Source: Aulosira sp. ZfuVER01
Lineage (GTDB): Bacteria; Cyanobacteriota; Cyanobacteriia; Cyanobacteriales; Nostocaceae
Assembly (NCBI GenBank): GCA_034530615.2
Contig: JAVRCV020000007.1
Coordinates: forward strand, 96,001 to 160,000
Direction of reading: 5' to 3'
DNA: 64,000 bases
Shown here: positions 1 through 64,000 of the stretch, piece by piece
How the letters are laid out: each line of letters begins with the position of its first letter
Position numbering within the stretch: the stretch's first letter is position 1
The notes under the pieces: model-generated
Told to the model about the DNA's origin: nothing
The model's input: the letters and a program-made list of their open reading frames with translations, nothing else
Database searches by the model: none
Program-made: the position numbers and the translations under genes

Positions 1-1
1 A

Positions 2-346
2 CCTGTAATCGTCACAGATTATCCAGCGCAAATCAAAGCTTTTTATATGCGCTTAAGCGATGATGAAAAGACTGTGCGGGCGATGGATATTCTTGCACCT
101 AAAATTGGTGAGATCATTGGCGGTTCTCAACGGGAAGAACGTTTAGATGTCCTAGAACGCCGCGTATTAGCCCAAGGGATGAAGCCAGAAGATTTGTGGT
201 GGTATCTAGATTTGCGCCGCTTTGGTACTGTACCTCACGCTGGTTTTGGACTGGGTTTTGAACGACTTGTGCAATTTATGACAGGGATGGGAAATATTAG
301 GGATGTAATACCCTTCCCACGCACCCCGCAAAGTGCTGAGTTTTAA
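2..346 (+). CDS. asnS: Asparagine--tRNA ligase, C-terminal part (truncated by the window edge)
   Basis: Class II aaRS motif 3 region ([10 protein letters not shown]...[12 protein letters not shown]...IRDVIPFPR); the frame is open to the window start. Confidence 0.95.
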
Positions 347-404
347 CCCAGTTAGTAGCAAATGATTGTGGGGGAAGGGCTAGCGTTGTGGGTGAGCTAA
401 ATCG

Positions 405-890
405 ATGTTAATGTTGCTGTTCTGTATCGAGAATGAACGTTACGCCTTAGCAAGTGAACAAATCGTAGAAGTAGTACCGCTTGTCAACCTTAAGACCCTT
501 CCCCATAAACCTGATTATTTTGCTGGTGTGTTTAATTATCGGGGGCAAATTGTACCTGTAATTGACTTGTGCCAGTTATTGCATGGTAAACGTAGCCGCG
601 ATTATTTGAGTACTAGGATCGTTCTCGTCAATTATCAAAAAAATCGCTCTGATTCTGGTTTGAAATCTGAAACTCCCTATATTCTGGGTTTGATGGCAGA
701 ACGGGTTGTAGAAACCCTGCACAAATCCGATTTGGATTTAGTTGATATCAACTTGCAAATAGGTACAGCGCCTTACTTGGGTAAGATGATCGTAGATGAC
801 CAAGGCATGATTCAATGTCTTCGGATTGAGGGCTTGTTGTCAGAGTCGGAACAAGTTTATCTACTACCAGAAAACGCTCTAAACAAATGA
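405..890 (+). CDS. cheW: CheW-like adaptor (WspB-type)
   Basis: GVFNYRGQIVPVIDL CheW motif; first gene of the chemosensory cluster. Confidence 0.9.
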   Translation: MLMLLFCIENERYALASEQIVEVVPLVNLKTLPHKPDYFAGVFNYRGQIVPVIDLCQLLHGKRSRDYLSTRIVLVNYQKNRSDSGLKSETPYILGLMAERVVETLHKSDLDLVDINLQIGTAPYLGKMIVDDQGMIQCLRIEGLLSESEQVYLLPENALNK

Positions 891-2098
891 CATATTCTGA
901 GGGCGAAGCCTTACTGAGACGGAAGATTGGGTTAGATGCAAACTCAATTGGTTCTGGTGCGATCGCCAATGTCATTACTCAACGCATGGCAGCTTGTAAA
1001 ATTACAGATATATCTGGCTATTGGGAGTATTTGCAAGCATCTCCTCAAGAATGGGAAGCATTGATTGACAGTGTAATTGTCCCAGAAACTTGGTTTTTTC
1101 GAGAGCCAGAATCTTTCGCATTATTGAAGCATTACATAGTATCGCAATGGCTACTAACTAAACCGCAGCGGGCATTGCGGGTGTTGAGTGTACCCTGTGC
1201 TACAGGCGAAGAACCATATTCTATTGCGATCGCTTTATTAGAAGCAGGATTGACGACAACCCAAGTTCACATTGATGCAGTTGATATTAGCAAACGATGC
1301 TTACTGAAGGCTCAACAGGCAATATACAATCAGTACTCGTTTCGCGGTAATAGCCTTTCTTTTCGAGGGCTATATTTTCAGCCCACTGAGTCAGGATATC
1401 GCCTAGCGGATCGGGTGAGAAGTATGGTTAATTTTATTAATGCTAATTTAGCCGATCCTGATTTTTTAATCGGTACACAGCCTTATGATGTAATTTTTTG
1501 CCGTAACTTGTTAATTTACTTCGATCCTGCAATTAAAGAACAAACTATTCAAGTCTTAGAAAGGTTACTCGCCATTGGCGGTTTGCTGTTTGTCGCCCAT
1601 GCTGAAGCTGGATTATTACTTAAAAGTAGATTTATTTCAGTGCGTCAATCTTCAGCATTTGCTTATCAAAAGGTGAGCAATCATCAAAGCTTTCCAAATA
1701 GAAATCCATCTGTTGTTAAAAGTCACTTACCTATAAAAAGTAGCTTAGAAGTTTCTCTCCAAAAACCGATAATTGTCAACGAACTAAAGCCTAACTTATT
1801 AGAAATAGTGAAAACTGCCGCAGATCGAGGACAGTTGGATGAGGCGGTACAACTATGTAAAAACTACCTCAATCAAAATCAAATGAGTGTTGAGGGTTAT
1901 GTACTTCTGGGTCAGGTACAGCAAGCAATGGAACAAAATGAGCAAGCAGTCCAATCTTTTCATAAAGCTATCTACCTGCAACCGACTCACAAAGAAGCAC
2001 TAACCCACCTAGCATTACTTAAAGAACATCAGGGAGATGTTGCTAGCGCCAGTCTCCTCTGGCAACGTATTCAACGATTAGACGAAAGAAGGGATTAG
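887..2098 (+). CDS. cheR: CheR methyltransferase with C-terminal TPR (WspC-type)
   Basis: VPETWFFRE, CATGEEPYS and IFCRNLLIYF motifs; TPR-like C-terminus (KAIYLQPTH). Confidence 0.92.
   Translation: MTYSEGEALLRRKIGLDANSIGSGAIANVITQRMAACKITDISGYWEYLQASPQEWEALIDSVIVPETWFFREPESFALLKHYIVSQWLLTKPQRALRVLSVPCATGEEPYSIAIALLEAGLTTTQVHIDAVDISKRCLLKAQQAIYNQYSFRGNSLSFRGLYFQPTESGYRLADRVRSMVNFINANLADPDFLIGTQPYDVIFCRNLLIYFDPAIKEQTIQVLERLLAIGGLLFVAHAEAGLLLKSRFISVRQSSAFAYQKVSNHQSFPNRNPSVVKSHLPIKSSLEVSLQKPIIVNELKPNLLEIVKTAADRGQLDEAVQLCKNYLNQNQMSVEGYVLLGQVQQAMEQNEQAVQSFHKAIYLQPTHKEALTHLALLKEHQGDVASASLLWQRIQRLDERRD
959..966. repeat. HIP1 octamer GCGATCGC (one example of many across the window)
   Basis: GCGATCGC recurs dozens of times, a known cyanobacterial genome signature. 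Confidence 0.95.
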
Positions 2099-2375
2099 GA
2101 ATCAAATTGCTAAAATAATTGCATCCATAGTAGGCGATCGCATCCCTTGGATGCTTTTGTCACTCTGAGAATAGCAACAAATATTATTACTATTTAGATA
2201 AAAATTTTTTAAAATCTTAATATATGTTCTTATTTATTGACATTGAAAATCGTTAATTTCTTGTATTTTTTGGGAATTTTATAAACTAAAGACGTTCTTG
2301 CTTTTTCTTGCAGTCAGCACAATAAATCTAAAGTTTAAGTAAAAACTGTTAGGAAAATTTTTGTAGGTTCAATGT

Positions 2376-2645
2376 CAATAGGCAAGAAGGCAATAGGGAA
2401 ATCCTCATAATTAAAGCTTCGACTACGCTCAGATTTAACAGTGAGCGAAGCTGAACTGTTAAAGTTAGGGGATTTTGATCGCACTACGTGTCTCTTAAAC
2501 GCAAAGCCGCTTCTCTTACTCCTACGGAGAACCCGAAGGTTAGAGTAAAAACATTTTTATTTCTGTTCAGAAATAAATTTAGGGTCTTCCGATCCAAGAT
2601 TTGGGCAGAATTTCATCACTGAGCGTAGTCGAAGTGTTGCCTATT
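2376..2645. repeat. Nested inverted-repeat (REP/MITE-like) element
   Basis: Perfect 16-bp IR CTTCGACTACGCTCAG (2417-2432) / CTGAGCGTAGTCGAAG (2619-2634); outer AATAGGCAA/TTGCCTATT pair; internal hairpins. Confidence 0.7.
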
Positions 2646-2738
2646 ATCTATTGTCTGCTCATTGGCGGAGCGTTCTCGTAGGGTAGAGCTTGGCAATTTA
2701 AATTCACATTTTTAGCAATAATTAAGAGTAAAAAACTA

Positions 2739-4412
2739 ATGTTTGAAAACTGGAAACTTAAAGATAGAACTTTACTTGGATTTTCTATTCCTACCGTTTT
2801 AATTTTTATTTTTAGTATCATCGTTTATATTGCTTCTAATCAGGCAGGAAGAACATATAGGCAAGTAGGAATATCAAATGATGCCATTATAGGTACGGAT
2901 GATATGGCATTAGGTATTGCGAATATGGATCGGTCAATTCGCAGATATGTAACTGATACACAACAAAATAAAGATGCTCTTGCAAGGTACGCTAAATCTC
3001 AGCAGGATTTTCAAGCTGGCTTCAAAGTGTCAAATGATGTTGTTGAGGATGCAGTACAAAAGAAAAGATTGCAAACTATGTTGAGTTTGATGGAAGAATT
3101 AGATGATTATGTCAAACAATTAATTAAAACTTCAAATTTAGATCAAAACAAGACAGCAATATCAGAATACATGGCATATTCTAGAAAAATCACTGATGAG
3201 TTTTATCAAATTAATGATGATTTTAATAATAGAGAAAAAGAAATCATGGGACAAAGTATTGTAGGTACGAAAGCAATGCTTAACTTAATGAGTTTTTTGG
3301 CTGTGTTGGTTTCAATATCAACTTTAGCGATCGCAGTTTTTGTCACTTTGTTAATTGCTAAATCTTTAGGGACTAGAGTCACCACAGCTGTAAAAGTGGC
3401 AGAACAAATTTCTCTTGGTGATTTGACCTCATCTATTGGAGAAAAGGAATCAACTATCAAAGACGAGATTGGACAAATACTAGAAGCATTTAAAAATATG
3501 ATGCAAAAATTGAGTAGTCTAATCCGTCAGGTACAAAATTCAGGGATTCAAGTAACAACTTCAGCCACTCAAATAGCTGCATCTGGGAAACAATTAGAAG
3601 CAACTCTAGCTGAACAAGTAGCCTCAACCAATCAAGTCACAGCAACAGCCAAAGAAATCGCCGCCACCTCTAAAGAACTGGTAAATACGATGGAACAAGT
3701 GGTAGCAATGTCGCAAATTACCACACAAGCTGCCAGTATCAGTCAAACAGATTTGGTGAGGATGGAAGGCAGTATGCGACAGTTAGCAGAAGCCACCAAT
3801 AGCATCGCCTCACGATTGGGAGTAATTAGCGAAAAAGCCAACAACATCAACAATATCGTTCTGACAATTACCAAGGTGGCAGATCAAACCAATCTCCTAT
3901 CACTGAATGCAGCTATCGAAGCCGAAAAAGCTGGAGAGTATGGCTTGGGATTTGCGGTAGTTGCTAGAGAAATCCGCCGATTAGCAGACCAAACCGCAGT
4001 AGCTACCCTCGATATTGAACAGATGGTTAAGCAAATGCAATCTTCGGTATCTACAGGAGTGATGGAAATGGACAAATTTGCGGCGGAAGTCGGGCGGAGT
4101 GTGGCCGATGTGGGGAATATCAGCACGCAGATTGGACAAATCATCACAAAAGTGCAAGATTTGAACCCTCGTTTTGAGTTGGTAAATAAAGGGATGGAAA
4201 CCCAATCAATAGGGGCGCAACAAATAAGTGATGCGATGCTGCAACTAAGTAGTACTTCCTTACAAACCGCAGATTCGTTAAGGGAAATTAACAGTGCGAT
4301 CGCCCAACTCAATCAAGTCTCACAGGGATTGCGTCAAGAAATTTCCCGCTTCAAAGTAAAAGTAGAAGATGACTCATCGATTTCTAATGCAGTTGCATCT
4401 TGGGCAACTTAA
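2739..4412 (+). CDS. Methyl-accepting chemotaxis protein (WspA-like), CHASE3-like periplasmic domain
   Basis: Two TM segments, HAMP and the signalling hairpin [16 protein letters not shown]. Confidence 0.92.
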
Positions 4413-4699
4413 TTGTGGATTGGAGTAAAGAGCCGTAAAAAATCGAAGTATTTAACGAGAGGAAAATTTAGCTAACTTGAAAATGGGCATAGGAAAGACA
4501 GATTTTCATACCAAGGTTTGTGCCAAAACTTGGTCTGAGTGGTTTTTTAAATTTTGAATTCTGTATTTTCTGTAGAAGTAGAGGTAATAGCTCAATTTTT
4601 TGACTCAGGACTCAGTAAATTTCCTTATTCTTTGGGAACTATAGGTGTAAAAGGTTATGGAAATTTTCTATCAAGCATTTTAGAGGGGCAATAAATTTA

Positions 4700-6478
4700 A
4701 TGTTCAAGAACGTGACTTTGAAAACGCGAATGCTCAGTTCATTTTTATTCATCGGGCTGATCGTACTGACTGTTGCCTTGCTGGGGTGGTTTACAACTAG
4801 TCAGTCAAATCGGTATATTGAGAACTTTAGTAAAAATCACATACCCACTGTGAACGGGATATGGAAAATTAACGAAGGGCAGACACAAATTCAATCGGCA
4901 GAACGCTTACTCTTCGATCCGGAGATCGCTATTACTGAAAGACAGAATGCATTAACTCAGATCCAACTTGCTTGGAAACAAATTCAAGAAGGTACTAAGG
5001 AGTACGAAGCAACACCATTTACCGAACAAGAGAAGAAAGAGTATGAAGCATTCCGGCAAAATCTGGCTCTCTGGAAGCAAGCCTATGAGAAATTTTTACA
5101 GCTTGAGCAACAGTACGATCAAATTGGTATTCGCAATCCCTGGAAAAAATCCTTGGAATTAATTCGTCAGAAGCAAGAAAATTCATCAGAGTTTACTACC
5201 ATTCAAGCTGCATTGAATTTACGCCAGCAGATGGATTCTCAGGGAGCGAACAACGAAGAACCCTTATTTCTAACAACCAATGAGCAAGCAAAAAATCTGT
5301 TGGAACTTACTCAAAGCTACATATTAAAGACACAAGAGGGAGCTGAGAAGAACGTGGCTCACAGTATCTTCTGGGTTTCTTTAGGGATCGTTATTGGCCC
5401 TATTACTGCGATCGTTTTGGGATTTGCGATCGCCCGACAAATTTCTGGTCAAATTATTGGTGTTGTTGGGGTTGCAGAACAGATTTCTCAAGGGAACTTG
5501 ACCAACCAAATCAGTGCTGATTCTAGCAGTAAGGATGAGATGGTTAAGCTATTAAGTGCTTTCTCAACAATGACCCAAAACCTGAATACCTTGATTAGTC
5601 GGGTACAAAAATCAGGAATACAGGTGACTACCTCTGCTACCCAAATTGCTGCTTCCGGTAAGCAATTAGAAGCAACAATAACGGAGCACATAGCCTCTAC
5701 CAATCAGGTAACTGTTGCTAGCAAAGAAATAGCTGCTACCTCCAAAGAGTTGGTAAACACAATGGAACAAATTGCCACCATGTCACAACTCACAACCACC
5801 GCCGCCACTGTTAGTCAAAAAGACTTACAGCGGATGGAAACCACTATGAAGCAGCTCGCAGAAGCTACTAATAGCATTGCCTCAAGATTGGGAGTCATTA
5901 GCGAAAAGGCTAATAATATCAATAATATTGTTGTGACAATTACCAAAGTGGCAGACCAAACAAATTTACTATCGTTAAATGCTGCCATTGAAGCAGAAAA
6001 AGCTGGAGAATCTGGTTTAGGCTTTGCCGTCGTTGCTCGTGAAATCCGCCGACTGGCAGACCAAACCGCAGTTGCTAGCCTCGACATCGAGCAAATGGTG
6101 AAGCAGATGCAATCATCAGTCTCTACAGGCGTGATGGAAATGGATAAGTTTGCCACAGAAGTAGGAAGAAGTATGGCAGATGTTGCCAGCATCAGTACAC
6201 AAATTGGGCAAATCATCCAGCAAGTACAAGACCTGAACCCGCGCTTTGAGTTGGTAAATCAAGGGATGGAAATTCAATCTGTGGGAGCGCAACAAATTAG
6301 TGAAACAATGATGCAGTTGAGTAGTACCTCAATGCAAACTGCCGATTCTTTGCGAGAGATTAATGGTGCGATCGCCCAACTCAATCAAATCTCACAGGGA
6401 TTGCGTCAAGAAATTTCCCGCTTTAAGGTCAAAACCGAAGATTTTTCATCCTTAACCCCAATAGATGTACCTACCTAA
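4700..6478 (+). CDS. Methyl-accepting chemotaxis protein (WspA-like), four-helix-bundle sensor
   Basis: Two TM segments, HAMP and the same MCP signalling motif. Confidence 0.92.
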
Positions 6479-7179
6479 TGAACGCTGTTACTTTGTCATC
6501 CAATATAGAAAGTTGTTGGAATTTCATTGGCATTGAAGGCGATCGCTCTTGTCCTCAACTCTCTACCTACGCTCATTGTCGCAATTGCCCCGTGTACTCG
6601 GCTGCGGGACGACATCTGCTAGAACGTCCCACCTTAGAAAACTACCGCCAAGAGTGGACGCAATTACTAGCAGAATCAAGAGGTGTTAAAAATCCCCAAA
6701 TGCCATCCTCTGCTTTAGTCACCACTGACACTCTGACAGTGGTGATTTTTCGTTTGCAACAGGAATGGCTGGCACTTCCTGCCCAAGTCTTCAAAGAAAC
6801 AACCTCACCAAGCGCAATCCATACCCTACCGCATCGCAGTAACCAGTTTCTCCGGGGATTGATCAATATCCGTGGCGAGATGTTATTGTGTGTGACTTTG
6901 AATTATTTATTACATATTGAAACTGTTGATACACCACTGCCAGCCTTAAGTCCAATAGTGCATTCACGCATGGTAGTTGTGGAAAAAACAGGTAATGCTT
7001 GGGTGTTTGCTGTCGATGAACTCTATGGCATACATCGCTTACATCGACAAGAATTGCGAGATACACCGCAAAACCAAACTCAAACTTATACTCAAGGATT
7101 ATTCTCCTGGCAAGGGCACACCGTCAGCTACTTAGATGATGAATTGTTATTCACCACCTTGGCACGGAAGGTGCAGTAA
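6478..7179 (+). CDS. cheW: CheW-like adaptor (WspD-type)
   Basis: N-terminal CWNxIGxxGDRSCP...HCRNCPVY typical of WspD; GLINIRGE. Confidence 0.9.
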   Translation: MNAVTLSSNIESCWNFIGIEGDRSCPQLSTYAHCRNCPVYSAAGRHLLERPTLENYRQEWTQLLAESRGVKNPQMPSSALVTTDTLTVVIFRLQQEWLALPAQVFKETTSPSAIHTLPHRSNQFLRGLINIRGEMLLCVTLNYLLHIETVDTPLPALSPIVHSRMVVVEKTGNAWVFAVDELYGIHRLHRQELRDTPQNQTQTYTQGLFSWQGHTVSYLDDELLFTTLARKVQ

Positions 7180-7180
7180 G

Positions 7181-7405
7181 GGAAGCAAGGGGGATGAGGA
7201 AGTGTGGGGAGTGTGGGGAGTGTGGGGAGTGTGGGAAAGAGAACAAACTGTATTGTGAATTGATAGCCTTTTGAGGTTTTTAGCTCCGTTAATGAGGCTT
7301 TGAACTCCGTTAACGAGTCTTTTAGCTCCGTTAATGAGGCTTTTAGCTCCGTCAACGAGTCTTAATGCCCAATGCCCAATGCCCAATGCCCCATGCCCAA
7401 TGCCC
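7181..7405. repeat. Composite tandem repeats: 9-bp GGGAGTGTG run, 4 x 21-bp (7279-7362), 6 x 7-bp AATGCCC (7364-7405)
   Basis: Directly visible tandem units; STRR-like. Confidence 0.9.
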
Positions 7406-7435
7406 TTTTTATGCAATTTATATTTGGAAAGTTAA

Positions 7436-9742
7436 ATGTTAGAAGGATCTGATATTAGCCAGCTTTCTTTGCTGGATTTATTCAATATGGAAGTGAAAGC
7501 TCAGGTTGTGGTGCTAAATGACAATCTGCTGGCTTTAGAAAAGAACATTAATCCTAAACAAGAATTAGCAGCTTTGATGCGGGCTGCCCACTGTATTAAG
7601 GGAGCAGCAAGGATTGTGCAAATCGCACCCGCAGTTACCCTTTCTCATGTAATGGAAGACTGTTTTGCTGCTGCTCAGGCGGGAACAGTTACATTAACTG
7701 CTGATGCTGTTGATGTATTACTGCAAGGGGTAGATATGCTTTTATATCTCGCTGAAACTGCTGTGGCTAACCCCAACTCGCAGTTAGTGGAAGATGCAAG
7801 CATCCAATCTCTAGTGACAGCGATCGCAAATATTTCTGTAGCCACCACACCAGTTATTGTCACGACAGCGAATTTGGTAGAGAAAACACCACCACTGTTG
7901 AAAAATCAGGCGCAGACCAATATTCAAACAGAAATTGCTCTAGCTTCCCCGTCTCCCCCTGTTTACGTCCCTACACTTACAGAAGAAACCAGTATTACTA
8001 ACAACCGGGCAGTACGGGTAAGTACAGATAATCTCAACCGATTGATGGGTTTAGCGGGAGAGTCGATAGTGGCGACCAAGTGGTTGGAACCATTTGCCAA
8101 CTCTTTACTCAAAGTCAGAACCAATCAGGTTGAGTTGTCAAACTTATTGGAGAAGTTACAAGAACTATTGAGCGATCGCTCTTTGAGTCGGCAAATCAAA
8201 GAACATTTGAGTGCAGCCTATCAAAAAGCCAGTGAATGTAGCAAACTAATTAGCGATCGCCAAAACGAAATCGAACTATTTTCTCAACGTTCTGGAAATC
8301 TCGCCCATCGCCTGTATCAAGAAGTGATTGCTACGCGGATGTGTTCTTTTGCTGAGGGTGGACAAGGATTTCCGCGCATGGTAAGGGACTTGGCAAGGCA
8401 GTTAGGTAAACAGGTACAGTTAGAAATTACGGGCAAATATACGCTGGTAGACCGAGATATTCTCGAACGTTTGGAAGCTCCTCTCACCCAAATTCTGCGA
8501 AATGCCATAGATCATGGGATTGAATCTCCCCAAGAGCGTCTAGGGTTGGGTAAGCCAGAAGTAGGAACAATTCGGATAGAAGTTGTTCACCGGGCTGGAA
8601 TGCTATTTATTACCGTTTCCGATGATGGGAGGGGCATATATCCAGAGTTTTTGCGCCAAGAGGTTGTCAAGAAGCAACTGACAAATGCAGAAATGGCGGC
8701 CCAGCTGAGTGAAGCTGAGTTAATGGAATTTTTGTTTTTACCAGGATTTTCCACGTCCCAGATGGTGACAGAAATTTCTGGACGGGGTGTGGGATTGGAT
8801 ATCGCCTACAGTACTGTACGAGAAGTTGGCGGTACGCTGCGGGCAGTTTCTACACCAACAAAAGGCATGACCTTTTACTTGCAATTACCGCTGACTTTAT
8901 CTGTAGTTCGGACTCTGGTGGTAGAAATTGCTGGTGAACCTTATGCTTTTGGACTAACACGCATTGAGCAGGTAGTGATGTTATCTCGTTCGGAAATTGC
9001 CACATCAGAAAATCGACCATTTTTCCTGATGAATAATCAACCTGTGGAATTGATTTCTGCACGGCAAGTGTTAGATTTACCGCCAGCTTTAGTCAATCCT
9101 GAAATATTGCCAGTGATTGTAATTAGCGATCGCCTCAATCATTATGGATTAGTTGTAGACCGATTTATTGGCGAACACAGTTTAGTTGTCCGACCTTTAG
9201 ATTCTCGCCTCGGCAAAGTTCCTAATATTAGCGCCGCCGCTATGATGGATGATGGCTCTCCAGTGTTAATTGTCGATGTCGAAGATTTAGTCCGTTCCAT
9301 TGCCAAAGTATTCTCCAGTGGACAAGCCAGCCAAGTAAATCAATCTGCGCGTAAAGCACTCAGCAAAACCTACAAGCGGGTGTTGGTTGTCGATGATTCG
9401 ATTACCGTCCGGGAAATGGAACGCAAACTTTTAGAAAACAATGGTTACAAAGTTGAGGTTGCAGTCAATGGTATGGATGGCTGGAACGCAGTCCGCAGTG
9501 GTGATTACGATTTGGTGATTACAGATATTGATATGCCACGCATGAATGGTTTTGAACTCACCAACGAAATCAAAACTCATGCCAAGTTGAAACAATTACC
9601 TGTAATTATCGTTTCTTACAAAGACCGAGAAGAAGATAGAATTCAAGGCTTAGAAGCAGGTGCAGACTATTACCTGACTAAAAGCAGTTTTCACGATGAC
9701 ACACTGTTACGAGCAGTAATTGATTTAATTGGAGAAAGTTAA
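7436..9742 (+). CDS. cheA: Hybrid CheA kinase with C-terminal receiver (WspE-type)
   Basis: Hpt AHCIKG, NAIDHGIE, SGRGVGLD, CheW domain and REC (VITDIDMP). Confidence 0.95.
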   Translation: MLEGSDISQLSLLDLFNMEVKAQVVVLNDNLLALEKNINPKQELAALMRAAHCIKGAARIVQIAPAVTLSHVMEDCFAAAQAGTVTLTADAVDVLLQGVDMLLYLAETAVANPNSQLVEDASIQSLVTAIANISVATTPVIVTTANLVEKTPPLLKNQAQTNIQTEIALASPSPPVYVPTLTEETSITNNRAVRVSTDNLNRLMGLAGESIVATKWLEPFANSLLKVRTNQVELSNLLEKLQELLSDRSLSRQIKEHLSAAYQKASECSKLISDRQNEIELFSQRSGNLAHRLYQEVIATRMCSFAEGGQGFPRMVRDLARQLGKQVQLEITGKYTLVDRDILERLEAPLTQILRNAIDHGIESPQERLGLGKPEVGTIRIEVVHRAGMLFITVSDDGRGIYPEFLRQEVVKKQLTNAEMAAQLSEAELMEFLFLPGFSTSQMVTEISGRGVGLDIAYSTVREVGGTLRAVSTPTKGMTFYLQLPLTLSVVRTLVVEIAGEPYAFGLTRIEQVVMLSRSEIATSENRPFFLMNNQPVELISARQVLDLPPALVNPEILPVIVISDRLNHYGLVVDRFIGEHSLVVRPLDSRLGKVPNISAAAMMDDGSPVLIVDVEDLVRSIAKVFSSGQASQVNQSARKALSKTYKRVLVVDDSITVREMERKLLENNGYKVEVAVNGMDGWNAVRSGDYDLVITDIDMPRMNGFELTNEIKTHAKLKQLPVIIVSYKDREEDRIQGLEAGADYYLTKSSFHDDTLLRAVIDLIGES

Positions 9743-9745
9743 GCC

Positions 9746-10753
9746 ATGAGAATTGCCATTGTTAACGATATGCTCATGGCAGTAGAAGTACTGCGACGAA
9801 TTCTGAGCAACATCCCAGAGTATGACTTGGCCTGGGTTGCCTACGATGGTATGGAAGCGGTGCGTAAATGTGCAGTCGATACTCCCGATTTAATTTTGAT
9901 GGATGTACTGATGCCAACAATGGATGGTGTAGAAGCCACAAAGCACATCATGAACCAATCGCCTTGTGCAATTATGATGGTCACAGCCAGCGTGAATCGC
10001 TACGCTGGTAAGGTTTTGGAAGCAATGGGCTATGGTGCTTTGGATGCGATCAATACGCCTACTGAAGGTAGCTTAGGTTTACTGAAGAAAATTGGCACGA
10101 TCGCTAGTTTAATCGGTAAATCTTCTCGGCAGCGAGTATCAGGTGTAGTAGCCAAATCGCCGTCTTGGCAAAAATCACTACCACCACTAATTGTCATCGG
10201 CGCTTCCACTGGTGGCCCCAAAGCTTTGGCAAAGATTTTCTCCCAATTTCCCCAGGATTTTGCAGCTGCGGTGATTGTCGTTCAGCATTTGGATGCTCAA
10301 TTTGCTCCTAGTTTTGCTAGTTGGTTGGACGAACAAACTCCCATGTCTGTGGAAATTGCGATCGCTGATTCTGCACCACAGCCAGGAAAGATTTTGCTTG
10401 CTGGTACAAATCAGCATTTAATTATGCGTCCCGACCTCACCCTTGGCTATAATCCAGAACCTGCTGATTGTTTCTACCGCCCATCGGTCGATGTCTTATT
10501 TAGAAGTGTGGTGAATCATTGGCCAGCAAAAGGAATTGGAGTACTACTCACAGGTATGGGTCGAGATGGTGCTCAAGGCTTAAAACTCATGCGGGAAGAA
10601 GGTTGGCACACTATTGCTCAAGACAGGAACACTTGCGTTGTTTATGGTATGCCCAAAGCAGCGGTGGAATTAAATGCAGCAGTGCAGGTTTTACCTGTGG
10701 AAGCGATCGCATCAGCTTCAAATTCTTACTTATTTCATAAAAACACAATTTAA
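9746..10753 (+). CDS. cheB: CheB methylesterase/response regulator (WspF-type)
   Basis: REC domain plus catalytic GASTGG, QH and TGMGRDG motifs. Confidence 0.95.
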   Translation: MRIAIVNDMLMAVEVLRRILSNIPEYDLAWVAYDGMEAVRKCAVDTPDLILMDVLMPTMDGVEATKHIMNQSPCAIMMVTASVNRYAGKVLEAMGYGALDAINTPTEGSLGLLKKIGTIASLIGKSSRQRVSGVVAKSPSWQKSLPPLIVIGASTGGPKALAKIFSQFPQDFAAAVIVVQHLDAQFAPSFASWLDEQTPMSVEIAIADSAPQPGKILLAGTNQHLIMRPDLTLGYNPEPADCFYRPSVDVLFRSVVNHWPAKGIGVLLTGMGRDGAQGLKLMREEGWHTIAQDRNTCVVYGMPKAAVELNAAVQVLPVEAIASASNSYLFHKNTI

Positions 10754-11015
10754 AATCAATTTTTCTCAAGTAAATCCACTTAAATATTTTAATAAACGGT
10801 AATTACTTAAGTTTTTTCATGAGAGTATCTGCATATTTTAATGTTTATTATTGTGTATACTTTCTAAGTTAATCACGATTACTGAAACAACTGAGTTATA
10901 ATCAACCTAAATTAATTGGCTAGTTTATTATTTAGTCTGCAAATTAATTAAAAAAATTCAGTATAAATATATAATAACGCCAAAAAAACAATTTTTAACA
11001 TATCCTAAAAACGTT

Positions 11016-12344
11016 ATGCTATTACATAGCTTGATTACGCCATTAGCATTACCAAATGACATATCTGAGTTGGAATTAAAAACAGATATAGCAAAAGTTA
11101 TGCTGATTGATGACCAATTAATTATTGGTGAAGCGATCGCGCGCATTCTCTCTAATGAAGCAGATATTTCTTTCTACTATATCAGTGACTCCACTCAAGC
11201 CATGCAAAAGGCGATCGCCATTGCACCAACGGTGATTCTTTTAGATATGGTGATGCCAGATATGGATGGATTAATGCTGCTACGCTGGTTGCGTTCTCAT
11301 CCAGCAACTCGTGACATTCCGATTGTTATGCTATCCAGCAAAGAAGAAGCAAAACTAAAAGCAGAAGCCTTTGCTGAGGGTGCAAATGACTATCTGATCA
11401 AGTTACCTGATGCAGTTGAACTAACTGCCCGAATTAGATATCATTCCAAAGCTTACAACAACCTCAAAGCACTGACTACAGCAACCGCAACGGCTCAATT
11501 ACAAGCACAGCAACTAGAGCAAACTATCAAAGAATTGCAAACAGCCCAAGTGCAATTAATTCAAACTGAAAAAATGTCTAGTTTGGGTAGAATGGTTGCA
11601 GGTTTAGCTCACGAAATTAATAATCCTGTTAATTTTATTCATGGAAATTTTTGTCATTTAAATAGCCATATTCAATGTCTATTAGATGTGATGAGATTTT
11701 ACCAGCAAGAAGATCCTGATTTATATAATAAAGCTCAAGACCAAATAGGTGATATAAATCTTGATTTTGTTATAGAAGACTTGCAGAAAATAATTTTATC
11801 TATGAAAATTGGCACCGATCGGATTCGAGAAATCGTGCTATCAATGCGCAACTTTTCTCGGCTCGATCAAGCTGAAAAAAAAGCTGTAAATCTTCATGAA
11901 GGTATTGACAGTACATTATTACTATTAAATCATCGCCTCAAGCAAGAAATTCAAGTTATTAAACAATATGGAAATTTGCCCTTAGTTGAATGTTATCCAG
12001 CACAACTTAACCAAGTATTTATGAATATTCTTAGTAATGGCATAGATGCCTTACTAGAACAAGAGGCACATCAAGATTTAAAGCAAATTATCATTAAAAC
12101 TGAAGTAACTGATATAAAAACAATTCGGGTAAAAATTATAGATAACGGTTCTGGAATTTCAACAGAAATATACAATAAGATATTCGACCCTTTTTTTACA
12201 ACTAAACCTGTAAATCAAGGAACTGGGCTAGGATTAGCAATTAGCTATCAAATTATCGAGAGACATAAAGGCACTATCAAAGTCAAATCTGAAGCAGGTT
12301 ATGGAACAGAGTTTGCGATTGAAATTCCCATAGCACTAGCTTAG
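11016..12344 (+). CDS. Hybrid response regulator / histidine kinase (REC-HisKA-HATPase)
   Basis: REC (LLDMVMP), AHEINNP H-box, DNGSG, FDPFFTTK and GTGLGL boxes. Confidence 0.92.
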   Translation: MLLHSLITPLALPNDISELELKTDIAKVMLIDDQLIIGEAIARILSNEADISFYYISDSTQAMQKAIAIAPTVILLDMVMPDMDGLMLLRWLRSHPATRDIPIVMLSSKEEAKLKAEAFAEGANDYLIKLPDAVELTARIRYHSKAYNNLKALTTATATAQLQAQQLEQTIKELQTAQVQLIQTEKMSSLGRMVAGLAHEINNPVNFIHGNFCHLNSHIQCLLDVMRFYQQEDPDLYNKAQDQIGDINLDFVIEDLQKIILSMKIGTDRIREIVLSMRNFSRLDQAEKKAVNLHEGIDSTLLLLNHRLKQEIQVIKQYGNLPLVECYPAQLNQVFMNILSNGIDALLEQEAHQDLKQIIIKTEVTDIKTIRVKIIDNGSGISTEIYNKIFDPFFTTKPVNQGTGLGLAISYQIIERHKGTIKVKSEAGYGTEFAIEIPIALA

Positions 12345-13013
12345 TAGCGGCGTGACACAGTTCACTGAGTGCATGAGAGTCGGATCAAATTTGGTAAATT
12401 TTTTTCTTAATCAAAGTAAATGGGATAAAGAAACACTCGCTTGCTTAATTTCATCACGCAACTGAATAAAGAGATGCGTACCTTGATAAAGTATGAACAA
12501 GCGAGTGGTACTGATGATAGTGATGCCTCTCAATGCTAATCTTATGTCGGGATGTTGAATTCAAGACTAACTACTAGGGCAAATTAACATCATCTGTGAA
12601 GCAGAGTATGAAGCTAGTGCTGATGCCCTAGACAAAGACCCTGTATGCTTTAACAACATCCAGAAGTTTTTTTAGAGAACAGACAATCACCTAACAATCA
12701 GCAATAGAATAGCGATGATAGTCCAAGAGGAAACTCACCAAGTTTACCCAGAATACGCAAAATTGTAGAGTTGGCAGAATCAGGGAGCAACGATTCTTCA
12801 GTTATGAATCATGAAGTACAAACTAGGAAATTTAATCTTGAGCTTCACAATTCATAATTCCTTGGACTTTAAATTTGGATGTCAGGATTATCTGAATTGG
12901 ATTGAGTAATTATGTGCCAATTCATCTTGAGAAAAGACACATACCCACCAACCTATCAGCTATCAGCAGCCAATTAAACAGTTAAAAGCTGACGGCTGAA
13001 TGCTGATAGCTAT

Positions 13014-13694
13014 TTAAGCCATTTGATTTTCAATCGCCCACCGCGCTAGTTCAGTGCGGTTGTGGAGATTGGTTTTGCCCAACATATTGGACACGTGGCT
13101 TTCAACGGTACGTTGACTAACATTCAATTCTTCAGCAATTTCCCGGTTGGCTAAACCCCTGGCTACAAACTGTACTACTTTCAGTTCGGTGGGAGTTAAC
13201 TGCACATCGAAGGGAACCTGGATACGAGACCCATTTTCTCCTCCTTTTGCTTGGTGTTCTTTCCAACGGATAGTTTGCTTCAGCGAAGATTCTACTTGCG
13301 CTACGAGTTCTTCTGGTTCAAAGGGCTTGACCATATAAACGTCAGCACCTTTATTCAGACCCTTAACTCGGTCTGCACTTTGTCCTTTAGCTGAAAGGAA
13401 TAGAACGGGAATCCAGCTAGTACGTTCATTTTGCCGGACTTGTTCTACAAAAGTGTATCCGTCCATTTCCGGCATCATCACGTCGCAGATAATCATATCT
13501 GGAACATCATGCTCTAAAATTTCCAGAGCTTCTCTTCCATTTTCGGCGGTGATGACTTCATATCCCCGGAATTCCAAGTAATCCTTCACCAGCAAGATGA
13601 GGTTAGGGTCATCATCAATCAGTAGAAGTCGTTTGTGATCTTTCATGCTGGGCTCTTTCATAGCAGTGGCACTTGTCGCGCTTCGGTCCATCAA
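13014..13694 (-). CDS. NarL/LuxR-family two-component response regulator
   Basis: REC (ICDVMMP) plus LuxR HTH (LTPTELKVV...NREIA...RTVESHV). Confidence 0.93.
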   Translation of the reverse strand: MMDRSATSATAMKEPSMKDHKRLLLIDDDPNLILLVKDYLEFRGYEVITAENGREALEILEHDVPDMIICDVMMPEMDGYTFVEQVRQNERTSWIPVLFLSAKGQSADRVKGLNKGADVYMVKPFEPEELVAQVESSLKQTIRWKEHQAKGGENGSRIQVPFDVQLTPTELKVVQFVARGLANREIAEELNVSQRTVESHVSNMLGKTNLHNRTELARWAIENQMA

Positions 13695-14023
13695 GGTCTT
13701 GTATATTTATCCTCTATGGTGGATTATTTGAGATGTTGTCTTTTTTTCCACTTAACTTGCCTTTGCTTGTTGAAATTCTTATCAGTGATAACCACAGTTT
13801 AGAATACTACTAGCATATAGGCAATAGTCCAGTAAGGATACGTAGAGCAGTAGTAATTATAATGCGTTATTATATATCGCTTTGAAAGTGGCGGGTGAAA
13901 AAATGCTGATTAAATAATAATCCTTCCGATTCACAGGTTCAGTATTGGCTGAAGATGACCCTAGCTCAAAACCAACCACCGCTTCAGAGCGCTTACTACC
14001 TAAATACGATATCCCTCCAGATG

Positions 14024-14497
14024 TTAAGCCTCTATCAGATTTTCACAAGCAACCAGAGAAGTTTTTGGCAAAGGATGGGTTAAAAATGCATATTCTTCAA
14101 CCACCATTATGCCTATCAAGTGTTCTTGGACGATCCGCTCAATCACTTCCGGGTTTGCTTGACAATACCAGACACCATCCGGGTAAACCACCATTATCGG
14201 TCTAGAACAACAAACTCGCAAGCAATTGGCTTTAGTTCTCAAGACGCAGACGGGACTACTTTTTGGCGGTTGGTTGAGCTTGATCTGCCTCAATCGCCTT
14301 TTTAAGTATTCCCAGGATTCCAGACTAACTTGTTTTGAGCAGCAGTTGGCAACTGTCCGATCGCCACAAAGAAAATTATGTCTTTGAATCTTTGCAAGTC
14401 CTAAAGTTTCTACACAATTACGCAGGGCTTTATTGTCTAGAGATTTAGTGGTTTTGGGGATTTTACGGCTGCACTGGATCACTGTATTGTTACTCAT
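14024..14497 (-). CDS. Thioredoxin-like [2Fe-2S] ferredoxin
   Basis: FLC...CC...CLRVC...VVYPDGVWY pattern. Confidence 0.8.
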   Translation of the reverse strand: MSNNTVIQCSRKIPKTTKSLDNKALRNCVETLGLAKIQRHNFLCGDRTVANCCSKQVSLESWEYLKRRLRQIKLNQPPKSSPVCVLRTKANCLRVCCSRPIMVVYPDGVWYCQANPEVIERIVQEHLIGIMVVEEYAFLTHPLPKTSLVACENLIEA

Positions 14498-14739
14498 CGA
14501 GCTGCTCCCTGATTACAGTTCTATAACAATTTCCCCGCTTTGCAAATAAATTTGTTCATATAAAAATATTCGTAACTTAAACAACATAACCTGAAGATTT
14601 ACAATAAATAAGTATTTATACTTAAGTATATGCTTGAACGGCGTGCAGAAATAATCGATGAAAAAGGTCATTTGTTAGTGGGCATTGGGTATGGGGCAAT
14701 AGTTATTTCTCCCTCATCTCCCTCATCCCTCATCCCCCA

Positions 14740-14755
14740 GTTCGGGAACCCGTAC
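14740..14755 (+). promoter_or_regulatory. K-box upstream of groES
   Basis: GTTCGG-GAAC-CCGTAC matches the cyanobacterial K-box consensus GTTCGG-NNAN-CCNNAC. Confidence 0.8.
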
Positions 14756-14794
14756 ACCAAGAATTGTTGCCATTGTATGCTGGTCTTCGGTAAA

Positions 14795-14821
14795 TTAGCA
14801 CTCAGGAGTTGAGAGTGCTAA
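14795..14821 (+). promoter_or_regulatory. CIRCE element (HrcA operator)
   Basis: Perfect TTAGCACTC-N9-GAGTGCTAA directly upstream of groES. Confidence 0.97.
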
Positions 14822-14837
14822 CTCTGGAGAAATTAAT

Positions 14838-15149
14838 ATGGCAGCTGTATCTTTAAGCGTTTCTACAGTTAAACCTTTAGGCGATCGCGTTTTCGTGAAA
14901 GTGAGCGCCTCTGAGGAAAAGACCGCAGGTGGTCTGTATTTACCCGACACCGCCAAGGAAAAGCCCCAGGTTGGGGAAGTGGTCGCTCTAGGCCCTGGTA
15001 AGCGGAATGATGACGGTTCTCGTCAAGATCCCGAAATCAAAATCGGAGACAAAGTACTGTACTCCAAGTATGCTGGCACCGATATCAAGCTCGGCACCGA
15101 AGAGTACGTCCTGCTTTCTGAAAAAGATATTTTAGCAATTGTGGCGTAA
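14838..15149 (+). CDS. groES: Co-chaperonin GroES
   Basis: KPLGDRV...[13 protein letters not shown]. Confidence 0.98.
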
Positions 15150-15242
15150 TGGGTCTTGGTGATTGTGGCATAGTGATGCCCAATACGAGAGCGATCTATT
15201 ACCAAAATTTAAAGACAAACTTGACTTAACTCCCTCAATTAG

Positions 15243-16886
<1,644 letters not shown>

Positions 16887-16909
16887 TACTTTATAGCCCC
16901 CTATTTGTC

Positions 16910-16947
16910 AAAACAGCTGCTTCCCTTGTGGAGGCGGCTGTTTTTTT
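16910..16947 (+). terminator. Rho-independent terminator of groESL
   Basis: AAAACAGCTGCTTCC / GGAGGCGGCTGTTTT stem followed by a T-run. Confidence 0.85.
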
Positions 16948-17008
16948 GTCTTATTAAATCGCAGAATTATAGTAATAAATTAATATCGCATAAAAATCTG
17001 AAAATCAC

Positions 17009-17815
17009 TTGAGTTACGACAACGCTTGTAAATATTTAGCTGAACAGTACCCAGCAGATTTTGTGCGCTGGTTACTAGGAGTAGACGCGCCACAAATTGA
17101 AATCTTAAAAACTGAACTGACACTAGAACAAATTCGTGCAGATTCTGTGACATTTCTGCAAGCAGCTAACAAAATTTTACATATCGAATTTCAAACATTA
17201 ACGATATCCGATCCGCCACTTAACTTCCGAATGCTCGATTATTCGGTGAGGTTAAAGCGTCAATATCGATGTCCTGTAACCCAAGTAATCATCTTTTTAC
17301 AGGAAACTACTAACGAAATGGCTTTTGCTGAAGAATATCGAGACGACACAACAATTCATCAATATCGGGTAGTTAGATTATGGGAGCAAGATTCAGCAGC
17401 GTTTTTGGCAAATCCTGCACTGTTACCTCTAGCAACATTAACCAGAACTGAATCACCTCAAGGACTGCTTGCACAAGTTGCCGAACGAGTCGCTACAATT
17501 CCAAATAGAGAGCAGCGACAAAATATAGCTGGTTGTATAGAGATTTTGGCTGGATTGCGGTTTGAGAAGGATTTAGTTCAGCAATTTTTACGGGAGGATA
17601 TTATGAAAGAATCTGTAATTTATCAAGATATCGTTCAAAAAGAAGCATTGAAATTGATTAGCCGTATGCTTAAACGGCGTTTTGGCGATATTGATGCATC
17701 ATTATTTGAACAAGTTCGGAATTTATCTGCTGAACATTTAGAAGATTTAGGAGAAGCGTTGTTTGATTTCTCTGAATTTGCTGATTTGGTAGCTTGGTTA
17801 GAAGAGCATAATTAA
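17009..17815 (+). CDS. Rpn-family (PD-(D/E)XK) recombination-promoting nuclease / putative transposase, DUF4351-like C-terminus
   Basis: YDNACKYLAE start, RADS...HIEFQ nuclease motif, FRMLDY, C-terminal LEDLGEALFDF. Confidence 0.85.
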   Translation: MSYDNACKYLAEQYPADFVRWLLGVDAPQIEILKTELTLEQIRADSVTFLQAANKILHIEFQTLTISDPPLNFRMLDYSVRLKRQYRCPVTQVIIFLQETTNEMAFAEEYRDDTTIHQYRVVRLWEQDSAAFLANPALLPLATLTRTESPQGLLAQVAERVATIPNREQRQNIAGCIEILAGLRFEKDLVQQFLREDIMKESVIYQDIVQKEALKLISRMLKRRFGDIDASLFEQVRNLSAEHLEDLGEALFDFSEFADLVAWLEEHN

Positions 17816-17847
17816 AATGCTCATTTAAATACAAGTATTTGCGTATT

Positions 17848-18513
17848 ATGTCAAAGTTAACAGAAACTTTAGATAAAATTCTGAATTGGTTAGAAGAACA
17901 TGAAGATTTAGACTTTGCTCGGTTTGAATCATTACAACCTGGACTTACATATAAAGAAATTGAACAAAAATTAACTGATTTATTACCTTTGCGGTTACCC
18001 AAAGAAGTTTATGAACTTTATCAATGGGGTAATGGTGCTTGGTACGACGAGGAAGATTGGGCACGATTTTTTGATAATCGGACTTTTCTTTCTTTAGAAT
18101 CTGCGCTGGATATGTATTTTGGTTTAACAAAATTAGATAAAGAAGCAGATAAATTGGAATTTCCATCTATGTGGAGTGATACTTGGAATACTCGATGGTT
18201 TCCGATTTTCCAAGAACAATATAATACAGGTTTTTATGCAGTTGTTCTTGATGAAGCACAAAAAGAAACAACGCCAGTATTAGATATATTTTTGGAAGAT
18301 TGTGATGATGAGCCTTTTATCATCTATCCAAGCATAACTAAAATGATACTTGCAGAAGCAGAGCTTTATGAATCCGGTTATTACTTGCAGAAAGCTGAAC
18401 TCAAACAGTTAAGCTATGACTTGCAATCAAGATATAGATCAGCTTTAGATGAAGAGGCAAAATATATTCGCCAAAAATATCAAGATATGCACATCAAGGT
18501 TTGGCGACAATAA
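17848..18513 (+). CDS. SMI1/KNR4 (SUKH) family protein
   Basis: LQPGLTYKEIE...LPKEVYELYQWGNG...FLSLE pattern; the ATG at 17848 is preferred. Confidence 0.75.
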   Translation: MSKLTETLDKILNWLEEHEDLDFARFESLQPGLTYKEIEQKLTDLLPLRLPKEVYELYQWGNGAWYDEEDWARFFDNRTFLSLESALDMYFGLTKLDKEADKLEFPSMWSDTWNTRWFPIFQEQYNTGFYAVVLDEAQKETTPVLDIFLEDCDDEPFIIYPSITKMILAEAELYESGYYLQKAELKQLSYDLQSRYRSALDEEAKYIRQKYQDMHIKVWRQ

Positions 18514-18657
18514 AAACTAACAAGCACAGTATTTTTACAAAAAAATCAATAGCTGGTTAACATACTTAATCTTTCACTTCGTGCAAAAACACTCAGAAAA
18601 AACTTTGCGCCTCTGCGCCTTTGCGTGAGATTATTATCCCTGCTGCTACACAAGATA

Positions 18658-19503
18658 ATGAGTGAAATTCTAGAAAAAGAAGTTTCTAATACTTGGCATG
18701 GCAAACTTAATTTAGTCTACGCCGATCGCCTAAATACCACCCAGCTAATTTACAATCACCAGCAAGCACCGCTAAAGGTACAGCGTCCGTTTTATCCCGA
18801 AGGCGAAAAAGTCTGTCACAGCGTCATTTTACATACGGCTGGGGGAGTCGTGGGAGGCGATCGCCTTTCTCTCAATTTCCACCTCCAACCCCACGCACAA
18901 GCATTAATCACTACAGCTGCCGCTAGTAAGATATACCGCAGCAATGGACTGCAAGCGAGACAAACCATTGAGATTCAAGTTGATGCTGGCGCTTGTTTGG
19001 AATGGCTACCCCAAGAAACAATTTTGTTTAACAGTGCGATTTATCGGCAAGATTTACGGGTAGAATTAGCAACCGGAGCTAGTTGGTTAGGCTGGGAAAT
19101 TACGCGATTAGGGCGCAGTGCGAGAGGAGAAAAGTTTTTGCAAGGAGAATGGCGATCGCATACCGAAATTTGGCAGCAAGGTGTTCCCTTGTGGATCGAT
19201 CGGCAATATTTACCGGGTAGTGAAGAAGTTTTCCACAGTCCTCACGGCTTGGCTGGACAACCAATAGTAGGTAGTCTGGTTTGGGTTGGTAATCCAGTTG
19301 AATCGGAAATAGTGAAAAAAGCACGCAGTTTATGGCATGGTGCAGGAGAGGTGGGAGTGTCGCGACTACAACATGGACTTTTATGTAGATATCGCGGTGC
19401 TTCCACATCTGAGGTGAGAAACTGGTTTACGGCTGTTTGGCAAATGCTACGAGTTGAGTTTTTGAGTCGTGGTAGCTGTATACCAAGAGTTTGGCAGGTT
19501 TGA
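18658..19503 (+). CDS. ureD: Urease accessory protein UreD
   Basis: [31 protein letters not shown]. Confidence 0.95.
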
Positions 19504-19525
19504 ACGAACCGCAGAGGAGGACGAA

Positions 19526-19828
19526 ATGCAACTTACGCCGCAGGAAAAAGATAAGTTGTTAATTTTTACTGCTGCTTTATTGGCAGAAAGACGTAAGGAA
19601 AGAGGTTTGAAGTTAAATTATCCTGAAGCAGTTGCTTATATTTCTGCTGCGATTTTAGAAGGTGCGAGAGATGGGCAAACTGTTGCAGAATTGATGAGTT
19701 ATGGCACAACTTTGTTAACGCGAGATGATGTCATGGAAGGTGTGCCGGAAATGGTGCATGAAGTGCAGGTGGAAGCAACTTTTCCTGATGGCACAAAGTT
19801 GGTAACTGTACATAATCCGATTCGTTAA
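19526..19828 (+). CDS. ureA: Urease gamma subunit
   Basis: [11 protein letters not shown]...[22 protein letters not shown]. Confidence 0.98.
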
Positions 19829-19846
19829 TATGCAAAGGAGTAAAAT

Positions 19847-20152
19847 ATGATTCCAGGGGAAATTATTACGCAAGATGGAGAAATTGAATTAAATGCTGGT
19901 CGTGAAACTATTAAACTACTAGTAGCAAATACAGGCGATCGCCCAATTCAAGTCGGTTCGCATTTTCACTTTTTTGAAGTTAACTCCGCCTTAAACTTTG
20001 AGCGAGAACAAGCGCGAGGAATGCGCCTCGATATTCCCGCCGGGACAGCTGTCCGTTTTGAACCAGGCGATGAAAAGGAAATTAATCTCGTCCCGCTTGT
20101 TGGGAGTCGTCAGGTTTATGGGTTTAATGGCAGAGTTAATGGAGGACTGTAA
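19847..20152 (+). CDS. ureB: Urease beta subunit
   Basis: [26 protein letters not shown]. Confidence 0.98.
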
Positions 20153-20161
20153 GGAAGAGAT

Positions 20162-20206
20162 TTTTAACGCAGAGGGGCGCAAAGGGAAACGCAAAGGTAC
20201 GCGGAG
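20162..20206 (+). repeat. Left 45-bp imperfect inverted repeat flanking the GxxExxY gene
   Basis: 37/45 identical to the reverse complement of 20586-20630; built of CGCA(A/G)AGG-like subunits. Confidence 0.85.
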
Positions 20207-20584
20207 TTAGAGTTTGTTTGCTACACGCTTGATGCCTTGTTTGAGGTGGAGAACGTTAAAGTTGAGAATCAGACCGAGTTTACAATTTGTGAGTTTCAGA
20301 TAAGTTAAAAGTTGTACGGAGTGAATTGGGTGAATAGATTCTACAGATTTAACTTCAATAATTACTTTATTTTCTACTATTAAATCTAATCGATATACAC
20401 AATCTAATTCAACTTTTTCATACACAAGCGGTATTGGAACTTGTTTACTAACATGAAATCCCCTCTTCTTCAATTCGTAATACAAACACTCCTCATAAGC
20501 TGACTCCAACAACCCTGGCCCCAACGCCGTATGCACTCTCATCCCACAACCAATTATCGCCCCACTTAAATCATTCTCATCCAT
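20207..20584 (-). CDS. GxxExxY family protein (PD-(D/E)XK nuclease fold), 125 aa
   Basis: GPGLLESAY signature, RLDLIVE...IIEVK, QLLTYLK, GLILNF; start MDENDL. Confidence 0.92.
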
Positions 20585-20585
20585 C

Positions 20586-20630
20586 CTCCGCGAACCTTTG
20601 CGCCTACCTTCGCGCTCCTTTGCGTTTAAA
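20586..20630 (-). repeat. Right 45-bp imperfect inverted repeat flanking the GxxExxY gene
   Basis: Reverse complement aligns without gaps to 20162-20206. Confidence 0.85.
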
Positions 20631-20663
20631 CTCGATTCTAACCTCACTTACAAGGAATGTAAT

Positions 20664-22379
20664 ATGCCTTACAAAATGTCTCGCCGTGCCTACGCAGAAA
20701 CTTATGGGCCAACAGTAGGCGATCGCGTCCGGCTTGCTGATACAGAATTATTTATCGAAGTAGAACAAGATTTCACCACCTACGGCGATGAGGTGAAATT
20801 TGGTGGCGGTAAAGTAATCCGTGATGGGATGGGACAATCCCCGATTTCTAACGCTGATGGTGCTGTAGATTTAGTAATTACAAATGCTTTAATTCTTGAT
20901 TGGTGGGGTGTAGTTAAAGCCGATATTGGTATTAAAGACGGCAAGATTTTTAAAATTGGTAAAGCGGGAAATCCTTATATTCAAAATAATGTAGATATTA
21001 TTATTGGCCCGGGAACCGAAGCCTTAGCAGGGGAAGGTATGATTCTCACGGCTGGCGGAATTGATAGCCATATTCATTTTATTTGTCCGCAGCAGATAGA
21101 AGTTGCGATCGCCTCCGGTATTACGACGATGATTGGCGGTGGTACTGGCCCAGCTACAGGTACGAACGCCACTACCTGCACCCCCGGCCCTTGGAATATG
21201 TACCGGATGTTGCAAGCTGCTGATGCTTTTCCTGTGAACTTGGGATTTTTAGGTAAAGGTAACGCCAGCCAACCCCAAGGACTTATTGAACAAGTAGCGG
21301 CTGGTGCAATCGGGTTAAAGCTGCATGAAGACTGGGGAACTACACCCGCAACCATTGACACTTGTCTCAGCATAGCTGATGAATATGATGTCCAGGTGGC
21401 AATTCACACCGACACCCTCAACGAAGCCGGATTTGTCGAAGATACGATCGCAGCTTTTAAAAATCGTGCCATCCACACCTACCATACTGAAGGTGCAGGC
21501 GGTGGACACGCGCCAGATATTATCAAAGTTTGTGGCGAGGCGAATGTTCTCCCATCTTCCACCAACCCCACACGCCCTTACACCCTCAACACTTTAGACG
21601 AACACCTGGATATGTTGATGGTATGCCATCACCTCGATCCAGCGATCGCGGAAGATGTGGCCTTTGCCGAATCCCGTATCCGTAGAGAAACAATCGCCGC
21701 CGAAGATATTTTGCACGACTTAGGTGCATTTAGCATGATTTCTTCTGATTCTCAAGCGATGGGAAGAGTAGGGGAAGTAATAATTCGCACCTGGCAGACA
21801 TCTCATAAAATGAAGGTGCAACGGGGAATCCTTAACCCACAAACAGAAGAACAAAGGGCTGATAATTTTCGAGCAAAAAGGTATGTTGCTAAGTACACCA
21901 TAAACCCAGCCATTACCCACGGAATTGCTCAGTATGTGGGGTCAGTAGAAGAAGGGAAACTTGCAGATTTATGTTTATGGCAACCAGCGTTTTTTGGCGT
22001 GAAGCCAGAGATAGTTATTAAAGGTGGAATGATTGCATGGTCGCAAATGGGCGACGCTAACGCCAGCATTCCCACACCGCAACCAGTACACATGCGACCG
22101 ATGTTTGGTAGCTTTGCTGGAGCGCGTCATGCTACATCATTAACTTTTGTTTCTCAAGCGGCGTTAGAAAAGGATATTCCCAGTCAGTTAGGTTTGCAAA
22201 AATCGGCCGTTGCAGTTTCCGGGACACGCCAATTAAGTAAACGGGATTTAAAGCTGAATGATGCGCTACCTCAGATTGAAGTAGATCCAGAAACCTATGA
22301 AGTCAGGGCCGATGGCGAATTGTTGATTTGTGAACCTGCGACAGTTTTACCAATGGCCCAAAGATACTTTTTGTTCTAG
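20664..22379 (+). CDS. ureC: Urease alpha subunit
   Basis: [28 protein letters not shown] Ni ligands; start MPYKMSRR after AAGGA. Confidence 0.98.
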
Positions 22380-22421
22380 TTCATGACCAAATAATAACTA
22401 ATTCGGAATTTTGAATTGGTG

Positions 22422-23474
22422 TTACTCGTTGCTTAAAGCTTCACTCAACAAATCACGATGCATTAAGGCTCGATCCACTAAAGATTGAATTTGCTTCGGC
22501 GACAGGGGATCGCCATTAGCATAATGCTCCATCCAAGTTGTACTAATTAAATTGGCGTCCTCTGGTATATCCGCCAAATCCCACCCAGGCATAGATAAGT
22601 CTTCCATGAGACGATTTACCTTGGGATCGTAACTGAGAGCAAAACAGCGACATCCTTCAGCTGCTGCCATAATCAAGCTGTGTAGGCGCATACCAATGAC
22701 CATTTCCACACCGCGATACACACCTTTTAAAAGTTGTGGATCTTCCAGACACATAATCTGGCTCACATCTTTGAGTTGAGGTTGAATTTCCTCAGCAATT
22801 TCTAAATCTTCACTTTTTTGAAATGGCAATAGTAGAATAAACGTTTGCGTGGCTTTTTGAAAATCAGCCAAAGCACGAGTTAAATTTGCCAAGCGCGTTT
22901 CTGTAAGTTGGGGATGCGATCGCAAAGTCACCGCAACTCTGGGCGCAGGTAAATCCCAAAGTCCGGGTACTGGCTTAGATTCCAAAGCCCAAACTGGGTC
23001 AGGTGCAAGGATACAAGGAATTTGCCAATCAGCTAATAAATTCGCACTAGCGCGATCGCGTACACTGACCTTGGTACAACCAGCAAAAGTCTGTCTTGCT
23101 AACCAACGAGTTTGCGGACGCTTCAAGGGGCCAATTCCCTGGGCCCAAGCAACGGTTTTTAAACCCATTTTCTGTGCCAAAGTCATCAATCCCCCATAAT
23201 AAAATGGGTTGATGGCACTAGTAACATCTTGGATTAAACTACCACCGCCCCATATAAAAGCATCACAAGAGCGCAAAGCTTGCAGTACAGATGAAACAGC
23301 CATGCGATTGTGAGATTCCACACCATAGCGATCGCGGGTTTCCTCAGGATTACCAGAAAGCACCACAGGTGTGACATGAGGTGGTAGCATTTGCAAAAGC
23401 GTTGCCAATAGAGCTTCGTCACCACCATTACCTTTTCCGTAATACCCAGATAATAACGCCCGCATCGGTTTCAT
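22422..23474 (-). CDS. csaB: Polysaccharide pyruvyl transferase CsaB
   Basis: SGYYGxGNxGDEA, GGGSLIQD, AQGIGP, GMRLH, SYDPKV. Confidence 0.9.
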   Translation of the reverse strand: MKPMRALLSGYYGKGNGGDEALLATLLQMLPPHVTPVVLSGNPEETRDRYGVESHNRMAVSSVLQALRSCDAFIWGGGSLIQDVTSAINPFYYGGLMTLAQKMGLKTVAWAQGIGPLKRPQTRWLARQTFAGCTKVSVRDRASANLLADWQIPCILAPDPVWALESKPVPGLWDLPAPRVAVTLRSHPQLTETRLANLTRALADFQKATQTFILLLPFQKSEDLEIAEEIQPQLKDVSQIMCLEDPQLLKGVYRGVEMVIGMRLHSLIMAAAEGCRCFALSYDPKVNRLMEDLSMPGWDLADIPEDANLISTTWMEHYANGDPLSPKQIQSLVDRALMHRDLLSEALSNE

Positions 23475-23596
23475 TTTTAATTTTGGATTTTAGCTAATAG
23501 AGTTTGTTTGCACCTGATTATCTATCACTTATACAGATGTTAGGTGCGATGGCTGGCATACTTTCCAAAAAATCGGATTTTTCTTGTGGGAAGATG

Positions 23597-23704
23597 GGGA
23601 GAGGAGAAGCAGGGGAGCAGGGAGCAAGGGGAGAAATGAAAAATGTCCTTGACTCTTGCCTATTGACCCTTGACTTTTGACTTTTGACTTTTGACTTTTA
23701 ACTT
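23597..23704. repeat. STRR-type short tandem repeats (GGGGAGCA-like and TGACTTT)
   Basis: Directly visible tandem heptamer/octamer units. Confidence 0.75.
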
Positions 23705-23708
23705 ACTT

Positions 23709-24056
23709 ATGCACGCCCTTTCGATTCCCACCTGGATTATTCACGTTTCTAGCGTCATTGAGTGGATTGCCGCTATATGGTTAATCTGGACTTACGGCGA
23801 ACTTACTGGTAATCGGACTTGGTGGGGATTATCCTTCGCCATGTTACCGGCTTTGGTCAGCGCTATGTGTGCTTGCACCTGGCACTATTTTGACAATCCA
23901 GAATCTTTAGAATGGCTGGTAACACTTCAAGCTACCATGACCTTAGTTGGTAATTTTACTCTTTGGGCAGCGGCGGTGTGGATTTGGCGTTCCAGCAAAT
24001 CTGCCCAGAAGGGAATTAATTCTGTTGCAGCCCAACCTATCAAATCAGAGCGATGA
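23709..24056 (+). CDS. Ycf49-like / DUF2499 membrane protein
   Basis: MHALSIPTWIIHVSSVIEW...ACTWH. Confidence 0.8.
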   Translation: MHALSIPTWIIHVSSVIEWIAAIWLIWTYGELTGNRTWWGLSFAMLPALVSAMCACTWHYFDNPESLEWLVTLQATMTLVGNFTLWAAAVWIWRSSKSAQKGINSVAAQPIKSER

Positions 24057-24367
24057 TATCTAAAGACGCCCTTTTTGCCCTTTCACTGTTTCCTTATTTG
24101 GGTTTCTTGTGGTTTATCAGCCGCAGTAAGCAAATGCCACGTTTGGCTTTGTATGGATTTTATGGCACTTTAGTGTTTGTGGGTGTCACCATCCCAGCAG
24201 GAATTTATGCCAAGGTCCATTATGGTAAGGCTTTGGCAAATGTCGATTGGCTGCACGGTGGTGCAGAAGTTTTTTTAACCCTGACTAACATCTTGATTGT
24301 GATGGGTTTTTGGCAAGCTGTAAGGCAATTAAAACTGAAAACTTCAACAGAAAAACCCAACGTATAG
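24053..24367 (+). CDS. DUF3593-type membrane protein
   Basis: LFALSLFPYL...VDWLHGGAE; usual partner of DUF2499. Confidence 0.75.
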   Translation: MISKDALFALSLFPYLGFLWFISRSKQMPRLALYGFYGTLVFVGVTIPAGIYAKVHYGKALANVDWLHGGAEVFLTLTNILIVMGFWQAVRQLKLKTSTEKPNV

Positions 24368-24398
24368 CTAGCTTTGTGACTGCATTGAGGATGAGGTA

Positions 24399-25172
24399 AT
24401 GGATGTAATTCCAGCAATTGATTTACTAGAAGGCCGCTGTGTGCGACTTTATCAGGGTGACTACGATCGCTCGCAAGTTTTTAGCGAAAACCCTGCTGAT
24501 GTTGCTAAACAGTGGGTCGAACAGGGTGCTGCTAGGCTACACGTGGTCGATCTAGATGGTGCAAAAGCCGGTAAAGTAGTAAACTTGGGGGCAATTGAAG
24601 CGATCGCTCAAGCGGTATCAGTACCCATTCAAGTCGGCGGAGGAATGCGCGATCGCGCTAGCGTACAGCAAGTATTAAATCTAGGCATACAGCGAGCCAT
24701 TCTCGGAACCATTGCGGTAGAACAACCCCAGCTAGTACAGCAACTCTGCCAAGAATTTCCCGGACAGATTGTCATCGGTATTGATGCTCGCAACGGATTT
24801 GTAGCAACTCGCGGTTGGCTAGAAACTTCTGAAGTGTTAGCCACCCAACTAGCTGTACAAATGCAAGAATTGGGTGCAGCGGCGATTATTTACACCGATA
24901 TTCACCGCGATGGTACTCTCTCTGGCCCCAATTTAGATGCTTTGCGAGAGCTAGCTACCACAATTTCTATACCAGTAATTGCCTCTGGTGGAGTGAGTTC
25001 TGTCACCGATTTATTGAGCTTGTTGGCATTAGAAGCACAAGGCGTAACTAGTGTAATTGTCGGTCGTGCCTTATATACAGGCGATATTGACCTTAAAGAA
25101 GCACTGCGTGCGATCGGGCCAGGGCGCATTCAAGATATTCCACCCAATCTAGATTTTTCCACCTTTGCTTAA
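24399..25172 (+). CDS. hisA: ProFAR isomerase HisA
   Basis: [32 protein letters not shown]. Confidence 0.97.
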
Positions 25173-25414
25173 CATTACCTCTCTTCTTTGACAAGATTAC
25201 AAAGTTAATCTAGCTACAAGGTGGAAATGGTCACTATATGGGGATATGGGACTTTTTCCCTCCCCATCCTTTTACAAGAAGTAAATAGCGAACATCTACG
25301 AACAGCAAGATATATTAGGCTACACCTTGGTTCTTTTCCTAAATTTTCCGGATTAATAATTTATACTCCTGTAGTTCAAGTTGTAGAGAGTTAACAATCC
25401 AAGATTGTCTTCTT

Positions 25415-25540
25415 ATGGCTCGTCGAAAACCTCCCAACAATGGCAAGCCAGCCAAAACTGAGCCTGGTGCTATCAGGATCAACAGCAACCCAAAAACTGA
25501 AAATCAAGAACAGCCTAAAAAACTTGATGAAACAAATTAA
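25415..25540 (+). CDS. Putative 41-aa small protein (MARRKPPNNGKP...)
   Basis: ATG-to-TAA frame read by hand; shares a motif with the 25791 ORF; terminator downstream. Confidence 0.5.
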   Translation: MARRKPPNNGKPAKTEPGAIRINSNPKTENQEQPKKLDETN

Positions 25541-25623
25541 GTTTCTGGTTGTCAATTTTTTGAAAATTTAATTTTTATACTTTGTAATTTGAATTTTTTA
25601 ACGATAATGGGTTTCCTCTGTAT

Positions 25624-25657
25624 TAGAGACGTAAAATCATAACGTCTCTATTTTTTT
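25624..25657 (+). terminator. Rho-independent terminator
   Basis: TAGAGACGT / ACGTCTCTA stem followed by T7. Confidence 0.7.
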
Positions 25658-25790
25658 GCTATTTCTTAGCAGTTTTAAATTTTGAATTATCTGAAATATA
25701 AAGACTTAGAATAGTTTTCGGAAATGACCTGGCACATCATGTAGATTAAAAACATAGATAAATTTTGCATGATTTAAGAGGTTTAGGCTT

Positions 25791-25907
25791 ATGTCCAATC
25801 AACAAGGTAATTCCCAACAACCATCTAACCAAAAAGATATAAAAAATCAAGCAACAAGCAGGAAGAAACCCCTAAATAATGGAATTCCCCCTAAAAGAGA
25901 TCACTAA
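25791..25907 (+). CDS. Putative 38-aa small protein (MSNQQGNSQQ...RKKPLNNGIP...)
   Basis: AGAGG upstream; ATG-to-TAA frame; shared motif. Confidence 0.5.
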   Translation: MSNQQGNSQQPSNQKDIKNQATSRKKPLNNGIPPKRDH

Positions 25908-26040
25908 TTATGAATTAATAGATATGAAAATGCTGCTTTGTAGAAAAAAATTAGTAAGTAATTTCGTAGCCAGGACTAAATTCCTGACTACGAATCACTA
26001 AACTTACATCCCTACATTTATTTTCAGAGTAGAATCGGTT

Positions 26041-27120
26041 TTATTTATTCTTCACCTGACTCTTCGCCTGCTCTAATGCTATTTCTTTGATTGCTTGGTA
26101 CGAATTCACATTAGCAGTACCTTCAATTGCTTTTACTGCTAAATCCTGAACTTGTTTGAGAGCAGATTCAAGTTGCTTAGAAAGGTTTTGAATGCGAGTA
26201 TCTTGATTAGTAATTGTCTGTTCTAGAGATTGCAATCTCTGTTCATAAAAACGCTTCTGTCCTTCTACTTCTTTGCTATATAAATCTGATTTAATTTTAG
26301 CTTGATAGTAGGCAATACCTTTACCTTCTTCTGTTGCTTTTTTGAGAGCAGCTTCTTTCTCTTTAGGAAATGCTTCTACCTTAGCTTTATATTCTTCAAA
26401 TTGTTTTTCTCGTTCAGCAATTGCTTTCTCTCGTTCAGTCCACTCTTTCTCCGTTTCTTGTTGAAATTCTTCTAACTGCTTATTTAATTCTTTTTGCTGC
26501 TGTTCGTATTCATCTTTTGCTAATTTACGTTGCAGTTCCAAATTATACTTATACTCAGCCTCATCTCTTTGCCGAGTTCTTTTAAGATTTTCATCTCGTT
26601 CTTTAATTAATCTGTTATTTTCTTCTTGTTCTTTTATCCAAGTTTTTCTTTGCTCATCTATTTCTTGTAATAATAGTTCCTTTTGCTCGCTAAACTCTTC
26701 TTGATAGTTTTTAGAATTCTCTTCATAGTTGGCAATTAGAGTATCTAAAATATCTTCAGATATTTCTAAATTATGTAGTTGCTTTAGCTGTTGGACTTCT
26801 TGCCCTACATTTTCTCCAATTTCTGCTAATTTAGAGGCTTGCGTAGTTAGCTGTTCTGATAATTCATTTGCCGCGCTACCAAAGCCTAACTGAATTTTAG
26901 CCAAGCTTTCAATTGTATAATTCATCTTTTGCTGAACAGTAGATTGCGGATTCATAGTAGTTTTTGGCTCTAGTTTGGGTTTTTCTTTCGCGACAGATTG
27001 GTTTTCTTTTAGTGCTTGATTCAGTTGTGTTTTAACGGCTGCTGTCTCTTTGGCTAACTCTTCATAAGCTTGAAGTATTTCAGCTTTAGTACTCTTATCA
27101 GTTGGTTTTTTAACTACCAC
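26041..27120 (-). CDS. zacK: Coiled-coil-rich protein, probable ZacK (Alr4505-like)
   Basis: Long heptad E/K/Q-rich protein paralogous to its neighbour (shared KQxQDLA); name based on remembered synteny with sphR-sphS-phoU in Anabaena. Confidence 0.6.
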   Translation of the reverse strand: MVVKKPTDKSTKAEILQAYEELAKETAAVKTQLNQALKENQSVAKEKPKLEPKTTMNPQSTVQQKMNYTIESLAKIQLGFGSAANELSEQLTTQASKLAEIGENVGQEVQQLKQLHNLEISEDILDTLIANYEENSKNYQEEFSEQKELLLQEIDEQRKTWIKEQEENNRLIKERDENLKRTRQRDEAEYKYNLELQRKLAKDEYEQQQKELNKQLEEFQQETEKEWTEREKAIAEREKQFEEYKAKVEAFPKEKEAALKKATEEGKGIAYYQAKIKSDLYSKEVEGQKRFYEQRLQSLEQTITNQDTRIQNLSKQLESALKQVQDLAVKAIEGTANVNSYQAIKEIALEQAKSQVKNK

Positions 27121-27169
27121 AATTAACCTCTATAATTTCAAAAAAACTTGCTAAAACGATTAAGATAGC

Positions 27170-28147
27170 CTATTTAGAACTATCAAAAGCTCTCATTGCT
27201 AAGTCTTGTGCCTGTTTCAATGCAGTTTGTAGTTGAGCAGAAATTCCTTCAATTTGCTCTGTTTGTTTGTTAATAGTTTCTTCTAAAGACTGAATTTTTA
27301 ATTCGTAACTCTGTTTGCTAGATTCCCACTCTTTTTCAAATAAATCAGCTTCGACTTTGGCCTTTTGGCTTGTTTCTTTAATTGCTTCTTCTCTAGCCTT
27401 TTTAACTGCTTCTTCCAATTCAGTAGGAAATGCTGCTATTTTTTGCTGATATTCTGTAAACAGAGGTTTATTTTGAGTGAGAATTTTTTCACGTTCTGCC
27501 CAGTTTTTCTGTTTTTCTTGGGTACTTTCTTGTATTTCCCTTTCTAAATTGCGTTTCCGTGCTTCATAAGCATCTGTAGTTAATTTTCGTGTAGTTTCTA
27601 ACTTATATTGATATTCTTCTGCTTCAGAAGAGCGTTGTTTAACTAATACATCGTTGTAAGCTTGTAGCGCTTCTTCGTATTCTGCTTGCTCTTTCTGCCA
27701 CTCTTTACGCCTAGTTGTAATTTCTTTTTCCAGAGCTTCTCGCTTACTATAAATTTCTTGTTCTAGAGTTTTTAATTTTTCTTGATGTTCTTGATTTAAA
27801 ATGTCTAAAGCATCTGCTACAATTCTGATTTGTTGAAGCTCTTGTAACTGCTGAGTTTCAATTTCTATAGCCCGATTTAATTCATCTAATTTGGAGTTTT
27901 CTTTAGCTAATTTTTCTGATAGGGAATTGACAATACTACCAAATTCCAATTGTAAATCAGCTAAACCTTTAACAATACTATCAACAGTATATGTAGAAGC
28001 AGCTACCAAAATCTCTTGGCTTTTTGCCTTTTCTGCTTCCTCTTGTTTAGTAGCTATTTTTGAGTCTAATTTTTTTCTTTCTGCAAGAATTTGTTGAAAT
28101 GCTTGTACTATTTGTTGTTTGCTGTCTTTGATTGCAATTGTCGTCAT
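27170..28147 (-). CDS. zicK: Coiled-coil-rich protein, probable ZicK (Alr4504-like)
   Basis: Coiled coil; AAGGAG RBS; divergent from sphR; name based on remembered synteny. Confidence 0.6.
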   Translation of the reverse strand: MTTIAIKDSKQQIVQAFQQILAERKKLDSKIATKQEEAEKAKSQEILVAASTYTVDSIVKGLADLQLEFGSIVNSLSEKLAKENSKLDELNRAIEIETQQLQELQQIRIVADALDILNQEHQEKLKTLEQEIYSKREALEKEITTRRKEWQKEQAEYEEALQAYNDVLVKQRSSEAEEYQYKLETTRKLTTDAYEARKRNLEREIQESTQEKQKNWAEREKILTQNKPLFTEYQQKIAAFPTELEEAVKKAREEAIKETSQKAKVEADLFEKEWESSKQSYELKIQSLEETINKQTEQIEGISAQLQTALKQAQDLAMRAFDSSK

Positions 28148-28352
28148 ATTCTAACTCCTTTAAACACGCAACAATGTAGTGAGTAGCAAGCCATACCAAG
28201 GCTTACCTATGCAGACATCAGGCTAGCCTGGAAATGTGCATTTTTCACGCAGTGCAAATACTGAAACCGAGACTCAACAAACACTCAAAATTATCCATAA
28301 CTATCTACACAAGTGTCTGCTGGTTTCAATGGAAAAGCTTGATTAATTTTAT

Positions 28353-28366
28353 AGTACTTTTGTACT
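28353..28366. promoter_or_regulatory. Putative LexA box
   Basis: AGTACTTTTGTACT matches the cyanobacterial consensus AGTACWNWTGTACT. Confidence 0.7.
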
Positions 28367-28372
28367 ATAAAA

Positions 28373-28402
28373 AATATACTCAATTACTTCCGTTATTGTC
28401 AA
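28373..28402 (-). promoter_or_regulatory. Putative sigma70-type promoter for the coiled-coil operon
   Basis: TTGACA-N18-TATATT on the minus strand. Confidence 0.5.
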
Positions 28403-28619
28403 GAAGGAATTGCAGTTATACAGAAATTAAAGATCTTAAGTTATCGAAAACACTCTTACCTGCTTGTAGCCGCAGTGATTTATAATATGTAACATTCTGT
28501 GATGTATGTTACGTTTTATCAATTAGAGCATCACGCCAGAGGCGTAAATGCACTGAGGCTCGATAATTGATTCAGTCATCGTCTTAATAGCAGCAAAGAC
28601 TCAAACTTTTGTAATCTCA

Positions 28620-29372
28620 ATGTATACCAGCGAATCAACCAAGTTTTCTGCCAAAGCGGACATAGGGCAAACAAGCCGCATTCTAGTAGTAGAAGATGAA
28701 GAACTAATCCGGGAAATGCTAGTGGTAGCGTTGGAGGAAGAAGGCTATGGAGTAGTAACGGCTACTGATGGGCGATCGGCTGTAGAATATCTCAAAAATT
28801 TTGAACCCAACTCAGGAGAAGTGGCCTTTGATTTGGTAATCCTTGATTTAATGCTGCCGCAGATCAATGGATTAGATATTTGTCGCTTACTGCGTCATCA
28901 AGGAAACCCAGTACCGATTTTGATGCTGAGTGCCAAAGGTAGCGAAACTGACCGGGTTCTGGGTTTAGAAGTAGGAGCAGATGACTATCTCACCAAACCC
29001 TTTAGTATGCGGGAGTTAGTTGCTCGCTGTCGTGCTTTACTTCGCCGCCAGCGTTTCAGCACTTTACCTCAACTACCCGTATTAAAGTACAAGGATGTGA
29101 GCTTGAATCCCCAAGAGTGTCGCGTGCTAGTTCGCGGTCAAGAGGTAAGTTTGTCGCCTAAAGAGTTTCGGCTTCTAGAACTGTTTATGAGCTATGCTCG
29201 TCGGGTTTGGTCGCGGGAACAATTGCTGGATCAAGTTTGGGGGCCTGATTTTGTCGGAGATAGTAAAACTGTGGATGTTCACATCCGTTGGTTGCGGGAA
29301 AAATTAGAGATAGACCCTAGTCGTCCAGAGTACATTGTGACTGTCAGAGGATTTGGCTATCGATTTGGATAA
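28620..29372 (+). CDS. sphR: Phosphate regulon response regulator (PhoB/SphR)
   Basis: OmpR-family REC plus winged helix (KTVDVHIRWLR, TVRGFGYRF); linked to a kinase and phoU. Confidence 0.88.
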   Translation: MYTSESTKFSAKADIGQTSRILVVEDEELIREMLVVALEEEGYGVVTATDGRSAVEYLKNFEPNSGEVAFDLVILDLMLPQINGLDICRLLRHQGNPVPILMLSAKGSETDRVLGLEVGADDYLTKPFSMRELVARCRALLRRQRFSTLPQLPVLKYKDVSLNPQECRVLVRGQEVSLSPKEFRLLELFMSYARRVWSREQLLDQVWGPDFVGDSKTVDVHIRWLREKLEIDPSRPEYIVTVRGFGYRFG

Positions 29373-29425
29373 TTGCCTAGGATAGTTGTTAGTTTTTAGT
29401 AGTTATCAAAAAACTAATGACTTAA

Positions 29426-30739
29426 ATGCTTTTATTGGGATTTTGTTTGGGTTTAGCGGTAGGCATTGGGTTTTGGATTTGGCAACAGGTCCAACTAGAG
29501 CGCTATTTGGAGCGAGTACTCAAACCTTTAAATTCTCACTCTTCTAAAGTAATACTGCCGCTAATTCCTCATTTACGGCAGGAAATTGCAATGGTAAAGC
29601 AGCAGCGACAGGATCTACAGCAGTCGCTGGAGACGTACCAAGAACTGTTGGATGTTGCACCATTGGGATATTTGCAGGTGGATGAAGAAAATCAACTGCT
29701 GTGGTGCAATCAGCAAGCTAGGGAGATATTGTATCTGGAGCGCTGGCAACCAGGTCAAGTGCGATTGTTACTGGAATTAGTGCGTTCTTATGAACTTGAC
29801 CGCTTAATTGAACAAACTCGCGATCGCCAACAACCACTGGTGAAAGAGTGGGTATTTCACCCTTCTTGTGAGGATGCAACAGCAATGTTAGAAATAAAAT
29901 CGCTGGCTATACGGGCATCCAGCTTTCCCTTACCGCAAGGACAAGTAGGAGTATTTTTAGAAAATCGCCAACCCCTGCTAGATATGAATCAAGTAAGAGA
30001 TCGTTCTTTTTCGGATCTAGCTCACGAACTCAGAACACCACTGACTTCGATTCGTCTGGTTGTGGAAACTTTACAAAATCGTTTAGAACCACCTTTAAAT
30101 CGTTGGGTTAACCGTCTGATGCTAGAAGTCGATCGCTTGATCAACTTGGTACAAGGTTGGTTAGATCTAACTCAAATGGAAACAGATCCCAGCATTCAAT
30201 TGCATCCAGAAGCAGTAGAAGTGCGATCGCTAATTGCATCCGTTTGGGAAACTTTAGAACCATTAGCACAAAGGCAGCATCTCAATCTTAACTATTCGGG
30301 AGCAGAATCTCTCTGGATTAAAGCCGATCGCTCCCGAATGTACCAAGTGTTTCTCAACTTGCTCGACAACAGCATCAAATACAGCCCTCCTTGTACAACC
30401 ATTCAAATCCAAGCCAAAATTTTAGCGGCAAAAGATGCTCATCAGGGCAATATTACTTTTTCTACCTTGGAAATCAATATCATTGATTCGGGAGTTGGAT
30501 TTTCCGAAACAGATTTACCCCATGTTTTTGAACGTTTTTACCGAGGAGATAAAGCACGAACGCGGGATTCAGTACAAGATACTAATTCTACTACTACAAT
30601 TGTTGGTAGTGGTTTAGGTTTGGCAATAGTCAGGCAAATTGTTCTCGCTCACGGTGGTTTAATCAAAGCCATGAATCACCCCGAAACTGGTGGCGCATGG
30701 ATACAAGTTCAACTCCCGGAAGTTATGGCAAATACTTGA
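29426..30739 (+). CDS. sphS: Phosphate sensor histidine kinase (PhoR/SphS)
   Basis: PAS-like region, AHELRTPL, HATPase boxes; operon context. Confidence 0.88.
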   Translation: MLLLGFCLGLAVGIGFWIWQQVQLERYLERVLKPLNSHSSKVILPLIPHLRQEIAMVKQQRQDLQQSLETYQELLDVAPLGYLQVDEENQLLWCNQQAREILYLERWQPGQVRLLLELVRSYELDRLIEQTRDRQQPLVKEWVFHPSCEDATAMLEIKSLAIRASSFPLPQGQVGVFLENRQPLLDMNQVRDRSFSDLAHELRTPLTSIRLVVETLQNRLEPPLNRWVNRLMLEVDRLINLVQGWLDLTQMETDPSIQLHPEAVEVRSLIASVWETLEPLAQRQHLNLNYSGAESLWIKADRSRMYQVFLNLLDNSIKYSPPCTTIQIQAKILAAKDAHQGNITFSTLEINIIDSGVGFSETDLPHVFERFYRGDKARTRDSVQDTNSTTTIVGSGLGLAIVRQIVLAHGGLIKAMNHPETGGAWIQVQLPEVMANT

Positions 30740-30788
30740 AGCCAAGACTATATTAAAAAAAAATAACTTCACGTTTGAGAATACAAGT

Positions 30789-31457
30789 GTGAAAGCAGCC
30801 TTTTATAGCCCCAATCCCGATGGAAACCAGCTGGCGCGCGCTATTAGGCGCTTAGAGCGAGATGTATTACGCATGGGAGCTTTGGTGGAACAATCGTTTC
30901 GTCTCAGCCACCAAGCCTTATTTTCCCGCAATCTCACAGCAGCTGAGGAGCTTCCGCAATTAGATAAAAAAATCGATCGCTTTTATAGACAAATCGAGTC
31001 AGACTGTACAACAATCATGACACTGCAAGCAACTACGCCACAAGATTTGCGTTGCTTGAGTGCATTTATGCAGCTAGTGCGAGATTTAGAACGGATTGGG
31101 GATTACGCCGAAGATCTTGCTGAAATTGCCATTAAAATCTTTCCTTACCCGCCTCATGCATCGTTACCAGAGATTGCAGTGATGTCTCATCATGCTCAAG
31201 CTATGTTAGCTACTAGCTTGGTGGCTTTAGCTGATTTGGATGAAGCTAGTGGGCGCAGTGTTAAACACTTAGATGATGCTGTCGATAATGCCTATGAGCG
31301 TCTCTATCAGACTTTAGCTTTTCAAAGGGATGTTCCCGGCGTAGTGGAACCCATTGTTCTGTTGGCATTGGCCATTCGCTGTTTAGAACGCATGGCAGAC
31401 CATGCTACTAATATTGGTCAACGAGTAGCATACATTGTTACTGGTCAACGTTCCTGA
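30789..31457 (+). CDS. phoU: Phosphate signalling protein PhoU (SphU)
   Basis: DLERIGD and LERMADHATNI repeats; GTG start is approximate. Confidence 0.93.
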   Translation: MKAAFYSPNPDGNQLARAIRRLERDVLRMGALVEQSFRLSHQALFSRNLTAAEELPQLDKKIDRFYRQIESDCTTIMTLQATTPQDLRCLSAFMQLVRDLERIGDYAEDLAEIAIKIFPYPPHASLPEIAVMSHHAQAMLATSLVALADLDEASGRSVKHLDDAVDNAYERLYQTLAFQRDVPGVVEPIVLLALAIRCLERMADHATNIGQRVAYIVTGQRS

Positions 31458-32327
31458 TTTAGGCTACTAAACCCTAAAAACAAGAAATTGGGACTAACAG
31501 AAGAGGCTGGGGAGCAGGGATCAAGGGGGAAGATTTAGGATTTCCTCTGGCAAAAGTGTTTCAAGCCCACGCCACTTCTATTTTTTGGATAAAAAATTAG
31601 TGAAATGTATGATATTTCACTAAAAGCTTACCTGTTCTTAAACTTTCAACTTTAAAGTTAGGCCAAAATAACACAGTAATACTTGTAGCCCAGTCAGACT
31701 GATAAGTATCACTTGTTTGGATTTCTTGATGTTTAGGGGAAAAAGTTCAGGGGGATCAATAATTGGTTTTTCCAAATATTGTATAAAATAACACAGTCTA
31801 TTCAGATCTATCAAAGCAAGATAGCAAGCTGGTAAATTTTGAGTAATTAAAGGCAAGGAAGAACAAGAGATTTTATTTAATCAATACTTGGTAGCATTTG
31901 TTGCATATTTTTGGATTCTTGTTTCAGCAGAAAAATGTATGGAGCATCACAGATTTGTATTCTAGAAAGCTTAACAATATTGTCAAAAGTAATACTTAAC
32001 TTTATTCTTCCATCTGCAACAAAATTAGTTAAGCCTGTTAATTTTGCTAAAATTACGCTAATTAAGAAATGTTTTCACCACAAAATAGCAAGTGTGAATA
32101 GTTCAGTTAACGTTCAATTAAATGAACTTAGTAAATATAAAAAATTAGCTAGGCTTATTATCGAAATATTTTATTATTTTCATAGATGAATATATCTATC
32201 TTTATCTTTATTCAAAATTTCTGAATCAATTTTCCCAAGCATTGTAATCTATATAATCAAGTATTAAATTAATCTTGACTGTTGTTCAAACACTCAAGCA
32301 TTTCTACTCCATCAAACCTGTATCTGA

Positions 32328-32936
32328 ATGTATTCTACAAGTCCTACCACAGAATCTTCTACTACATTAAATAATTCCATACTAAACGGACTGTTACCTC
32401 AAAAGATATTTGCCCGTCGGGAAGTGATTCCACCCCGGCATGAAGTACTCTGGAGAATTGAGCGGGGAGCGGTTCGTACCTTAACTTGGAGTGAAGATGG
32501 AACATTTATTACTCTGGGTTATTGGGGACCAGGCGATATCATTGGCTATCCCTTATCTAAAGTTAAACCTTATCAAATTGAATCTTTAACAAGCGTGGAA
32601 GTGAGTGTTTTACCACCACACCTTTGGTATCAAGATATAGACGCTTTATTATCCCACATTCAACAAGCTGAGGAGTTGTTAAGTATAGTACATCGTAAAC
32701 CTATGGCAACACGCTTGTGGCAATTTTTAATTTGGTTAAGTGAAAAATTTGGTCGTGAAGTAGAAGATGGCAAACTGCTTGATCTAAATGTGACTCATCA
32801 GGAAATAGCAGAAGTTTTAAATACAACAAGAGTAACTGTTACCAGACTTTTACAGCAATTTGAAGAAGAAGGTCAACTTTTGCGCAAAAAACGACGGATG
32901 ATTATTCGCTTACCTAATAAAGTCAGCACAAAATAA
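32328..32936 (+). CDS. Crp/Fnr-family transcriptional regulator
   Basis: THQEIAE...TTRVTVTRLL HTH. Confidence 0.9.
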   Translation: MYSTSPTTESSTTLNNSILNGLLPQKIFARREVIPPRHEVLWRIERGAVRTLTWSEDGTFITLGYWGPGDIIGYPLSKVKPYQIESLTSVEVSVLPPHLWYQDIDALLSHIQQAEELLSIVHRKPMATRLWQFLIWLSEKFGREVEDGKLLDLNVTHQEIAEVLNTTRVTVTRLLQQFEEEGQLLRKKRRMIIRLPNKVSTK

Positions 32937-33082
32937 GGTAAGATAATCTTGATTTACTTGAACAATTACCAATTCATTTTGGTAAAATCATTTTTGAATT
33001 AACTAAGTAGATTCCCCCATCTTAAAATTTTGGGTGATTTTTCTTAGGACTGAGTTTAGATAGGTGTGAGCGAGAAAAAACA

Positions 33083-34681
33083 ATGACAAAAGTATTCTGG
33101 GATCTGATAAAGGTTGGCCCCTTTGTTGTTGCGGCTACATTTTTGGCTGCCAATAGTACCTTGGTTGCTGAAGCCAACGAACCTGTAAATAGTGTGGCTC
33201 AGTTGTCACAAGACTCTAGCGGCATGGATCAAGTTACATCCGTTTCACAGTTTTCGGATGTACAGCCCACAGACTGGGCATTTCAAGCTTTACAATCCTT
33301 GGTTGAGCGCTACGGCTGTATAGCAGGTTATCCCAACGGTACTTATCGTGGTAATCGTGCTTTAACCCGTTATGAATTCGCCGCTGGTTTGAATGCTTGT
33401 TTAGACAGAGTTAACGAGCTGATTGCTACAGCTACTAGCGATCTCGTAACTAAACAAGATTTAGCGACTCTACAGCGCTTACAAGAAGAATTTTCTGCTG
33501 AATTAGCGACTCTGCGCGGTCGTGTGGATGCTTTAGAAGCTCGTACTGCTGAACTAGAAGCCAATCAATTCTCCACTACCACCAAGTTGCAAGGGGAAGC
33601 GATTTTTAGTGTGTCTCAGCCTTTTGGTGACACCAGAGCTGATAATGGCAACGACTTAGATGCCAATACAGCCTTCTCTGACCGGGTTCGTTTGAGCTTA
33701 TTAAGCAGTTTCTCTGGGAAAGACCAGTTGCAAATCCGTTTGCAAGGTCGCAACACTATCTCTAATGCGGGTGTAACTGGTACCAACATGACCCGTTTGG
33801 GCTATGACGGAGGTACTAATAACAGCGTTGAAATTGATAAAATCAACTATGCTTTCAACCTCAGCGATGCAGTACGGATCAAGATTGATGCTACTGGTGC
33901 TGAGTTGAATGAGAACGTGACCACCTTCAACCCTGACTTTGCTAGCTCTGGTAAAGGTGCGCTATCCCGTTATGGACGCTTCAGCCCCATCTATCGTCAA
34001 GCTGGAGACGGGGCTGGTATAACTGTGAACTTCCTTCCTAAGGGACCTTTGACCTTGAGTGCAGCTTATTTCGCTCAAGCTCAAGGAGCAATAAGTAGTC
34101 CTAACAATCCGGCTGATGGTAATGGGTTATTTGATGGTAGTAATACCTTTTTTGGTCAGGTAGCTTTCAAGCCCAGCCAAGTTTTGAATGTTGGGTTTAG
34201 CTATGCCCGCACTTATCAAAGGACTCCCAACCTCTTCCAAGGTACAGGAAGTGCCTTTGCGAATAATCCCTTTACTGCTGCCGATCGTGTTGAAGCCAAC
34301 CATTATGGTGTCGAAGCTACCTTCCAACCCAGTCCTAAGTTGGCTTTGAGTGGTTGGGCAGGTTACACAACTGCTGATGCTGTCACTGGTGCTGACAGAA
34401 GTGCAGATGCTTGGTATTGGGCTGCTTCACTAGGCTTACGAGACCTGGGTAGTAAAGGTAATGTCTTAGGTGTGATTTTCGGGCAACCACCTAAAGTAAC
34501 TGGCGGTAGCGGTGGTATTGCTTCCGAACCCAGTACTTCTTACCATTTAGAGGGTCTCTACAAGATGAACATATCTGATAATATTCAAATCACCCCTGGT
34601 TTGTTGGTGATCTTTAATCCAGAGCACAAAGACAGCGACAACATTTACGTAGGTACTCTTCGTACCACTTTCAGCTTCTAA
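33083..34681 (+). CDS. Cyanobacterial porin (SLH domain + OprB-type barrel)
   Basis: VTSVSQFSDVQPTDWAFQAL, FSTTTKL, terminal TLRTTFSF. Confidence 0.93.
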   Translation: MTKVFWDLIKVGPFVVAATFLAANSTLVAEANEPVNSVAQLSQDSSGMDQVTSVSQFSDVQPTDWAFQALQSLVERYGCIAGYPNGTYRGNRALTRYEFAAGLNACLDRVNELIATATSDLVTKQDLATLQRLQEEFSAELATLRGRVDALEARTAELEANQFSTTTKLQGEAIFSVSQPFGDTRADNGNDLDANTAFSDRVRLSLLSSFSGKDQLQIRLQGRNTISNAGVTGTNMTRLGYDGGTNNSVEIDKINYAFNLSDAVRIKIDATGAELNENVTTFNPDFASSGKGALSRYGRFSPIYRQAGDGAGITVNFLPKGPLTLSAAYFAQAQGAISSPNNPADGNGLFDGSNTFFGQVAFKPSQVLNVGFSYARTYQRTPNLFQGTGSAFANNPFTAADRVEANHYGVEATFQPSPKLALSGWAGYTTADAVTGADRSADAWYWAASLGLRDLGSKGNVLGVIFGQPPKVTGGSGGIASEPSTSYHLEGLYKMNISDNIQITPGLLVIFNPEHKDSDNIYVGTLRTTFSF

Positions 34682-34742
34682 AATTGGTTAGAGGTTAGTA
34701 GCAATGCTAAAAGTGCTACTAATTTACTAGCTATAAAAATTT

Positions 34743-34764
34743 AACCCGCCAAAGGGCGGGTTTT
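34743..34764 (+). terminator. Rho-independent terminator after the porin
   Basis: AACCCGCC-AAAG-GGCGGGTT followed by TT. Confidence 0.8.
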
Positions 34765-34781
34765 GATTTGGGAAAAAATTG

Positions 34782-35042
34782 CTATGTGGGCTGAATATCT
34801 CGCTGATTAGACAGATCTGTTGGCGGACGATCGCTACTCCAACCCCACCACGCAAAACTACAGTGACAATTGTAGAACTCTTGCCATTTACGGCGATGGT
34901 CTTCTGTCATCACAGGCGATCGCCTATTAATCCAAACTTCTACAGCTTCTCGGCTACTTGAGTTGCAATTAGGACAGCAAAACTGATGAGCATGAATTGC
35001 TTTATTTGTCCATTCAGGCGGGGTAGTAGCAAAAGCGTCCAT
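34782..35042 (-). CDS. Small hypothetical protein with Cys motifs
   Basis: MDAFATTPPEW...CCPNC...YNCHC; possible zinc ribbon. Confidence 0.7.
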   Translation of the reverse strand: MDAFATTPPEWTNKAIHAHQFCCPNCNSSSREAVEVWINRRSPVMTEDHRRKWQEFYNCHCSFAWWGWSSDRPPTDLSNQRDIQPT

Positions 35043-35139
35043 GTATGTCAGAAGTGAATCGCAAATCAAAGGTTAGCACAAAAAGTTAATTTTTTGCATA
35101 ATTAAATACTATGCATAATCATGGCTGATCGTTAAATTT

Positions 35140-35745
35140 ATGGAGCCAAACGCTGAAATTCGTCGTTTACTAGATGTAATGCCTGCTTCTGGGCGGATGA
35201 TTGCAAAGATTGTTAGCAAGCCAGAACAGGCAAAGGTAATTGACGCTTTTTTTCCTCTTCCTTGGAACCAAGAGCGACCAATATATATTAATTTCGATTT
35301 GTGGTTTCGTTTGACAAAATCACAAAGAGATTTACTGCTGTTGCAAATGGTTAGTTGGTTGACGGGGGTGAAGTGGTTCAAACCCAATATTTATCAAGGC
35401 TTAGTACTGGTAGGGCTTTTGGGTGGATTAGTAGAATCATCACAGTCTGATGTCGTGGGTGTAGCGATCGCAGTAGGATTAAGTGCGATCGCTAGTTTTC
35501 GCATCTGGCGTACCAATAAATCTTCAGAGTTAGAATTAAATGCTGATATAGCTGCAATTCGCATCGCAGGGCGGCGGGGTTACTCCGAAGCTGAAGCCGC
35601 AGAGTATTTGTTATCTGCAATTGAAGAAGTAGCTAAGATTGAAGGACGTTCTGGTTTAAATTTTACCGAATTGATCCGTTGCCAAAACTTAAGAGCGATC
35701 GCTGGTTTATCATCTGTGGGGATACCGGGAAGTTATACAAATTAG
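35140..35745 (+). CDS. DUF3318-type membrane protein
   Basis: EIRRLLDVMPASGRM start typical of this cyanobacterial family; two TM segments. Confidence 0.7.
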   Translation: MEPNAEIRRLLDVMPASGRMIAKIVSKPEQAKVIDAFFPLPWNQERPIYINFDLWFRLTKSQRDLLLLQMVSWLTGVKWFKPNIYQGLVLVGLLGGLVESSQSDVVGVAIAVGLSAIASFRIWRTNKSSELELNADIAAIRIAGRRGYSEAEAAEYLLSAIEEVAKIEGRSGLNFTELIRCQNLRAIAGLSSVGIPGSYTN

Positions 35746-37020
35746 CTATTTAACGTCAGTTACCCGCCAGCTAAGTTTTAAGTTCACCCAGAAATTCCAG
35801 ATGGTAGCAACTGCGATCGCAATCAAGTTAGCAATGTAGCGGTTGGGAATGAGGAAATTAAATACTAGATTCAAAATCAGCACATTTAAGACTAATCCAG
35901 CCAAGCAAATTAAATTGAATTTCAAAAAGCGCTTCAAACGTTGACGCCATTCCTGCTGCTTCATGGAGACATCAGCAAAAGTCCAAGCGTCATTCCACAA
36001 AAAATTATTAAAAATTGCAATTTCACCAGCAATGATTTTGCTGCGAGTCAAGGGTAAAGCTAGGGTTGTGGGGTCGCTGAGTAAATAAAGTACTGCCATA
36101 TCCACAAATACTCCACTTAATCCCACCAATCCAAAACGGAGGAATCGACTAATAGGGAAACCAATGTCTTGACTGAATTTTTCTAACTTTCCTGTGGCTT
36201 GGCTAACTCGCCGCAAACGTCCTGTGGAAAGCCGCAACCGCAGTAGGTGGTGTAAATAATCGACATATTGCTTCCACGTCACTTTGCTTTCGCCTTCTTT
36301 GCGTTCGCAGAACACATAGCCTACTTCCGCAATTTCCCGCACCTTTCCTCGCCCAATTACCTCTAGGAGAATTTTGTATCCTACTGGATTGAGGATTGCT
36401 TTGGCGATCACATTTCGACGCACCATAAAATAACCACTCATCGGGTCAGAAACTCTTCCCAGTACTCCAGGTAAGATAATCAATCCCAAAACTTGAGCGC
36501 CACGAGACAAGAACCGCCTCACAATACTCCAACTACTGACACCGCCTCCATCGACATGACGGCTAGCTACTGCCAAATCCGCACCTTGCTCAATCTCAGC
36601 CAATAATTGCGTTAATACCTCTGGTGGATGCTGTAAATCTCCATCAATCACTCCTAGAATACTTCCCCTTGCTGCTTGCCACCCCCGAATCACCGCCGAG
36701 GACAGCCCTCGTTCGTGTTGGCGTCGCATGACCTGTAATTGCGGGTATTGCTCTATGAGGGCTTGTGCTACTTCCCAAGTGCGATCTGGACTATCATCAT
36801 CCACCACAATCAGTTCATACTGTCCGGGAATAGACTCATCCAACAACTGGCTTAATACCTTAACTACATTCGTGATATTATCGCGCTCTTTGTAAGTGGG
36901 AATTACTAAGGAAAGCAGGATAGCTTCTGGATTAGTATCTGCAATCTTAGAAGGCAATTCAGATATCTGTAATTTACCAGTTGGTACTGATAATAATGAA
37001 TTATCTTGGCTGTGACTCAT
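35746..37020 (-). CDS. GT2 polyprenol-phosphate glycosyltransferase fused to a GtrA-like domain
   Basis: VIPTYKE, VDDDSPD, DGDLQHPP, DPMSG; C-terminal RFGLVG...NNFLWND...WNF. Confidence 0.9.
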   Translation of the reverse strand: MSHSQDNSLLSVPTGKLQISELPSKIADTNPEAILLSLVIPTYKERDNITNVVKVLSQLLDESIPGQYELIVVDDDSPDRTWEVAQALIEQYPQLQVMRRQHERGLSSAVIRGWQAARGSILGVIDGDLQHPPEVLTQLLAEIEQGADLAVASRHVDGGGVSSWSIVRRFLSRGAQVLGLIILPGVLGRVSDPMSGYFMVRRNVIAKAILNPVGYKILLEVIGRGKVREIAEVGYVFCERKEGESKVTWKQYVDYLHHLLRLRLSTGRLRRVSQATGKLEKFSQDIGFPISRFLRFGLVGLSGVFVDMAVLYLLSDPTTLALPLTRSKIIAGEIAIFNNFLWNDAWTFADVSMKQQEWRQRLKRFLKFNLICLAGLVLNVLILNLVFNFLIPNRYIANLIAIAVATIWNFWVNLKLSWRVTDVK

Positions 37021-37226
37021 GAGAGTAAAATCCAGTTATGGCAAGGTATATAAAAAGCGAGCTATTGGAGGAAATTAATTTAATTTTATTACCAATTTAC
37101 ACTATTGTTAGTACTCCTGATTTCCGCTTATTTATATTTTCTTCAATTCTTCAGATTTTACGTAAATTTTCCCAGGTTTAACTTTATCTTCAATGTTAAT
37201 TTAAATAAAACATTTTAGTAAAGAAT

Positions 37227-39179
37227 ATGTTTGGTATTTTGCCCATAATATCTTGGCTGCTTCTTTTTCTAATCTTTAACCAAAATTGCCAAGATTGGCG
37301 TAAAGCATTTATATCAACTTCTATTTTCTGGGGGCTTATCCTCGTTTGCTTCACCGAAGTTTTAAGTTATTTTCAAATAATTACCTTTAATTGTTTATTC
37401 ACTACCTGGCTATTATTAAATATTACGCTAGCTTATATATATTTTTTCCGCTTAAAAAATCCCATAGCTATAATTCCACAACAAAATAGTATTTTGCAAT
37501 TAGAAAACTATGTAAAGATTAAATCTTCTTTCGCACTATTATTATTTGGTATATGTTTTGTTGTTGCCACAGTTGGCTTAATTTCTATTATAGCACCGCC
37601 TAATAATTGGGACTCAATGGATTATCACATGGCTCGTGTTGTCCATTGGATGCAAAATCATAGTATTTCTCATTATCCAACAAGTTATACACCACAGCTA
37701 TATCAGAACCCTTGGTCAGAGTTTGTAATTCTGCACTTTCAAATTTTGAGTGGTGATGATTACTATGCCAACTTAGTTCAATGGTTTAGTATGATTGGTT
37801 GCATACTAGGAGTCTCATTAATTGCAAAACAATTAGGTACAGATTTACGCGGTCAGCTGTTTGCGGCGGTTACTAGTGCAACGATTCCTATGGGAATTTT
37901 ACAAGCATCAAGTACTCAAAATGATTATGTACTTGCCTTTTGGCTAATTTGTATAGCTTATTATGTGCTGCTTGTAGCACAAGAAGGCGCAAGAAGTAGC
38001 CCAGCTACTTCATTTTTGATCGGAAGTAGTTTAGGACTAGCTATTTTAACTAAGGGCACAGCTTATTTTTACGTGTTGCCATTTTTGATTTTGTTGAGTT
38101 TTTATGAAATTAAATACTTACGTTTTAAAGTATGGCAGCCTGCATTGATTGTAGGCAGTTTAGCTTTATCATTAAATCTTCCTCACTATTTACGTAATTA
38201 TAATTTATTCGCTTCACCGCTTGGTGAACCAAGTTCCTATAAGAATGAGATACTTGGTGTAAATATTCTAATTTCAAATATTTTAAGAAATTTAGCACTG
38301 CATATAGGAACTCCAATTGGTTTATGGAATGGAATCGCCAATAAAATAATTAAAATCCTCCATATTTTCTTAGGTATAGATGTTAGCGATCCACGGATAA
38401 CTTTCTCTAAAACTTTCTTTGTTCCAGGCGGCTGGTCAACACTTGGTATCCCAGGTAATGAAAATAGTGCTGGCAATTTCTTACATCTATGCATAATAAT
38501 TTTATGCATACTTATCTTTATTAAAAAGAAGAGTTATAAAAATCACGAGTATGTTTTACCCTATACAATTACTGTTTTAGGTACATTTTGCATATTTTGC
38601 TATTTGGTAAAATGGCAAGCGTGGAATAGTCGTCTACATTTGCCACTGTTTGTACTTTTATCTCCATTTGTTGGGGTAGTACTATCTAAACTGGAAAAAA
38701 GAAAAGTAGCAACTTGCTTAGTAATAATTATGTTAATTTCATCCTTGACATGGCTATTTTTTAACAGATATAAACCTATATTTGGTAACTATAATATATT
38801 TCAAACTAGTAGAATTGAGCAATATTTCAGCAATAGACCGTACCTTAAAGATCCATATATAGGAGCAGTTGAATTTTTGCAATCAAAAAACTGCTCAAAG
38901 ATTGGACTTTCACTGGGTAATGACCCTTGGGAGTATCCTTATTGGATACTTTGGCAGCAGGTTAAGAAAGATACGATCGCAATGCAACATATCAATGTCA
39001 CCAATATTTCGGCTAAAAAAAATGAGGAATATCCTTATAAAGATTTTGTTCCCTGCGGGATAATTTCTATGGAAACTAAAAGAAGTAAACAAGAAAAGTC
39101 TCAAGAGATGACTGTCAAAAACACAACTTATATTCGAGCCTCCGATTTTCCCCCAGTTGGCATTTTTATCCCAAAATAG
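37227..39179 (+). CDS. GT-C fold (ArnT/PMT-like) integral membrane glycosyltransferase
   Basis: Multiple TM segments, PPNNWDSMDYH, GLAILTKG; AT-rich. Confidence 0.75.
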   Translation: MFGILPIISWLLLFLIFNQNCQDWRKAFISTSIFWGLILVCFTEVLSYFQIITFNCLFTTWLLLNITLAYIYFFRLKNPIAIIPQQNSILQLENYVKIKSSFALLLFGICFVVATVGLISIIAPPNNWDSMDYHMARVVHWMQNHSISHYPTSYTPQLYQNPWSEFVILHFQILSGDDYYANLVQWFSMIGCILGVSLIAKQLGTDLRGQLFAAVTSATIPMGILQASSTQNDYVLAFWLICIAYYVLLVAQEGARSSPATSFLIGSSLGLAILTKGTAYFYVLPFLILLSFYEIKYLRFKVWQPALIVGSLALSLNLPHYLRNYNLFASPLGEPSSYKNEILGVNILISNILRNLALHIGTPIGLWNGIANKIIKILHIFLGIDVSDPRITFSKTFFVPGGWSTLGIPGNENSAGNFLHLCIIILCILIFIKKKSYKNHEYVLPYTITVLGTFCIFCYLVKWQAWNSRLHLPLFVLLSPFVGVVLSKLEKRKVATCLVIIMLISSLTWLFFNRYKPIFGNYNIFQTSRIEQYFSNRPYLKDPYIGAVEFLQSKNCSKIGLSLGNDPWEYPYWILWQQVKKDTIAMQHINVTNISAKKNEEYPYKDFVPCGIISMETKRSKQEKSQEMTVKNTTYIRASDFPPVGIFIPK

Positions 39180-39263
39180 CAGGCTGAGGATAATTGCACC
39201 GAAAATATTAAGTTTTACTGACAAAATTAAGAAAGGAATTATTTAGTATTTTCGAGATTTAAT

Positions 39264-40403
39264 GTGGTGATAACTGCTTTTGACGCTATTCTTGACCGTG
39301 CCCTGCTGGGATACGATATATCTCCCGCAGAGGGAGTGGTATTGTTAAACCAAACAGATCCAGAGGCGATCGCTGCTATTCAAAACACAGCTGACAAACT
39401 CCGCCGCATTCAAGCCAGTGATACAGTCACCTATGTAATCAACCGCAATATTAACTTTACTAACATCTGCGAGCAGCACTGTAGTTTTTGTGCTTTTCGG
39501 CGTGATGATGGTGATGATGGTGCTTACTGGTTAGATTGGGCGCAAATTTTGGAGAAAGCCACAGATGGAGTGCGGCGAGGGGCGACGGAAATCTGTATGC
39601 AAGGGGGATTGAACCCTCAAGCTCAAGTCAATGGTAAATCTTTGCCTTATTATCTCAAGTTGGTGGAAACGATCAAGCAAGAATTTCCTCAACTACACTT
39701 GCACGCTTTCTCGCCCCAGGAAGTGCAATTTATCGCCAGAGTTGATGGACTTACTTATGCAGAAGTAATTGCAGCTTTGCTGGATGCTGGTGTAGGCTCA
39801 ATGCCAGGAACAGCAGCTGAGGTGTTGGATGATGAGGTGCGGCGGGTACTGTGTCCAGAGAAGATTGACACGGCTACTTGGCTAGAAATTGTCACTACAG
39901 CCCATCAATTAGGCTTGCACACCACCAGCACCATGCTATCGGGGCATATCGAAAGTCCAGAACAGCAAATAGGACATTTAGAAAAATTGCGATCGCTCCA
40001 AAAAACTGCGATCGATAACAACTTTCCAGCAAAAATTACTGAGTTTATTTTATTACCATTTGTGGGGCAAGAAGCACCCAAACCCTTACGTCGGCGTGTG
40101 GGACGCGATCAACCAGTTTTAGGTAATAGCTTACTACTGACTGCTGTAGCACGGATTTACTTAGGTAATTGGATTCCCAATCATCAGCCGAGTTGGGTAA
40201 AGCTGGGGTTGGCTGGTGCTAAAGAAGCTTTAGTTTGGGGTTGCAATGATATCGGTGGCACATTGATGGAAGAACACATTACCACAATGGCAGGAGCCTT
40301 GGGTGGGACATCAATGGAAGTAGAAACATTACAAATTGCGATCGCTTCGTTAGGACGACCTTACCAACAAAGAAACACTTTGTATCAAAAAGTTATGAAT
40401 TAA
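39264..40403 (+). CDS. cofH: FO synthase subunit CofH (radical SAM)
   Basis: [19 protein letters not shown]. Confidence 0.9.
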
Positions 40404-40507
40404 AAGTGGCAGTTAACAACCCATAATTCAGCACTTAGCACTTTGAATGATCCCCGAGATACCATTCCAAGATACTATGGACGTTGATTTATGCGTTGTT
40501 TCAGTAA

Positions 40508-40909
40508 ATGCTTATGAAGCGCTATTGGTCGCGTCTGCTTGCCCTGGTTTTAGTTGTAGCCATCAGCTTAATGGGCTGTTCTAGTCCTGATAGTTTGACA
40601 GGGGATTATCGTCAAGACACCTTAGCGGTAGTCCAGATTTTGAGAAACGTTCTAGAGTTATCAGAAGATTCACCAAATAAAGCAGCAGTTCAAGCAGAAG
40701 CGCGTCAAAAAATAAATGACTTTTCAGCTCGCTACCAGCGGGCTAACTCTGTTTCTGGTCTTAGTTCCTTTACTACGATGCGAACAGCCTTAAACTCTCT
40801 AGCAGGACATTACAGTTCTTACCCAAATCGTCCTGTACCACAAAAGCTCAAAGATCGCTTAGAACAGGAGTTCAATCAAGTAGAGGCGGCGCTGAGGCGC
40901 GGTGCTTAA
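40508..40909 (+). CDS. psb27: Photosystem II assembly lipoprotein Psb27
   Basis: Lipobox LMGC, LTGDYRQDT, SFTTMRTALNSLAGHY. Confidence 0.95.
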   Translation: MLMKRYWSRLLALVLVVAISLMGCSSPDSLTGDYRQDTLAVVQILRNVLELSEDSPNKAAVQAEARQKINDFSARYQRANSVSGLSSFTTMRTALNSLAGHYSSYPNRPVPQKLKDRLEQEFNQVEAALRRGA

Positions 40910-41375
40910 CTGTCAATAAAGCAGAGTCAAGAGTCTCAACTTGATTGAGGCTCTTAGCTGCTTTGTTAAGTTTAGTTGAATCAGGTAAATAACTTTTAAA
41001 TTTTGCAATTTTATTTATATATATGCCAGGGTATTATCATTGACAACAAAGCAAATAACCAGAAATGGGGAATTACTTGAGCATCTCTTAAAACTTAAAT
41101 AAATAACAAAATGCGGCAACAGAAATAGGGGTTTGAGAGTCTTGAAAAAATAGGCTTCAAAACCTCTATTTTTTAAATAAAGAATTTGATACCCATCAGC
41201 CTCAGCTTTTGTAATTTGAGGTTGATAAGCAGACCTGTTGTACAAGTGCTGTTGGCAAAAGATCGGAAAAGGTTTATGGGGAAAGTACAATTTCCATCCT
41301 TTAGACTTGACTTTATCTTTACCGTTTACCTAACTTTTACAAGAAGTCTACTGTTTTGCCCTGCTACCTTGAAGT

Positions 41376-42875
41376 ATGTTTAACCGTCCCTTGAAAGTTA
41401 CAAAATCAAATTTATTTATCAGGCGTCTAATAGCTACCGTTTTCAGTAGTAGTCTATTGATTCCCAATTTTGGGAGCCAACCAGCACAGGCGCAAGTTCA
41501 AGAATATTGCCAGTTATCCCCAAAAGCAGTCAAAGAAAAAGATAATTTACGTCTTGCAGCGCTCAGAGGCAATGCAGATGCCCAAAAGCGTTACCAGCAG
41601 ATATTAAAACAACATGGACAGGAAATAAAGGAATGCCGTAATCGTACCTGGCCGCAAAACCAAGCAATTTGGTTGCGCTTGTATCCTTGTGACATTAATC
41701 CCGGTTTACTCGACCAAATCATGGATCGAATTGTTAACCTTGGCTATAACCAAGTTAATTTAGAAGTGTTTTATGATGGGCGGGTACTTTTGCCAGCAGC
41801 AGCTAACCCCACAATTTGGCCTTCTGTGATCCGTACCCCAGGTGCAGAAAAGGCAGATCTACTGGCAAATGCGATTCAAAAAGGGCGACAACGGGGTTTG
41901 AAAGTTTACGCCTGGATGTACACTATCAATTTTGGTTATAGCTACGCCCAGCGTCGAGATAGAGAAGCAGCGATCGCACGCAATGGCAAAGGTCAAACCA
42001 GCTTATATGTTGTAGATAACGGCACTCCTGTGTTTATCGACCCATATAACGAACAAGCAAAACGTGACTACTATCAAATAGTGCAGGAGGTGCTGCGCCG
42101 TCGCCCTGATGGGATATTATTTGACTATGTGCGCTATCCGCGTCAAACCGGAACTGATTCGATCGCCACCAAAGTCACAGACTTATGGCTATTTAGTTCA
42201 GCAACTCAAGAAGCTTTATTTCGACGCGCCCAAAATAACAAAGGACTAGACTTAATTCGCCGCTTTTTAAGTAAAGGATATGTAACCGCAGCCGATATTG
42301 CGGAAGTCGATCAACTTTATCCTCAAGAAGGAGAAGCCTTGTGGCAAGGCCGCACTTTATCAGCAGCCCAAAAATCTCTTCTCAATCCCATCGATAAACA
42401 ACCGCTTTTGCAATGGGATTTATGGCAGCTTGCTGTTGCTCATGCCATGCAAGGTATCCTAGATTTTGTAGCTTTAGCAACTTATCCAGCACAAAAATTA
42501 AGTATTCCTGCGGGGGTAGTATTTTTCCCTGAAGGGAACCAACTTTTAGGACAAGGGTATGATTCTCGCTTACAGCCTTGGGATCGATTCCCTAGTACTT
42601 TACAATGGCATCCGATGGCTTATGCCACTTGCGGTGATGTCAATTGTATTGTGTCCCAAGTACAACGGGTTTTGAGTATGGCAAAACCTGGTACGCAAGT
42701 GATTCCAGCCTTAGCGGGTAAATGGGGAGACTCAATTAGCAATCGCCCATCTCTAGAAGCACAAATGCAAGCACTGCGACAATTTGCCCCCCAAATCAAA
42801 GGAGTAAGCCATTTTGCCTATTCTTGGCAATATCCTGAAAATGATAGCGATCGCAAGTTTTGCCGCAATCAATGA
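41376..42875 (+). CDS. Secreted glycoside hydrolase-like (GHL10-type) protein
   Basis: Signal peptide; RGLKVYAW, DGILFDYVRYP. Confidence 0.7.
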   Translation: MFNRPLKVTKSNLFIRRLIATVFSSSLLIPNFGSQPAQAQVQEYCQLSPKAVKEKDNLRLAALRGNADAQKRYQQILKQHGQEIKECRNRTWPQNQAIWLRLYPCDINPGLLDQIMDRIVNLGYNQVNLEVFYDGRVLLPAAANPTIWPSVIRTPGAEKADLLANAIQKGRQRGLKVYAWMYTINFGYSYAQRRDREAAIARNGKGQTSLYVVDNGTPVFIDPYNEQAKRDYYQIVQEVLRRRPDGILFDYVRYPRQTGTDSIATKVTDLWLFSSATQEALFRRAQNNKGLDLIRRFLSKGYVTAADIAEVDQLYPQEGEALWQGRTLSAAQKSLLNPIDKQPLLQWDLWQLAVAHAMQGILDFVALATYPAQKLSIPAGVVFFPEGNQLLGQGYDSRLQPWDRFPSTLQWHPMAYATCGDVNCIVSQVQRVLSMAKPGTQVIPALAGKWGDSISNRPSLEAQMQALRQFAPQIKGVSHFAYSWQYPENDSDRKFCRNQ

Positions 42876-42881
42876 TAGATG

Positions 42882-45791
42882 TTACTTCGTTTCCATCCAA
42901 TTCTCACCTGCACGTACATCGACTACCAAAGGCACGCTCAACTGCACCGCATTTTCCATAGCCGACTTAATTTGTGGTTGTAATTCTTCCCATTCTTGGG
43001 GTGGAACTTCAAACACTAATTCATCGTGAACTTGTAATAACAACCGCGCCTGATATTTACTCAAAACATCATGCAGTTTCACCATTGCAATTTTGATAAT
43101 ATCAGCGCTGGAACCTTGGATTGGTGCATTAGCTGCGGAACGAAGTAAACCAGCATCATAAGGGCCTAAATTCTTTAATTTACTCAAATCAATAGCTTCT
43201 GGATTGCTGCCTTTTAATTGGCGTAAACTATTGCTGGTAAACTCAACATAACGACGACGACCGAGAATTGTTTCTACATAACCTTGAGCGATCGCTTCTT
43301 TTTTTACACGCTCTAAATATGTAAATACTTGTGCATAGCGTTCGTTAAATCGCTTAATAAATTCGTTAGCATTGGCTTTATCTACCCCAGTGGAACGGGC
43401 AAACTTTAGAGAACCCATGCCATAAATCACACCAAAATTTATGGTTTTTGCCAATCTCCGTTCGTCTGATGTCACATCTTCTTTCTCAAATACTAATCTT
43501 GCAGTCACAGTGTGAATATCTTCATTTTGCTGATATGCTTGCACCAAAACTGGCTCTTGACTTAAATGAGCCAAAATCCTTAACTCGATTTGCGAGTAAT
43601 CAGCAGCCACCATTAACCAGCTTGGTTCTGGTAAAAATGCTTTGCGAATTTGGCGGCTAAATGCTGTGCGAATCGGAATATTTTGTAAATTGGGATTAGA
43701 AGAAGATAATCTCCCAGTTGATGTCGCTGCTTGGTTGAAATCTGTATGTACTCTGTGGCTATCGGGACGTACTAATGCTGGTAATGCATCTACATAAGTA
43801 GACTTTAATTTAGATAAAGTACGGTACTCTGTGATGGCATCAACAAACCCGGTTTGATCTATTTCCTGAAGTTTTTCTAACGTCGCTGCATCTGTAGAGT
43901 AACCAGTTTGAATTTTGCGGGAATACTTAGTACTTAAACCTAATTTTTCAAACAAAATATGGCTCAATTGTTTTGGAGAACCTAAGTTGAATTTTTCCCC
44001 AGCTATCTCAGTAGCTTGTTCTTCCAACTTTGCCAAATCTGTTTCTAACTGTTGCGAAAGTTCTTTGAGGTAAGCAGAATTAATCCGAACGCCTGTGTAT
44101 TCCATTTCCGCTAAAACTGCTTCTAGCGGCTGTTCCACTTCTAGCAATAGGTGATGTAAAGCTGGAATTTTCTCTAGTTCCTCACGCAACTTTGGTACTA
44201 AGCCAAATGTAGAATAGACATCCATACCGCAGTAATCTGCGACAGTAGGAATATCTAAGTCAGCAATAGTTTTGCCTTTGGGAACTAAATCTACATAACT
44301 TTTGGCAGTTAAACCCAAATATTTTTGAGCTAAATCACTCAAATTATGGCTACTATCTGGATTTAACAGGTAACTAGCTAGCATGGTATCAAATACCACT
44401 CCTGACAATTTTATTCCTTGACACCTGAGAACTAAACGGTCAAATTTGGTATTTTGCAAAGACTTGGGATAATCAGCACTTTCTAAAATTGGACGTAGCG
44501 CTTTTACAACAATCTCTTGATTTAAATTTTCTCCAGTTTTGTGACCAAGGGGAATATAGGCCATTTCATCTGGTTGTGTTCCCCAGCAGCAACCAATTCC
44601 CACTAAAGCAGCGTCTCGTGGTTCTAAATCTGTAGTTTCGGTATCCCAAGCAACTGGTGTCTCTGGGTTGGTAAATTGTTGCAGGAGATTCACCAATTCG
44701 ATGAGCTTCGCTTCGCTATCAATAATCTGTGGTTGAATTACTGAAGCTGGCTTTTGTGCAGCTGCTGCTGTATCCGCCGCACTAAAAAACCATAAATCAC
44801 CATCATCGTTAGTGCTGAGTTGCGCTGCTGGAGGTTCTGCAACTGTTCCCCCAAATTTTTGCTGAATTTCGTTGATTTGACCTAAGAAACGATTTAATTC
44901 TAATTTTTCTAAAATGGGGACGAGAACGTCTCGATCGAATCCTGTTAATTTACAATCTTCTAAATTCACTTCTAAAGGCACATCTATAACTATTTTTGCC
45001 AAATAGCGAGACTTTTGGGCATCTTCTTTACCTGATTCGAGTTTTTTCTGAGTTGCGCCTTTAATTTCATCTAATTTGGCATAAATATTATCTAGAGAAC
45101 CATAGGTACTAAGTAGCTGTACTGCTGTTTTTTCGCCAATTCCCTTAACGCCAGGAATATTATCTGATTTGTCACCACAAAGAGCTTTAAAATCAACAAC
45201 TTGCTCAGGTAATACACCTAGTTTTTCTTGAACTTGTTCTGGGCCAAATTCTGTGATGCCATTTGTAGAGCGTTTCCAGGCATCTGGACTAAAATTGAGA
45301 ACAGTGATTTGCTTTTCTAGGTCGATGAGTTGAAATAAATCGCGATCGCCTGTGAGAATTTTCACTTGATACCCAGCAGCAGTGGCGATTTGTGCTAAAG
45401 TCCCCAAAACATCATCTGCTTCAAAGCCTGGTGCTGTGAAAATAGGCAAATTGAAGCCTGCAAGTAATTCATGGAGATTTTTTAAATCAGGTACAAAATC
45501 TTCTGGTGTACCTGGGCGATCGGCTTTATAGGTATCATCAGCTTCATGGCGGAAAGTTGGCAAGCCCAAATCAAAAGCTATAGCCATTGCTTGTGGCTGT
45601 TGGGTAGCCATGACTTCCAACAGAGATTTGATAAAGCCAAAACAGACACTGGTAGGAATCCCCGTTTTTGTACGTAGTCCTCCGTCTCGTCCTTTAGCAA
45701 AAGCAAAGTAGGAACGAAAGGCCAAAGAGTGTCCATCTACGAGGATGAATGTGGGGCGTGTTGCTATTGTAGAAAGGGAAGGTTGGGACAT
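42882..45791 (-). CDS. polA: DNA polymerase I
   Basis: 5'-3' exonuclease, 3'-5' exonuclease (DTET), ADYSQIELR, LQVHDEL. Confidence 0.99.
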   Translation of the reverse strand: MSQPSLSTIATRPTFILVDGHSLAFRSYFAFAKGRDGGLRTKTGIPTSVCFGFIKSLLEVMATQQPQAMAIAFDLGLPTFRHEADDTYKADRPGTPEDFVPDLKNLHELLAGFNLPIFTAPGFEADDVLGTLAQIATAAGYQVKILTGDRDLFQLIDLEKQITVLNFSPDAWKRSTNGITEFGPEQVQEKLGVLPEQVVDFKALCGDKSDNIPGVKGIGEKTAVQLLSTYGSLDNIYAKLDEIKGATQKKLESGKEDAQKSRYLAKIVIDVPLEVNLEDCKLTGFDRDVLVPILEKLELNRFLGQINEIQQKFGGTVAEPPAAQLSTNDDGDLWFFSAADTAAAAQKPASVIQPQIIDSEAKLIELVNLLQQFTNPETPVAWDTETTDLEPRDAALVGIGCCWGTQPDEMAYIPLGHKTGENLNQEIVVKALRPILESADYPKSLQNTKFDRLVLRCQGIKLSGVVFDTMLASYLLNPDSSHNLSDLAQKYLGLTAKSYVDLVPKGKTIADLDIPTVADYCGMDVYSTFGLVPKLREELEKIPALHHLLLEVEQPLEAVLAEMEYTGVRINSAYLKELSQQLETDLAKLEEQATEIAGEKFNLGSPKQLSHILFEKLGLSTKYSRKIQTGYSTDAATLEKLQEIDQTGFVDAITEYRTLSKLKSTYVDALPALVRPDSHRVHTDFNQAATSTGRLSSSNPNLQNIPIRTAFSRQIRKAFLPEPSWLMVAADYSQIELRILAHLSQEPVLVQAYQQNEDIHTVTARLVFEKEDVTSDERRLAKTINFGVIYGMGSLKFARSTGVDKANANEFIKRFNERYAQVFTYLERVKKEAIAQGYVETILGRRRYVEFTSNSLRQLKGSNPEAIDLSKLKNLGPYDAGLLRSAANAPIQGSSADIIKIAMVKLHDVLSKYQARLLLQVHDELVFEVPPQEWEELQPQIKSAMENAVQLSVPLVVDVRAGENWMETK

Positions 45792-46000
45792 AGCCTTATT
45801 TTAGCCAGAAGCTTAGGTATCGGGACTAGGTAACGACGACGCAGCTTCAGCATCAAAATTATCTAGTATTGCTGTGTACTGGTCAAAATACTTTACCGCA
45901 GTTTCTGGCAATCTCGGCAGTGCATTGCTCTAGGCGATCGCACTTGGTATGCTTTGAGCAGAGTACCTGACTAGGCCGTTGCAGAATTCAATTAATAAAT

Positions 46001-47044
46001 ATGCGATCGCTGGCAGCAATATCTGGATCTATCCGACTTCCACATATAATTTTTACGGGAGTATTTTTTAGCTTACTCCTCATCAGTTGCTCGCCTCTCA
46101 ACAGTAATACTAAACCTGAGTCTCATAATGCAGCGCCAGGTGCTTTTAAAGTAGCCATGATTTTACCTGGGCAAATCAACGATCAAAGTTGGAATCAATC
46201 AGGTTATGAAGGACTAAAGTTAATTCAAAAGCGACTTGGCGCTCAGATAGCTTACACTACTAGCGTCACTAGAACGAATGCAGAGACAATTCTGCGTCAA
46301 TACGCTCAACAAGATTTTGATTTTATTATTATTCATGGCGGTCAATATTTAAATTCCTCGGCAATTGTCGCTAAAGAATTTCCTCGGGTTAAATTTGCAG
46401 TTGTTACCAGTTATGGAGGTAATAACAAAAACTTTGGGGCTTTAGCATTTCGCAGTAATGAAGTTGGTTATTTAGCTGGAGTAATTGCTGCCTTAAAAAC
46501 TAAAACTAATAAAATTTCTTTTATTGGTGGGGAACCTCAATTAATTACTCAAGAAGAAGCAATCTTATTAAAACGCGCTGCCTTAAAAACCAAAAATAAT
46601 CTAAATGTTTCCATTAAGTGGGTGAATAGTTGGCAAGATCCAGATAAAGCTAAAAGCATAGCCGCAACAGAAATTGCCAATGGAGCAGATGTTGTAGTCA
46701 CAGATGCAGATTTAGGAAATTTTGGGGTTTTACAAGCGGTATCTGGAAATAAATCAATATCTGCTATTACTTGGATGTATGCCATTGCTGGAGTTCAGCA
46801 AAAGTATCAATTAGCTGCAAATAATATTGTTACTAGAGTTGTGCAACAAGTACCGCAGTTATTGTTAGAAGGAGCAACTTTAGCACAGCAGGGACGCTGG
46901 GAAGGTAAGCAGTATAAATTCGGCATTTTAGAAGGAGTTCAAGATTTAAAATCATTCAACAGTTCGTTAACTTCTCCACAAGCAGAACTGGTCGAGTCTA
47001 TTAAACAAGATATTCTCACTGGCAAAATTGATATTTCTCCTTAA
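46001..47044 (+). CDS. BMP-family substrate-binding lipoprotein
   Basis: Lipobox LLISC, INDQSWNQSGYEGL, GYLAGVIAA, GADVV. Confidence 0.85.
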   Translation: MRSLAAISGSIRLPHIIFTGVFFSLLLISCSPLNSNTKPESHNAAPGAFKVAMILPGQINDQSWNQSGYEGLKLIQKRLGAQIAYTTSVTRTNAETILRQYAQQDFDFIIIHGGQYLNSSAIVAKEFPRVKFAVVTSYGGNNKNFGALAFRSNEVGYLAGVIAALKTKTNKISFIGGEPQLITQEEAILLKRAALKTKNNLNVSIKWVNSWQDPDKAKSIAATEIANGADVVVTDADLGNFGVLQAVSGNKSISAITWMYAIAGVQQKYQLAANNIVTRVVQQVPQLLLEGATLAQQGRWEGKQYKFGILEGVQDLKSFNSSLTSPQAELVESIKQDILTGKIDISP

Positions 47045-47050
47045 GGAGTT

Positions 47051-49843
47051 TTGATGAAAAAACAGCAGCACCATCATACTTCAAATCTAGCAAGATATGG
47101 ATTTTTTTCTATCACCAATCAATTGCGATATGGTTTAGTTTTGCTAGTAATTACTGCCATGCTGCTGGTATCTGGTACATTGACTTATCTCAGCTTTCAA
47201 GCACAAATGCAACAGTTAGAAGTTGCACAACAGGAACTTGCTCAAGCTGCGGCGGCGAAAATTAATGCTTATTTAGATGATTTACAACGCAAACTCAGTT
47301 ATTTAGCGAGAGTGCAAGGGTTAACTGATTTATCACCGGAAATTCAACAAAGATTACTTGCGGCTTTAACTCGACATCATAGCGCCTATGAAACAGTAGC
47401 AATTTTGGATAGCACAGGAAAGGTTATTTCTGCTGTTGCTCCTTATGGACAATTCAACGTCGATACTATAACGCAAACTCCTGGAATTTTATATGCTATC
47501 AAGCACAAGGAAGATTTTGTGAGTCCGGTGGAAATAGATCGGCTTACAAATTTACCAATTGTTACTTTAGCAGTGCCAATCCGCAATATAGAAGATGAAG
47601 TTAATGGTGTATTAATAGCGCGAATCAATCTCAAATTTCTTAGGTTCTTTATCTACCAAACACAAGTCGGCAAAACAGGTTATAGTTATGTAATTGACAA
47701 GCGAAATTTTCTCATTGCAGCCAAAGAAGAATCAGAATCTATCGAATCTTTGAAGCTTCGAGATTTGTCAGAGCGGCAGTTTATCAGACAATTAAAACGC
47801 TTAGGTAATGATAATTCTCTAGCTAAATATCGCGGTTTAAAAGGTGTACAAGTAATAGGTGCTGTAGCCCCTATTACTAGTTTACGATGGCAAGTTGTAG
47901 TAGAACTTCCCGTTGCAGAAGCTTATGCTCCCATTCGCCAGATGCTTTTATTTATGGGTACATATATCTCTATTGCAACAGTGGTAACGCTAGGAGTAGG
48001 TATATGTTTTCAAAGGCAAATTGTTTTTCCTTTACAAGGATTAACAACAGCAGCAAGGCGAATTAGTACAGGTGATTTGGATACTCAAATCAAAGTTGCA
48101 CAGCGTAATGAAATGGGAGTCTTAGCCGCTACTTTTAATCAAATGACTTTGCAGTTACGCGAACTAATTAAGGATTTAAGCCAAGAACGCAATTTTGTTT
48201 CCGCAGTTCTGGATACAGTTGGTGCTTTAGTTATAGTAATTGATCGGCAAGGGCGAATTGTCCGCTTTAATCGGACTTGTGAACAAATCACTAAATATTC
48301 ATTTGCAGAAGTAGAATATAAATTATTTTGGGATTTATTCGTAATTACCGAAGAAATAGAGTTAGTTAAATCTAATTTTAAAAATCTAAACAACGAGCAA
48401 ACACCCAAAACATCTGAAAGATATTTGTTAACCAAGGATGGACAACAGCGGTTAATTGCTTGGTCAACAACTACTCTTCTAGATGATAACGGGCAAATAA
48501 GGTATGTAATCGATACTGGTCTAGACATCACAGAACGCCGACAAGCAGAGATTCAATTACGTGTAGGCGCAGAAAGAGAGAGATTGATTGCAGAAATTGC
48601 TTTAAGAATTCTGCGAAGTCTGAATCTAGAAGAAATTATCAATACTACAGTTATAGAAGTCAGGAAATTTCTGCAATCTGACAGAGTATTTATTAGTAAC
48701 TTTAATGATAGTTCTCATTGTAATATTTTTGCAGAATCTTTAAATCCAGATTGGGAATCAATTTCAGATCTATTTAATACAGACAATGATTATATTCAAG
48801 AAATCAAAGTTCTTTTTTCCCAAGGAAATTTACAACAAATTGATGACATCAGCCAAACCCAAATCTCACCCAAGCGTGCTTACTACTTTGCTAAATATGA
48901 AGTAAAAGCTTGTTTAGCCATACCAATTATAGTTTCTGATGAGTTTTTTGGTACATTAGTTGCTCATCAGTGTTCCAGAGTGCGTCATTGGGAGCAAGTA
49001 GAAATTGAATTTCTCCAGCAGTTAGCAACACAAGTAGCAATTGCTATTCAGCAAGCAAAGCTCTTTCAAGAAATCCAGATACTGAATGTGAATTTAGAGC
49101 GCAAAGTAGAAGCGAGAACTGCTCAATTACAAGAAAAAATGATGGAATTGCAAGATTTGTATAAACGCCAAGATGAGTTTTTACATGCAGTTTCCCATGA
49201 TTTGCGCACTCCGATTACAGGAACCCTTATGCTGTTGAGGCATTGGCAAAAATCACCTCTAGAGAATATTTCATTACCTCATAAGATTTTAGAACGCATG
49301 ATTGAGAGTGGTGAACGCCAACTAAATTTAATTAATTCATTATTAGAAACTCATGTTAGTGATAGTCGAGGAATTACACTACATTATGAAACCGTAAAAA
49401 TTAGTGAGTTAGTGAAATCTATTGCAGAAGATTTAGATTCATTGTTAGTCAAAAATCAAGCAACAATTAATAATTTAGTATTATCTGATTTACCACTTGT
49501 CAATGCAGATACCATGCAATTAAGGCGGGTATTTGAAAACTTAATTACTAATGCCTTAAATCATAATCCTCCAGGATTAGAAATTACCGTCCAAGCAAGC
49601 GTAGAAGAGGAAATGATTTGTTGCTTAATACAAGATAATGGTGTAGGTATGAGCGAAGAACAATGCCGAGAAATATTTGAACGCTACGCTAGAGGCGATC
49701 GCGCTCGTTCTACTGGTATTGGTTTAGGATTGTATTTATGTCGTCAAATTATCACTGCACATGGAGGACAAATTGGAGTCAAGAGTAGTCCTGGTGCAGG
49801 AGCAACTTTCTGGTTTACCTTACCACATAGTAACCAGAGCTAG
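47051..49843 (+). CDS. Membrane sensor kinase (dCache-HAMP-PAS-GAF-HisKA-HATPase)
   Basis: Two TM segments, GYSYVID Cache motif, HAMP, PAS, GAF, SHDLRTP, GxGLGL. Confidence 0.9.
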   Translation: MMKKQQHHHTSNLARYGFFSITNQLRYGLVLLVITAMLLVSGTLTYLSFQAQMQQLEVAQQELAQAAAAKINAYLDDLQRKLSYLARVQGLTDLSPEIQQRLLAALTRHHSAYETVAILDSTGKVISAVAPYGQFNVDTITQTPGILYAIKHKEDFVSPVEIDRLTNLPIVTLAVPIRNIEDEVNGVLIARINLKFLRFFIYQTQVGKTGYSYVIDKRNFLIAAKEESESIESLKLRDLSERQFIRQLKRLGNDNSLAKYRGLKGVQVIGAVAPITSLRWQVVVELPVAEAYAPIRQMLLFMGTYISIATVVTLGVGICFQRQIVFPLQGLTTAARRISTGDLDTQIKVAQRNEMGVLAATFNQMTLQLRELIKDLSQERNFVSAVLDTVGALVIVIDRQGRIVRFNRTCEQITKYSFAEVEYKLFWDLFVITEEIELVKSNFKNLNNEQTPKTSERYLLTKDGQQRLIAWSTTTLLDDNGQIRYVIDTGLDITERRQAEIQLRVGAERERLIAEIALRILRSLNLEEIINTTVIEVRKFLQSDRVFISNFNDSSHCNIFAESLNPDWESISDLFNTDNDYIQEIKVLFSQGNLQQIDDISQTQISPKRAYYFAKYEVKACLAIPIIVSDEFFGTLVAHQCSRVRHWEQVEIEFLQQLATQVAIAIQQAKLFQEIQILNVNLERKVEARTAQLQEKMMELQDLYKRQDEFLHAVSHDLRTPITGTLMLLRHWQKSPLENISLPHKILERMIESGERQLNLINSLLETHVSDSRGITLHYETVKISELVKSIAEDLDSLLVKNQATINNLVLSDLPLVNADTMQLRRVFENLITNALNHNPPGLEITVQASVEEEMICCLIQDNGVGMSEEQCREIFERYARGDRARSTGIGLGLYLCRQIITAHGGQIGVKSSPGAGATFWFTLPHSNQS

Positions 49844-50688
49844 GAGTTAACAGTGAGCTTTACTAATTGGTCTAACTCATACTGCATCTGACTAACAACT
49901 AACTCATAACATTCATTAACATACTCGCGATCGCACGCTGCCTCTCTGCCATAATATTCAAACTTAATCGGTGGACAAACCCGCGTGTGGATAGTTACAG
50001 GCAATGGGATATTAGGCAATGGGCCGAGTGATAATCCCCAAGGTAAGCCTAGATAAATCGGAAATACTACCGGATCAATTCCAAACAACCAAGGCATACC
50101 CAATTTGTGGAGTTGCTGCACAATTTCATAGCATTCAGTCAGCACAATCAGCGTATCGTGAGCACCCGTGGAAATCACAGGTACAATTGGTACTCGCTCT
50201 CGCAGTGCTAGCTTGATAAACCCTTGTCGCCCTGCAAAATAGATTTTATTACGCAAAGAATACGGTCTAAAAACATCTTCAGCACCACCGGGATATACCA
50301 GTACACTAGCTCCAGAGCGCAAAGCAGCATAAGCCATTTTGGGATGAGCTATAACTGCGCCCGTTTTCGCTACTAGTTGTGCTATTTGTGGGGTTATCTC
50401 CCAGACTGTGGGATGCATCAAACCGTAGACTGGCCTCTCTACACCAAAACGCCGAAACCAGTCATACATCATCATCACCATATCAGGAGCAGCTAGTCCC
50501 CCATTGTGAGAACCAACAAATAAAACTTTCTCATAGGGTGAGACATACTCCCAACCACTAGTTTGAACTCGAAAATAGTGGTCATACAACCACCCAAGTA
50601 GTGGCATGATTGATTCGATGAATCTTGGATCTCGCTCATCCAAAGACCAACCGAGTTTTTTCTTAAGGTGATGTTTTGTGTGTGACAT
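49840..50688 (-). CDS. DGAT2-like acyltransferase
   Basis: GSHNGG...PD, LVYPGG, GFIKLAL..VPIVP. Confidence 0.8.
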   Translation of the reverse strand: MSHTKHHLKKKLGWSLDERDPRFIESIMPLLGWLYDHYFRVQTSGWEYVSPYEKVLFVGSHNGGLAAPDMVMMMYDWFRRFGVERPVYGLMHPTVWEITPQIAQLVAKTGAVIAHPKMAYAALRSGASVLVYPGGAEDVFRPYSLRNKIYFAGRQGFIKLALRERVPIVPVISTGAHDTLIVLTECYEIVQQLHKLGMPWLFGIDPVVFPIYLGLPWGLSLGPLPNIPLPVTIHTRVCPPIKFEYYGREAACDREYVNECYELVVSQMQYELDQLVKLTVNS

Positions 50689-50764
50689 CCAGGCATATTA
50701 CCAGGATTTGTAAAGCTCAGACAATCACTCCTGTTTAGATTCCAGGACAATCTTGAAGAAGCAA

Positions 50765-50866
50765 GGGAGTGTGGGAGGTGTGGGAAGTGTGGGAAGTGTG
50801 GGAAGTGTGGGAAGTGTGGGAAGAAATGCCCAATCACCAATGACAAATGACCAATGACAAATGACG
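50765..50866. repeat. STRR-type tandem repeats (GTGTGGGAA and (C/A)AATGAC)
   Basis: Directly visible. Confidence 0.85.
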
Positions 50867-50929
50867 AATCGAGATTTTTGAGCAGGTTGTGATACGCTAT
50901 CTGCGAGACGGAGCTAAGAGGTACTGAAG

Positions 50930-52000
50930 ATGACTAAATTGCGGGTGGGGTTGCTATTTGGCGGACGTTCTGGGGAACATGAAGTTTCGATTAGTTCAGC
51001 ACGGGCGATCGCTAAAGCCTTAAGTGCAGAGCAAAATGCTAATAAGTATGAAATACTGCCTTTTTACATTCAAAAAGATGGTTTCTGGCAAGCTGGTGAA
51101 GTCGCTCAACAAGTTTTAACATCTGGCGTTGCTATCCAGAATCAAGCTGCTAATCCTAACCTTTGGCAATTTCCACCACAGACACAAGAAGTAGATCTTT
51201 GGTTTCCGATTCTCCACGGGCCTAACGGTGAAGACGGCACAATTCAAGGTTTACTTAGCCTAATGCAAGTCCCGTTTGTTGGTTCTGGGGTGTTAGGTTC
51301 GGCAACGGGGATGGATAAAATTGGCATGAAAGTCGCTTTTGCTCAAGCTGGATTACCCCAAGTTAAGTACAAAGCAGTAACCAGAGCGCAAGTTTGGTCA
51401 AATCCTTGTGTATTTCCGAAATTATGTGATGAAATTGAGTCGGATCTGGGCTACCCTTGCTTTGTCAAGCCTGCAAATTTAGGTTCATCGGTAGGAATTG
51501 CGAAGGTGCGATCGCGCCAAGAATTAGAAGCTGCATTAGATAATGCTGCCAGTTACGATCGGCGGATAATTGTGGAAGCCGGAGTCGTAGCTAGAGAAGT
51601 AGAATGTGCGGTTTTAGGCAACGATCAACCCCAAGCTTCTGTTATTGGCGAAATTACCTATAACAGCGATTTTTACGATTACGAAACAAAATATACCGAA
51701 GGTCGCGCAGATTTACATATACCTGCGCTTTTACCAGATGCGATCGCTAGTCAAATTAAAGACATGGCATTACAAGCCTTTGCCGCTGTTGACGCTGCTG
51801 GCTTGGCTAGAGTAGACTTTTTCTACGTGGAAACAACAGGAGAAGTGTTGATTAATGAAATCAATACCTTACCTGGTTTCACTGCAACTAGTATGTATCC
51901 CCAACTATGGGCATATAGTGGAATATCCTTCCCTGAACTAGTAGATAAATTAATTCAACTAGCTATAGAGAGAGATTCTGCTGTCGAGCCGAAGAGTTAA
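50930..52000 (+). CDS. ddl: D-alanine--D-alanine ligase
   Basis: [32 protein letters not shown]. Confidence 0.97.
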
Positions 52001-52188
52001 GCCTAATAATAGCTTGTACTAAGGCATAAATGGTGCTAAAAGCAACGTTTTTGCTGCAAGTTATTGGATTTAGTAGCTTAAGCTGCACATAAAAATTACT
52101 TGATTGCAAAATTTGGCTACGGATACCTGATACTTGAATCCTCCAGTATGATCTTGGATCTAGAGGGGTACAAATCTGAAAGTAATCT

Positions 52189-52863
52189 ATGGAAAATAGT
52201 CAGAGTGTACAGCACGAGCCAACCCAATCTACTGGGGCCACTCCAGATCTGACAAACAGTAAATCGAGCGCAATCAGTAGCTCACAAGTTCTGATAAATC
52301 TGCTCACACGCCATCCTTGGCTGTTGTTGATTGGGTTATCAGCAGTGTTTTTTGCAAGTGCTGTGCTTGCCTTGTATAATCTTGGTTCTGTGGGAAATGT
52401 GCAAAAAGCAGAAGAACCAGACAAAAACCTAGATGTATCAACTACAACCGTAGCCGAAGCTGAAGTAGCAATCAATACGCCCTCTGAGAATAGCAATCCT
52501 ACACCTTTATGGATGGTTTTTGCGATCGCCCTCAGCTGCGCTAGTGGTTGCGTAGTAATTTTGCGAATTATCAACCGTCCAGCCAAGGCTCAAAAAGTCC
52601 ACAAACATCTTAAACGCTATCCAACACGCTCAGTACAAAGCCAACCGTCTAGAGTCGAACCACAGCCTCCCAAAAATCCGCAAGTCTTTGTACCACCGCC
52701 ATCATTAACACCCGTTGTCTCCATGCAATCTAGAACCAAACCGCTGATGACGGTTTTACCACCAGAACACAGCTATCGTATGGAGAAAAGCAAAGAGTCT
52801 TTGGCAGATTTAATGGATCTTCGTAAACAGAGTTCTTTATCTGCTCTTTTACGCAAATATTAA
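52189..52863 (+). CDS. Hypothetical membrane protein (two TM segments)
   Basis: Long ORF with two hydrophobic segments; terminator downstream. Confidence 0.75.
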   Translation: MENSQSVQHEPTQSTGATPDLTNSKSSAISSSQVLINLLTRHPWLLLIGLSAVFFASAVLALYNLGSVGNVQKAEEPDKNLDVSTTTVAEAEVAINTPSENSNPTPLWMVFAIALSCASGCVVILRIINRPAKAQKVHKHLKRYPTRSVQSQPSRVEPQPPKNPQVFVPPPSLTPVVSMQSRTKPLMTVLPPEHSYRMEKSKESLADLMDLRKQSSLSALLRKY

Positions 52864-52905
52864 TCTCGTTGCAAAATAAAAATCTGTCAAACTAAAAATC
52901 TTATC

Positions 52906-52938
52906 AATAAGGGTATGGCATTTCTATACCCTTATTTG
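52906..52938 (+). terminator. Probable terminator hairpin
   Basis: AATAAGGGTAT / ATACCCTTATT 11-bp stem. Confidence 0.6.
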
Positions 52939-53472
52939 TGTTTATCTCATTTTTGCTAGAAAAGTTATACCAATTAAAAATTCAATATTAATATCAATTT
53001 ATACCGATTTGAAAAAAAGAATGCCACAGATGAGTGGGGGAATATTTTTGTACCCTTATGAATAATTCACGCAGACATTATCGTACTTGAAATTATTGGT
53101 ATTTTTGTAAGTAGGTTAGATAGATTAATCGGACTAAAAAAGTTAAATATGAACAATTCAACAATTTTAAAAATGCCAATTTGGCAACTAACTTACAATT
53201 ATTACAGTTAAAGTGTAGAAGATAAACGACTTCAAGGGTGTTGTTATCAGGGTCTACCAAGCCATTAAATTAATTTATTCAAGCTGTGTCATCGTAGTAT
53301 TTTTTTAGTATGATAATAGGATATTTGGTTCTTCAGTACTAGTTATGCTTAAATAATAAGCTAAATCTAATTCAATAAACTACCAGTTTCGTACATTCTC
53401 TAAGTTGCATAGTTCTTGCATAATCCAACTATTCAAATCGCTTAAAGCCTTGATAATCGGTTATTTAGAATA

Positions 53473-53516
53473 CCTTGGTAAGGGTGAGGTCACGAGTTCA
53501 ATCCTCGTCACGGGCT
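53473..53516 (+). pseudogene. 3' half of a tRNA-Thr(GGT) gene (att-site-like fragment)
   Basis: CC-TTGGTAA-GGGT anticodon arm, T-arm ACGAG-TTCAATC-CTCGT, 3' acceptor strand CACGGGC-T; no 5' acceptor strand or D-arm upstream. Confidence 0.85.
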
Positions 53517-53643
53517 TTGTATTTTATCTATAATAATCAACGGTAAATTAAGATTTTCAGCCTTTACAAGAGATTTAGAGGTGCAAAAATTGAGTTATTT
53601 ACTCATATTTTTGACTATTAAGTCAAAATTTTGGGTATCAAAA

Positions 53644-54300
53644 CTATCCTTCTACTTTCTCAAAAGCTTTCTTCACCCAATACCCTCTAGGCGGCTTTTC
53701 TATACCATAAGCCTTACACCACTTCTCTACAGCTTTATCAGATACACCAAAATCTCTACCGATTTGCGCTGTAGGTTTTTCCCACACCAATTTTTCTAAT
53801 TTTTCTTTTGATGGCCTTTCTACCTTTCTGGTGTGAATTCTGGAGTCTGGATTAACTTTCCTAGTTGTTAAATCAACTCCAAATTCCTTGTAAGTTCGCT
53901 TGGGCGCTTCTTGAGTAAAGTTTGTAAAATCTTCCCACCAGTAAAACGGTGTAGCTGAATTAGGTATTTGAGTAGTGATGTAGCAACCACTAAAGTTAAC
54001 TGAAGGATAGACAACTTTATCGATATCAGGTAGATAAACAGCATAAAAATCAAAGTCTTCGGCTTGATATTTTTTCTGATGAGTACCACTCTTATCTACC
54101 CAGATAGTCCTATTGATTACTCTATTGTCTCCTGCATATTTAGCTTGTATCTTGTAAAATTTTTCATCTTTGTAAGCAACAAAATCAAATGGCAAATGCT
54201 CACACACTAGTGGTGTGAGAATTAAATAGCTTTTAACTGTTAGATCTGCGATCGCTTTTATAGCAGCAATATCACCTTTACTTTTTGTATGATGCAGCAA
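53644..54300 (-). CDS. I-Ssp6803I-like (group I intron-type) PD-(D/E)XK endonuclease with a C-terminal HTH
   Basis: TKSKGDIA...LPFDFV...KIQAK...DFYAVY resembles I-Ssp6803I; C-terminal IGRDFGVSDKAVEKWC HTH. Confidence 0.8.
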   Translation of the reverse strand: MLHHTKSKGDIAAIKAIADLTVKSYLILTPLVCEHLPFDFVAYKDEKFYKIQAKYAGDNRVINRTIWVDKSGTHQKKYQAEDFDFYAVYLPDIDKVVYPSVNFSGCYITTQIPNSATPFYWWEDFTNFTQEAPKRTYKEFGVDLTTRKVNPDSRIHTRKVERPSKEKLEKLVWEKPTAQIGRDFGVSDKAVEKWCKAYGIEKPPRGYWVKKAFEKVEG

Positions 54301-54368
54301 AACGAACCCTCAACCGATATAATTACTATATCATGTATCTTTGCTTAAGGGTTCGTATTTAATTAAAA

Positions 54369-54441
54369 CGAGCGCGGCAGGGTTCGAACCTGCGGCCGAT
54401 TGCTTAGAAGGCAATTGCTCTATCCACTGAGCTACGCGCCC
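54369..54441 (-). tRNA. tRNA-Arg (anticodon TCT), 73 nt, CCA not encoded
   Basis: Complete cloverleaf GGGCGCG...ATTGC-CTTCTAA-GCAAT...GCAGG-TTCGAAC-CCTGC-CGCGCTC-G. Confidence 0.97.
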
Positions 54442-54797
54442 AAGATGATACTGTGGCTCCCAAAAGAGTCATCTATACAATTATATCGTTTCCCTTAGCA
54501 AGAAGCAATTGAAAATTGCAGATTTCCCAGTGGGAAGGCTAAGATGCTAGTCGCTGGTTAGTCAATGTACACTAAAAACGAAATAAATGGACTGTTTGTT
54601 AGATATATTGTGTGGACAATGGGTTATTTGGGTGTAAGCGTCAATCACCTTTGGGTGGTGTACTGTAGATTAGCCTCTTGCGATCGCGAGGTAATGGTCT
54701 ACAGTATGCTAGGTAATCGCACTCTTGGCGATGTTTTCAAATCGGATTATAGATCGCATATCGAGAACGCCCCTGTGAGGAGTTATTTGCTAGTGCC

Positions 54798-55457
54798 ATG
54801 TTTATTCTCAAACGGCAGGATGTAGAAATATCAAGCATTCAGCACCCGAAGCGGGATCAGCCAATGCCAGTCCTCCACTATCAGGGGCAAACCTTTCGCT
54901 TGATTAGTGTTTTTAAAGCTAGCCAAGAGGAAGAAGCTAGAGCCTTGTGGAGAGAACTAACAGATCAACGAGGTAAAGCCTGTGTTTTGCTGGAAGAACC
55001 AGACCGCTATAGCGTCTGGGGTAAAATCCGCTTAGAGCAGCTAGGTAGTGACACAGGTGGTCACACTAAGACAGGAGTTTTTACCCAAGGCTGTATTTTG
55101 CTGCTGCAAGCTGTGTATGTAGACATTGAAGATTTTTTAGGTGCTAGGCAAGCGGCTTTATTTGAGAAAGATATTGCCGAAGTATTGCGGCAGAAGCAAC
55201 TTCCGCAAGCGTCTACACCAGAAGCAGTCAAATACTTGCTCAAACAAGACCCACTCGATACAACTAGCCTGCCTCCTTGGCAAGAAAATCACATAATTAT
55301 CTTTTTACAAGAACTCCACAGGCTAGGAAAAACTTATTTTGGCAATGCCAAATTCGCCCATCCAGTGGTCGATCGGTTACAAGATATGCCTGATGGAGAG
55401 CGATCGCTGTTTATCACTTGGCTAAATCAATCTCCAATGAGTAAACTGTGGCAATAG
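54798..55457 (+). CDS. Conserved cyanobacterial hypothetical protein
   Basis: MFILKRQDVEI start; intact 219-aa ORF. Confidence 0.8.
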   Translation: MFILKRQDVEISSIQHPKRDQPMPVLHYQGQTFRLISVFKASQEEEARALWRELTDQRGKACVLLEEPDRYSVWGKIRLEQLGSDTGGHTKTGVFTQGCILLLQAVYVDIEDFLGARQAALFEKDIAEVLRQKQLPQASTPEAVKYLLKQDPLDTTSLPPWQENHIIIFLQELHRLGKTYFGNAKFAHPVVDRLQDMPDGERSLFITWLNQSPMSKLWQ

Positions 55458-55620
55458 CATAGACAGAGTGGGAAAAACTGTTGCCACGGATAGTTGCTTT
55501 TGGCATCTGATTGTGTATTGTTTGGCAGAGCAATTGACTAGTTGGTTTTCAGATAAACTGCTTCCCACACAGTCATGCACGTCAAAATACTGCCAAAGTG
55601 CGTTTACATAGTCAAGCCTT

Positions 55621-56478
55621 ATGAGTAGTTCATACGAAAAATCCTACAGTTCTAAATCTATTTTCACAACAGGGAACATCGTCTTGCTTGGCATTGGCTG
55701 GGCTGTACTGGCACTGCTATACTTTTTATTGTTTAGCGCTAAAGTGCCAGGGCCAGATGGTGTAGAAAGTCGTGCCGAGTGGTATGTAATTGGTACAAAT
55801 ATTTTTGAAGCCGTAGCTTACCTGGGTGCCAGTATCTTATGCTTGAGGAATTGGCGTAGTCCACAAATCGTCAGTGGTCGAAATGTTTGGCTCGCCATCG
55901 GCATAGGTATGGTGTCTTATTTCCTAGGGGGGATATTTTTCGGTTATACGGAAATAATCTTAAAAGAAGAACCGGATGTTTCTATTGGCGATGTGTTTTT
56001 TGTAATAAATTATCTGTTTGTTGGTGTAGGCATGATTTTGGCAGCGGCTCATAGGCGAATCAATCTCGAAAAATGGCAATGGCTAATTGTTTTAGCAATT
56101 GGCGTGTTTGGTAGTTTGTTAGCCTGGTGGATTTCGCTGCAACAGACAAAATCTTTAGATTTGCTAGGCACTGTTTTGAATTGGTTTTATGTCGTTAGCG
56201 ATGTAGCTATTTTAATTATTGCCACTACTTTGCTATTAGCCTTTTGGGGAGGCAGAGTTGCCCAATCTTGGAGAATGATTGCAGCCGCAGCGTTTTCGCT
56301 CTACATTGCAGATATGTGGTTTAAATACGCCACCAATTCGATTCCCAATTATCAAAGTGGAGAGATGCTAGAAGTGTTTTGGGTTTGGAGTGGAGTTTTA
56401 TTTGGTATGGGCGCTGTTTTGGAATATGACGCATCATTGAGCCGATCGCGGCGGGAGCGAGGAAAAAAACGAGCTTAG
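55621..56478 (+). CDS. Hypothetical multi-pass membrane protein
   Basis: About 8 hydrophobic segments. Confidence 0.8.
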   Translation: MSSSYEKSYSSKSIFTTGNIVLLGIGWAVLALLYFLLFSAKVPGPDGVESRAEWYVIGTNIFEAVAYLGASILCLRNWRSPQIVSGRNVWLAIGIGMVSYFLGGIFFGYTEIILKEEPDVSIGDVFFVINYLFVGVGMILAAAHRRINLEKWQWLIVLAIGVFGSLLAWWISLQQTKSLDLLGTVLNWFYVVSDVAILIIATTLLLAFWGGRVAQSWRMIAAAAFSLYIADMWFKYATNSIPNYQSGEMLEVFWVWSGVLFGMGAVLEYDASLSRSRRERGKKRA

Positions 56479-56499
56479 AAAAGATTTTTGGTATCTACC

Positions 56500-57579
56500 G
56501 TGAGAAAATTAACTGATTCTGACAAACAAGAAATTCTGAAACTATATCGAGAAACTGCCGAAACCACCTCAACTTTGGCGGAACGCTATGACGTTAGTAA
56601 CTCGACAATTAGCCGTCTGCTGAAAAGTACTTTGCCAGAAGACGAGTACGAGTACCTTGTTTCCTTAAAACGTGCGGCAAGAACTCCCGAAGGCAGGGCA
56701 CAGGTAAACTATGAGCAGTTACCGCTGTTGAGTCAGCCACAGCCAGAAAAAGAAATTAAGAGCAAAGACAACCTTCCCTTAAAGTTGTCTGAGGTTGAGC
56801 CAGAGGAAGTAGTAGCAGAATCTCCAGAAGAAGATGGTAGGGAAACCCCCGCTATCAGACGGGTGCGGCGGCGCTCTTCAGCGGAGGCAAAACCGACGAA
56901 GCCGACCGCAGCAGAGCAACTGGAAATTTTACCCAAAAAACAACCCGAAGCGCCAATCATCCCCAGTCCGAAACTGCCAGAAATAGTCAGTCTTCCTAGT
57001 CCCAAGCCACCGGAAGTCGCCAGCATTCCTAGTCCCAAGCGGCCAGAAATTGCTAGCATTTCTACTCCCTTGTTGGATGATGAGCGTTCACAAGCAAACG
57101 TTTTTGCCCAAATGCTAGGTGAAGACTTGCTAGATGAGTCAGAGGATTTGGATGACTTAGAGGACGATTTAGACGAAGAGGATGACTTTGAGGATGAGGA
57201 TGAGGAAGATGATTTTGAGGAACAAAGACCTCTAGTTACAAGACGCAGACCCGGTGAAGCACCAGTTCAGGTGTTGCCATTGTCGTCAGCGCACTTGCCC
57301 AAAACTTGCTATTTGGTCATTGACAGATCCTCAGAATTAATTACTCGACCGCTGAGAGACTTTGGTGATTTGGGGCAAATTCCCAGCTTGGAAACTCAGC
57401 AAAGAACTCTACCAGTGTTCGATAACCACCGCGTAGCCAAGCGCTTTTCTACCAAGCGCGATCGCGTGATTAAAGTGCCTGATAGTAAAATGCTGCAAAA
57501 GGCTCGGACTCATCTGCAAGCTAAAGGCATTACCCGACTGTTGATCGATGGTCAGGTATATTCCTTATCTCCAGTTTAG
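56500..57579 (+). CDS. Hypothetical protein: N-terminal HTH, Pro-rich repeats, acidic tract
   Basis: LAERYDVSNSTISRLLK HTH; 11-aa repeats; D/E run; start is approximate. Confidence 0.8.
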   Translation: MRKLTDSDKQEILKLYRETAETTSTLAERYDVSNSTISRLLKSTLPEDEYEYLVSLKRAARTPEGRAQVNYEQLPLLSQPQPEKEIKSKDNLPLKLSEVEPEEVVAESPEEDGRETPAIRRVRRRSSAEAKPTKPTAAEQLEILPKKQPEAPIIPSPKLPEIVSLPSPKPPEVASIPSPKRPEIASISTPLLDDERSQANVFAQMLGEDLLDESEDLDDLEDDLDEEDDFEDEDEEDDFEEQRPLVTRRRPGEAPVQVLPLSSAHLPKTCYLVIDRSSELITRPLRDFGDLGQIPSLETQQRTLPVFDNHRVAKRFSTKRDRVIKVPDSKMLQKARTHLQAKGITRLLIDGQVYSLSPV

Positions 57580-57584
57580 ATTTT

Positions 57585-57917
57585 ATGGAAACACCTACTG
57601 GCTATGGTGTGGTATTGACGACTGCTGGCAATATCCAAGAGGCAAAAGCGATCGCAAATGCCCTTGTGGAAGCTAAACTCGCTGCTTGTGTGAGTATGTT
57701 CCCCATCCACTCGGTTTACACCTGGGAAGGGGAAATAAATGCAGAGGATGAATGGCAGTTGTTAATTAAAACTGATTTGGTACAATTTCCGACTGTTGAA
57801 GCCAAAATCCGGGAAATGCACTCCTATGTGGTGCCAGAAGTCATTGCTCTACCAATTCTTACAGGTTCTCAACCCTACTTGCACTGGATTTCTGAACAGG
57901 TAAAGGGTGAGAGGTAG
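57585..57917 (+). CDS. cutA: Divalent-cation tolerance protein CutA
   Basis: LVEAKLAACV, SVYTWEG, HSYVVPEVI. Confidence 0.93.
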   Translation: METPTGYGVVLTTAGNIQEAKAIANALVEAKLAACVSMFPIHSVYTWEGEINAEDEWQLLIKTDLVQFPTVEAKIREMHSYVVPEVIALPILTGSQPYLHWISEQVKGER

Positions 57918-57990
57918 GCAATTCCTCAAAATTACTAGCCCCATCTTCCTATTTCCCTAGGAGATGGGGTTATTTTGTCACATCGACCAA

Positions 57991-58932
57991 TTAGCTATAA
58001 ACAGCAACGGCAAAACGAGTTGCCAAGTTAATAATGTCTTGTTTGCGGGCAATTTGGTTAATCCATTCTTGGGGAATATTCTCCACCCCGTAATAAATTC
58101 CTGCTAATCCACCAGTGACGGCGGCGGTAGTATCCGTATCTCCACCTAAATTTACAGCTTTCAACACTGCTTCAGAGTAAGATGAGCTATTTAACAAGCA
58201 CCACAGCGATGCCTCTAGGGTATCAATCACATAGCCACCAGAATTAATCTCTTCTACTGGTAGCTTACCGACTTCACCACTGTAGATTCTGGCAAAATGG
58301 AGTTTTTCTAACAAATATTCCCGCACAGAATAAATTGTTTGAATTTTGTCTAAACTTTGTAAATAAGCTGTTTGAGGATCAGCTCCTTCTAGCAAGGCAG
58401 CGGCGATTGTAATATAAATGCCACAGGCCATTTGCGATCGCGCATGGGCATGAGTAATTGCAGAAACATCATGTACCCGTGCCATTAATTCGCTAAAACT
58501 TAAGCTTTTGTGATAATAAGCCATTGGCAAGATTCTCATCAACGAACCATTACCATTGGTATTTTCAATTTTTCCACCTGCTTCTCGGGGTAAAATACCC
58601 TGTTTCAGGCGCATAATCGCTGCATGGGTGGTATTGCCAATATCAAATAGTTCACCACGGGGAGTCCAGTAAGCAGCTTTGTACCAGCGCCAAAAGGAAT
58701 TGGCTATAGCATCTAACGAATAGCCTCTACAAAGACTCTCTGCCAAGCAAAACGTCAACGAACTATCATCTGACCAAGTTCCTGGTGGTTGATTCCATGT
58801 GCCATAACCCAACATCTTTGTTACTGGAGATTTCACTCGTTCAGCGCGGCTAGTAAACTCCACTGGCACACCCAACGCATCACCAATGCATAAACCCATC
58901 AATCCAGACAACGTTTTTGCAGCGGTTAGCAT
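57991..58932 (-). CDS. ADP-ribosylglycohydrolase family protein
   Basis: GDALGVPVEF, WSDD, GNGSLMR, GGDTDT. Confidence 0.92.
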   Translation of the reverse strand: MLTAAKTLSGLMGLCIGDALGVPVEFTSRAERVKSPVTKMLGYGTWNQPPGTWSDDSSLTFCLAESLCRGYSLDAIANSFWRWYKAAYWTPRGELFDIGNTTHAAIMRLKQGILPREAGGKIENTNGNGSLMRILPMAYYHKSLSFSELMARVHDVSAITHAHARSQMACGIYITIAAALLEGADPQTAYLQSLDKIQTIYSVREYLLEKLHFARIYSGEVGKLPVEEINSGGYVIDTLEASLWCLLNSSSYSEAVLKAVNLGGDTDTTAAVTGGLAGIYYGVENIPQEWINQIARKQDIINLATRFAVAVYS

Positions 58933-59463
58933 TATTCAGTCTCCATAGAAGTCCCTAAAAGTTAACTTTATAGATTCCCTCTAGAGCTTATTGCAATAGC
59001 TGCTACAACCTACTGTTTTATCCAGGGTAGAAATATTTTCAGCATGAGATTTATAGATGATTTTCTCTTACCCAGATCGGCTAATTTTTCTTACTATTTA
59101 TTGTGCCAGTTTAAAAAGCGTCTACCTCGAGAAAAAAATTCCAAATGACACAATAATAGTGCGTAACTATAGCACTTCTATATTAAAGCTTAGATTGCTG
59201 CAAAGCTTGTCAGTTGTAAACATTAATAATTTAGTAAAAATATTTATCCGCAAGGGAACTCTTGATTTTATTAGTAGTCAGTGGTCAGCAGCCAAGAAAT
59301 ATATGACAAAAGTCATGAGTCAATACACCAAATCCTTGCAACAACTAAGCAATAAAAAATGACACAGAAATCGCGGTAAAAATTGTCAATTAAATAGGAA
59401 CATTTTTTCCACGTTTTCGACTTGTAATTTAACAGCAAAAAAATACAATATTTGGTGAAGATT

Positions 59464-60000
59464 ATGAAAGGTTTTCTCAAGTCTCTTCTTACAATTTCTG
59501 CATTGTCTTCTTTAGTAGTTGCTCCTCTGTTGTTGAATGCTGGTCAAGCTTCTGCTGAAACACAAAATGGTACTGATGCTAGCTATATTGGTGCAGGTGT
59601 TGCCGCTGGCGTGACTAATGGCGGACAACTCGGTCAAGATGCTCAATTTGGTGGTAATTTAACAGGTCGTTTAAAATTAGGCCCCACTCCATTTTCAGCA
59701 CGTACTCAAGTCCTGTTTACCGATCAGACGACTGCTATCATCCCCCAAGTTTCCGTAGACGCACCAATTGCTAAGGGAACTAACGTCTTTTTAGGTGCTG
59801 GTTACTCTTTTGTGGAAGCCAATGGTAAACAATCTCCCCTAGGCGATCGAGATGGCGTAGCGCTAACTGCTGGTGTGGAATCTGAAGTGTCCAAAAACTT
59901 CCTTGTCTACAGCAATGCCACTTTGGGTATGAAAACATATCAAAATAGCCCTGCTTCGGCTGTCAGCATTCAAGGTGGTCTCGGTTATCGCTTTAGATAA
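59464..60000 (+). CDS. Small outer-membrane beta-barrel protein
   Basis: Signal peptide (ASA), amphipathic strands, terminal GLGYRF. Confidence 0.75.
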   Translation: MKGFLKSLLTISALSSLVVAPLLLNAGQASAETQNGTDASYIGAGVAAGVTNGGQLGQDAQFGGNLTGRLKLGPTPFSARTQVLFTDQTTAIIPQVSVDAPIAKGTNVFLGAGYSFVEANGKQSPLGDRDGVALTAGVESEVSKNFLVYSNATLGMKTYQNSPASAVSIQGGLGYRFR

Positions 60001-60304
60001 AGCTATTCATTAACGCAGCGCACAGACTCGCAGGGAATAGGGAATAGGTATTCTTAATAGTGGCAAGGGAAGTCAGCTGTTTGTTCTAAAGTTCAAGATG
60101 TCATAGTTTGGCACAACCATATATACTGGTATGCTGGTTTTGTTAAGTGTTGCATCACTAACAAAGCCGGCTTTTGCCGTGTTAAAATTAAAATATTCCT
60201 CATAATTCCGACCGGATTTCCGGGGATCATCTAGCCGAATAGCGCTTTGAAATTTGCAGCTTCGGCGTCTACTGATGCCTTATTGAGAAAAGTCTACAAC
60301 TCTA

Positions 60305-62320
60305 ATGGTTAAATCTCCTCCTTCCCCGATTGCCAGCCGTAAGCCTTCCAAAGTAGAAGGAATCAAGGAAAACAGTAATTTTTTGCGTGAACCCGTAGCC
60401 ACCGAGATACTTCAGGATACTACTCACTTTAGTGAAAATGCAGTGCAGTTGCTGAAGTTTCATGGATCTTATCAGCAAGATAACCGTGATAATCGCACCA
60501 AGGGGCAGGAGAAAGATTACCAGTTTATGCTGCGGACGAAAAACCCTGGTGGATTAGTACCGCCGCAGCTGTATCTTGCTTTAGATAAGCTGGCTGATGA
60601 ATATGGAAACCACACATTGCGGGCAACTACCCGTCAAGGATTTCAGCTACACGGGATTTTAAAGAAAAATCTCAAGGCTGCGATCGCTTCCATCGTCAAC
60701 AACCTGGGTTCTACCTTGGGCGCTTGTGGCGATGTCAACCGTAATGTCATGGCTCCCCCAGTACCCTGGAAGAATCGCCCAGAATATCAGTACGCTTGGG
60801 AATATGCTCAAAATATTGCTGATTTGCTGTCACCCCAAACTGGTGCTTATTACGAAATTTGGCTAGATGGCGAAAAAGCAATTAGCGCAGAGGAAAGCCC
60901 AGAGGTAAAAGCAGCGCGACAAAGCGATAGTAATGGGACACTAATCAACAATTCCGAAGAACCCCTCTATGGCACTTACTATATGCCCCGCAAGTTTAAA
61001 GCTTGTGTAACAGTGCCTGGGGATAATTCCATTGATTTATATTCCCAAGACCTGACTTTAGTAGTAATTACCAATAAGAAAGGCAAACTAGAAGGATTTA
61101 ACGTGTTTGCTGGTGGTGGTTTGGGACGGACACACAATAAAGAAGAAACCTTCGCCAGAATTGCAGATCCCATTGGCTATGTGGACAAAGATGATGTTTA
61201 CGACATCGTCAAAGCAATAGTTGCCACCCAGAGAGATTATGGCGATCGCACTGACCGCCGCCACGCTAGATTAAAATATTTAATTCACGATTGGGGCGTA
61301 GATAAGTTCCGCGCTAAGGTCGAAGAATATTTTGGCAAAGCGATCGCCCCCTTTAAAAAACTGCCAGAATTCAAATATTATGACTTTCTGGGATGGCAGG
61401 AACAAGGTGATGGCAAGCTGTTCTTGGGTATCTCCATCGATAACGGCCGGGTAAAAGACGAAGGTTCGTTTCAACTAAAAACCGCCTTACGGGAAATTGT
61501 TGAGCAATTTAACTTGCCCATCCGCCTCACACCCAACCAAAACCTGCTTTTTTACGAAATTGCACCAGAAGATAAACCCGCGATTCAAGAAATTCTCGAC
61601 CGTTGTGGCATTGTCTCAGACCCCAGCCAAATTGCACCTTTAGAAAGGCTATCAATGGCTTGTCCGGCTTTACCAACTTGCGGTTTAGCAATCACTGAAT
61701 CAGAACGGGCAATCCCAGGCATTTTAGAACGGATTACCAAAGTTTTAGATAAAGTTGGTTTACAAAATGAGCAGTTTGTGGTGAGAATGACAGGCTGTCC
61801 TAATGGCTGCGCTCGTCCTTACATGGCTGAATTAGGTTTTGTGGGGAGTGCGCCGGAAAGTTATCAAGTATGGTTAGGCGGTTCGCCAAATCAGACACGG
61901 TTAGCACAGCCTTACATGGAACGGCTGCACCATAACGACTTGGAAACCCAGCTAGAACCGATTTTCGTTTACTTTAAGCAGTCAAGAAAATCTGAAGAAA
62001 GCTTTGGCGATTTTTGCGATCGCGTCGGTTTTGATGCCATCCGCGAATTTGCTGCTAATTACACAGATCAAACCGTTGCAGCGACAGTTACAGACGATAG
62101 CGATGGTTTAGTTGAGGCAATAGCAGACTCAAGAACCGTAGAAAGTGACGGACAAGAAGTGGCGATCTCCAATACGACTATCGCCACCTATAAAACCCGC
62201 CGTCGTGTAAGCCTGCAACATGAGATTTATGACAAGCTCAAAGCTGCTGCAAGCAGTCAAGGTAAGCCGATGACGGACTTGGTAAATGAGGCGCTGGAGG
62301 CTTATTTACAGAATCTCTAG
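60305..62320 (+). CDS. sir: Ferredoxin-dependent sulfite reductase
   Basis: [26 protein letters not shown] and TGCPNGC siroheme/Fe-S ligands. Confidence 0.96.
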
Positions 62321-62332
62321 TTAGAAATTTCA

Positions 62333-62430
62333 ACCGCCGATAAACGAGCCAGTGCGTTGGGCGGCTTCGCCGACTTGAAGCAACTGGTGTGCCGATGAAC
62401 GCTGATAATTTATCAGTATCATCGGCGTTT
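62333..62430. repeat. Hairpin repeat interrupted by a 45-bp small dispersed repeat
   Basis: Removing 62346-62390 restores a perfect 12-bp IR AAACGCCGATGA / TCATCGGCGTTT. Confidence 0.7.
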
Positions 62431-62439
62431 TATAATCTC

Positions 62440-63147
62440 ATGACTCAACTACAACGAATTGCGATCGCACCTTCTCAACTCCAACAAAGGCAAATTTTAC
62501 TCACCAAAGAGCAACAACATTACCTAGCGCGTGTGTTGCGTTTGCGTGAAGGCGATCGCTTTATTGCTATGGATGGTAGGGGTAAATGGTGGTTGACGCA
62601 GTTAGTAGGGGAGCAAGGGCAGGTATTAGAAGCTTTGGTGGTGGAAACTGAGTTACCTGTATCAATTACGCTGATGGTAGCTTTACCCAAAGGTAATGGC
62701 TTTGATGACATAGTGCGCTGCTGTACAGAGTTGGGAGTAACTACTATTGCCCCAGTATTGAGCGATCGCACTCTGCTGCAACCTAGCCCCCAAAAACTCG
62801 AACGCTGGCGGCGGATTGCGGCGGAAGCGGCTGAACAATCGGAACGGGCTTTTGTACCGACAATTTTAGAACCTGTAGCTTTTAGCGATAGTTTGTCATT
62901 GGACAACAGCCACAAATATATCTGTGAAGCCCGTGGTAATTTCCCACATCTCAAAAATTGCTTACCACACCAAGAACAAGGAACAATTGTTATCGCCACA
63001 GGCCCAGAGGGAGGGTGGACGCAGCAAGAAATTGATAGTGCGATCGCGGCGGGATTTCAAGCCGTTTCCCTTGGTCGGCGCATCCTACGAGCAGTGACAG
63101 CGCCAATAGTAGCTTTATCACTAGTTTCCGCAGCTTGTGAAGTATAA
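62440..63147 (+). CDS. rsmE: 16S rRNA m3U1498 methyltransferase RsmE
   Basis: HYLARVLRL, TELGV, AAEQS, GPEGG, LGRRILRA. Confidence 0.95.
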   Translation: MTQLQRIAIAPSQLQQRQILLTKEQQHYLARVLRLREGDRFIAMDGRGKWWLTQLVGEQGQVLEALVVETELPVSITLMVALPKGNGFDDIVRCCTELGVTTIAPVLSDRTLLQPSPQKLERWRRIAAEAAEQSERAFVPTILEPVAFSDSLSLDNSHKYICEARGNFPHLKNCLPHQEQGTIVIATGPEGGWTQQEIDSAIAAGFQAVSLGRRILRAVTAPIVALSLVSAACEV

Positions 63148-63202
63148 ATGATGTATATCTCGCGCCTTTGTGTGAGACATTCTGACTGCGGTAAATAAAG
63201 TG

Positions 63203-64000
63203 ATGATTGAGCAAGTTGCCACTGCCTTTGAGCGTAAAGACTATAACACAGCCGCTAAGTTACTTAAACATCTGTTAAAAGAATCCCCAGAAAATCCTTG
63301 GGTGCAATTTTATGTGGGACGGCTGCATGAAGTATCAAAAAAGTTTCCAGATGCGGAAAAAATTTACCGACAACTGCTGCGAAGTACAACCAACACCAAA
63401 ATCTTGACGCAAGCACGTCAAGGTTTACAGCGAATTAAAGACATTGAGCAAGAAGCAAGACAAAGAGCGATCGCTCAAGCAACAACTGAACCTAGTAATA
63501 CAGAATTAGGCGTACTCGTCTTAGAACCTCTAAGTAATGAACTCAAAGCCCAAGCAGCCCCCAAATTTGCCCAGATTTTCCAAATTGACGCTTATACAGC
63601 AAGGTTAACTTTACCCAGTCGTGGCTGGAAGTTATATCGCACTGGACAAATAGGAGAACTCAAATTTTACGGCACACAATTAAGACAAGCTGAGATTCCT
63701 TGTTTTTGGGCAACAATCGCGGAAATTCAGCAAATTCAAGTTTTTCAAGTTAATTACTTTGTAGAATCTGCCGCTACTACTACTGTTGTTTGCAGTAACC
63801 ATGCAAATCAAGTCGGTTCTTTAACCTTTAACTGGTCAGAAGTCAAAGCACGGGTAGCTGGTCTTTTGCCTATTTTCGAGCAAGTTGTAGATGTTGATGT
63901 GAACCGCAAATTAGAACGTAAAACTCAAACTCAAGACTATGCACAATTTTGTGATTTACACCTACCTGGTAGGCGTTGCATTTTGCGACTTTCTGACAAA
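63203..64000 (+). CDS. TPR-containing protein, 5' part (runs off the window)
   Basis: Frame MIEQVATAFERKDYNTAAKLLK... with TPR-like helices; absent from the ORF track because no stop falls in the window. Confidence 0.75.
   Translation, partial: MIEQVATAFERKDYNTAAKLLKHLLKESPENPWVQFYVGRLHEVSKKFPDAEKIYRQLLRSTTNTKILTQARQGLQRIKDIEQEARQRAIAQATTEPSNTELGVLVLEPLSNELKAQAAPKFAQIFQIDAYTARLTLPSRGWKLYRTGQIGELKFYGTQLRQAEIPCFWATIAEIQQIQVFQVNYFVESAATTTVVCSNHANQVGSLTFNWSEVKARVAGLLPIFEQVVDVDVNRKLERKTQTQDYAQFCDLHLPGRRCILRLSDK

Follow-up and report, generated by a model that had tools for sequence, protein, structure and literature searches.

A GxxExxY gene boxed by dispersed, lineage-specific repeat arrays in the urease operon of Aulosira sp. 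ZfuVER01: a candidate REP/RAYT-like system with an unrelated putative nuclease

Introduction

Several bacterial systems combine a low-copy chromosomal gene with flanking repeats that are abundant elsewhere in the genome. REP/REPIN-RAYT systems, REPtrons and TIRtrons share this organization and have gene-specific, intergenic repeat families that can outlast the gene itself (excerpts of PMC3116915, PMC5581495 and PMC3733652). A small ORF between complementary arms is also typical of the 23S rRNA intervening sequences that carry an S23p/four-helix-bundle gene (excerpt of PMC4990558). In the genomes of Nostoc-like cyanobacteria, short repeats are dispersed in intergenic regions as small dispersed repeats and STRR arrays. 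Free-standing homing endonucleases are another type of small element, which takes a tract of the neighboring gene along when it travels. The QxxxY motif is, in turn, a mark of the RecB family of nucleases.

GxxExxY proteins are entered as having an unknown function in a table of PMC3424549. Here we describe a GxxExxY gene enclosed by inverted repeat arrays in a 64,000-nt stretch of DNA from Aulosira sp. ZfuVER01 (contig JAVRCV020000007.1, positions 96,001–160,000; hereafter, the window) and compare it with GxxExxY loci and repeats in other genomes. A pairing of GxxExxY genes with repeats was not described in the literature that we searched, which did not cover Elhai et al. (2008).

Results

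The GxxExxY cassette between ureB and ureC

The slot between ureB and ureC contains an IR-ORF-IR cassette consisting of a GxxExxY gene and two arms (Table 1). The gene is antisense to the ure genes, with its stop codon abutted by the left (3') arm and its ATG one base away from the start of the right (5') arm. A preliminary description of this DNA had reported 45-bp inverted repeats around the gene, and we reproduced their coordinates and their ungapped match at 37/45 positions. A repeat finder lengthened the match to 53 nt at 79%. We scored boxing as the best 45-nt inverted match between both flanks for 5,983 crude gene calls (median 19, 99th percentile 25). The cassette (37 of 45 nt) ranked first genome-wide and, thus, its boxing is not a product of chance. 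The arms are indeed built of units, although the ~10-nt subunits proposed earlier are better described as four CGC-NN-AG units per arm with a spacing of 10/12/10. No direct repeat spanning both cassette ends was found flanking the unit, in agreement with the reported absence of a target-site duplication. The arms are not private to the cassette; they belong to a repeat family that is dispersed in the genome.

Table 1. Features of the urease-operon cassette and of other boxed genes in the genome (window positions unless a contig is given)
Feature	Position	Strand	Basis or remark
IR-ORF-IR cassette	20162..20630
ureB, host gene left of slot	19847..20152	+	
3' arm: AT-rich outer end and four CRCNRAG units at 20168, 20178, 20190 and 20200	20162..20206	+
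GxxExxY gene, 125 aa, predicted Cas4/RecB-type PD-(D/E)XK fold	20207..20584	-	profiles, model, alignment
5' arm: four CRCNRAG units, innermost ending GGAG just before ATG	20586..20630	-
Candidate -10 box TAGAAT, just outside 5' arm	20635..20640	-	low confidence
First ten codons of ureC, moving with slot allele	20664..20693	+
ureC, host gene right of slot	20664..22379	+
Solo three-unit arm of the CRCNRAG family, upstream of ureD	18603..18625	-
One-unit arm remnant between ureD and ureA	19502..19516	+	1-3 units in relatives
Boxed four-helix-bundle genes (L400-L403)	genome G000, C73:145275-145662, C52:159677, C4:15587, C25:213530

The GGAG at the inner end of the 5' arm is likely the ribosome-binding site of the GxxExxY gene. 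The promoter scan that returned the candidate -10 box gave, by itself, a number of matches at chance level. The motif TA..AT precedes 23/60 5' arms versus 4/60 3' arms, counts that are not independent because they come mostly from two sites. In four DNA contig sets, the cassette form of the window was present in possible source runs and no inverted form was found. One low-depth contig had an internal deletion of the GxxExxY gene and another an arms-only joint, neither assignable with certainty.

Rfam searches returned no match to the cassette arms and no rRNA match. They did identify a 5_ureB_sRNA match (98 bits) at window positions 20819–21095 of the reverse strand, antisense in ureC and upstream of the GxxExxY gene on the same strand, which is probably plain homology to the ureC coding sequence. 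Elsewhere in the window, a DUF4351 gene and an SMI1/KNR4 gene lie between groEL and ureD (17009–18513). Purine-rich and heptamer tandem arrays, which we take to be STRR-like, occupy the gap after a pyruvyl-transferase gene (23600–23700).

The GxxExxY protein

Profile searches assigned the 125-aa ORF to TIGR04256 (E 1e-44; 151 bits versus a cut-off of 35) and PF13366 (149 bits versus a cut-off of 22) and also returned weak Cas4 matches. The top structural matches of its structure model (pLDDT 96) were PD-(D/E)XK proteins with Z scores of up to 8.0, and Cas4 was near the top (Z 7.9, rmsd 3.2 Å over 99 residues). These middling scores are informative about fold, not function. Foldseek produced no match to the model at E ≤ 0.001, and a structure search of the Atlas recovered the GxxExxY family itself and nothing else. 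The cassette protein has intact E27, D67, E77, K79, Q91 and Y95 residues. Across the family, D67, K79, E27, Q91 and N108 are invariant in 173/173 sequences and E77 is conserved in 172/173. The model and the alignment agree with the fold and the intact D...ExK motif first noted for this protein, which we classify by both traits as a putative nuclease of the Cas4/RecB type of PD-(D/E)XK proteins.

The gene is under purifying selection, with a median dN/dS of 0.125 (range 0.07–0.16 at dS 0.28–0.91) among urease-site orthologs. The family is large (21,115 representatives at 50% identity) and, as RAYT, chromosomal: we found it in 8 of 72,556 plasmid records, in 2 viral contigs and in 0 of 50,697 phage records. 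Many of its top representatives (P0001–P0013) are tandem double-domain proteins of ~270–295 aa, hinting at a dimer.

Arms dispersed in the genome

A two-unit pattern matched the Aulosira genome 318 times, versus 30 for a reversed control. We recognized ~208 arms at 180 loci, most of them solo (153/180 loci), and arm pairs facing inward (17) or outward (9). Most arms are intergenic, with a stop codon as the nearer gene end more often than a start codon (61 versus 27), and few lie between divergent genes (14/163 versus 21% of all gaps). Sixteen of the 182 strong arms sit inside crude ORFs. Three of the four GxxExxY paralogs of this genome are boxed by CRCNRAG-type arms and the fourth is associated with another repeat. 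Furthermore, tight two-sided enclosure of a gene by the 12 inward arm pairs that are 150–2,500 nt apart occurs solely at three GxxExxY genes, and no other gene family was tightly boxed by these pairs. We also considered RAYT as a partner of the arms and rejected it; the two Y1-like genes of this genome lack such arms.

The comparison of arms with their orthologous loci in relatives was based on 50 colinear loci, as 60 of 110 loci were dropped for non-colinear flanks. Gene-less orthologous arms (28 loci, 82 units) diverged by 4–9% at constant positions, 24–29% at variable positions and 20% in the flanks, with conservation inflated by an alignment filter that favors it. Such conservation would be expected if a binding motif is under selection, and equally if the arms convert one another. 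None of the 50 colinear loci revealed a precise insertion with defined ends. Rather, arm gains were replacements without duplication, some in frame within genes. For example, two loci (L285 and L292, compared with contig C23 of Aulosira) gained or lost an arm in frame in coding genes via short-segment replacement (+6 and +9 nt). An arm is also contained in a ~122-nt tandem duplication in another genome (L162, contig C1 of G001). Arms did not mark synteny breaks (20/64 versus 25/97, p = 0.48), and a role as rearrangement hot spots was rejected for this comparison.

Boxing and repeat type across GxxExxY lineages

Inverted match scores of at least 12 were found around 28/30 top cyanobacterial GxxExxY loci (0/27 control windows) and around 42/80 GTDB loci from many phyla (1/72 control windows), the latter restricted to one GxxExxY lineage by the search pattern. 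Boxing was present in 5/18 more distant loci, a group carrying other repeats or orientations. Flanking inverted repeats are, thus, a general trait of the GxxExxY homologs in the cyanobacterial and GTDB sets, recur over phyla and co-vary with protein lineage. Indeed, three lineages of the protein tree carry CRCNRAG, CRCRGAT or ATCC/ATCA-type arrays, respectively, in classes that were defined after seeing the data and excluding six loci with stops or short ORFs (L066, L067 and L340, without a tblastn match, were also left out). All of the 39 loci fetched later, many of them orthologous, fit this assignment. The tracking of protein lineage by repeat type suggests that the enzyme likely recognizes and spreads its own repeats; the agreement could also be plain linkage.

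Repeat abundance follows the gene in part. Repeat-rich genomes accounted for 52/63 with a GxxExxY gene and 13/73 without it among 136 class-level genomes (of 301 searched), a comparison with a post hoc threshold and kin that are not independent. However, the 13 gene-less genomes are rich all the same and the association was not significant within families f8 and f18. A second search of four very repeat-rich genomes returned no convincing GxxExxY copy. At least 15 CRCNRAG arrays were present in 24/27 genomes with this lineage versus 2/8 genomes with other lineages only (53 hand-picked genomes were counted). The CRCRGAT and ATCC/ATCA types follow their lineages more loosely than CRCNRAG, and each of the ATCC and CRCRGAT types is also common in some genomes from which its matching lineage is missing. 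The ATCC-type pattern missed the clade-C genomes G103, G232, G167 and G309 (0–4 matches), whose arms are another subtype. A ATCCGTTAC-type 9-mer array family, abundant in the genus of G305, G044, G097 and G203, flanks a divergent GxxExxY lineage (L076–L078).

The gene is present in only 66/301 genomes of the phylum, at 1–6 copies per genome; a set of 103 loci represented up to 46 different sites. Paralogs in the same genome are at most 72% identical in 71/72 pairs. The remaining pair is 90% identical; the junction of the new copy lies close to the outer end of its 5' arm, and the shared DNA runs past the right (3') arm into the next gene.

The urease slot and a second site in relatives

We searched 40 relatives and examined the ureB-ureC slot at 29 loci, identifying the cassette in 7 and a lone arm in 2. 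In the other slots, we found either a short gap or an unrelated ORF, in many cases antisense and without flanking arms. The cassette is therefore patchy rather than fixed at this locus, and arm-only footprints exist. Within the genus, the cassette occupies the urease slot in 4/14 cases. At least five unrelated alleles were noted at the slot (L009–L018 and L025), and in two loci (L014 and L017) the 5' end of ureC is partially duplicated upstream. The 14 urease-site copies that we collected are all antisense and scattered over the ureC tree. Codon 6 of ureC is Ser in 12/14 cassette alleles versus 0/19 others, and there is no signal beyond 30 nt. Ordinary allelic exchange can explain this tract, because other slot alleles likewise bring their own ureC 5' ends. 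We read the tract as a sign that slot alleles are likely exchanged by host recombination, and not as proof of homing. The slot is variable, and the urease copy is an old allele there, a resident rather than a recent jumper.

The preliminary description also envisioned that the arms pair and loop the gene out of the ure transcript, limiting its cost to the operon. The stem can form, yet relatives have antisense ORFs without brackets in this slot and the arms have no G-U bias for either strand, which leaves such a role unsupported.

A second site lies between an FrhB-like gene and a Met-gamma-lyase-like gene. The best 30 of 61 genomes provided 15 cassettes, 10 in one orientation and 5 in the other, and 3 of the 15 copies were broken; of the other genomes, 3 had a gene-less hairpin, 4 an armless junction and 2 a remnant, and synteny was broken in 6. 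Some cassettes of opposite orientation have the same flanks outside the arms, a pattern that inversion within the arms would produce, and the history of the site requires at least three orientation changes. The tree of the cassettes conflicts with those of both flanks (rho 0.23 and 0.33 against 0.79, L230 excluded). Close hosts carry different cassette lineages, with the last 100 nt on each side 86–96% alike. Hence, as read from the sequences, a single site exists in inverted, swapped, gene-less and armless states. Two independent colonizations of this site were not significantly supported (p = 0.076; a single origin is not rejected) and an old two-allele polymorphism also fits. A long co-converted tract beside the cassette was not seen at the urease site, and none was clear at the second site.

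Discussion

Proposed mechanism and alternative explanations

Sequence comparisons identify boxing, lineage-specific repeats, a conserved active site, and solo arms with conserved constant positions as traits of this system. We propose that the cassette is an enzyme with its cognate repeats, similar to REP/RAYT and built on an unrelated nuclease, a reading in which we place about even confidence. The GxxExxY enzyme would likely bind the phased CRCNRAG arms and cut at or near them. Cutting would create new arms at other chromosomal positions and renew old ones, in the manner attributed to RAYT with REP repeats, and local recombination at the arms could lead to inversion and collapse of the cassette. 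Spread between strains would proceed via the flanking genes by host homologous recombination, not transposition. Furthermore, pairing of the 3' arm with the part of the 5' arm that holds the likely ribosome-binding site may shut off GxxExxY translation. All of these steps, and with them the propagation of the repeats by the protein, are inferred. A bolder version, to which we give somewhat less weight, treats the GxxExxY lineages as minimal Cas4-like nucleases in a new class of chromosomal element that combines enzyme and repeat; each would read its own phased 7-mer arrays, write them around the genome and flip or swap itself at them without a transposase.

Boxing alone is no proof that the boxed protein is the mobilizer, because four-helix-bundle genes share this layout. 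Four of the six four-helix-bundle (PF05635) genes of Aulosira lie between inverted arrays of short tandem repeats, which are of other types and differ from gene to gene (Table 1). We know of no nuclease fold in this family. The arms could then pair in RNA, to be excised by RNase III or to silence translation, or be spread by a host process, with the GxxExxY gene as a passenger like the four-helix-bundle genes. Although we consider this unlikely, a folded stem is obtained for either strand (z -2.7 and -3.3) and repeat-rich genomes without a GxxExxY gene exist. The two arms of one cassette also agree at 83% of variable positions versus 52% when shuffled (97 loci), which fits pairing or a shared origin. 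Excision by RNase III is, in addition, the fate of the 23S rRNA intervening sequences where the four-helix-bundle family sits (excerpt of PMC4990558). However, pairing cannot explain the upkeep of the motif, because most arms are solo and still keep it. The arms show no G-U bias in favor of the strand of the gene itself (45 versus 64, p = 0.08). This result, the weak arm-to-arm agreement among the 14 urease-site orthologs (p = 0.07), the invariant active site and the unbracketed ORFs in the same urease slot also argue against a passenger gene.

A dN/dS of 0.125 would suit a domesticated host factor. The GxxExxY protein would in this case be a site-specific DNA or RNA enzyme of use to the cell. 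The flanking arms would serve as an operator for its autoregulation, and it would act at the solo arms (e.g., in 3' untranslated regions), with arm spread being secondary. The motif kept in gene-less arms and their intergenic location, nearer stop codons and scarce between divergent genes, are consistent with this explanation. Yet the gene is confined to 66/301 genomes at many sites, 3/15 second-site copies are broken and arms persist without the gene, all of which makes a host factor quite improbable in our view. An autonomous insertion-sequence-like element, excised by the nuclease and pasted arm to arm at new sites, would account for the many sites, for arms that abut the start and stop codons, and for the one genome with two 90% identical copies, the newer joined near the outer end of its 5' arm. 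However, that close pair extends into the next gene, the other 71 paralog pairs are too divergent and phage records lack the family. To our knowledge, a protein of 125 aa is also too short to include any known strand-transfer domain. We found no target-site duplication, precise empty sites or near-identical multiple copies in comparisons with relatives that are 10–20% diverged, where recent events could be blurred. Few close paralogs and old orthologous copies are, likewise, at odds with the minimal mobile system of the preliminary description if understood as an insertion sequence, which we regard as highly improbable.

If a REP/RAYT-like enzyme with cognate repeats is the correct reading, it would point to where abundant orphan repeats come from, and an unrelated enzyme would have arrived at the same lifestyle as RAYT with REP. 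Under the bolder version, cassettes of this kind and those with four-helix-bundle genes would together account for many orphan intergenic repeats in cyanobacteria and other phyla. The arms are a concrete candidate substrate for GxxExxY and, therefore, make its function directly testable, since the repeat types of the three lineages can serve as internal controls. A nuclease of 125 aa that is specific for a repeat could also be useful as a tool.

Comparison with known systems

The cassette shares with the 23S rRNA intervening sequences a small ORF between complementary arms in a unit of ~430–470 nt, but it sits between protein genes rather than in rRNA. Furthermore, the intervening-sequence ORF of Coxiella is reported to be decaying (excerpt of PMC4990558), whereas the GxxExxY gene is under purifying selection. 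The predicted fold, D...ExK and QxxxY are common to Cas4/RecB-type nucleases (SSO0001 and Pcal_0546), although GxxExxY has only 125 aa. Cas4 proper is not indicated: the GxxExxY alignment has no conserved cysteines and the inspected neighbors (ure genes) include no cas gene. As in homing endonucleases, a short ureC tract (the first 30 nt) travels with the cassette, but other slot alleles do the same and no long co-converted tract was seen. The arms are also short, intergenic and dispersed like the small dispersed repeats and STRR arrays of Nostoc-like genomes, for which no link to GxxExxY was found in the literature searched, and they may be one of the small dispersed repeat families of Elhai et al. 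(2008).

The parallel with REP/RAYT drawn in the preliminary description fails for the type of enzyme and the structure of the repeat and stands for the organization of the system. The cassette enzyme is a predicted PD-(D/E)XK protein, whereas RAYT is an HUH/Y1 transposase. Each arm is a non-palindromic array of phased 7-mers, in contrast to the palindromic REP units, and the arms are mostly solo, whereas REP mostly form inverted doublets (REPIN). The arms also differ in abutting the start and stop codons. Hence, the HUH Y1 enzyme and palindromic doublets of RAYT systems are missing and their repeat abundance and low gene copy number are present. As in REP/REPIN-RAYT, REPtrons and TIRtrons (excerpts of PMC3116915, PMC5581495 and PMC3733652), a low-copy chromosomal gene is flanked by repeats abundant in the genome; this layout is general, the repeats are intergenic and co-vary with the gene lineage, and arm-only footprints can outlast the gene.
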